DNA of 64,000 nucleotides from Flectonema sp. DT1601 (taxonomy: Eukaryota). This document shows, piece after piece, positions 1-64,000 of this stretch (position 1 is the stretch's first letter; each line of letters opens with the position of its first letter). Made by a program: the position numbers and the translations under genes. The notes under the pieces were generated by a model. That model saw only the letters and a list, made by a program, of their open reading frames with translations. It did not search any database and was not told where the DNA came from. The stretch is taken from the NCBI GenBank assembly GCA_964019425.1, contig OZ025795.1, forward strand, positions 186,001 to 250,000, read 5' to 3'.

Positions 1-45
1 ATAACAGTCTTGTAGATAATACCTTCAGGGCTTCCTTAACATCAA

Positions 46-445
46 TTAGCGTTTCTTGCGAGAGATGAGGATCACACCGTCGCCTCGAACGTAGAGCATT
101 TCGACTTTTCGTGTTGTGGATTCCATAGTGTTTCCCTTAAAGTGTTTCTGTTTTGTTTTTTGTATTTTATTTACTCTCCCCCAAGAGATACAATGATAAC
201 TAGATAATAATAAACACCTCCACAGCAGGTGATAGCATCATATTCAAATGTTCATCAAAACCGATTAGAGTTCCCGTTAATTCTCTATCACCTCTCATCT
301 TCACAATTACATCCTTACCCAGAGATAGTCTGTTTGTTTATTATAAACTTTTTTAGTTGCATTTTTTTTTTTTTTTTATTAAAAAAAAAACTCATGTTAA
401 GACATACGTCACTAAATCCATCGGCGCCTTTACTTCCCCCTCCAT
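46..445 (-). CDS. LSM3: U6 snRNA-associated Sm-like protein LSm3 (3 exons)
   Basis: Manual splicing gives [50 protein letters not shown]|...[23 protein letters not shown]. This has Sm1 and Sm2 motifs typical of LSm3. Introns are GT..CAG. Not in the ORF track. Confidence 0.85.
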
Positions 446-829
446 ATTTTAATCGATTTTTTTTTTTTTTTTTCTATTGGGGAAAAAAAAAACTTATTCA
501 AAAAGGTCAAAAATTTTGCTGCACATCATTTTTTAAAAAAACAAAAACCTGTAGATTATATAATAATAATAAAGAACAAGATACGGACAACAACAACTTT
601 TTTTCTCATCTATAAGTGTAAATTGGTTAAAGAAAAATAATGCAAACTGTAAAGAACTGCGGCAAATGAAAAAAAAAAAAAAAAGCCCAAACAGAACATT
701 GAAAAAAAACCAACAAAAGTCAAAAAAGAAAAAAGTTTAATTGCAAAGTAAATGATATAAAAAGAGATGAAGCAGACAGAAGAATGAAATAAAAAAAGTC
801 CTAAACTCAGGACTAGCCCAAAGGATCAT

Positions 830-3800
830 TTAATTTGATTGTGGTGTCGTCTCAGCTTTCAAGACGACATTTGACTCGAACGCAGTCTCTCCAGGGCTTT
901 CTTGCTTTAAAGTAGAAGCGCTGGGTGATACCAGCTGTTCGTTTGTTGGAGCAGTGCAGGGCCGTTCATCATCATCATCACCTTCCATCCAGTAGACGAA
1001 TCTTTTAGTTCCAACTGGATTAGTTGGATTAAACTCACTTAATTTATTAATATCGATAACCTGTTCAATGACTTCTATATTTCTCTGAGCTAAATACTCA
1101 TCTTCAGTAGCATCCTCAGGTGGTGGTGGGAGTGGTCCAGTATGAGTTTTAATATGTAGTTGTTGCTGTCCACGCATTTGAGCTAAAAGTTCTTTAGTTG
1201 CCAAGTGATGGCGGATGATTCCCCTTTTCGATTTACGTCTCTCTCCGGTATTTTCATTATAACTTCCGAATCTAATTGCCTTCTTAACTTTACCAACAGC
1301 ATCAGGTGGCATTTGAGATTTTCTAATTGAAGACGTGCGAGATCGGGATCGCCAAATTCTACTCGCATGTGAGTTACCTGGTGTGGGACTCTCATCCTCA
1401 TCAAAGGCTGACTCTTTTCGATATCGAAGATATTTCTTAATCGAAAATGCTGCCAAAACAGCCCCAGCAAAGACGGAAATACTAATAATAATAGTAGTCG
1501 ACTGCGTACTACTAACTCCACTAACCCTCTCACCAGATAAAATAACAGGTTCTTCAGGAGGTAGAACAAAGTCAGTAGACGATGGCATTGGAGTTGAGTC
1601 ATCAACAACTACTACGGGGATTAACTCTTCCATGAACGCGAGAGCGAATATACTAAAATGTGTTATTTGACATCCGTATGAAGTTTGTCTCAGTCCTGCA
1701 GGCATAATAAGAGGGTCAAGTCTGCTGGCTGATTCTATCCTTCCAACACCTACCCAGTCTCCCCATAGCCATGTTGAATCTTCCCAATAAACACAATTAT
1801 AAGATCTTCTGTAGTTTATATCAGAAGATAATGAGAACATTATAGTTGCTATTGGTTCACTAGTATTCATTGAAGCAACGTTAATGGGTACTTTAGTAGT
1901 CTGATCTCTTACTGAAATACTAATTATAGTTGATTCCAGTAACAGAGTGTGTGTCTTCCCATCAACACCTTGTATTGTGAATGATCGGTCAGCTCCTGGA
2001 TCGTAGCTGGCCATGATGAAATCGCCACCTAATGCTTTGGTAGGAAAATTTGCTGATGGATAAAGTGTTGTGTCTTGGAGTATGTATGATGTCTGACTTT
2101 GAAGTCGAGGAGTCACCCTAACATCAGTTGATGGTGTCTTCATACTGCTGGGTACTCTCATCAGAACTTCCTCTAAGAAAGATAGCCTCTCAGAATAGCT
2201 GCTTTTCTTTAGAGAAGTCTCAATCAAGGCTGATGCTATCTCTGTTGACAGAAGACTGTCTTGAACTTGATCCATTTCACTTTTAGTTATTTTATTAATC
2301 GCAATCCAAAGATAATTCGTTCTATTTTGATACAAGTCTGAAAGTACTGGTGATGGTGGTGATACACTCCTACCACATGATGGAAGAGCGAATGGTTGCT
2401 TCGCCATAATATTCATCTGTACTAATCCATCAAGAAGTAACATTGCGTAGTTTTTATTTGAAGCTTGTTGTAGTTCTTGTAGTATTTGATATAGGTCCTG
2501 TTGTTGTTATTGTTTTGTTTTGTTGTTTTTTGAAATAACAGTATAAAACTAACACGATTTAACATACGTCGAACACCGCAACTATAAATTCCCAATTCCA
2601 AAAAGCAGGTTTTAATCGTTGGCTTAGAAAAACAGTTGACAAAGCACAATCAACACCCAATAGAGTACCTGCCTGTAACTGTTGGTATAGCATTGGAAGA
2701 ATTTCCATTTCAGTAGTTGAATCGGATTGTTTTTGTAGTCGGAATTCAACTTCTGAACTCATCACTCTTACGATAACTGCTCCATGAGCATTTTGTACGA
2801 ATACTAAAAACTGAATAGTAGCATTGCTGTCTGTCACACTACAAGGAAGTACTGGTGCCGAAAAATTCGCAACAGGTTCACTTGTGTATCCGAATGTTCT
2901 TTTGTTGTTAATTGGAAGGGACGTCGTCTATTTTTATTATTATTATTTAAAAAAATTAATAATGAAAGAACCGAAAGAAAAAAAAAATATATATATAAAA
3001 AAAAAACATACCTGTCCAGAAGAAGTCACTATCACATACTCATATCGATAAAGTAAAGGTGGGTTATGATCCATCCAAAGCCCCGCATTTAACGTCACCA
3101 TTGTTGTTGTTTCTTGAAGGTAACACATTGCCATAACAGATTCTATGCGACACTCTGAAGTAGTGACTGTCGCTCCTGACACATATCGAGGAGCTTCTTT
3201 GATTTGTAATAAGAAGCCATCTTTTGCTACTGCCACGATGCCGTTGTATAGAGTCGCCTGTTTTAGATATTAGTTAAATGAAAATGATAACAAATAAAGA
3301 TGTTTGTTGTAAAATAAAATAATAAAAAAAAATCACAAACTTGTATAAAATATGAACACGTCGTTAAAATAGCATCAATCGATTCTTGTCCGTTTGGTGC
3401 TGGTTCTGGACAACGGAAGGCATTGCCAGCAAGTAAGACAGACATTTGGACTTCAGAAATAGAATCAAAGAGACCACTAGGTTGTGAGTTCCATTTAAAA
3501 GTGTATGTTCCAGATGGTAGTTGAGGTACGTTATTTATGACAGCATTCAGATTAAGTTGAAGTCCTTGCTGATGAAATGGAGGTTTCGATGGAATCGAAA
3601 CCACATAAGTAGGAGGAGCAACTGGATTGACAACATCACATGTTTGAGTTCTAAATGGAGACACACATTGACAAACACCCATTACAGTACATTCACCATG
3701 ACCAGAACAGGTTACTTCTGGTATACATGGGATGTTACAATTATTTGTATACCAGTTCTTATCACATATGCATTGAGCTGTTCCTGTTTCTATTGAACAG

Positions 3801-6800
3801 AATCCATGACCATTGCAATTACAGTTCGGTTCTATGCACCACTTCCCGGCCATACTTGTCCTGCAGATGCTTGTTTCTTGATTTTCACAATAGCTACCGT
3901 ACCAACCAGAGTAACAGATGCAGTGAGTGTCATCAGTACATAAACCATGACCTGTGCATTCTCTTAGAGATGGACAGAGTGATACAGATTCACAACGTGA
4001 TCCTCCATAACCTGGATAACACTTACAGTATGGATCAGAGAACTTAGTGTGATGTGATACTGCTACTACCCATTGATTCATATCAAAGAAACATTCTCCA
4101 TTAACACAAGACTCCAAACAGATTGGAGTAGAACACAATTCATCTTTCCACATTTGATCACAAGAACACTCTCCGTTAGTACACTCTCCATGACCATTAC
4201 AGTCGTCTAAATCAAAGCATTCAGATTGAAAGAAATGATCACTTTGATCATATTCAGGTATTTGATGAAAGTCTGAATTAAACGAAAGACTACACGACTC
4301 AGAACTATTTAACTCTTGAGGACATTTACAATAACCTACGGCACTACCACTGTCTGTTGGAGGAGGTACACAATAACCAGAGTACAAGCAATCTCTGGGA
4401 TGGCTGTTACAGTATTGAAATGATAAAATATACTCTGAAGCTGTGACTGATGAATCATTCAAAACAACAAAGTCTTGTTGACAACTCAACCTGTGATCGC
4501 TGTTTGTGATGTGATTGCATTCCATAACGATAGTAGCCTCAGGGAGATATCCTTCAACAGAGACCCGACTTACAGATTCGATTCTCAATGGAAGCAGGCT
4601 TTGATGAAGTTTATATAACTCACCCAAATCATGATAGTCAGCCCAAATATGTTTAAAAACCCTTCCACTGATTTCTGACACAATGTCATTAAATGGATTC
4701 CCATCAGGTGATCCAGCCAGTCCCGCGATGTCTGAAAATGAAGGAAGTCGAATTTGCAATAAAACATTAAAATAATAATATTGAAGTTCATTACTCCACA
4801 CGATTCCAATCTTTGATCTTAAAATTCCGACAATTTCAATGAAAAATACGATGTCAGTAAACCCAGGAACTGCATAAACGACAACTTCATTTCCATCAGA
4901 TGACATAAACCTTTTGTAACGCCATGAATATTCATCTGAATTCGGTAAGAACGGTTCGTTGTTGACGGTTATTTGCACTCGTCCCATTAAACATTGTGGT
5001 TTTTGGGTTCCAATGCAAACTTCGTTTGGTAATTTTGACCAAATTTTAACTGACGAAGACCCCACTGCGATAATAATTGAATCCGCGACCGATCTCTTTA
5101 TATTATGAAAATAGCGTTTAGAGACCTGGACTGTAAACTTTTGATCTGAATCGCTTTGAAGACTTCCTTCAGCGAGGAGGTATGCACCTTCTCCGTGGTG
5201 GACTATCTGGAGTCCATCCCAGGTTGTTAAATGTCCCAAACCGTGTATTGAAAAGTTTGCCCACACTGGAATGTCACACTTCTCTCCAATCCATTTTCTA
5301 TTGCAAAAACAAACAGCTAGATTGTGTTCATTTCTACCACAGAATCCATTTTTACTGCATTCCATTGGACATATTGGTATTCGACATTTTCCAAAGCGAT
5401 CTGTTGACCAATTCTCAAAACACAAACACTTCAAGTCAGGTAACAGTAATCCATTATAACAGGTAGTCACTCTATCACTGCAGGGACATGACTGCCTTCG
5501 AATAGACGAGTCTAATCGAAGTGTTGAATACAAACTTTGAAATAATCTATCAGAAGATACCTCTGACACCTCATCCACTAACTGTTGTACTCCTAAGAAT
5601 GCAACACATCTGAAGGTTGTGGCAATACAAGATAAGAATTCAGTATTACAATTAGCTACAGGTATCTCACAGTCTTGATAACATTTAAAAACTGAAGAGC
5701 AACACAACTTTGCTTCAGGTGAAATCCACTGATCACAAGATGGTAGAACGCTTTGTTCTAATGTTACTTTCATAACAAACGAACTAATAGGACACGGAGC
5801 TGCTACATACGGAGAAGGTAATTGAGAAGCAACAACTTGACCACCAGATACCTTACAAGGATGTAACAAAACATTAGCTAAAGATCCCAACACACAAGGA
5901 GCTCTGTACTGTGCGAGAAACTTCCATATGCTATCCCTTTGATGATTAACACACGTTGGATCACATCCACACTGTGATCTTGCTTGGTTATATGCTGCTT
6001 TATGATATGGAACCATGTTTGTGATGTACCACTCAACTGTTTCTTGAACTTTTCGTTCGTAAATTGCGACTTCGGTGTTATTGCAACAAGGATCTCCTTC
6101 ATCACAACATTTCTTTAATTGAGATAGTCGAGTAGTTCTCGAAACGTACTCTGAGTTTGAGTCTCTTGCCTGCTGCTGAATAAGTTCAGTTATGATATTC
6201 GAATCAGAAAAGTACATCAACATCGATTCCTGAAGACAACTTCCCATTTCATCTCGAGAGTATTGAGCTTCCAGAACACAAGCACATTGATAGTTACTTG
6301 TGAGGTCAGTAGTCATCCAATTCCACTGACCCCATTGTTGATTACAAACTACTACAGGATCTAATACAGGAATCGTTGCTGTTTTTATATAAATACTTTC
6401 AGAAGTACTAAACGTCGTCGTGTCGCTCGACGTCATTGTGTTGGTTGTTGTTACCGCCATCAGTTTCCTACCTCTTCTTTTAACTTCATCATCACCATCA
6501 TCATTATCGAGTGATAATTGTAAGCAATCATAATAAAGAGAATTATTAAATCCTAGTTCACTTATTTTAGAACAGTTTACAAAATTAACAGTTTCCATCC
6601 CTCGATCAGTAGTAGTTAACATCCTCAGCCTCTCTAACGGATGTATTGTTGAGAATCCAATGATGCAGTTTTTAAGTTTAAATATTTTTTTATATAACTG
6701 ACTGATGCCATGATTGGGAGCGCTGCAGACATGTTTCGGGGAACCTGTTGGGGAGTACGCTCCTGTGGAATAGTCTCCGGGGAGACATTCGTTTGTGACG

Positions 6801-9800
6801 CTGCACCAACCGCATCCGTGTGAATTTATACAGGAGTCGCATGTTTTGTAAATACCACAAATAGATGATTCGCAGTTTATTCCTGTCCAACCATCTGAAC
6901 AAATGCAAACTGATGGCTCACTGCAGAACCCATGACCGTAACACGTTCGTCCACCAGCACACACTGGGACAGTACAGTCAGAGCCATCCCATCCGTGGTC
7001 ACATTGACATTTTCTACTTTGTCGATTACAAATACCATTCGCACATGGGTATGGACACAGTGCTACTGATATATGCATTCCTGGTTCATCAGCTACAAGA
7101 CACTTCGTCATTTCACATTCAGTATATCCTGGGCCTATGCACTCAAATAAACAACCAGCTTTTGTTTGACAATTATCTGAGAAGTAACCCGGATAGCAGT
7201 TACAAACCTCTGGTAACACACAAATACCTCGTTGAGAACATTCATGTACACTGGGACATCTAGCGATGCAAGTTCCTGAGATCATTTCATACCCAGGAAG
7301 GCAATCGTTGCAGTCGAGTCCAGTGCTCGGATAGATACATTTCCTACAGAGATTAATATTAGCACATTGAGGGATGTCACATGCGACATAGCTGCAATCA
7401 GTGCACGTAGGACCTGAGAAGGGCTGACTGCACATGCAAAGTTGACTAGAAGCAGTCTGCATGATGTCATAGACGTATCTCATGAATGAAACGTAAGGAG
7501 TGAATCCCCATTGCAAGAAAATAGTTGCTCCGTTTACAAGATTCTCAACGATAATTCGTTCTTCTGTTTTGTAATGTTTTACTCCTTCGTAGTGATTTAT
7601 TGTTGACTTGTTGAATGTTGCGAAGTCGGTGTCGCTGATGTGAAATGGTACCACAGCGAGGTGGACTTGTGACATTCCTCCAGAAAATGCGTCGACTAGG
7701 CCACGTGCAGAATTTATTACTACGGAAATAACTGACTTCTGCCTTTTAAATATGAAAGGTTGATATCTAATTTCTGAAGAACGAGGTTCTGCTGAATAAC
7801 TGTAATTCCCTCCGAGTGAAACTGAAAATCGATTCGCTTTATCACTGGAACGACTCTCGTTAATAAATATTTGAAAAATTCCAAACTTCATCACGGAAGT
7901 TAAAACAAATTTTACACCACTGAGAGACAATGGCCAAACAGTAGTTTGGTTTCTAGCCGACAGCTGAATATCACTACAAGCAGCTGTTTCGTTTAAGCAG
8001 ATACGAAGCTTGCCATAACGATCAAATGTCTTTTTGGATTCAAAACCATTATTAGTTTTTAACAATCCAGGTCCTTCAGCAAAGTAGCTCACTCCGGTTG
8101 AGCTTTCATGTCGTAAATCTGCAGCAATTGCTAAATTTTCATTCATGTTTACACCTTTTGAAAAGTCTGGTTGAATAACTTGAGACAAACTAGCCATCTG
8201 AACATGAGCTGTGGTGGTACACTCTAAGGAAAAATAATCCAGTTTAAGTTCTCCACCATCAGCGATTTCAATTTTCAAGACGTTGTATTCTCCCCATAAC
8301 AGTGTTTTGTAAGGGATCTCTATTTCTGTATCTAAAAACTTCTTCGTCTTTGTGGCCATCACAATACCGTTTACGGAAATGACGACATGAACTTCAGCAA
8401 TCGGAGGTATAAATTTTAATATTAAAAAGAAATTTGATTGCGTTTCAGAAAACGCATCAGACTTTGTAGCATCACCATGACAAGGTGCTTGAGTAAATGA
8501 TTGATTCTGTTTATGAAAGCATAATGAAGATGATTCCCAACGACCACCGATATTTTGACAACTAGAAGGAGTTGATTGGTGAGTAACGTACTGACCGATA
8601 CCATCTGTTGATACTAACCAGCAGTATCCATGAGATGATTTCTCTGGAAGCACAAAGCCTAAAGACATTGGATTGAATTCATTAGCGTCAAGTCCTTCTC
8701 CTGTTTGTGATGATAAATTAACACCAGCGATTGCTGAAGGGATTGATTGCCTGGTCATCGTCACATTTCCAAAAAATGGACCCTGAGCTGCTGCTCTCAA
8801 TAGTGGTAATCCGAACTCTTTATTACTAGAATCCCATATACCAACTTCCCAAAGTAATCTATAAAACGAATTACTCGGATTTGAACAGGTTCCAGAACCT
8901 CCGTTAAACTTCGCCCCACATGATGAAGACGTGCACGCTGCTATGTCACAGTATCTCCCTCGATTTCCAGCAAAGCATTCACATTGTCCTGTTTTTTTTT
9001 TTTTTTTTGTATTTTGCTTGGCTACTAATTGGTTAATTTTACATAAATAAAACATACCAAGAGGAGTACATATACCATTACCTGAACATGTAAATAATTC
9101 ATGGCAGTATCTGTCGCAGTCTGGCCAGTTGAAGTAGTCATCAATACAGGTTTCACAGAGATCACCTGCCCGATTGCCATAGCAAATACACTTTCCTGAT
9201 AAATCACATGTTTCACTACCTGCACATCCACATGTTTGATCACATTGAGGAAATGGAAATTGTCGTAGATGACATGTCTCACACCAGTTTCCTCCAAAAC
9301 GACCACAATCTTGACAGTAAGCCGATTGAGTTTGACTGGCTATTTTAAAAGTGAATAGAAACAGTTGTTCAGCATAGTCTTCACTAATAGAGTCAGATCT
9401 ATAAATAACTAATGTGAGTGGGGTACCAGTTCCTGATTCTACCTCAGGTGTTTTAATATGCTCCGCATTACTAGTGTCCTGATCAACTGTTACACTAAAC
9501 ACATCAGAACTTCGAGCATTACCAATTGGATGCGACACAGAAAAAGCAATATCTTGACTAACACTTTTATGTTGTCGAAGCACACGAGTTGCAGTTGGAC
9601 ATGTAGGACGACCTCCTGTATCAAGATTACTTAAGATATCTTGTGCGATATATGGTCCAGCGAGTTTACCACCAAATTCTATCCAGACTGGAGGTCCAGA
9701 GTCGTTTTCAATATTTATAATAATTAAACTATCGTCTTTTAGTAGTGTTCCACTCCACACAATTGCTGTACTTGTTCCTATCGATATTGGTGATAATTTA

Positions 9801-12358
9801 ATACCATGTTGTAGTGGAATCTGTAGACACAGTTTATGAGTAGTACAGATGCTGATATTTCCAAAACCATCAAAAGTGTCACCAGGACCATTTAACCATA
9901 TTCCGTGAGTTGCTATTTTAGTGTCATCGTTATTTGGGTGGAGAGTTGGTTTGTTAGGTTTTCCCCAATAGTCAGGGTGATTCTCTTCAAGACTTGTGAG
10001 AGTTCCAAAGTACTCAGATGCTGATAAAGTTCCACTTCTACAGCTGCCTATACCGTTGCATTGTATCTCTGATGAGAAGCACGTTCTTTCTTCACAGCGC
10101 GGACCCTTAAAACCCGGTTTGCATTGACACTTACCTAGCCCGTTGCATTCTCCTCTCCCTAGACATGTTGTAAACCCGTTACAAAAAGTAGAACAATTCT
10201 GTGCTGGGTACCAGTTGGATTCACAAAGTTCGCACTCAACTCCTCGATACTGCTTTGGACATATACATCTCCCAACAGGATCACATTGTCCAAATCGACA
10301 TTTACAAGGTCTGGTGCAATCCCCAACAGGAAAAGCATATCTTCCCATTGGATGGTACTGTTGACAACGTCTGTTATTTTGTTATAATTTAATGAAACAA
10401 GACTATCAAACAGGATAGTCGACTGTAAATTATTAACAGAAAACAACATACTGACAATAAGGATCCGACTGATCTATATAAGCAATCCCGGCTGTTGTAT
10501 TTGAAACACATTGACACTTGAATTCTTTAACAGTAAAAAGGTTAGCCGCAGCGTACTCAACGGTGCTTTCGGGAGTGCCATCACCACCAAATATTATAAA
10601 GAGGTGGTGTGATAGAAGTGGTGCACCCATTGTAATCTCATTATCACCAAAATATGAAACACGAGATGATTTCATTGTTGATTCCTTACAATACGGTAAC
10701 CAATCAGCTAGATATCCAGGAACGATTGTATGAGATATGAATCGTGTTTTTCTAGAACTGTCTGTGGTGTACGATGCAGTTACAACAAATTTATGAGGTG
10801 TTGACCCCTTTCTGTGACCATAACTGGTGAAGTATAAATCAGACTTCGAGAGCCTCCTTGCATCAATATCTATAACTATTTCTATGTCCTTAACTCCACC
10901 TCTAGTATCAGAATCAGAAGCATAGTCTGCTATGTAGAGAAGTCTTGTTTTTTGTTTACTTTCACCAAAAGGAACATGTCGGATGTTGAACGCCGGATCC
11001 TCTGAGAACGTCAAGTTTAATTCCTGGTTTTCATGCACACCCGTTGCATTTGCTGTTACGAAGAATGCGTGTTCACCAATCCATCCACAGCTTATATTAT
11101 AAGAAGAAATTGGTCCAAAGTGTTCAGAGTCAAGAGAGACTATCTGTGACTGAACTTGACCAATAAAAGGCGAAGGTGATATCTCAAGAAGAATACAATG
11201 AAATGGAGATTCCTGCAGAACACCTCCAGTGATATCAGTCAAAGCTAAGTCACTTAAATCTAATTCTTCAGTATGTTCGTTATCAGGGCAAAGGTGAAAC
11301 CATCCAAAGGCATCTACTCCTGCAGCAGATGTGAATGAATACTTACTTGAGATGTAACTGTTATTCCGTAAAGGCATCCAATCCTGCTTTGCAGTTTTCA
11401 CGTCACCGCTATTGCTGTCAACGGTGCTCATCCAACGAACAGGTGACCAGTTTGGATCTGCTCTGCCTGCATTTCCGGATTCATGTAAAGATGTTGTTGT
11501 TCGATTTATGATATTATTTGTTATCGTACAGAGTCCCCATTCACCGCACTGCTTTGAACCGCAGATCGCTATTTGACAGAACCTTCCTGTGTAGCCTTCT
11601 TCGCATACGCATCTACGATCTTGACGAGCATCAGCCGTGTTTTCAGTGTGGATGAAACAATTACCTCTACCAAAACAAAAACAAGGCAAGTCTTCTAATT
11701 CTGATGCCGTAGCTGTGAAGGTTGGTGTCCTCCAAAACGTTGGTGTTGGTGGTCGAAGGGACAGCGAAACTGAATCGGTTTCCGTCAAAGAAAAACTATC
11801 AGTTGCAGTTAAAGAAGACGTAATCGATAAAGTATCAGTCGGCAGTAGTGAATTAGAATAAGTTGCTGTCCTTGAACCGAATATATTATCACTCTCTGGA
11901 TTGATATGAGCAAAGGGACTAATATAAGTCCCAGTGATGTTATTCCAAGTTGTTAACTGAAGTCGGTATTCTCCGTAGTCACCAAATGATGAAGGAGAAC
12001 TGAAATTTTGAATCTCAAGAAACAAATATGAAACAGTTACGTTTCCAAACTCATCATCAGTTTCAATAAACAAAGTGTCATCGTCCCAAGATGATGTTAT
12101 TCGTAAACAACATTGGTATGAATCAATTAAAGAAGTTATAGCAGTACCAGATATCGGATGATCAAAAGTTGAATTCGGAAATCGAATCGACACATTAAAA
12201 CTATCACTCACATCCTCACTAAAATTAACCATTAGACGAACAGCAAATTCTTCTTGCCAGAGACGGCTCTCGTCAGGAATCAAATCAAATCCGCTGATAG
12301 TCACACCTGAGAACACACCTATTGTTGTTGTTAATAACAACAATAATAATTTAATCAT
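830..12358 (-). CDS. Giant single-pass receptor (~3,700 aa): signal peptide, many EGF-like repeats, PSI, PLA2-like Cys module, VWD-like domain, GAIN/GPS, TM, cytosolic tail
   Basis: ORFs 10433-12499, 3263-10348, 2943-3236, 2559-2837 and 830-2443 join through GT-AG introns (e.g. 10371-10451, 8989-9057, 3258-3340). Signal peptide MIKLLLLLL; CxGxGxC repeats; GHLTTWDG (VWD); CVYW...GCQITHFSIFA (GPS); TM IIIISISVFAGAVLAAF. Confidence 0.8.
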
Positions 12359-12872
12359 CTTGATATCCACATTGATATAAAAAAGAGAGGGGATGCTGTG
12401 TGAGGGGAAAATATAAATTAGTTGAAAATAACCGTCGAAAAACATGAAGGAAAAAACAATAAATAACATGAATCGCAGGAGATACTGTTCTACTGCCATA
12501 TAACAACATCACTACACTAGGCAGTAGGTTATAACTTTATAAGGTAATTTTCTTTTTTTTTTTTTTTTTTTTTTTTTCACTTTATTTACATTCAATAAAG
12601 TGATTTTTTGTGTAAGTGTTGGAAGGAAACATCATTAATTTTCTTTCTTTTTTAATTAAAGCTATACATTAAAGAGGAGAGGTAGGTTTGTTTTTCACCT
12701 TTTTCAATTAGTGTAGACCCAGGAATGAGCTCACTAGTTAAAGGCAATATTAGTTTCTGCTTTTGGAAAAGAAGAGAGAAGAAAAAGAATTGATCTGCTT
12801 GTTGAATATACAAACAAATTGATTCATTATATACATATGTAGTTGAAGTGCTGTTTGGTTATCTTCTCTTTA

Positions 12873-15800
12873 TTAAACAATAGTACGTAAGTGTTTATCC
12901 TTTAGAGCATCCTGTAGGATATCATCATCCTGTTTGTTTGATTTGGTTAGTCTGACGATAGTACTAAAGTAGGAATCAAATACAACAGAGAGACTAATGG
13001 CAAACATCTTCCGAGGTTGTCTGGACCCACAAAACATAAAGAAGGTCGTGCAGGGGATTCGACTCGGCTATCCTTCAACAACAGGCAGGCAATACGATGA
13101 ATGGAACAACGCACTCACAACAGCGGGCAACAAAAGGATGAAGACCAGACAATCAGACAGCCCGTCGTTGTTTGTCACCAGATCTGCACCCAAAGGGAGC
13201 AGGTAAGGCATCAGCTTGCAATACGACTTTCTCATCATGTGTCTGAAATTACTTCAAAGGAGATACATCAAGAGATTCTTGTACACGTGGGTGTGCGTTA
13301 ATTCCATATCCGGAAGGAACGCGACCGTATTGCGTACTTTCTAAAAAGAGATTGGGAACTTCTTCAACAACAAAAAGGATCAGCAGAGAAGCAGGAACAC
13401 GGCAGAAAAAGCAACGCTCAGACACGAAAGCTACGTCAACAAATAGCATTCAGGTGACTCACGGTCTGCAGAACTATGAGATCGGCTTTCTATCTCGTCA
13501 ATCATTCGCGTTGCTATTTTCCCCTCTTTTCCAACTCCCACAAAAACACAGAAAAGATGTCGCACACACAGAGCTCAGACAGCAGGACGGTAGTTGCAGT
13601 TTGGTTTCATGAGTAAAGGTTGGAAGCCATCAAATATTATGATAAGGTGATCATCTTCGCTCTGAATGACGACAACTCAAATCAACGAGAAGAAGAAGAA
13701 AGAACGACAAGGAAGCACGAAGTCAGCAAGTTTTAAACCTTTTTTCAAGTCACGAGAAATCAGAAGCAAGACTGGCGTTGGAAAGGTTGTGTGTGTTATC
13801 CATCATGTGAATCATGTGAAGGAAGTGAATGTTCGAAGACCAGACAATCAGACAGCCCGTCGTTGTTTGTCACCAGATCTGCACCCAAAGGGAGCAGGTA
13901 AGGCATCAGCTTGCAATACGACTTTCTCATCATGTGTCTGAAATAAATACATAAAAAGCCAGGTGTGAGGCCTCCCACAATACATAGCACAGCAAGGCTC
14001 AAATCAGACAAAGTAGTAGTAAGAAGTTATCGTCAAATATAATCCGACATATGCTTGTTATGATATGTGATCATCATATTACTTTAGACAGTCAGTTTCA
14101 GAGAAAGCAACGCTCAGACACGAAAGCTACGTCAACAAATAGCATTCAGGTGACTCACGGTCTGCAGAACTATGAGATCGGCTTTCTATCTCGTCAATCA
14201 TTCGCGTTGCTCTTTTCCCCTTTTTTCCAACTCCCACAAAACACAGAAAAGATGTCGCACACACAGAGCTCAGACAGCAGGACGGTAGTTGCAGTTTGGT
14301 TTCATGAGTAAAGGTTGGAAGCCATCAAATATTATGATAAGGTGATCATCTTCGCTCTGAATGACGACAATTCAAATCAACGAGAAGAAGAAGAAGAAGA
14401 GAGAACGACAAGGAAGCACGAAGTCAGCAAGTTTTAAACCTTTTTTCAAGTCACGAGAAATCAGAAGCAAGACTGGCGTTGGAAAGGTTGTGTGTGTTAT
14501 CCATCATGTGAATCATGTGAGAAGTGCTGGTATTCCAAATGCATGAAAGGAATCGAAAAAGAACAACGCACTCACAACAGCAGGGCAACAAAAGGATCAG
14601 CTTGAAGGCCGAAATTACTTGAAATCAATAAAAAGGATTTTCATACGAACGAGATCTATTGGGTAATTTCTATAACATCATAAAGCAACAAACAGAGTAC
14701 CAGCAGACCAGACGTCAAGGAGAAAATAAGATAACAATACATACCAACTCACTGTGATATTGAATAGTAATGAATTCTGTTGGATCATCGCATGTGTATG
14801 GTCGAGGCCGACCAAACGGACGCTCTTTACGATCTGTTATGGGCTGGGCGTTGATTGTAATAGCTGTTGATATATCCTCAAGTACAGAAGGTGGGATTGG
14901 ATTCCCAGATAGATCTAACGAAGTTAAAGTGTGATTACTTCTCAATGTAGTCTTTAAAGCCATTCCTCCTTCTTCAGTAATTTTATTATTACACAAATTT
15001 AACCTTGTAATGTATGGATTGATACGAAGAACATCAGCAAGATACGATGCTCCCTCAGAAGTAATCAAATTAGTCGACAGATCAATAGATTCTATATGTG
15101 TGTGAGTTAAGAGACTAGTACATAAGATTCGTACTGCACTATCATCAAAGTATCTCTTTCCATCCCATCTACTGTAGTCTAATGAAGTACAGCTTGGGTC
15201 ATCTGAGGTGAGTACCCTCATATCTCTCTTTAATAACACAGATTGGTTATTTATCATGAGAGCGTATTGCAATTCTTCAAGTGCGCCTTCTGAAATATTA
15301 TTATCAGAGACTGAAACTTTCCAAACTACGTCGTTAATGGCTAGGGCAGAAACCAGTGCTTTGATACCTGTTTTTTTTTTTTTTTTTTGAAACTAAGAAA
15401 GAGTAACATCGAAAAAAAAAAAAGAACAATAAATATACCCTTATCATCAAACTTGTTGTTTGAGAGAGAGAGTCCAGCGATGGTGGTATTTTCTTCTAAC
15501 ATGTCAGCAAGGTATCCAACCCCAACACTAGAAATCTCATTCCGACTTAAATCAACATCAGTAACTGTTATGTTGTCTCGCAGCGCAATTGCTAAGATTC
15601 TACAAGAGACGTCCCCATACAACTTTCTAGGACCACTAGTAGATGGTTCTTGACTAGCACTTCCACGTGACATATCAAGTGTAGTAAGTGATTCAACACT
15701 CGAATATATTGAAGGCAGTGTTCTCTTTAGAGTGAGTGGCTGACTGTTTAAAGCGATGACATCATCCAGCTGGTGGAACAGATTCTTTGCAACGTCATTT

Positions 15801-18103
15801 CCTTCAGCATTTAGAGAGACTAAAACGTCATTTACTTGAAGTGCTTCAATTAAGGCTTCTACTCCACTGTCACCTGTTTTGTTAATTGTTATTGTTGTGT
15901 GCAAATTTTTATGAAGATGAGGAAAACGAGTCATACCAATTCCATTATCGTCAAGGTTCAGTCTAACTAATGATCTATTCTGACGTATAGTTGCTGCGAG
16001 GTATTGACATCCCAGATCACCAATGGTGTTTCCAGCAATATTAAGTTCTGTTAAAGTGTTGTTATGAAGAAGGTATTCAGAGAGTGCTTTCGCGCCATCG
16101 ACTTCGAACGTGTTGTTAGATAAATCGATACTGATAATAGTCTCATTCTCTTTTAATTCATGACATAGAATGATTACAGCTGTGTCGTCGTAGTACTTAC
16201 CATCTGCTAGACTACCTAATTGTAAGTCGGTAAGTGTTGGATCTCCACCTCGTAATCGAGGAGCCATTTGTTTTAGTGACACTGGCTGTGTATTAATCGC
16301 ACAGGCAATTTGAATACTATTTTGCAATTCTTGAGAAATTTTATTTCTCCCACAAGATATCGACAACAGCGTGTTATTCACTTTCAATACCGACAACAAC
16401 GCATTTCCTCCAGCCTCAGCAATGTTATTTCCCTTAACATCGAGCTTTGTAAGAGTAGTATTGCCCTTTAAGCATTCAGACAAGGCAATTATTCCCCTGT
16501 CAGAAATGCTATTATAAGCTAGTAATAAAGTGTGAATTGATCTGTTGTCTTGCATAACGTTTGCTAAATGTCGAATACCGATATCACCGACACTGTTGTC
16601 GCTTAGATTTAGAATCTGAACCTGACTGTTAACCTGAAGAGATCTACATAAAATCATAACTGAATCATCATTGTGATATCTGGACCCGTCATACTCACTG
16701 AAGTCTAAGCGTGTTAGATTCTCTTCATTTGATTCTAATTTCGGTAACACCAATTTCAAAGCAATCGGTTGCAAATTTATAAACAAAGTGTCTTCTAAAG
16801 CGAACATCAATTGGTTACTTACCTCATTCAGTTCTAGGTTTACTGATTTTAGAGAATCATTTGTACCCAGAGACTTGATAAACTGCAACGCACCATTGTC
16901 ACCAATTTCATTATTAGCAAGATTTAAGTCAGTCAGTGAGACATTATCTTTTATTGCGATGGCAATGGCTTCTCCCCCAGCAACAGTTATGTTATTATTT
17001 GGTAGTTGAAGGCTTACAAGTACACGATTTTGTCTGATAACCGTAGCGATGTCAAGAGCACCTTCATCACGAATATGATTATTCGATAAATTTAAAGTCT
17101 GAACTGTCGTGTTTGCCCTCAGTGCAGCTGATAGAATACTTGCGGATCTTGTCATTTCTGATATGCATGAAAAATCAATTGCTTCTAATGTTGGATCGTT
17201 TGCTTGTGTTCTTTGAAGAGCTTTCTTTAATTGTAATGGCTGGCTATTTAACAACAACGCCTTCGATAACAACTCAAGTGCTCCTTGAGAAACAGCATTG
17301 TCACTTAAATCTAAATTCGTTATCTGATCATTTATTTTTAATGTTTCAACAAAAATTCGAGAAGCGTCATCACCAATCTTATTCTTCCTAAGTGTGAGGG
17401 ATACCAATGATGTATTTTTTCGTAACGCATCTCCAAGATCACGAACACCGTGTAGACCAATACCATTATTTGACAAGTTCAAGTCCGTGATAGATTCACT
17501 TTTCCTCAGTAATCCCGAGATTAATTCAGCACCTTTATCCTGTGTGCCTACATTCGCAAGTGATAATGTTGACAATTGCGTGTTGTATTTTAAAACGTCG
17601 GCAACGAGTTGACAGCTTAGATTACAACCACCGTATTGTGACAAGTCAAGTGTTGTTAAATTGGGATCGTTGTTTACCAGTTGAGGCATTGCTTGTTTTA
17701 GTGCGAGTGGTTGAGTATTAAGAAGACATTTACTGTTGATTGACTCAAGTAGTTTTGGTGATACTTGGTTCATCTCAACGTGAAGTGCTTTCAAGCTGTT
17801 GTTTATTTCAAGTATAGATTCTAACTGTTGTGCTCCTGCATCTTGCAATCGATTGTTCTCAAGATTAAGTTCTGTTAACGATCCGTTTTCTCTGAGAGCT
17901 TCAGCTAAAAACTCACCAGCAACAGCAGTTAGTTTGTTGCTTTGTAAATCTAATACTGTTAGTGTTGTGCTATGTTTCAATGCATCACAAACTTGTTGAC
18001 ATTGTAGATCATCAAGCCCTCTACTTGATAATGAAATCTCTTTGTGAGACTCGTCATTTGCGAGGATCTGCTGAATAGCTGATTCCAAACTAGTCGCAAA
18101 CAT
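12873..18103 (-). CDS. RNI-like/tropomodulin-like leucine-rich repeat protein with ~7 tandem LRR modules
   Basis: ORFs 15341-18103 and 14715-15272 have LxxLxLxxNxIxxxG repeats. Introns 15874-15936, 15368-15438 and 12930-14744. Last exon DDDILQDALKDKHLRTIV* (12929-12873) is in frame after the array-containing intron. Confidence 0.85.
12996..14682 (-). ncRNA. snoRNA array 1 (intronic in the LRR gene); modules in + order E F G A B C F H A B C D
   Basis: Near-identical copies of the box C/D and AGA-box modules, lying within intron 12930-14744. Confidence 0.85.
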
Positions 18104-18287
18104 TATTCTTTCAGACTTCTTCTACTAACATGAAGTGTTGATCACTAAAGGTGGGAGGGGGGGTTCAGACCTGATTTGATTTTATAAATAAAATACCGAA
18201 AACCCAAAACACAAATAACTAAACTGAATAACTCATAAATTAAATAAATTAAATCATCAGAGACAGAACCTGTGGTAAAAACAGAAA

Positions 18288-18393
18288 AGCAACGCTCAGA
18301 CACGAAAGCTACGTCAACAAATAGCATTCAGGTGACTCACGGTCTGCAGAACTATGAGATCGGCTTTCTATCTCGTCAATCATTCGCGTTGCT
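18288..18393 (-). ncRNA. Box C/D snoRNA module A (16 copies in window), target unassigned
   Basis: Terminal stem AGCAACGC/GCGTTGCT, C-like ATGATTG, internal CTGA (D') and terminal CTGA (D). Internal hairpin GAGAT..ATCTC. Confidence 0.7.
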
Positions 18394-18444
18394 GTTTTTC
18401 CCCTATTTTCCAACTCCCACAAAACACAGAAAAGATGTCGCACA

Positions 18445-18540
18445 CAGAGCTCAGACAGCAGGACGGTAGTTGCAGTTTGGTTTCATGAGTAAAGGTTGGA
18501 AGCCATCAAATATTATGATAAGGTGATCATCTTCGCTCTG
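18445..18540 (-). ncRNA. Box C/D snoRNA module B, predicted LSU rRNA Cm guide
   Basis: Stem CAGAGC/GCTCTG, C-like ATGATCA, D box CTGA preceded by ACTACCGTCCTGCTGT, antisense to the conserved LSU motif ACAGCAGGACGGUGG. The +5 rule gives the C of ACAG[C]AGG. Confidence 0.85.
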
Positions 18541-18597
18541 AATGACGACAACTCAAATCAACGAGAAGAAGAAGAAGAAGAGAGAACGACAAGGAAG

Positions 18598-18692
18598 CAC
18601 GAAGTCAGCAAGTTTTAAACCTTTTTTCAAGTCACGAGAAATCAGAAGCAAGACTGGCGTTGGAAAGGTTGTGTGTGTTATCCATCATGTGA
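18598..18692 (-). ncRNA. Box C/D snoRNA module C, predicted guide for LSU Am (yeast Am1133-equivalent)
   Basis: ATGATGG...CGCCAGTCTTGCTT-CTGA...CTGA. The D' guide is antisense to AAGCAAGACUGGCG (cf. conserved AAGCAGAACUGGCG); +5 gives AAGC[A]. Confidence 0.8.
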
Positions 18693-18772
18693 ATCATGTG
18701 AGAAGCGCTGGTATTCCAAATGCATGAAAGGAATCGAAAAAGAACAACGCACTCACAACAGCAGGGCAACAA

Positions 18773-18868
18773 AAGGATCAGCTTGAAGGCCGAAATTACT
18801 TGAAATCAATAAAAAGGATTTTCATACGAACGAGATCTATTGGGTAATTTCTATATCATCATGAGATA
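18773..18868 (-). ncRNA. Box C/D snoRNA module D, predicted guide for SSU Am in ACGA[A]CGAGA (human Am1383-equivalent)
   Basis: C box ATGATGA, D' ATGA preceded by GATCTCGTTCGT (antisense to ACGAACGAGAUC), D box CTGA. Confidence 0.8.
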
Positions 18869-18931
18869 TTGTGGAATCAATAACAACACAGAGAGGCGGA
18901 TCTCAGGCAAAGTCAGATGAGCGAATGGCAA

Positions 18932-18997
18932 ACATCTTCCGAGGTTGTCTGGACCCACAAAACATAAAGAAGGTCGTGCAGGGGATTCGACTCGGCT
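18932..18997 (-). ncRNA. Single-hairpin H/ACA (AGA-box) RNA module E, predicted SSU pseudouridine guide
   Basis: Lower stem CCGAG/CTCGG followed by A-AGA-TGT. Pocket arms GAATC and CCAGACAA pair around SSU UUGUCUGG-[U]U-GAUUC. 15 nt from pocket to AGA. Confidence 0.8.
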
Positions 18998-19076
18998 ATC
19001 CTTCAACAACAGGCAGGCAATACGATGAATGGAACAACGACCTCACAACAGCGGGCAACAACAAAAGGATGAAGAC

Positions 19077-19176
19077 CAGACAATCAGACAGCCCGTCGTT
19101 GTTTGTCACCACATCTGCACCCAAAGGGAGCAGGTAAGGCATCAGCTTGCAATACGACTTTCTCATCATGTGTCTG
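19077..19176 (-). ncRNA. Box C/D snoRNA module F, predicted guide for SSU decoding-site Cm (yeast Cm1639 / E. coli C1402 equivalent)
   Basis: Stem CAGACA/TGTCTG, boxes ATGATGA, CTGA, TGGTGA, CTGA. D guide AAACAACGACGGGC is antisense to GCCCGUCGUUGUUU; +5 gives G[C]CCGUC. Confidence 0.9.
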
Positions 19177-19204
19177 AAATTACTTCAAAGGAGATACATC
19201 AAGA

Positions 19205-19270
19205 GATTCTTGTACACGTGGGTGTGCGTTAATTCCATATCCGGAAGGAACGCGACCGTATTGCGTACTT
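19205..19270 (-). ncRNA. Single-hairpin H/ACA (AGA-box) RNA module G, predicted LSU pseudouridine guide
   Basis: Stem GTACGC/GTGTAC followed by A-AGA-ATC. Pocket arms ACGGTC and ACACCCA fit LSU UGGGUU-[U]A-GACCGU with one bulge. Confidence 0.7.
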
Positions 19271-19639
19271 TCTAAAAAGAGATTGGGAACTTCCTCAACA
19301 ACAAAAAGGATCAGCAGGGAAGCAGAGGAACACGGCAGAAAAAGCAACGCTCAGACACGAAAGCTACGTCAACAAATAGCATTCAGGTGACTCACGGTCT
19401 GCAGAACTATGAGATCGGCTTTCTATCTCGTCAATCATTCGCGTTGCTATTTTCCCCTTTTTTCCAACTCCCACAAAAACACAGAAAAGATGTCGCACAC
19501 ACAGAGCTCAGACAGCAGGACGGTAGTTGCAGTTTGGTTTCATGAGTAAAGGTTGGAAGCCATCAAATATTATGATAAGGTGATCATCTTCGCTCTGAAT
19601 GACGACAATTCAAATCAAAGACAGGTTCTGGAAAGGTTC

Positions 19640-19724
19640 TCAAATCAGACAAAGTAGTAGTAAGAAGTTATCGTCAAATATAATCCGACATATGCTTGTT
19701 ATGATATGTGATCATCATATTACT
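19640..19724 (-). ncRNA. Box C/D snoRNA module H, predicted guide for SSU Am28 (yeast) / Am27 (human)
   Basis: ATGATGA, D'-like CGGA preceded by ACAAGCATATG (antisense to CAUAUGCUUGU at the SSU 5' end; +5 gives CAU[A]UG), C' TTGACGA, D CTGA. Confidence 0.85.
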
Positions 19725-20746
19725 TTAGACAGTCAGTTTCAGAGAAAGCAACGCTCAGACACGAAAGCTACGTCAACAAATAGCATTCAGGTGACTCACG
19801 GTCTGCAGAACTATGAGATCGGCTTTCTATCTCGTCAATCATTCGCGTTGCTATTTTCCTCTTTTTTCCAACTCCCACAAAAACACAGAAAAGATGTCGC
19901 ACACACAGAGCTCAGACAGCAGGACGGTAGTTGCAGTTTGGTTTCATGAGTAAAGGTTGGAAGCCATCAAATATTATGATAAGGTGATCATCTTCGCTCT
20001 GAATGACGACAACTCAAATCAACGAGAAGAAGAGAGAACGACAAGGAAGCACGAAGTCAGCAAGTTTTAAACCTTTTTTCAAGTCACGAGAAATCAGAAG
20101 CAAGACTGGCGTTGGAAAGGTTGTGTGTGTTATCCATCATGTGATTCATGTGAAGGAAGTGAATGTTCGAAGACCAGACAATCAGACAGCCCGTCGTTGT
20201 TTGTCACCAGATCTGCACCCAAAGGGAGCAGGTAAGGCATCAGCTTGCAATACGACTTTGTCATCATGTGTCTGATATAAGTCAATTTAAAGAACTGTGA
20301 GTGTACATAACTAATGACATAAATATAAACAAAGGCTAACCAAATCAGTTATTATTGCTCCACGTGGCTTCTTGGTATGTGCTGTCAAATATGGTAATTC
20401 GAGGACCCATAATAAAAACCTGGATTGTGTCAAAAAGTTTACCAATTTAAAACATATAAGTGCTAACACTTTCGCAACAGTCGTAGACGTTTCTAACTTA
20501 GCTGCATACATCAGGGACATGCATGTCTCTTGCCCTATCATTAGATATCTTTCGCCTGTCGACGAAACAACGAGTTCCCAATTATAGCAACCCCGTCACA
20601 CGTTACGTTTACAGAATCTTCTGATCATTTTACTCTTTCACTGAAAACTGTTAAAAAGAATAAAATTAAAATAATAAAAGGGAAATTGGCTTTAACTTAG
20701 TTTAAAAAAATAAAGTTAAATGACAAACAAGAATCGATTCAGCACT

Positions 20747-20915
20747 TTACACTTGCTGATTAATCGCAGCTTTCACAGACTCTTCAAAGAGAGCGCTATT
20801 ATTTTGAGGTAACTGAACAGATTTCAGGGTGTTGCAATTATAGAGGAAACCAACCCCAAATTCCGTCACATCACTAAGAGAGAAAGGTCAAGAGAAGTGA
20901 TGCGCGAACAAGAGG
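20747..20915 (-). pseudogene. Frameshifted BspA-type (LRR_5-like) leucine-rich repeat fragment
   Basis: SCSRITSLDLS / LSDVTEFGVGFLYNCNTLKSVQLP...* needs a 1-nt frameshift near 20880. No intact upstream ORF. Confidence 0.5.
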
Positions 20916-21258
20916 GAAAAAAAAAAGAATTTCTGAAGTGGAACATATTCTGTGGTTGCAATTTCCTTTAAAATACTATTATGGCTCACTTCCCTTGAAC
21001 AGTTACGGATATTAACTTCTCAAGGATAAGAAATAAAAAGAGCAAGAAAAACTACCAAGCTGCCTCTTTCATTTTATTTTTTTAATTCCTTGCTGAGCAT
21101 TAAAACAGCTCAGAGGGAAACTCAACCTGTTGTTAAGTACTCAAAACACACGAGTGTGAATAAACATGAGCCGAGAAAGACGTGTAAAGAAGGGCAATAA
21201 TTACGGGGGATTAACTGTTCGATTTTGTACGTAAAATACAAATGAATTGCATCATAAA

Positions 21259-23685
21259 TGAGGCCTCCCACAATACATAGCACAGCAAGGCTCAAATCAG
21301 ACAAAGTAGTAGTAAGAAGTTATCGTCAAATATAATCCGACATATGCTTGTTATGATATGTGATCATCATATTACTTTAGACAGTCAGTTTCAGAGAAAG
21401 CAACGCTCAGACACGAAAGCTACGTCAACAAATAGCATTCAGGTGACTCACGGTCTGCAGAACTATGAGATCGGCTTTCTATCTCGTCAATCATTCGCGT
21501 TGCTGCTTTTCCCCTTTTTTTCCAACTCCCACAAAAACACAGAAAAGATGTCGCACACACAGAGCTCAGACAGCAGGACGGTAGTTGCAGTTTGGTTTCA
21601 TGAGTAAAGGTTGGAAGCCATCAAATATTATGATAAGGTGATCATCTTCGCTCTGAATGACGACAACTCAAATCAACGACAAGAAGAAGAAGTGAGAACG
21701 ACAAGGAAGCACGAAGTCAGCAAGTTTTAAACCTTTTTTCAAGTCACGAGAAATCAGAAGCAAGACTGGCGTTGGAAAGGTTGTGTGTGTTATCCATCAT
21801 GTGAATCATGTGAGAAGTGCAGGTATTTCAAATGCATGAAAGGAATCGAAAAAGAACAACGCACCCACAACAGCAGGGCAACAAAAGGATCAGCTTGAAG
21901 GCCGAAATTACTTGAAATCAATAAAAAGGATTTTCATACGAACGAGATCTATTGGGTAATTTCTATATCATCATGAGATATTGTGGAATCAATAACAACA
22001 CAGAGAGGCGGATCTCAGGTGAGTCAGATGAGCGAATGGCAAACATCTTCCGAGGTTGTCTGGACCCACAAAACATAAAGAAGGTCGTGCAGGGGATTCG
22101 ACTCGGCTATCCTTCAACAACAGGCAGGCAATACGATGAATGGAACAACGACCTCACAACAGCGGGCAGCAACAAAAGGATGAAGACCAGACAATCAGAC
22201 AGCCCGTCGTTGTTTGTCACCAGATCTGCACCCAAAGGGAGCAGGTAAGGCATCAGCTTGCAATACGACTTTGTCATCACGTGTCTGAAATAAATACATG
22301 AAATCCAGGTGTGAGGCCCCCCACAAATCATAGCACAGCAAGGCTCAAGTCAGACAAAGTAGTAGTAAGAAGTTATCGTCAAATATAATCCGACATATGC
22401 TTGTTATGATATGTGATCATCATATTACTTTAGACAGTCAGTTTCAGAGAAAGCAACGCTCAGACACGAAAGCTACGTCAACAAATAGCATTCAGGTGAC
22501 TCACGGTCTGCAGAACTATGAGATCGGCTTTCTATCTCGTCAATCATTCGCGTTGCTGTTTTTCCCCTATTTTCCAACTCCCACAAAACACAGAAAAGAT
22601 GTCGCACACGCAGAGCTCAGACAGCAGGACGGTAGTTGCAGTTTGGTTTCATGAGTAAAGGTTGGAAGCCATCAAATATTATGATAAGGTGATCATCTTC
22701 GCTCTGAATGACGACAACTCAAATCAACGAGAAGAAGAAGAGAGAACGACAAGGAAGCACGAAGTCAGCAAGTTTTAAACCTTTTTTCAAGTCACGAGAA
22801 ATCAGAAGCAAGACTGGCGTTGGAAAGGTTGTGTGTGTTATCCATCATGTGATTCATGTGAGAAGCGCTGGTATTCCAAATGCATGAAAGGAATCGAAAA
22901 AGAACAACGCACTCACAACAGCAGGGCAACAAAAGGATCAGCTTGAAGGCCGAAATTACTTGAAATCAATAAAAAGGATTTTCATACGAACGAGATCTAT
23001 TGGGTAATTTCTATATCATCATGAGATATTGTGGAATCAATAACAACACAGAGAGGCGGATCTCAGGCAAAAGTCAGATGAGCGAATGGCAAACATCTTC
23101 CGAGGTTGTCTGGACCCACAAAACATAAAGAAGGTCGTGCAGGGGATTCGACTCGGCTATCCTTCAACAACAGGCAGGCAATAAGATGAATGGAACAACG
23201 ACCTCACAACAGCGGGCAACAAAAGGATGAAGACCAGACAATCAGACAGCCCGTCGTTGTTTGTCACCAGATCTGCACCCAAAGGGAGCAGGTAAGGCAT
23301 CAGCTTGCAATACGACTTTCTCATCATGTGTCTGAAATTACTTCAAAGGAGATACATCAAGAGATTCTTGTATACGTGGGTGTGCGTTAATTCCATATCC
23401 GGAAGGAACGCGACCGTATTGCGTACTTTCTAAAAAGAGATTGGGAACTTCCTCTACAACACACAAAAAGGATCAGCAGGGAAGCAGGAACACGGCAGAA
23501 AAAGCAACGCTCAGACACGAAAGCTACGTCAACAAATAGCATTCAGGTGACTCACGGTCTGCAGAACTATGAGATCGGCTTTCTATCTCGTCAATCATTC
23601 GCGTTGCTGTTTTTCCCCTTTTTTTTCCAACTCCCACAAAACACAGAAAAGATGTCGCACACAGAGCTCAGACAGCAGGACGGTA
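21259..23685 (-). ncRNA. snoRNA array 3 (intergenic); modules H A B C D E F H A B C D E F G A B(truncated)
   Basis: Same modules. The last B copy breaks after GGACGGTAG at ~23685. Confidence 0.85.
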
Positions 23686-24639
23686 GGGAGGCGTGTCAGA
23701 CTGAAGTGATCAGGTTAAAGAGAAGAACGAGAACAATAGTTGTTATTGCATAGCTGTTTGGAAAAATAGATATTAAAAGAAATAAAAAGAACTCAAGATT
23801 ATCATGTTCAGTATAAATAGGTTGTGTGTTTTTTTTTTTTTTTTTTTTTTTTGTTACTTGTGTAAAATTGCAACGAAAGTTTTAATACTTTTTTTCTTCT
23901 TCTAGTTAGTTTTTTTTCCCTTGTTTCTCTTGTTATTTTATTTCTGTTTCTTTTTTTGTTTTTCCTTCATTCTTATTTCCCTTGGTGAAGGGTCGTTCAG
24001 ATTGTTTTCACTCAAAAAAAGAATGATGCGAATACATGTTTTTGTTTTGGGGCAAAAAAATATGTGTCAGGCCGAACTCTAGCTAACCACAAAAACAAAT
24101 TAGCTTCTTTTAATTTACGTTTATGATAGATAGATAGGAAGGAAGTCCAATACATTGCGTACTGTGCATCGCTGATACAGCAAGCTAGGGAGCGTCGGGT
24201 TAACTCCCTAGAGCTACGAGGCAACAGCAACGTAATTATGCAGAGACATCTTATCCCACTAGGGTGATATGAGAACAACACGTAAAATGAAATTTTGATT
24301 GAAAAAAAACAGCAAAAAAGGCGGCAAGAAAAAAGGCAATGTTAAACACTGTTGGCGAACTAAATAGTCAACACCCGAGTGCTTCAGACATGAAGTCTAT
24401 TCAGTTTTTTTTTCATTATTATTATTTCTTTTTTTTTTTTTTTTTTCGTTCTTAGGCTGTTCTACTTCTTTAGTTTTATTCAGAAACTGAGAGGGCGACG
24501 TGACAAAGAATACTTCTTTGTACGCATTAAAGAGAGGTTGACATTCTGGTCTGTAATGTATTTGTGGGAAAAAATACTTTTTTTTTTTTTTTTGTTTCCT
24601 CTTTGTGGTGGGAGTGGGTCCTGACACATAGCTGAGTTC

Positions 24640-24873
24640 CTACAGACATTCGTCACCGGCTTCACACAGGTGTCCAAATATGTCCATTCTTCCATCTGGT
24701 GCGTATTGTGTAAATGAAATATTGTAGTTAAAAGAAGTGTTGCCCATGTTGGATACGCAAGACAATTCACCTAATGTACCTGGCCGACCCTTACAAATTG
24801 GATCTTTAACTAGTGGAGCTGCCTTCGATGGTGAACCTGCCTGCACGGCCTTGGAAAGTCCTGCGTGTGGCAT
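24640..24873 (-). CDS. Small hypothetical protein (77 aa)
   Basis: ATG at 24873 lies just downstream of a pyrimidine-rich TTTTCTCTCAG acceptor (~24901). GC content is coding-like. Confidence 0.45.
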   Translation of the reverse strand: MPHAGLSKAVQAGSPSKAAPLVKDPICKGRPGTLGELSCVSNMGNTSFNYNISFTQYAPDGRMDIFGHLCEAGDECL

Positions 24874-25087
24874 CTTGTGTAAGAGGTAATGTAAATACAA
24901 CTGAGAGAAAAAAAAACAATAATTGTTTATTAAAAAAAATTGAGTATTTCAAATTCAAAATCCTATAGTATCTAATATTGGTTTCTTCTACTCTAAATGA
25001 AGGTATGTCTGTAGTTCTGGGAAGGTGGCATACTGAGATGTCAGTACTGATGATGAGAGCAACTATGTGTAAGATTTCTATTAAGAT

Positions 25088-28000
25088 CTATTGGTGGCTG
25101 TCGCCACCGAGTCCCCCAAACTCTCGCTCAACAACACCGTCACACATTCCTTCTATAAGTTGTTCCATTTCCCTTCCGCTATCAATGAGAACGTTTTGTA
25201 GTATTGCGTCAGTTATTTTATTGACAAAAGGGGCCGGACATTTGTTAGCATGTTGCCACATTGTATATTCTGAATTATAATTTTGAATTGAGTCAGCTGA
25301 CGCAGCTGAGAGACGCTTTGGAGCAGCAGTAAGAAGAACCTTCTCAACAGTCTGCTGAGAGTTTCCCTTGGGAATTAACTCTGGCGGGATGTCAAGCGGA
25401 AGAGGTTTCGGAACTCTCGGAATTGAAGACAACGGCAACTGATGAGCTGATTCGGAAGTACTTTGCGGAGGAGCAATAAAAATTGCTGGCATCGTTACTG
25501 AGGGTGGTGATGGTGGTTTCTGTGGTCTCGGTGGGGTCAAATCTGGCATCTCTTTTTTAAGTATTTTACTTTCAAAGTTATTATTACTTTCAACAGGTTT
25601 ATCAACAGAAGACTTCTTTTTGAGAATCTGCTCCATTTCCTTACTTGTTCTATTCCATAACATTGCAGCATCCTGATCCATTTGACGTACTTTCTGTTTG
25701 TTGTAATAATAAAATAATGTCGTCAGTTTTATTAAAAACTCAACTGAGTAACAAGACATACCTGTAAAACTGTTTCTATGTGACTGTTGTATTCCCTAAC
25801 ATTTCTAAATATCTGACTGTCACCTGACGTTGCGGAATACGCAGTCTGTTTGTTATATTTGTTTACTTCTTCAAAAAGTAGGCAACGTATAAAGCAAGGT
25901 ATCAGAAAAGCTTAAAAGACTTCTTAGAAACTCTCGAACACGTGGGTGTGCGTTAATTCCATATCCGGAAGGAACGCGACCGTATTGCGTACTTTCTAAA
26001 AAGAGATTGGGAACTTCCTCTACAACAAAAATGATCAGCAGGGAAGCAGGAACACGGCAGAAAAAGCAACGCTCAGACACGAAAGCTACGTCAACAAATA
26101 GCATTCAGGTGACTCACGGTCTGCAGAACTATGAGATCGGCTTTCTATCTCGTCAATCATTCGCGTTGCTATTTTCCCCTTTTTTCCAACTCCCACAAAA
26201 ACACAGAAAAGATGTCGCACACACAGAGCTCAGACAGCAGGACGGTAGTTGCAGTTTGGTTTCATGAGTAAAGGTTGGAAGCCATCAAATATTATGATAA
26301 GGTGATCATCTTCGCTCTGAATGACGACAACTCAAATCAACGAGAAGAAGACGAAGAAGAGAGAACGACAAGGAAGCACGAAGTCAGCAAGTTTTAAACC
26401 TTTTTTCAAGTCACGAGAAATCAGAAGCAAGACTGGCGTTGGAAAGGTTGTGTGTGTTATCCATCATGTGAATCATGTGAGAAGTGCAGGTATTTCAAAT
26501 GCATGAAAGGAATCGAAAAAGAACAACGCACTCACAACAGCAGGGCAACAAAAGGATCAGCTTGAAGGCCGAAATTACTTGAAATCAATAAAAAGGATTT
26601 TCATACGAACGAGATCTATTGGGTAATTTCTATATCATCATGAGATATTGTGGAATCAATAACAACACAGAGAGGCGGATCTCAGGCAAAGTCAGATGAG
26701 CGAACGGCAAACATCTTCCGAGGTTGTCTGGACCCACAAAACATAAAGAAGGTCGTGCAGGGGATTCGACTCGGCTATCCTTCAACAACAGGCAGGCAAT
26801 ACGATGAATGGAACAACGACCTCACAACAGCGGGCAACAAAAGGATGAAGACCAGACAATCAGACAGCCCGTCGTTGTTTGTCACCAGATCTGCACCCAA
26901 AGGGAGCAGGTAAGGCATCAGCTTGCAATACGACTTTTTCATCACGTGTCTGAAATAAATACATAAAAAGCCAGGTGTGAGGCCCCCCACAAATCATAGC
27001 ACAGCAAGGCTCAAGTCAGACAAAGTAGTAGTAAGAAGTTATCGTCAAATATAATCCGACATATGCTTGTTATGATATGTGATCATCATATTACTTTAGA
27101 CAGTCAGTTTCAGAGAAAGCAACGCTCAGACACGAAAGCTACGTCAACAAATAGCATTCAGGTGACTCACGGTCTGCAGAACTATGAGATCGGCTTTCTA
27201 TCTCGTCAATCATTCGCGTTGCTATTTTCCCCTTTTTTCCAACTCCCACAAAACACAGAAAGATGTCGCACACACAGAGCTCAGACAGCAGGACGGTAGT
27301 TGCAGTTTGGTTTCATGAGTAAAGGTTGGAAGCCATCAAATATTATGATAAGGTGATCATCTTCGCTCTGAATGACGACAACTCAAATCAACGAGAAGAA
27401 GAAGAGAGAACGACAAGGAAGCACGAAGTCAGCAAGTTTTAAACCTTTTTTCAAGTCACGAGAAATCAGAAGCAAGACTGGCGTTGGAAAGGTTGTGTGT
27501 GTTATCCATCATGTGAATCATGTGAGAAGTGCTGGTATTCCAAATGCATGAAAGGAATCGAAAAAGAACAACGCACTCACAACAGCAGGGCAACAAAAGG
27601 ATCAGCTTGAAGGCCGAAATTACTTGAAATCAATAAAAAGAATTTTCATACGAACGAGATCTATTGGGTAATTTCTATATCATCATGAGATATTGTGGAA
27701 TCAATAACAACACAGAGAGGCGGATCTCAGGCAAAGTCAGATGAGCGAATGGCAAACATCTTCCGAGGTTGTCTGGACCCACAAAACATAAAGAAGGTCG
27801 TGCAGGGGATTCGACTCGGCTATCCTTCAACAACAGGCAGGCAATAAGATGAATGGAACAACGACCTCACAACAGCGGGCAACAAAGGATGAAGACCAGA
27901 CAATCAGACAGCCCGTCGTTGTTTGTCACCAGATCTGCACCCAAAGGGAGCAGGTAAGGCATCAGCTTGCAATACGACTTTCTCATCATGTGTCTGAAAT

Positions 28001-30423
28001 TACTTCAAAGGAGATACATCAAGAGATTCTTGTACACGTGGGTGTGCGTTAATTCCATATCCGGAAGGAACGCGACCGTATTGCGTACTTTCTAAAAAGA
28101 AATTGGGAACTTACTTAACAAAAAGGATCAGCAGGGAAGCAGAGGAACACTGTAGTAAAAGCAACGCTCAGACACGAAAGCTACGTCAACAAATAGCATT
28201 CAGGTGACTCACGGTCTGCAGAACTATGAGATCGGCTTTCTATCTCGTCAATCATTCGCGTTGCTATTTTCCTCCTTTTTTCCAACTCCCACAAAAACAC
28301 AGAAAAGATGTCGCACACACAGAGCTCAGACAGCAGGACGGTAGTTGCAGTTTGGTTTCATGAGTAAAGGTTGGAAGCCATCAAATATTATGATAAGGTG
28401 ATCATCTTCGCTCTGAATGACGACAATTCAAATCAACGAGAAGAAGAAGAGAGAACGACAAGGAAGCACGAAGTCAGCAAGTTTTAAACCTTTTTTCAAG
28501 TCACGAGAAATCAGAAGCAAGACTGGCGTTGGAAAGGTTGTGTTTGTTATCCATCATATAACGCGGGGAATGCACGACAGAAAACGGGAACTTTTTGTGA
28601 TTACACTTTAACTAATTAAAACAGAAATATAATCATACCTCTGTTGTGATTTCATCTTCATCTGTATGAGCATCTGAAACTGAAGATGATTGAAATGGTT
28701 TATTACTAAAAGATTGCTGTGTGTCAATAGGATAAAGAGGTGAAGTAGAAACACAAGCGTATTCCGGACTACGAGAATTAAGTTCATGTGCCAGAGGACT
28801 AGTTGCCATATTTACTTGTGTGAGGTTTGAGACGATCGGAGAAGTAGAAGTTTCCTGAAGTTGTTTCTTTTTAGGAACAAAGAACTCTGCGAGGTTAGAA
28901 ACAATCTGAGGAACAGGAACAGGTGTGTTTCTATTCGATGCTCGACCTGATCCATACTTCTTTGTGAATTGTCCTGGAAGTGTTCCTCTCCTCTTTCCAT
29001 TTGTTGAACTCCATTTTGAAGCTTTCGCTAACACCTTCTGTCCTTTTGGTTCCTTTTGTCCCGGACTTCCGCTTCGGCTTCTACTCCTATCTGGTGATCG
29101 TTCCTTCGAACGTTTTGCTTTCTCTGCTCTCGCCATTTCGCTTGCTTCCTTTTCTTCTTCTTGCTTTGCTTTTTCAGCTAATTTCCGAAGCATGGAAATG
29201 TTGTTTTGGATATCCTCATGAACCTTCCTCGTAATTGGAGATTGGTCACCGTCCTCTTGTCGAGGAGGGGGAACAAAATCAGAAGGCAGCGGCAATTGCT
29301 GCTGCTGTTCGGGAGTAAGAGAATGGAATATGAGCTCTAGCTGTTGGCGAACCAATTGAGGAGACGGAGCAGGGCTACCCGGAGTTGTATTCTTAAGAGT
29401 TTGTAAAACCTGCTGTGGAGATAGAGAAGGAGACTGGGCAGCCTGTTGAGGTTGTTGCTGTTGTCGTATAAATTGCTGTTGCTGTTCTTGAATCTTTTGC
29501 AGCTGCAGTTGTAAATCCTGTAATTGTTGCTGCTGAATACGACCATCGTGTTGTTGCTGTTGTTGCTGTTGTTGGTAAGGTTGCTGCTGTTGTTGCTGTT
29601 GGTGATGTTGCTGCTGAGTTTGTTGTTGCTGCTGCGACGACTGCGGTTGCTGTTGAGTTTGTTGTTGCTCACCAGAATAAGGAGCTGCAAGCCCAATTCC
29701 TGTCTGTTGTGGGTAAGTACTACTCCCACTAGCTACTTGATGTTGAGGAGTAGCTGACTGTGAAGCCATAAAAGTATTAGAAATTCTACTTTCAGTCTGC
29801 TTTGGATGTTTCTGTTGAAGAAGTGAAGCTCTGGTTGGTCTACTAAGTCTTTGATACAGAGGAGGATCCATTGGCTGCCTCCTTCCCATCCCACCACCAA
29901 TTCCTGGGATCTTCCCACCAGCTACAGCTTTTGATACTTTCCCTCTCATATAATTTGGAAGGTGAGTATGAGTATTTACCTTTCTGTGGTTGTTCAGAAC
30001 AGTGTTCAAACCATAAGTAGAGATGCATTGCTCAACATCAAGACGGGCTATTTCCTGCACAGTTTGCATGTATTTAAGACGCTGTAGAAGTTGGTTACCT
30101 GAGAGTCCTAATTGTTCGTACTGCTCGTAGGTGACGTTTGGGGTTTCAGGCTGTTGCTGTGGCTGCGTAGGTTGCTGTTGCTGCTGTGGCGACGGTGGCT
30201 GTTGCTGCATCGGTGGTTGCTGCTGTTGTTGCCGTGGTTGTGGTTGCAATGAAGGCGGAGGTTGAAGAGGAGAACTATCAGCTACAGGCGAGGGATTTAC
30301 TGCCGGACTTGGTGCAGCATCTCGGGCCTGACTCTGACTATTGCTAACTACCGTTTCATTAGGCGACTCGATCCTACCCGTCGAATCCCCACCGGCCTCA
30401 CTGTAACTGCTACTGGAGCTCAT
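25088..30423 (-). CDS. Gln/Pro-rich low-complexity hypothetical protein (3 exons)
   Basis: ORF 28633-30423 ends at donor GAG|GTATG (28638). An 84-nt exon 25845-25762 (TAYSATSG...ETVLQ) and intron 25694-25761 join in frame to ORF 25088-25759. Confidence 0.8.
25930..28558 (-). ncRNA. snoRNA array 4 (intronic in the Gln-rich gene); modules G A B C D E F H A B C D E F G A B C
   Basis: Lies within the 2,793-nt intron 25846-28638 (GTATGA...AAACAG). Confidence 0.85.
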
Positions 30424-31130
30424 TTTATGTTCTCATTACTGCCAGGAAATACTTTATAATTGTACTCAACTACAGGAAATACAACATACCCATTCAGAGG
30501 TAGTGAGTTGATCGAAGAAGTGAGAACACGACTTAGACACGTACGAGTATTAAACGGAAGGACGCGGACGCTTTTCTTTTTCCTTTTTTTACTTATTCTT
30601 TCTGGAGGTTGGAAGGAAACGCACTGCAACACTCGTGGAGGATCCATCTCCCGATCGGTCACAGACCGACAAGTATACTTTAACGTGACAAAAGACACAT
30701 CAGTCAGAAACTGTTGATTTGTAGCTGTAAACTATCGACTATTCGAGTAGAGTCTCCACCCTACTCTTTACGTTGATGTTGCTATAGCGATCTATAGTCA
30801 GCAGACACGAAATGAATTATCGACTCACACGAAGATGAAAACTCTTCCTCCGAGACAAGTCTCGGTGGACCTTTTCTAAAAGAGGAGAGAGGTGGAACAC
30901 TCACGAGTGTCCATTACTATTTTTTTTTTTTTTTGTATGTTAAAAAAAAAAAAAAAAAAAAAAGAAACTTATTCTCACTGAGATACTTAATCAGTAAAAA
31001 AAAGAACCAAAAAAAAAAAAAAAAAAATTATAATAACTCATCGGAAAGGGGGAAACGGGAGAGCTTTCTTTCTACCTATATCTAACGGGAAAGTTCCCTT
31101 TCACGTATTTTTTCGCATATTTATATGAAA

Positions 31131-34100
31131 TCACTTCGGAGGAGTTCTAGCAAAAGATACAACGTTAGCGGATGATGATCTGGTAAACACATTTCTTATA
31201 AAGGTGTCTCTTGTTACGAGATTTCCGTCGTTACCTCGTAGGAGGGGTGAAGAATCTCCTGTGAATCGGAGGACGTATTCACCAGTTTCACCAGTTTGGG
31301 TACCAGTAATATCTTTAGCGTTAAATGTCCAACCAGCTTCACTACTCCAAGCTTCACCATGACCAAGTGATAGTCTGTCAGCAGTAATCCAGTCTTGCAT
31401 AGTGTATCCGTCTTGTAAAAATTCCCCTCTTGTTTTTGCTGTTCCATCCCGAGGATCTTTTCGTCTCTCTTCTTGGTCTCTAATCTGATCCCATTCTTCG
31501 TTAAATTTATCTAAAATAAACGACACGACTAAATTCAAACCTGCCAATGCACCCAAAACCCAAAAAACAGTAAAATAAATCCGAGCAGTTCTGTCGGTTA
31601 CTGCTACGTAGCCTGCAACGTATGAGTTCCAATTGTTCATAATAAGACACGCGAATAACATTACAAAACCTGAGCTTTGATCATTAAAGTTCATCCACAC
31701 CCAGGGAGTCATATCATTCGGTGGCATTTCAGTGTTTATTTTGCCTCCAAAAATATCGGTTCCGAGGTAGGAGAAGAAATACATCAGAGCAAAGAACAAA
31801 ATTGAGACCTTCTTAGCGGTGGGAAGAGCAGCGATAAACGTAGAGAAGATTACTGAAAACCAAGGGAGAATAGCCAAAACACGAAGCAGACGAAGCATTC
31901 TTGCCATCACAACGAATTTCAATAAACGAGGATCCTCATAAGTATTAGGGTAAAGAAGTATAGTTCCAGTGACTAGGGCGAGTACCGCTACGAAGAAGTC
32001 AAATCTGTTTTGATAAGAAGCCCAATACCTCTTTAATCCGTATATTCCAACCTTTATTATTACTTCTAAGACGTATATTATAGTGAACACGTAGTCAATA
32101 CCAGTCTGCCAACCATATTTGGTTATTTCATTTACTGATCCTGTTAGGTATCCCCAAGTCTCTGCTACTACAAGGACACCATTTAAGACAACAATAACGT
32201 CTACGACGAGATCGAATATCGAAGAGGTCGGTGGGAATATTTTTATTTGTTTCCATTGAAACCACTTACGCGATTTAGTGACTTGTTCAGTGCTTACAGA
32301 TGCTGCTGACCAGTAGGACGCTCTCGTTGATTTTGATGATCTCTTGTTGTCTCTAAGCAACGGCGCTGTTTCTCCTTCTTCTTCATCATCTGCAACAACA
32401 ACTCGAGTTCCAAGTTCTGATGATGATGTTGCTGCTGAAATTCGATGTTTAGCTCTGAGACTAGCTTCATTGATTTCTTCATCTCTAACATAATCAGCGT
32501 AGGCATCAAAAAAGTGATCTGGGCTTAAAGCCTCTGGCAAGTCACTTCTATGTGGTAGAGCTATAGACTCATCGCTGATTGGATCATTTCCTCCTACTCC
32601 ACTTCTTAGGTATAATTGACAAGTATCAAAAAGTTGAAATGATGAAGTCACAGGATGCCATACATCACACATGTCGTTGTGAATACAAAAATCGAGAATT
32701 TTAAAACCTCGAAAACCAAACTCCGCTATCAAGTGAGGTGGTAGAGCTTCTTCAATTACTTGTTTAGCCATATCTGACACCTCGTCTAGTTTGGGCATTG
32801 AGGCGAAACGTAGTTCGACATTAAACACTTTTGACATGCCTGATGAGCTTGGAGACCTTCCAAAACCAGGAACTCGAACAGCAAAGAAAATACAAATATC
32901 AAAAGAAGTAAAGAAATCGAAACAAGGCCACGGATACCATATTGCAACAGGAGAGAAAGTTGGACTTGAAGAGAGAATGTTTCTCATCAACTGGAAAACT
33001 GTTGATTTCCAGAGTCTGGGAAACCATCTTTGTATTAAGACTAAGTCAACTCTATTGAATTCACAATTTAACAAAACTGGAAACCTTCGAAACTCTTTTC
33101 TTGAAACAGAATGATCACCATCTCTGTCCAACAAACCGAATATGATTGCGAATTCAGGCTGAGCAATATATCTCACGTGAAAGTTCTGATTCAATGCCTG
33201 ACATAACTCTTCCAACACAGATGATGAAATATATCTCTCTCCAGTAGCAAGATCTTTAGAGACAGCACAGCAATTAAAGGCTGCGTCAATTCCTTCTTCC
33301 CTATGACGAATCATGTCCTCAACATCTTGTCTCTTAGCATCCTGATAGGCGCTGTAGACAACACCAGTCAGTAAATTGATAAAAAAATAAATACCACCAA
33401 TTGTGAATATTAAAAAAAAGAAGAAATATAATCTAGTTTCTGCATAAGCGGGCATCATTACATCGGGGAAGTTATTAGTGGTGAGAAGGATTTGGAGGTT
33501 CCACATTGCTGAACCGAATTCATGAAAATACTGTTTACCTTCTTCTCCATCATTGGGAAACAAAACAACACCAAACCAAGCAAAAGCAATGCAGTAACAA
33601 GTTAGTAGCAGCAGGACTTTAAATAATTCCGGAAGAGTTTTTGTCAAGAATTTTAATTCTCTTCGTAGTTGTGGAGAGTACAATGCTACGAAAGCGATTC
33701 TGAAGTATGGAGAGAGTCGGAAATCACCTGCAGAACCGAAAATGTTGATAATCAGATCCAAGACACTAATGAACGCGACACTGCTGTGTACTATTCTTGC
33801 TGACCATCGAAGGAAGTACTTTGATCCCAGAACATGTAACCAAAGTGCTAAGTCAGACACAAGAACTGTTAAGCAAATCGCTTCGTAAATCTGTGAAGCA
33901 CGCCATCCAATGAAGTTAATTTCCCATGATGGATACACAGCGTGATTAGAACACCTTCCGTCACCTCTACACCAACGTGGGTCTTCAATGAATGTGAGAA
34001 CTGCAAGTGCGATAACAGCCAACCATCTTGGATAATATAACTTTTGACGTATTCTATTAGATCTGTGAGGACCTTTCATATCACGATAAGGTCTAATTGC

Positions 34101-34364
34101 ATTACATTCCATCGCATCTTGAATATACAACGCTGCTAAGGATACTTTTGGTATAGAGTCTACGGGTAAGGCAAATCTCCCATGTCCGACATGTAGTTGA
34201 TTGCTTTTATAAGTTCTTTTCAGTCCATGAAATGCATTTCCTGTATTAGCACCCCATACTGATGTTCTCTCACGTATTCCTGTGTTTCTCTGAAGCAGTG
34301 GTCTTGAAGGTTCGACCCCATCATATGGTGCGTCGCTAGTTGACGATGATACACTTACACTCAT
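31131..34364 (-). CDS. TPC1: Two-pore channel (TPC1-like) with EF-hand linker and inserted BILBO1-N-like domain
   Basis: LLTTNNFPDVMMPAY pore I; DRDGDHSVSRKEF EF-hand; S4 ARMLRLLRVL; LIMNNW pore II; two 6-TM repeats. Confidence 0.9.
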   Translation of the reverse strand: MSVSVSSSTSDAPYDGVEPSRPLLQRNTGIRERTSVWGANTGNAFHGLKRTYKSNQLHVGHGRFALPVDSIPKVSLAALYIQDAMECNAIRPYRDMKGPHRSNRIRQKLYYPRWLAVIALAVLTFIEDPRWCRGDGRCSNHAVYPSWEINFIGWRASQIYEAICLTVLVSDLALWLHVLGSKYFLRWSARIVHSSVAFISVLDLIINIFGSAGDFRLSPYFRIAFVALYSPQLRRELKFLTKTLPELFKVLLLLTCYCIAFAWFGVVLFPNDGEEGKQYFHEFGSAMWNLQILLTTNNFPDVMMPAYAETRLYFFFFLIFTIGGIYFFINLLTGVVYSAYQDAKRQDVEDMIRHREEGIDAAFNCCAVSKDLATGERYISSSVLEELCQALNQNFHVRYIAQPEFAIIFGLLDRDGDHSVSRKEFRRFPVLLNCEFNRVDLVLIQRWFPRLWKSTVFQLMRNILSSSPTFSPVAIWYPWPCFDFFTSFDICIFFAVRVPGFGRSPSSSGMSKVFNVELRFASMPKLDEVSDMAKQVIEEALPPHLIAEFGFRGFKILDFCIHNDMCDVWHPVTSSFQLFDTCQLYLRSGVGGNDPISDESIALPHRSDLPEALSPDHFFDAYADYVRDEEINEASLRAKHRISAATSSSELGTRVVVADDEEEGETAPLLRDNKRSSKSTRASYWSAASVSTEQVTKSRKWFQWKQIKIFPPTSSIFDLVVDVIVVLNGVLVVAETWGYLTGSVNEITKYGWQTGIDYVFTIIYVLEVIIKVGIYGLKRYWASYQNRFDFFVAVLALVTGTILLYPNTYEDPRLLKFVVMARMLRLLRVLAILPWFSVIFSTFIAALPTAKKVSILFFALMYFFSYLGTDIFGGKINTEMPPNDMTPWVWMNFNDQSSGFVMLFACLIMNNWNSYVAGYVAVTDRTARIYFTVFWVLGALAGLNLVVSFILDKFNEEWDQIRDQEERRKDPRDGTAKTRGEFLQDGYTMQDWITADRLSLGHGEAWSSEAGWTFNAKDITGTQTGETGEYVLRFTGDSSPLLRGNDGNLVTRDTFIRNVFTRSSSANVVSFARTPPK

Positions 34365-34466
34365 TTTGTGTGCATCACTCTGATAAATAAAATAAGTTAT
34401 TTGAGTAGTACTGTGAACATAAACAAGCTTCCTGAAGCATACCCTTCTTGGTATAAAGTAAATAGG

Positions 34467-34868
34467 TCACCATTCGAATCCCTTATTAGCAGCTGTTGCT
34501 TTCAAGTCACTGGCCTCTAACACCCATCCCTCTTTAATCAGTTTTGAGTGAATTTCTTTACAGATTTCGTTTGTTAATATTTCGTTACAAAGATTACTTT
34601 TTATAATTTGATAGAATAAACTCATAACCAGAGACGTTTCATTCATTTTTAAAGCTGCTTTCAGTCCTTTACTGAATAGTTGCTCATCAAAGCTTGCTTC
34701 TTTTAAGAGCGATTCCATTCCCGCTGTGCAGTTTATGGCAATACAGTCATCAAGTGCTGCTCTTCTCTTTTCAATGGAAACATTTCCTGATCTTTTTGTA
34801 TAAAGTTCGAAGTTACTCAATTTCGTAATTCTTTTATAATATCTCTTACTTTGTCTCAATCGGATCAT
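34467..34868 (-). CDS. Hypothetical helical protein, possibly mitochondrial
   Basis: 133-aa ORF with an Arg-rich N-terminus MIRLRQSKRYY. Confidence 0.55.
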   Translation of the reverse strand: MIRLRQSKRYYKRITKLSNFELYTKRSGNVSIEKRRAALDDCIAINCTAGMESLLKEASFDEQLFSKGLKAALKMNETSLVMSLFYQIIKSNLCNEILTNEICKEIHSKLIKEGWVLEASDLKATAANKGFEW

Positions 34869-35035
34869 TTCTTTTTTTTTTTTATTACCCACAAAAAAAA
34901 AAATCTGTTGAAATGAAGTACAGTTAAACTATTATTTAGTTGAATAAAAAAGTCATCAATCCCCAGAGTAAAAGTGTAATTACTGAGCCAGAATGTTGCT
35001 ATTACGTGATGGTATCATCGACAAGGATAACGACT

Positions 35036-35764
35036 TTAGTTTTCAATGTAGATTACTGATCCATCAGTTATGTGAAGCTGTCCTAATATAACAAAGTCTG
35101 AGTCCAAAGGTAATTCGTTGAATGTTAAACGAACCTCCTGAGGTTTACATTGCTTCAACTCAGCAACAACCGAACGAAGCTTACAAACCTGCTCATGAAG
35201 ATGAATCGATGTTGTTAGTACTGAACCACTTCTAGATTTTATATAAATATTAGCTGGTTCATACTTTGTTGGAACGATAAACAGCAGAGATCCAGCGACC
35301 ACGTTGGCATCCGTGAGTGTCATGTGCTCTTCGATACAGTTACCTTCAAACATAACTTTATTAGGTTGTGGGATGTTAGTTGGGAATTTACCTTTGACTT
35401 CACTCAATTTTGATCCACCGTTTACATTAATTTCAATTGTTCTGTCTTCAGTTATTACTCTCATGTTAATCATAAATGAGTCGGTTTTTGGTGGAGATAA
35501 GATACTCGTAGATGCGGTGGAAGTTCTTAACTCACCAGCTCTCTTTACGATTTGTTTTTTTACCAAATTAGGAAGTTCACTTGGAAGGTCTTCGTTACAG
35601 TCGACTAACTTCAATGCGTCGAGTGATATCAACCCGCAACCTCTTAGTGAGGATTCCCATTCCGTTAGTCCCATCGCCTGAAGCTCATCAGTCAAACAGC
35701 TATCAGGCGACATTGTTGGGGCTGATGGAGCGCTTGCGTTTGGGTACTCATTTCCGTATCCCAT
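35036..35764 (-). CDS. Protein with a SAM-like region and two ubiquitin-like domains
   Basis: GLTEWESSLRGCGL SAM-like helix; INMRVITEDRTIEI... and IYIKSRSGSVLT...VRLTFNELPL...LHITDGSVIYI ubiquitin folds. Confidence 0.65.
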   Translation of the reverse strand: MGYGNEYPNASAPSAPTMSPDSCLTDELQAMGLTEWESSLRGCGLISLDALKLVDCNEDLPSELPNLVKKQIVKRAGELRTSTASTSILSPPKTDSFMINMRVITEDRTIEINVNGGSKLSEVKGKFPTNIPQPNKVMFEGNCIEEHMTLTDANVVAGSLLFIVPTKYEPANIYIKSRSGSVLTTSIHLHEQVCKLRSVVAELKQCKPQEVRLTFNELPLDSDFVILGQLHITDGSVIYIEN

Positions 35765-36449
35765 TTCGTTTTTTTGTTGTAAAACTCCTGTTTCAATAAT
35801 TAACTTCATCGTGTTCTATTGATTTCCGTAATAACTCGTTTTTTTTTTTTTTTTTTTTTTGAGATAGCATCTCTGTAAAACAAATCCAGAAAATAATAAT
35901 AAATAAATACCGCTTTAAAAAAAATACGACCGTTGTCTTTTTTTTTTTTTTTTTTTTTTTTCCTTCTTCGTAGTTAAAATAAATTAATTAACGAACAGAA
36001 TGAGTCTTTTTGATTAACAGGATTGAACTCACAGCATTTTTTCTTTTTTTTTCCAATTGAGTGTTAACAGACCAACGCGTACTAACTTAGTTAATCAAAA
36101 CAGTACAATCTCAATAGAAGCTTTTTGATCAGCCGCTGTGTTCTCGGATGATTTAAACAAACATACTTGATAAGTCAAATATTCTTCGTCTTATCACAAA
36201 AGTGATTGAAACAGACGTCTACCTCGATCAGTCGATAAGCCGAAGTTATTGCAAACACAATATTCGGCTACAAGTTAAAGTCTTCCATTCATATTTTAAT
36301 AAGAACAAGTTAAATAGCTCCGACCTAATGCAGAGAATCGTTACAATCGTTACAAACAACAATAACCTTCAGTCACACTCGAGTATCAGACGTCGTAAAA
36401 CAACAGCAGAGCTGTGAAACATTTTTCTCTTCATTAGAAGATATACAAC

Positions 36450-36480
<31 letters not shown>

Positions 36481-36481
36481 G

Positions 36482-36725
36482 ATGTTACGATTCCCTTGGG
36501 ATAATAATTCCTCGAGTTTCAGGATGCGAGAAGCCGATCTCAACAGATTCCGTAATCGATGTTACAATATACGACATCAAACAAAAATACAAAAACACAA
36601 AAACACAAAAAAAAAAAAGAGAAAAAAACGCCGTTATAACGGTTCCTTTTGGAATAACAATTCCTCGTGTTTCAGGATGCGAGACCAAAGATTCCGCAAT
36701 CGATATTATAATTTATAACATCAAA
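36482..36725. repeat. Diverged ~100-bp direct duplication separated by an A-rich spacer
   Basis: Both copies share AATTCCTCG(A/T)GTTTCAGGATGCGAGA and AGATTCCG(T/C)AATCGAT. Confidence 0.7.
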
Positions 36726-37132
36726 CAAAAAAAAGAAAATACAAACACAAACACAAAAAAAAATAATAACATAATACCTCTCTACTTGCTGATGAAGTTA
36801 CAAGCCAGTCAGGCGTCATTCTGTTCCATTAATAGGTAGTCGGTATTAATTAAGAACAACCAAAGGATAGAGAGCCACGACGAACCTAATCTGATAGAAG
36901 AGTATTCCGAAATAATAATTTCAAAAAAAAAAAAAAAAAAGGAAAAGAAGTGTTTGATGAGAGAGGAGTGAGATGGCAATTGCATCGGCTGCAAATACCT
37001 TACCCAATAAAAAAAAAAAAACAGCAGAATACAAAAAAAACTGATCACCTCTCGAAAGAATCCGTCACGGAGATAATATCATTAAATGTTACCTCAAAAA
37101 AACAAAGACGAGATCCATCTCAAAGAACCGAG

Positions 37133-38374
37133 CTAATAAACTTCTCTCCAACCAGCCCAGAAACCATAACAGAGAGCGAATATAAAACCATAAACAAGAA
37201 TACATCCATGGAACCTCGGAGTTAATACAATATAAAGATGCCAACCACGAGGATCATGAAATGATAAATAAAAAATAAGATACAAACATCCAAGAAGAGT
37301 TGAAATAAACAAATCCGCTGACGTCAGGTGTCGACGACCTCCACCAACTCCCATGTGATCCATTCCAGCGATGATGATATTCAAAAAGTGAACGTTTACT
37401 GGAAACCAATCAGTTTGCCATTTTAAAAATTCAATTCTTTGATCTTTCGTTTTCAAAATGAAAATTAAAGCAATTGGAAATATAACAACCCACCAAATAC
37501 CAACAACTGTTGACGCTCCTGTTAATGCTGGTGATCGAAGGTATTCGGCTACCCTTTCATATGGTTTTATCCATGTTCCAAGACCAGATAAGATCAATCG
37601 AAGTGTTAGTATATTCCAACTAGACATTGTGTAAGATGTCATTAGTACTTTTCGAAACATCTCTTTATCAGTTGTAAAGAATCGATAGATAGTTAAGCAA
37701 AGCATGTATGTTCCAAGAAGTAATCTCCAAATACCTCCAGCTGTTGTATTCCCTTCAAGGTCTTTACCTGATGTTCCTATAGGATATTGATCATAGCCTT
37801 CTTGAAATAAAGCAGCTATAAGAATTCCACAAAGAAATAATGATATAATTGCTACTGGAGACCATGGTCCTGCTCTTGCCCAATATGGTATGGCATTAAA
37901 CTCTGGAAACTCGTACACATCAATCCTCGTTTTCTTTTCGAATGTTGAGTCTGGTGTTTTCTTCTTCTCCTCCCAGTGAGGGTAAGCAGAAGGATTATTT
38001 TTAGTGTTTTTCACTTTCAAGGGAGTTCTAAGTACGGTGTTTATCTTACCACATACCCAAGCTCCTCCCTTTACAGTCATCCAGCCAAGATCACCTAATT
38101 TTGAATAAACTGGATATCCGTCTGACACTAATGAAGTTTTTACGTAGTTTCCGTCCATTCCAACTCGAGTGTTGTATACGCGCACCTCCGACGGTAGCTG
38201 CATTTCATGATTGATGGCAGCTTCTGTGAGAATCGCTAATCCTGCTTTGTAGCCGTTAACCTTCGGCATGCTTGATATTTCAACATCATTACTTTCTTGA
38301 GCATCGCCATTGTGTCCTTCTTCTATGTCATTCGGTGATTCGTCTTCGTCGGGTGCATTCTTTGTTTCGCACAT
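37133..38374 (-). CDS. Multi-pass membrane protein of unknown function
   Basis: 413-aa ORF from MCETKN with ~7 hydrophobic segments in the C-terminal half. Confidence 0.75.
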   Translation of the reverse strand: MCETKNAPDEDESPNDIEEGHNGDAQESNDVEISSMPKVNGYKAGLAILTEAAINHEMQLPSEVRVYNTRVGMDGNYVKTSLVSDGYPVYSKLGDLGWMTVKGGAWVCGKINTVLRTPLKVKNTKNNPSAYPHWEEKKKTPDSTFEKKTRIDVYEFPEFNAIPYWARAGPWSPVAIISLFLCGILIAALFQEGYDQYPIGTSGKDLEGNTTAGGIWRLLLGTYMLCLTIYRFFTTDKEMFRKVLMTSYTMSSWNILTLRLILSGLGTWIKPYERVAEYLRSPALTGASTVVGIWWVVIFPIALIFILKTKDQRIEFLKWQTDWFPVNVHFLNIIIAGMDHMGVGGGRRHLTSADLFISTLLGCLYLIFYLSFHDPRGWHLYIVLTPRFHGCILVYGFIFALCYGFWAGWREVY

Positions 38375-38601
38375 CTTCTGATGATACAATATACTGAATA
38401 ATGATGTAATGATAGAGAACAAACGATAACAATAATTGATTATTTTGATGCGGATTGGCTGCAAGAAATTAAGTAATTTATTTCAATGAAGCCACCAAGT
38501 AGGACTCTGTGTATGTTAATAAAAAGACTAAATAAAAAAAACTACAGTACAAAATAACAGAAGGGGGGTTAGAGGATATAAATAACATGTTAGGGATGGT
38601 T

Positions 38602-39060
38602 CTATACTCCAGCTATGACATCGACCTTCGTACCTCCTAAAGAATGAACTCGGCATTTATGCTTCTCAAGGAACGTCTGCAGTCTATTGAAGGCATATAT
38701 TTCATCCCGAATACGCGTTCGTTCCTTCAGTTGACTTCGCCTAAGCTCAGCCTGAGATTTGGTAAACTCTTCAACGCGCTGCTGCTGTGTTGCAGCTCTC
38801 GATTTTCTTGTTGGAGATGCATAAGAAGCACATGACTGCTCTACCAAACTGCTTGGTACTTTATAAAGTGTTTTAGGTGACAGCAATGCCTCCTTAACAG
38901 GAACTACATCATCACTATACACACTACTACTGCAGCTTGATGTAAAGTCAACAAACTCACTGAACTCTGATCCAGGTGGTGATGGTGTTGTCATCCTCCC
39001 CAATGGGGGTGACATCGGTGGAGGTATTTCATCATTACTTCTGCTGAAGAAATTTCCCAT
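38602..39060 (-). CDS. Hypothetical protein, possibly N-myristoylated
   Basis: 152-aa ORF starting MGNFFS (MGxxxS), with a coiled-coil-like C-terminus. Confidence 0.65.
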   Translation of the reverse strand: MGNFFSRSNDEIPPPMSPPLGRMTTPSPPGSEFSEFVDFTSSCSSSVYSDDVVPVKEALLSPKTLYKVPSSLVEQSCASYASPTRKSRAATQQQRVEEFTKSQAELRRSQLKERTRIRDEIYAFNRLQTFLEKHKCRVHSLGGTKVDVIAGV

Positions 39061-39337
39061 TTATTTATCTTTAAAAGATCATTTCTTTTTTTTGAGAGAA
39101 GAATATAACATAAAATAAAAACTCTTATAAGCTTTTCAAATAAACTGAGCTACTCTTCACCAGTGGATCTTGTGATGGATGCTTAAAAACTAAAAAGTGT
39201 AAATCAAAAATTGTACTCGGAACGCGCAGTGCCGCTCCTCGCAAATAGCAGGGTAACTAACTAACTAACTGACTGACTGACCACAAAACAATAATAGTAT
39301 GAAGGAATAATACCGCAACACTGTTGAAGAATTATTC

Positions 39338-39684
39338 TCAAGGATGCCATTCACAGTATGATAAGCCAGATGCTTTCTGTTGTGTTGTTGAATGGAATGT
39401 TGTTATTAAATTGGTATTCCTTTTAATAATAAAAAGTATACCTTTTCTACTAACCTGCCAGCGTGTTTGTCTTCTTTGCTGTAAAGTGGAACTGTCGCAA
39501 GAAGACCCGACAATGCACCGATTGACGCTCCAGCAACAGTAGCGCCAGTTGCTATTTCACCCATCATGAATGCAGCTGCTGATCCTCCTCCCATTGCGCC
39601 ACCAGCCATTCCAATCGCATTCTCAGGTTTTGCATTGTGAACTACACACGGACTTTCCTTTGTACATTCCCTACCGCATCCCAT
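39338..39684 (-). CDS. Small Gly/Ala-rich membrane protein with Cys/His-rich termini (2 exons)
   Basis: ORF 39406-39684 splices at AAG|GTATAC to the exon KASGLSYCEWHP*. Confidence 0.55.
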
Positions 39685-39955
39685 GTGTGTGGGTTACCCT
39701 TCTCTTTTTGTTAATGTGTAAATACCAACCTGTTTGATGGGAAATAATATAAATTAGTTTACAGATCTTCGTCTTCTCTAATTGTTGTCTGCATCTCATA
39801 CTACGACCTGGTTAAGTTTAAATTATAAAACACAAAAAACCTCACTATGATTACCCAACGAGTAGTAACGCCCGCGTGTTTAGCAATTGTACCGCAATAG
39901 AGAGGCATACAGGCTAGTGGATAAGAAACAAAAGTTACTGATTTTCGTTAGGCGG

Positions 39956-42881
39956 CTACGAGTCTAGAAAGTTCTGTGTTGGGTTGGTGTTGTTTTATTT
40001 ATTTATTTTTATATAACATAACAAATCTCAAACAGTAATGGCAAACCTTAATGTGGTCTGAGGCAGATGTTGTGGTGACTTCTCGCAATTCTGATAGAGA
40101 GTCGATCATTGAGTTGATGTCTTCTTTTAGTGGAATCCATCTCCTATGTTTGTTTAATTTATATATAAAAAATGTTTTTTTATATTTTTTAAAAACAATA
40201 ATAAAACAAACAAACCTATCAGTAGATGCCGTAATTTTTGTACTAATCGGAATTTCGTCAATATTTTTATTATTCGTCGGAGATGAGATGGTAATTGGTT
40301 CTATCAGGTCAGTTGGTAACATCGATTTCAAAACAGAAATTATTTGTATTCTCAATTCAAACAGTGTATTAGTTATAGACTTTGACTCATCTTGTTGAGA
40401 TTCTCTGAGTGAACTGCGAACCACATGTAAAAGTAATCCTTTCAGTGACACCATCAGAACGTCTCTATATTTATACGATTCAAAATCAACGTCTTTCGCA
40501 CCTGCTTCAAGAGCTTGTGCAACACCACGTGCTGCTAACGGAAGTGTAAGTGATGCTCGTGGAAATTTTGTTAGGGCTGAAAGGGCCCAACAAGCCTGTA
40601 TACGAACTTTAAAATTAACTTCTGTATGTAATATCACACACAATCTTGATACCAATCGTGCTAAAGACTCGATGCTGGCATCAGTCTGACGCAGGGTAGG
40701 GTTGCGGAATATTTGTGCTACAGCGTAAGCTGTATTCCAACGAACTTTAACGTTTGGGTCGTCAAATTCCATGAGAAGAGCCTGCAAGACTTCTTCAATT
40801 TTTCCCTCGTAGAGGAGGCCGCTGTTTCCGAGTGCTCGAACGACGTTCCAGGGAGTCTTACCATTATACTTTCCTAGTTGGTGGACACATGTGTGGACTA
40901 CTTTTGATATTATGTGTTGATCTCCAACTCCCATTGTCTCACGCATCTGATCACAGAATGACGCTATTGCCCAAGCAGCCTTCTGATGAAGACCTTGTTG
41001 ACTCACTTCAAACATACTTAATAATACATCCGCAACTACCTTTCGTCTTTCCATTATTCTTTTTGAAGGAGCCCAGCTTCCTAATACTCTCGCAACTGCT
41101 CCACGTGTGGCGGGATTACCAGAAGAAGAACTAATTACAATATCAAATAATGTACTAAATTCTGTTTCAGGAATAGAATCAAGTAACGAAGGTGGGATGT
41201 TTCCGAGAACAGCAATCGCATGACTTTTAACTGCGGCTACGGCATCATTACAAAGAGGAACGACAATAGAGAGCATAATTTTGATTAGAATTTTAGGCTT
41301 TCCAGCTAAGACACATCTGTTGGTGACCATTTCAGCTCCAGTTGGTCTTCGCTGAAGAGAACCAGCCTGAGTTATTGTATCTGACGAAGCACCTGGTGGT
41401 AGAATCGCTGGTCCAAAACAACTAAAATCAATAACAGGTATCTCATCACTTGATCCCAACACAGTTGGAACACCTTCCGAAACTGTACTTAGAAATGTTA
41501 AAGTAATCAACCTCGAAGTCTGATCAATCCCTTCTTGTAACACTCTTACTAAATCTAATAATGTTTCCCAATGTTTCTCAACTACTTCTGGATAGTTGTG
41601 TGCTGCTGCTGTCCATAACTTTATTGATTCGTATCTGTAAGCAACAGGAGATCCCTGTCTTGCTATAGAACAGGTCTGTTCATGAAGATAAGTACAAGTT
41701 TTGAAAGACAACTCCATCTCCGGAAAGGGTCTTTTTGTTCCAAGCATAGCAGCCAGTAGTTGGATTGCTGCGATGACGACTCCCTTTTCTCTTTGCAACG
41801 GACAAACCAACGCTGCAATCGTTGGTAGTAATTCAGAACAGCTTTTAGCTAAGTTAGGAAGTGAATGGAAGGGAGTAACATTTACAATTGCTTGTAAAAG
41901 ATGCAAGACTGCTGTCAGGTATTGAGGACTCGTATCTGGTTGTTTAACAGCAAACACTGCATTCACATGAGCCTGATACAAAATGCATCCTAATTTCTCA
42001 GAGTACGACATATAAGAACGTGCTTCAGACATTGGAGCTGCTTGAGTCATAATCTGTGTGGTATGTTCTATTAAGTGACATGCAGCATTACTTGCTTGTA
42101 TTCTTACTCTGTGTGAAGGATCGTACAACATCAGTCCCAACAGTGTTGAGTCACCAACACTTACATCATGTTCTGGTAATAGTGATAATGAATGAGCTAG
42201 GATTCCTTGTTTCTTCTTTGGAAAACATGATCTAAAGAATGTATTTAGTGAATTAATTGCATGATAACGTGTTTCTTCTTTAGAGTCTTCGTCTTCCCCA
42301 ACAGATTCCTTAGAAGGAGCAGTCAGAGTATAAGGTCTTAAAGTAGATAGCAGCTTCATGGTTTGCTCATCTGACAACGATGGACACCAAGCAAGTGAAA
42401 TACCTAAAGCTCTAAGAAGGATGGCACAATGTTTATCAGTTAAGTTTAGTTCGATTCTTTCTCTAATTAGTTGCATAGATTTAGTAACAGTTTCTTCACA
42501 AAGAGATGGTGATCGTCCTGCTAGTGTTGGTAGTTGAAGATCAATTCTATAGTCTTGAAGGAGGAGATTAACTTCACTGACAGCGTCTTCAGTGAATTGA
42601 CCTCCTCCGAGTAGAATTTGATCTGATTTGCTTATAATTGAACTTCCTCCTCCTCGAGATTTTCTTTTATCAGATCCGTTTGATCGATAACCGTCACTGC
42701 TGTAGTATCCTCTCTTGTCGTTAGGCTTTCCATCTCTCCAATTATCACTGTCCCAACCCGATTTCTTTACTGGCATTGGTCTTCCTGTCTTCTTTAAAAC
42801 TGTTTCTGCATCCACTACTTTAGCTTCACTTTCTTTCTCTTCTCTTGCTTTCCATTTTGGTTGCCACGAAGGTGTGGTCAT
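39956..42881 (-). CDS. HEAT repeat protein, HEATR6-like
   Basis: Motifs LMLYDPSHRVRIQA, SYSEKLG, NVKVRWNTAYA and NFKVRIQA as in the HEATR6 family. Introns at 40144-40215 and near 39974-40046. Confidence 0.75.
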
Positions 42882-43912
42882 CGTTCCGGCTGTTTGAGAA
42901 CAAAATTGAAGGAGAAAAAAAAACCATCCAGAACATCAATACCCATTGACCCAAATCAAGAAGTCACACGAGATTGTTCTTCAGCTGGTTGTGAATGAAA
43001 TAATTAAATAGAGGAAGAAGAAGGTATTCTGGGGTGTCAATGTGGTTTATTAAACGAATTGTCTGTCCAAAAAAAAAAAAAAAAAGTAAGAAAAATCAAA
43101 CGGTTCCATAAAATTCAAATAGTATTGAACTCAGGTAAAGCATCATTTTGAAAATAAAAACAAACTGATGACAAACGAAACACAAAATTTATAAATACCA
43201 AACGCGGAAAAAATGTGACTACTCGTAAGGCGTCGTATTCGTAGGCTTTGAAAACTACGATAAAATAATTTAAAAAAAAGGTTTTGTATTAAAAAAAAAG
43301 AAAAGAACAAAAGAAACTCAATACAATCAATACACATAGGCCGAATGGCAGTCTTCGCTAAATCGCTCGTAGATTTTTTTTTTTTTTTTTTTGAATTTAA
43401 TCTCACAAGGATCGGCACTGAGTTGAAACAGCGATAAAAAAGAACGAAGAAGAAAAGAGACATAAACACATTGTACCCTGGTGATGTTTACAGTGGTCAG
43501 CTTAAGTTAATATTAATATTTATCAGTCAATCAAAAAAAAGCAAAATTTCGTAGGACAACAAACAAGTTGGTTTCGGGCTAAGATTAAAAACAATCTTTC
43601 TTCGGACCATTCCCCTTACCCAGCCCTCTTCAGCGAAGAAAGCAAGGGGGACACTGCGGTGTCCTACTCATCGCGTTTGCCCTTCTCAGCCAAGGGCAAC
43701 ATGGTTATTTCTTTCACCATTTAACACAGTCCCCAGCTTAAGTTAAATAGTCACCAACACGATGAAGTGGTAGCGTAAGTATGACAAGAAAATAGAAATA
43801 AATCAACTATAACTGGACGACCAATGTTATCATTTTCGATAAAAAATTAATAAAAATACAAGTCTGGATTTATTTTTTTGTTGGAATCAAATAACTACAA
43901 CTTCAATACTTC

Positions 43913-46078
43913 TTATCCAGAAGGAAATATTTCCCTACCAGTTGATATGTCAACGACAAGAGTAACAGCAGCTCCCAAACACAAGAACACTAACACCGCA
44001 TAAAATGCATCAGGAAGAGTAATCGCATTCGCAATTTTCCATCCAATTGGAGTACTATTCAAAGATGTAAAGTAAGACAGCGTTGGTGACCATGTGCTGG
44101 GATCAAATTGGATTCGTAAATGAGAAGCTTGCTCTGAAATCCTCCACTCATAGTGATTCAAAAAGTTCGTAAGCATTGATTGTCTTCGGGAATTCCATCC
44201 GCAAAGTAACCAAAAATACACACCTCCTGTCACAAAAAAAGAAGCCAACAGTAAGTCAATATTATCTGACTTATTTTCGTATCGGAGTCTAACTCCCCAT
44301 GCGATTGCTGACGTACAGTTTAACATCAGAAACAATAATATCCATCCCCAAGACTTATTCATTTCCAATTGGAGTAATCTCATTGCACTGCTGCTTTCGA
44401 TTGCAGATCTCCATCCTTTGCCTTGTGAGACGGCGAAGTCGAATCTTGCTTTTGCCTGTTTTGTTGTATGTGTTTATTCCGATTGAATAAAAACATATAA
44501 AAAATAAAAAAAAGAAGAACTGTAATAATCACATACCGTTACTTCAAGTGGCGGTACGGTATCACCAAGTATACTCCATTGAATAACTGAAGTTGATCGG
44601 AAGTGAAGCATTGTACTGTACATCGTCAATAACCCTAGTGGGAGTAGAATCGCTTCAGAGACTTGTCTGCTGTTATCATCAGACATGTTAACGATTACTA
44701 CAACCAGTGATGCCGTCCAATGGCTAAAAACAAATGCTAAAAGAACATAATTTTGATATGAATTGAGAAAATGAACTGCTTGCTTACAACACTGCTTATT
44801 CACCATATTATTTCTATGAGACAACGATGCAAGAAAGGTTCTTGATATCGAACGATACTTATACAGAGATAGGATCTCTTGAAGAACTAACAATACCCAC
44901 ATGGTTCCCAGTAAAGCAGGTCCGTACTCCTTTGGTAAGGAGTGGTGAGATACTGATGAGTCAGGAATAACCCATAAAATTAACAATGAAATATAACCAA
45001 GAATTCGAAGTACTATGACTGCCGGATGATTAATTGCAAAAACTATTTTTGAAAACACAACAGACCATGCTGATGAAGGCCAACGTCTCTTAGCCGACAC
45101 ACTCAAAGGGAATCGACCTTCATTCATGGCCACCGGCAGAAGCGCTTCAGCCTCATCATCCGTCAGGTCATACGAATCGCGCTGTTTCTTTTCTTTCTTC
45201 TTTTTTCTAGAGTCTCTTTTACTTGCCAATGAGACATTTGGAAGGTACGAAGCTGGGGGAGTTACACTTATTTCTGTTTGAAGAATAGGCCTATCAGCAG
45301 TTAAACTCAACCCTGCAACAGGCTGCAGTGAACCATTTCCATTATTAACAATATCATAATTAGGTGGTGGTTGAGACGTAGGAGAAGGATCAAATGAATT
45401 GTTTTGAGTGTCGTAATTATCGATGTCATCATCCGATGGGTTTGGTGAGATGACACCACCGTGTTTCTTTCTTGTGATCTCAATATAGTATAACGTAGCA
45501 TCAGTACATCCTTCGAAGTTCGCATCCCTAGCTGGAGCTGCGATAAATAGCCGTTCTCGTTTTTTCGAACCCACAAGCTCAGCTAAAATTGAATTCTGAT
45601 CTACACACTCTGCTAATGACAGCTGGCATTTTTCGTTAACTTTTTCTTCTAGAGAGAAGCACCAGCCTTCTCTGCGGATGTCAAAGGCAATCAAATTAAC
45701 ACGAAGGAGATCTTGCTTCGTTAGTGGTGGTCCAACTCCAGGCTTATGAGTACATTTCATCCTCGCTATACTACCACTAGCTAACCAAGAACAGACGACG
45801 TATTTTTGATAGAATTCCATTCCCTCATCGTCAAAGTAGACTTTCACTACAGCACCTCCGTTCATGGTAAATTCAAACCAAAGTTCTTCTCCAGAACGTA
45901 ATTCTATTGGTGTTGGAGGGTTGCATTTTCCTGATATTTCTAACGTGTGAGTTAATCCGTCAGATGATATCGACAGCGTGTACACACCTCCCTTTCGATA
46001 TATTACTACCTCACCTTCTCTTTCTCTCTCAAAGTTTACCAAAGCGAGGGAGTTGTAGAGGTCAAGTGTATCATCCAT
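43913..46078 (-). CDS. Multi-pass membrane protein with a soluble N-terminal region (2 exons)
   Basis: ORFs 44474-46078 and 43913-44383 join through a GTATGT...AAACAG intron at ~44456-44536. Confidence 0.7.
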
Positions 46079-46284
46079 TTTTGTTACTTATATTTGTTTT
46101 GGTGTTTTCTTTTTTTTTTCGCGTACGATACTCCCAGCTGGTTGGTTAGAAAGTTAACTTTAGAATTTTGACATAGTAAAAAAAAAAGAAATACGAAATT
46201 ACTCTCTTCTCTTTTAATGACAAAAAAGTTATTTAGACTAATCTAAATAATGAATTGTCAAAAAAAATAATCTCTCAAAAACTA

Positions 46285-46665
46285 CTATTGAATACGTATG
46301 CTAAGAGCATCCTTAAGGTAACCTTTCTCATTCTCATGGAATATCTGATTAAGTTCATCCTCTACAGGTAATATAGGTTTTGTAAAACTACTGTCACCCC
46401 ACAACACTAACCATCCAGCTGTTTCTTCAATCCATACTTTTTTTCCAACAAGGCTCTCCCACCCGCTTGTTTCTATTAGGGCTGTCTTTTTATCTAACAA
46501 ATGACACTGTCTAGCGCAGTTATAGTAACCAACTACTCCAGACTTCTCTTGACTACCATGGTGACCAGGAGCGTATATGTGCTGGGCTTTGTATGTATCA
46601 TCAGCTATGGTCAGGGACAGTGACACTACCAACATCAATACCCTTACTATTGACGCGAACTTCAT
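46285..46665 (-). CDS. Small secreted hypothetical protein
   Basis: MKFASIVRVLMLVVSLSLTIA signal peptide; 126 aa. Confidence 0.6.
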   Translation of the reverse strand: MKFASIVRVLMLVVSLSLTIADDTYKAQHIYAPGHHGSQEKSGVVGYYNCARQCHLLDKKTALIETSGWESLVGKKVWIEETAGWLVLWGDSSFTKPILPVEDELNQIFHENEKGYLKDALSIRIQ

Positions 46666-48066
46666 ATTTTTGAAATCAACGCTTGTGTAGAGAATAGAAG
46701 GCAATGGATAGAATACAACTTTGTGCACTAAATCAAAAAGATAGAATACGTAGCCCAGTCCACAAGATCTGATTTCTTAATGTCCATCGGTGCTCGCCAT
46801 GACTGGCTTGCATATATTTACTGATAAAAAGTTAACTAATTAAGAAGCAACACTACACTACATTCAATCTAAGGACTGTACGACTTATATGGATGGCTAT
46901 GATTTGATGAAGCCGTCGGGGAACTGGACACCAAAAAAGGGGGAACTACGTGCGGGTGAAACAAAAGACAAATAAGTTGTTCATCACAAGAACTCTGTGT
47001 CTTTTCTTAAGTAAGGCCAATACTCCTTTAAGTATCCAGGATAAGGCTTCTTCCAAAGATATTGATCACATCAAAAAGAAGAAAAAAAACGAGAAAAAAA
47101 GGACAGAAAGACCCTCTCTCAACAAGCAGAATTAATGAACCTAAACATACCACCTCACACGCCCACAAAAGCCAATAATTAGTTCTTTTTTTTTTTTTTT
47201 TGTGGGCACAGTGACCCCGGTCCGAAGGAGTGAAGTAACAGAAATGCAAATGGGATGGGGAAAAGGTCTAAAACACAATTATTAGAATACGCGCTGAACA
47301 GCGCCTCGAGAAAGCCGCTCACGTAGCGGTGATCAGTAGAAAGTTACAACACTCACTCGTATTGCTGAATTGTAAGGGACTTGCCGAACAGGTGTATCAA
47401 CACCTATTTGACACACCGCTAGAGGTGACGCAAGAGGCTCAACAGATATTATTGTGTTAGCCTATTCTCTAACGTACGCAGATTCAATTCAGAATTTACT
47501 CCCAGTCGACTGCTTTGACATAACTGTTCAGTTTCTGGACGAAAACTGTAAATCCGGTTAGACCGCAAGAACTAGCATACAAAGGTTGTTCGGTTTTTTA
47601 AAAGAAAAAAAACGTGTTATTATGAAATGTTGAAATTTTGCATTTTTGGTGTTCCAGTCCCCCACATGATTTTTACGGGAGGGAGTGGTGAAACAGAATC
47701 GAAGAAAGGAAAAAGATTACACTATAGAAAAGGAATGAAAAAAAAAAAAAAAAATGGGGGGAAAAAAAGAAACAATGCCGAGGAGTCAGCTCTCCTCCCA
47801 CAGAGGTAAGGGATACCTTTCCTCTTTCTTGTCTATCTAGTTATTTTTCTCTCCTTTATTTGTGTTGAGTCAACGGCGAATGTAAACACTTTCAAGAATA
47901 GGCACAAATCTACACAAATAGCCATATCTACTATCTACCTGGCTTTCAACTGTACTGCTTCGTGGGTACTCCACGATGGGCAGCTCAGCTGCAAGACTGA
48001 CTAGTCTTGTGCTTGGCTATCCGTGAACTAAGACAGTTTTAGTACTACGCTGTCACAAACATATTA

Positions 48067-64000: not shown

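What the first reader, a model, noticed from the sequence alone, without database searches (positions are those of the whole stretch)
32600..32910. Two-pore channel with an inserted BILBO1 N-terminal-like domain
Between the EF-hand region and repeat II the protein reads KVFNVELRFASMPKLDEV...WHPVTSSFQLFDTCQLYL. This parallels the trypanosome BILBO1 NTD as I recall it (KVNFELSFPSRPSISEL...WVDLIREDQLTDYCQLYVF). BILBO1 builds the flagellar pocket collar, so this fusion could tether a cation channel to the pocket or feeding-apparatus cytoskeleton. I know of no TPC with this insertion.
Basis: partly seen in the sequence, partly recalled or inferred. Interest (0 to 1): 0.7.

Follow-up and report, generated by a model that had tools for sequence, protein, structure and literature searches.

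The report
Two-pore channel with inserted BILBO1-type domain
A diplonemid two-pore ion channel carries, at the entrance to its second voltage sensor, a conserved insert whose sequence profile and predicted fold match the docking domain of the trypanosome flagellar-pocket scaffold BILBO1, and it likely uses this domain to grip a cytoskeletal partner, possibly at the cell's feeding apparatus.

Summary
Observation confirmed. ORF 31131-34364 (-) encodes a 1077-aa plant-type two-pore channel (TPC). It has a 246-aa insert at the IIS0/IIS1 junction: residues 470 and 717 both align to AtTPC1 F432. The insert is translated, because a complete Flectonema neradi transcript keeps it. It occurs in 4 of 17 aligned TPCs, which form one clade (99/99); the Namystynia sister sequence lacks it. 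Each copy alone scores below Pfam's BILBO1_N cut-off. A four-orthologue profile hits BILBO1 at E 6e-7. The predicted model's top matches are BILBO1/BILBO2 (Z about 10; next fold 6.5), including their C-terminal loop. Pocket residues W71 and Y87 are kept; F89 is lost in all four. Tethering is untested. In trypanosomes this domain binds microtubule-associated FPC4 but does not set localisation. Diplonema papillatum has 76 BILBO1-NTD proteins (PMC13615690); I could not see that list, which may include this channel. Four literature searches found no description of the fusion. Verdict: real, lineage-specific new architecture; docking role likely, location unknown.

The parts
31131..34364 (-). Uninterrupted ORF, 1077 aa, two-pore channel (TPC) of plant/algal type
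   Evidence: two Ion_trans stretches, E 4e-49; AtTPC1 E 2e-63; Foldseek top hits are TPCs
33330..34037 (-). Repeat I (6 TM, aa about 110-345); filter I reads T-T-N-N; IS4 as in plant TPC1, whose VSD1 is voltage-insensitive
   Evidence: VSD1 statement from PMC8892357 passage
33093..33128 (-). EF-hand 2 loop (aa 413-424) with Asp at positions 1, 3, 5 and Glu at 12; EF-hand 1 looks degenerate
   Evidence: Pfam EF-hand_6 E=0.0076, below its curated cut-off; motif columns
32217..32954 (-). 246-aa cytosolic insert (aa 471-716) at the IIS0/IIS1 junction
   Evidence: aa 470 and 717 both align to AtTPC1 F432; span F425-N728 is 245-313 aa in 4 insert TPCs, 56-71 in 12 others and 40 in one with a gap
32595..32903 (-). 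BILBO1-NTD-like beta-grasp core (aa 488-590); W569 = BILBO1 W71, Y585 = Y87, R587 in place of F89
   Evidence: 66 of 76 identical to Flectonema over aa 513-588
32484..32594 (-). C-terminal extension of the domain (aa 591-627), predicted to follow the path of the BILBO1 96-115 loop
   Evidence: VIA aligns model 8-147 to 6SJQ 1-115; pLDDT 39-68 here; 16 of 37 identical to Flectonema over aa 589-625
32280..32483 (-). Poorly conserved, predicted disordered linker (aa 628-695)
   Evidence: 33 of 69 identical to Flectonema, 9 of 42 and 7 of 43 to the distant orthologues; pLDDT under 50 over 636-715
32217..32279 (-). Trp-containing segment ending in a conserved P-P-T-S motif just before IIS1 (aa 696-716)
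   Evidence: Alignment A2, motif in 4 of 4 insert orthologues
31485..32216 (-). Repeat II (aa 717-960). IIS4 keeps K816, R822, R825, R828 (AtTPC1 R531, R537, R540, R543). Filter II is M909-N910-N911 (AtTPC1 M629-G630-N631). Luminal Ca2+ ligands D454 and E528 are replaced by Y739 and R813
   Evidence: Alignment to AtTPC1 chain 7tbg; residue roles from PMC8892357 passages

Best explanation
This gene encodes a two-pore channel, predicted to be voltage- and calcium-gated, with a BILBO1-type ubiquitin-fold domain inserted just before the first helix of its second voltage sensor, and the domain likely acts as a peptide-docking site that links the channel-bearing membrane to a microtubule-associated partner, possibly around the feeding apparatus. 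Shown by sequence and computation: TPC identity, position and translation of the insert, homology to BILBO1/BILBO2 N-terminal domains, conservation in four orthologues. Inferred from family knowledge: homodimer, cytosolic position of the insert, voltage sensing by repeat II, Ca2+ binding at EF-hand 2, loss of luminal Ca2+ inhibition. Inferred and untested: binding of an extended FPC4-like peptide through the W569/Y585 pocket (about 0.7), that the partner is cytoskeletal (about 0.45), and that the channel lies at the cytopharynx, pocket or forming food vacuoles (about 0.35). The insert most simply arose once, after the split from Hemistasiidae, from the expanded BILBOD family; loss in Namystynia is not excluded.
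For: Insert position and retention in a transcript. The domain core is as conserved as the channel between this species and Flectonema (87% against 84% and 91% for repeats I and II) while the linker is 48%, which points to selection on the domain. Columns invariant across four inserts include N, L, F, P, W, Q, C, Q that match BILBO1. Foldseek E 9e-6 to 2e-5 for the three best chains, all BILBO; VIA Z 10.3, rmsd 3.7, 105 aligned to 6SJQ, next non-BILBO Z 6.5. W71 is kept in 4 of 4 and an aromatic at Y87 in 4 of 4; W71A abolishes FPC4 binding (10.1101/738153). FPC4 binds microtubules. Both D. papillatum BILBOD proteins tagged so far gave signal at or around the feeding apparatus. The Namystynia sister channel has a PDZ domain in its C-tail instead, in line with this lineage acquiring docking modules.
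Against: No localisation or binding data exist for this channel in what I could read. F89 is replaced by R, R, S, M; in BILBO2 the F88A mutation abolishes FPC4 binding. Y64 is Tyr in only 1 of 4. Trypanosome N-terminal domains are reported not to drive localisation. The channel lacks the coiled coil and leucine zipper that build and target BILBO1 polymers. Plant and animal TPCs are vacuolar or lysosomal. The domain model is low in confidence (mean pLDDT 56.6), and in the full-length model residues 543-607 fall under pLDDT 50. No single copy passes the Pfam cut-off, and the D. papillatum copy has no BILBO1_N hit at E 10 or better.
Confidence: 0.45

Rival explanations
1. The domain docks a soluble regulator, or transmits pull from a bound partner, and changes gating rather than location, since it is attached at the start of the helix bundle that senses voltage.
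For: The insert sits exactly at IIS1. AtTPC1 VSD2 moves laterally as a rigid body during activation (PMC8892357). Two of the three luminal Ca2+ inhibitory ligands are lost, so regulation has been rewired. Trypanosome N-terminal domains are not localisation signals.
Against: A roughly 70-aa variable linker separates the domain from IIS1 on its C-terminal side, which would damp mechanical coupling. The only partner of this domain that I read of is the cytoskeletal FPC4.
Confidence: 0.27
2. The domain is a folded but repurposed passenger: its FPC4-type pocket has decayed and it packs on the channel's own cytosolic parts or serves folding or trafficking.
For: F89 is lost in 4 of 4 and Y64 in 3 of 4. 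Distant orthologues share only 28-38% in the domain against 47-55% in the channel repeats.
Against: The Trp that gates the pocket in BILBO1 is invariant. The BILBO-specific wrap-around loop is predicted to be kept. The core is 87% identical to Flectonema.
Confidence: 0.24
3. The segment is an unspliced intron, a nested gene or a chance resemblance to BILBO1.
For: Single-sequence scores are weak. A pyrimidine-rich stretch and an ATG (M510) precede the strand-2 motif. Of 11 in-frame GT/GC..AG pairs, 3 would restore a normal linker length. No RNA from this organism was examined.
Against: A complete Trinity ORF from Flectonema keeps the whole insert. M510 is not conserved. The insert occupies the same site in four orthologues. 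It has no stops in frame, against 11 and 24 in the other two frames, and contains 0 of the 8 A-run acceptor-like sites found on this strand. Profile E 6e-7.
Confidence: 0.04

Closest known systems
Arabidopsis thaliana TPC1 (PDB 5E1J, 5DQQ, 7TBG)
   Same: Two 6-TM repeats, EF-hand linker, IIS0 helix, all four IIS4 basic residues, filter II Met; E 2e-63; top Foldseek hits.
   Different: 246-aa insert at F432; EF-hand 1 degenerate; Asn at G630 as in animal TPCs; D454 and E528 not kept; longer conserved C-tail.
Trypanosoma brucei BILBO1 and BILBO2 N-terminal domains (PF18281; PDB 2MEK, 6SJQ, 7A1I)
   Same: Beta-grasp fold with the long C-terminal loop (Z 10.3 and 10.2); W71 and Y87 equivalents; N-x-x-L-x-F, P, Q-x-x-x-x-C-Q motifs.
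   Different: Internal insert in a 12-TM channel rather than the N-terminus of a soluble scaffold; no coiled coil or leucine zipper; longer strand 1-2 loop; F89 lost.
Diplonema papillatum BILBOD1-76 (PMC13615690)
   Same: Diplonemid proteins with similarity to the BILBO1 N-terminal domain; two were localised at or around the feeding apparatus.
   Different: The paper's main text has no occurrence of 'two-pore' or 'channel'. All 22 BILBO1-hit rows visible in the cut proteomics table of PMC12697944 are listed with no TM domain. The figshare list of 76 was not seen.
Namystynia karyoxenos TPC (EukProt EP01062 P039177, P0005)
   Same: Sister to the four insert channels, support 100/99.
   Different: No insert (span 59 aa); a PDZ domain in the C-tail instead, above the Pfam cut-off.

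Membership tests
Two-pore channels (TPC) | Two tandem 6-TM Ion_trans repeats in one chain, closest to TPCs | tested here: met
Two-pore channels (TPC) | TPC-type filters (T-T-x-N-x-P-D; x-x-N-W) | tested here: met
   Filter I T-T-N-N-F-P-D and filter II M-N-N-W
Plant-type voltage/Ca2+-gated TPC | Gating charges on IIS4 | tested here: met
   K816, R822, R825, R828 align to R531, R537, R540, R543
Plant-type voltage/Ca2+-gated TPC | Cytosolic EF-hands able to bind Ca2+ | tested here: inconclusive
   EF-hand 2 has canonical acidic ligands but scores below the Pfam cut-off; EF-hand 1 is degenerate
Plant-type voltage/Ca2+-gated TPC | Luminal inhibitory Ca2+ site D240/D454/E528 | tested here: not met
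   D454 is Tyr739 and E528 is Arg813; an Asp aligns with D240
Two-pore channels (TPC) | Dimeric cation conductance on acidic organelles | not testable with these tools
   Needs electrophysiology and localisation
BILBO1 N-terminal domain family (PF18281) | Pfam gathering score of 28.3 bits | tested here: not met
   Window copy 16.1 bits at best; 12.9 and 24.9 bits for P0002 and P0003 as whole proteins; 3 of 4 inserts hit, none shown above cut-off, P0004 no hit
BILBO1 N-terminal domain family (PF18281) | Sequence homology by profile, specific to BILBO among ubiquitin-like folds | tested here: met
   E 6.4e-7, 7.3e-7 and 0.0078; no other ubiquitin-like protein among 4 hits at E 10 or better
BILBO1 N-terminal domain family (PF18281) | Five-strand, one-helix ubiquitin fold plus wrap-around C-terminal loop | tested here: met
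   Predicted model only, mean pLDDT 56.6; Z 10.3, rmsd 3.7, 105 aligned, spanning 6SJQ 1-115
BILBO1 N-terminal domain family (PF18281) | Aromatic pocket W71, Y87, F89 | tested here: inconclusive
   W 4 of 4, aromatic at 87 in 4 of 4, aromatic at 89 in 0 of 4
BILBO1 N-terminal domain family (PF18281) | Binds FPC4 or an FPC4-like peptide | not testable with these tools
   No FPC4 or diplonemid partner sequence was available to the complex tool
BILBO1 scaffold protein (whole) | N-terminal domain, then EF-hands, coiled coil and leucine zipper; forms polymers | tested here: not met
   The protein is a channel; the EF-hands precede the domain and belong to the TPC linker

The most novel reading that the evidence does not exclude
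Diplonemidae evolved a cytoskeleton-anchored two-pore channel: a BILBO-type domain at the foot of the voltage sensor clips the channel onto feeding-apparatus microtubules through an FPC4-like adaptor, so that position or tension of the cytopharynx controls local cation or Ca2+ release during prey ingestion. This would be the first BILBO domain known in a membrane protein and a direct link between the euglenozoan collar toolkit and ion signalling.
Probability: 0.17. Interest if true: 0.82.

Novelty: new variant of a known kind. Interest (0 to 1): 0.55.

Why it matters
Diplonemids are abundant marine predators whose feeding mechanism is only now being mapped, and D. papillatum is genetically tractable. 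A channel carrying a domain from the flagellar-pocket scaffold family is a concrete, taggable candidate for coupling ion flux to the feeding cytoskeleton. It suggests the BILBO1 N-terminal domain is a mobile docking module rather than only a collar component. It also shows that the IIS0/IIS1 junction of a two-pore channel, short in all 13 other TPCs aligned here, tolerates a 190-255 residue insert next to the voltage sensor.

Tried and rejected
No genome is held for this window, so paralogue and BILBOD counts for this species were not possible. No sequencing run was listed, which says nothing on expression. The 50%-representative search with 168 residues of the insert returned only the query. 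The search for longer proteins with the insert profile returned only the four channels and no BILBO1 or BILBOD protein (the tool calls this weak evidence), so the donor paralogue was not identified. The metagenome scan confirmed 0 of 163 pattern matches. ESM Atlas gave no usable hit for aa 486-610; requests for the D. papillatum protein did not complete. Complex prediction of the EF-hand region with the domain gave no answer (score 0.00, single sequences used) and is not used as evidence. The wide VIA search did not run. No second copy of the domain lies in the window. The stored part of the proteomics table of PMC12697944 has no row for a two-pore channel, but the file was cut. Earlier findings of the scan: nothing by sequence or place, and 8 unrelated notes by words. 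Rejected: intron, nested gene starting at M510, generic PB1/UBX domain (Z 6.5 or less against about 10 for BILBO), and an extra TM helix in the insert (maximum 19-residue hydropathy 0.85-1.4, centred on predicted strand 1 in the window copy, against 1.75-2.09 for the repeat II helices, though one reference TM scored only 1.04).

Full report
Observation. The region lies in one uninterrupted ORF, 31131-34364 on the minus strand, 1077 aa. Pfam finds two Ion_trans stretches (E 4e-49) and a weak EF-hand. Among solved structures the best matches are Arabidopsis TPC1 chains (E 2e-63). Residue 470 and residue 717 both align to AtTPC1 F432, so aa 471-716 are a clean 246-residue insert at the junction of helix IIS0 and IIS1. 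From TPC topology (established knowledge) this position is cytosolic.

Organism and orthologues. The closest relative is a complete Trinity ORF from Flectonema neradi (P0002, 1082 aa, 81% identical), a member of Diplonemidae, so the window is most likely from a diplonemid of that family. A profile search gave 18 proteins. Three besides the query carry the insert: P0002, an unnamed ENA protein P0003 (organism not known) and D. papillatum KAJ9441142.1 (P0004). I aligned 17 of the 18, leaving out P0018, which has three Ion_trans stretches. The distance from F425 to N728 is 245-313 aa in the four, 56-71 in 12 others and 40 in one with a gap. A tree of the channel core without the insert groups the four (99/99) and puts Namystynia karyoxenos (Hemistasiidae), which lacks the insert, as their sister (100/99). 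One gain after that split is the simplest reading. Sampling is thin, only the best 8,000 or so candidates were scored, and loss in Namystynia is not excluded.

It is translated. The Flectonema transcript keeps the whole insert. Against Flectonema the domain core is 66 of 76 identical, repeat I 201 of 240, repeat II 221 of 244 and the following linker 33 of 69. The Met before the strand-2 motif is not conserved, which argues against a nested gene. Three of 11 in-frame GT/GC..AG pairs could restore a normal linker length, but each would cut into conserved flanking sequence, and none of the 8 A-run acceptor-like sites on this strand is in the insert. No RNA of this species was seen; no run was listed.

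It is BILBO-like. Alone, the window copy is weak (Pfam E 0.014, 16.1 bits against 28.3; PDB E 0.31). Three of four inserts hit BILBO1_N, best E 4e-6, and the D. papillatum copy does not. A profile built only from the four channel inserts hits 2MEK (6.4e-7), 6SJQ (7.3e-7) and the BILBO2 chain 7A1I (0.0078), with one unrelated hit at E 1.3. An AlphaFold2 model from the same four rows, without templates, has a beta-grasp order of elements but low confidence (pLDDT 56.6). Its four best Foldseek matches are BILBO2 and BILBO1 chains. VIA gives Z 10.3 (rmsd 3.7, 105 aligned) to 6SJQ and Z 10.2 (rmsd 3.3, 103 aligned) to 7A1I, then Z 6.5 or less for PB1, UBX and similar folds; the NMR model 2MEK scores 5.8. 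The aligned range reaches BILBO1 residue 115, the wrap-around loop described as unique to this domain (10.1101/738153, parts 1-3 of 5 read). AlphaFold2 may have seen 2MEK in training (recalled). In the full-length model the second half of the domain was poorly predicted. So the insert is a divergent homologue that fails the Pfam threshold.

Pocket. In BILBO1, W71, Y87 and F89 bind FPC4; W71A and Y87A/F89A abolish binding, and F88A does so in BILBO2 (PMC8360560 passages). Counting from the 2MEK alignment, the channel copies keep W in 4 of 4 and Y/F at 87 in 4 of 4, but have R, R, S, M at 89 and H, H, Y, L at 64. The pocket is half kept, so the ligand is likely not a close FPC4 copy.

Channel. 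IIS4 keeps all four basic residues of AtTPC1. EF-hand 2 has canonical ligands and EF-hand 1 does not. Two of three luminal Ca2+ ligands are lost. Filter II has Met at M629 but Asn at G630; these two residues set non-selectivity in plants (PMC8892357 passage), so selectivity cannot be called and may be intermediate.

Mechanism. I favour a docking role towards a microtubule-associated partner (0.45). FPC4, the partner described for this domain, binds microtubules. In D. papillatum the family has 76 members, and both tagged ones gave feeding-apparatus signal, one also in cytoplasmic circles (PMC13615690 passages). Against this, trypanosome N-terminal domains are reported not to determine localisation, bind at 2.4-6 uM and are poorly retained after extraction, and TPCs are usually vacuolar or lysosomal. 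A gating role is the main rival (0.27): the insert is at the foot of VSD2, which moves as a body during activation. A repurposed domain with a decayed pocket is third (0.24).

Novelty. Searches for 'two-pore channel' + 'diplonem', 'BILBO1' + 'domain' + 'ion channel' + 'diplonema', 'two-pore' + 'papillatum' and 'BILBO1' + 'two-pore' returned 0 papers in an open-access library. PMC13615690 does not mention a channel in its main text; in its two held supplements 'channel' occurs four times, and the two places shown refer to the microscope phase channel. Its list of 76 proteins is on figshare and was not seen, and it may contain this gene. In PMC12697944 (abstract and supplement searches) all 22 visible BILBO1-hit rows have no TM domain and no TPC row was found, but the file was cut. 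PMC3194816 and PMC7312350 were read as passages only. Both parts are known and the combination appears undescribed: a new variant of a known kind, interest 0.55.

Noticed in passing
window 31365-31472 (-), aa 965-1000: The C-tail carries a conserved block (R-x-D-P-x-D...K-T-x-x-x-F...G-x-T-x-x-D-W) in the four insert channels, 44-83% identical pairwise, with no Pfam hit. Namystynia has a PDZ domain at the same site and P0006 has neither. This may be a second small interaction module.
   Followed up: partly
P0003, between predicted strands 1 and 2 of the domain: This orthologue has a further insert of about 45-55 residues inside the BILBO-like domain, so the strand 1-2 loop varies from a few residues (D. 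papillatum) to about 70.
   Followed up: no
P0004 filters: The D. papillatum orthologue has altered filters (T-G-N-N and L-N-G-W) compared with the other diplonemid copies, so its selectivity may differ.
   Followed up: no
window 830-61129: 17 of 18 ORFs of 150 aa or more lie on the minus strand, in keeping with euglenozoan directional gene clusters; some apparent intron ends are long A-runs followed by AG.
   Followed up: no
window 35036-35809 (-): 257-aa protein with two ubiquitin-like stretches (PF00240 E 1e-8), two genes upstream of the channel; no sign that it is related to the insert.
   Followed up: partly
window 39999-42881 (-): HEAT-repeat protein with DUF4042 (E 2e-23), resembling HEATR6 (name recalled); its last part seems to read through an intron.
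   Followed up: partly
window 3263-12499 (-): Large cysteine-rich EGF/tenascin-like surface protein ORFs (2361 aa and 688 aa), probably exons of one gene; label from reading the sequence, not from a call.
   Followed up: no
PMC3194816 passages: That survey found TPC homologues only in Schistosoma and Toxoplasma among the parasites searched, not in Trypanosoma or Leishmania, so the organisms where BILBO1 is studied appear to lack the channel.
   Followed up: no
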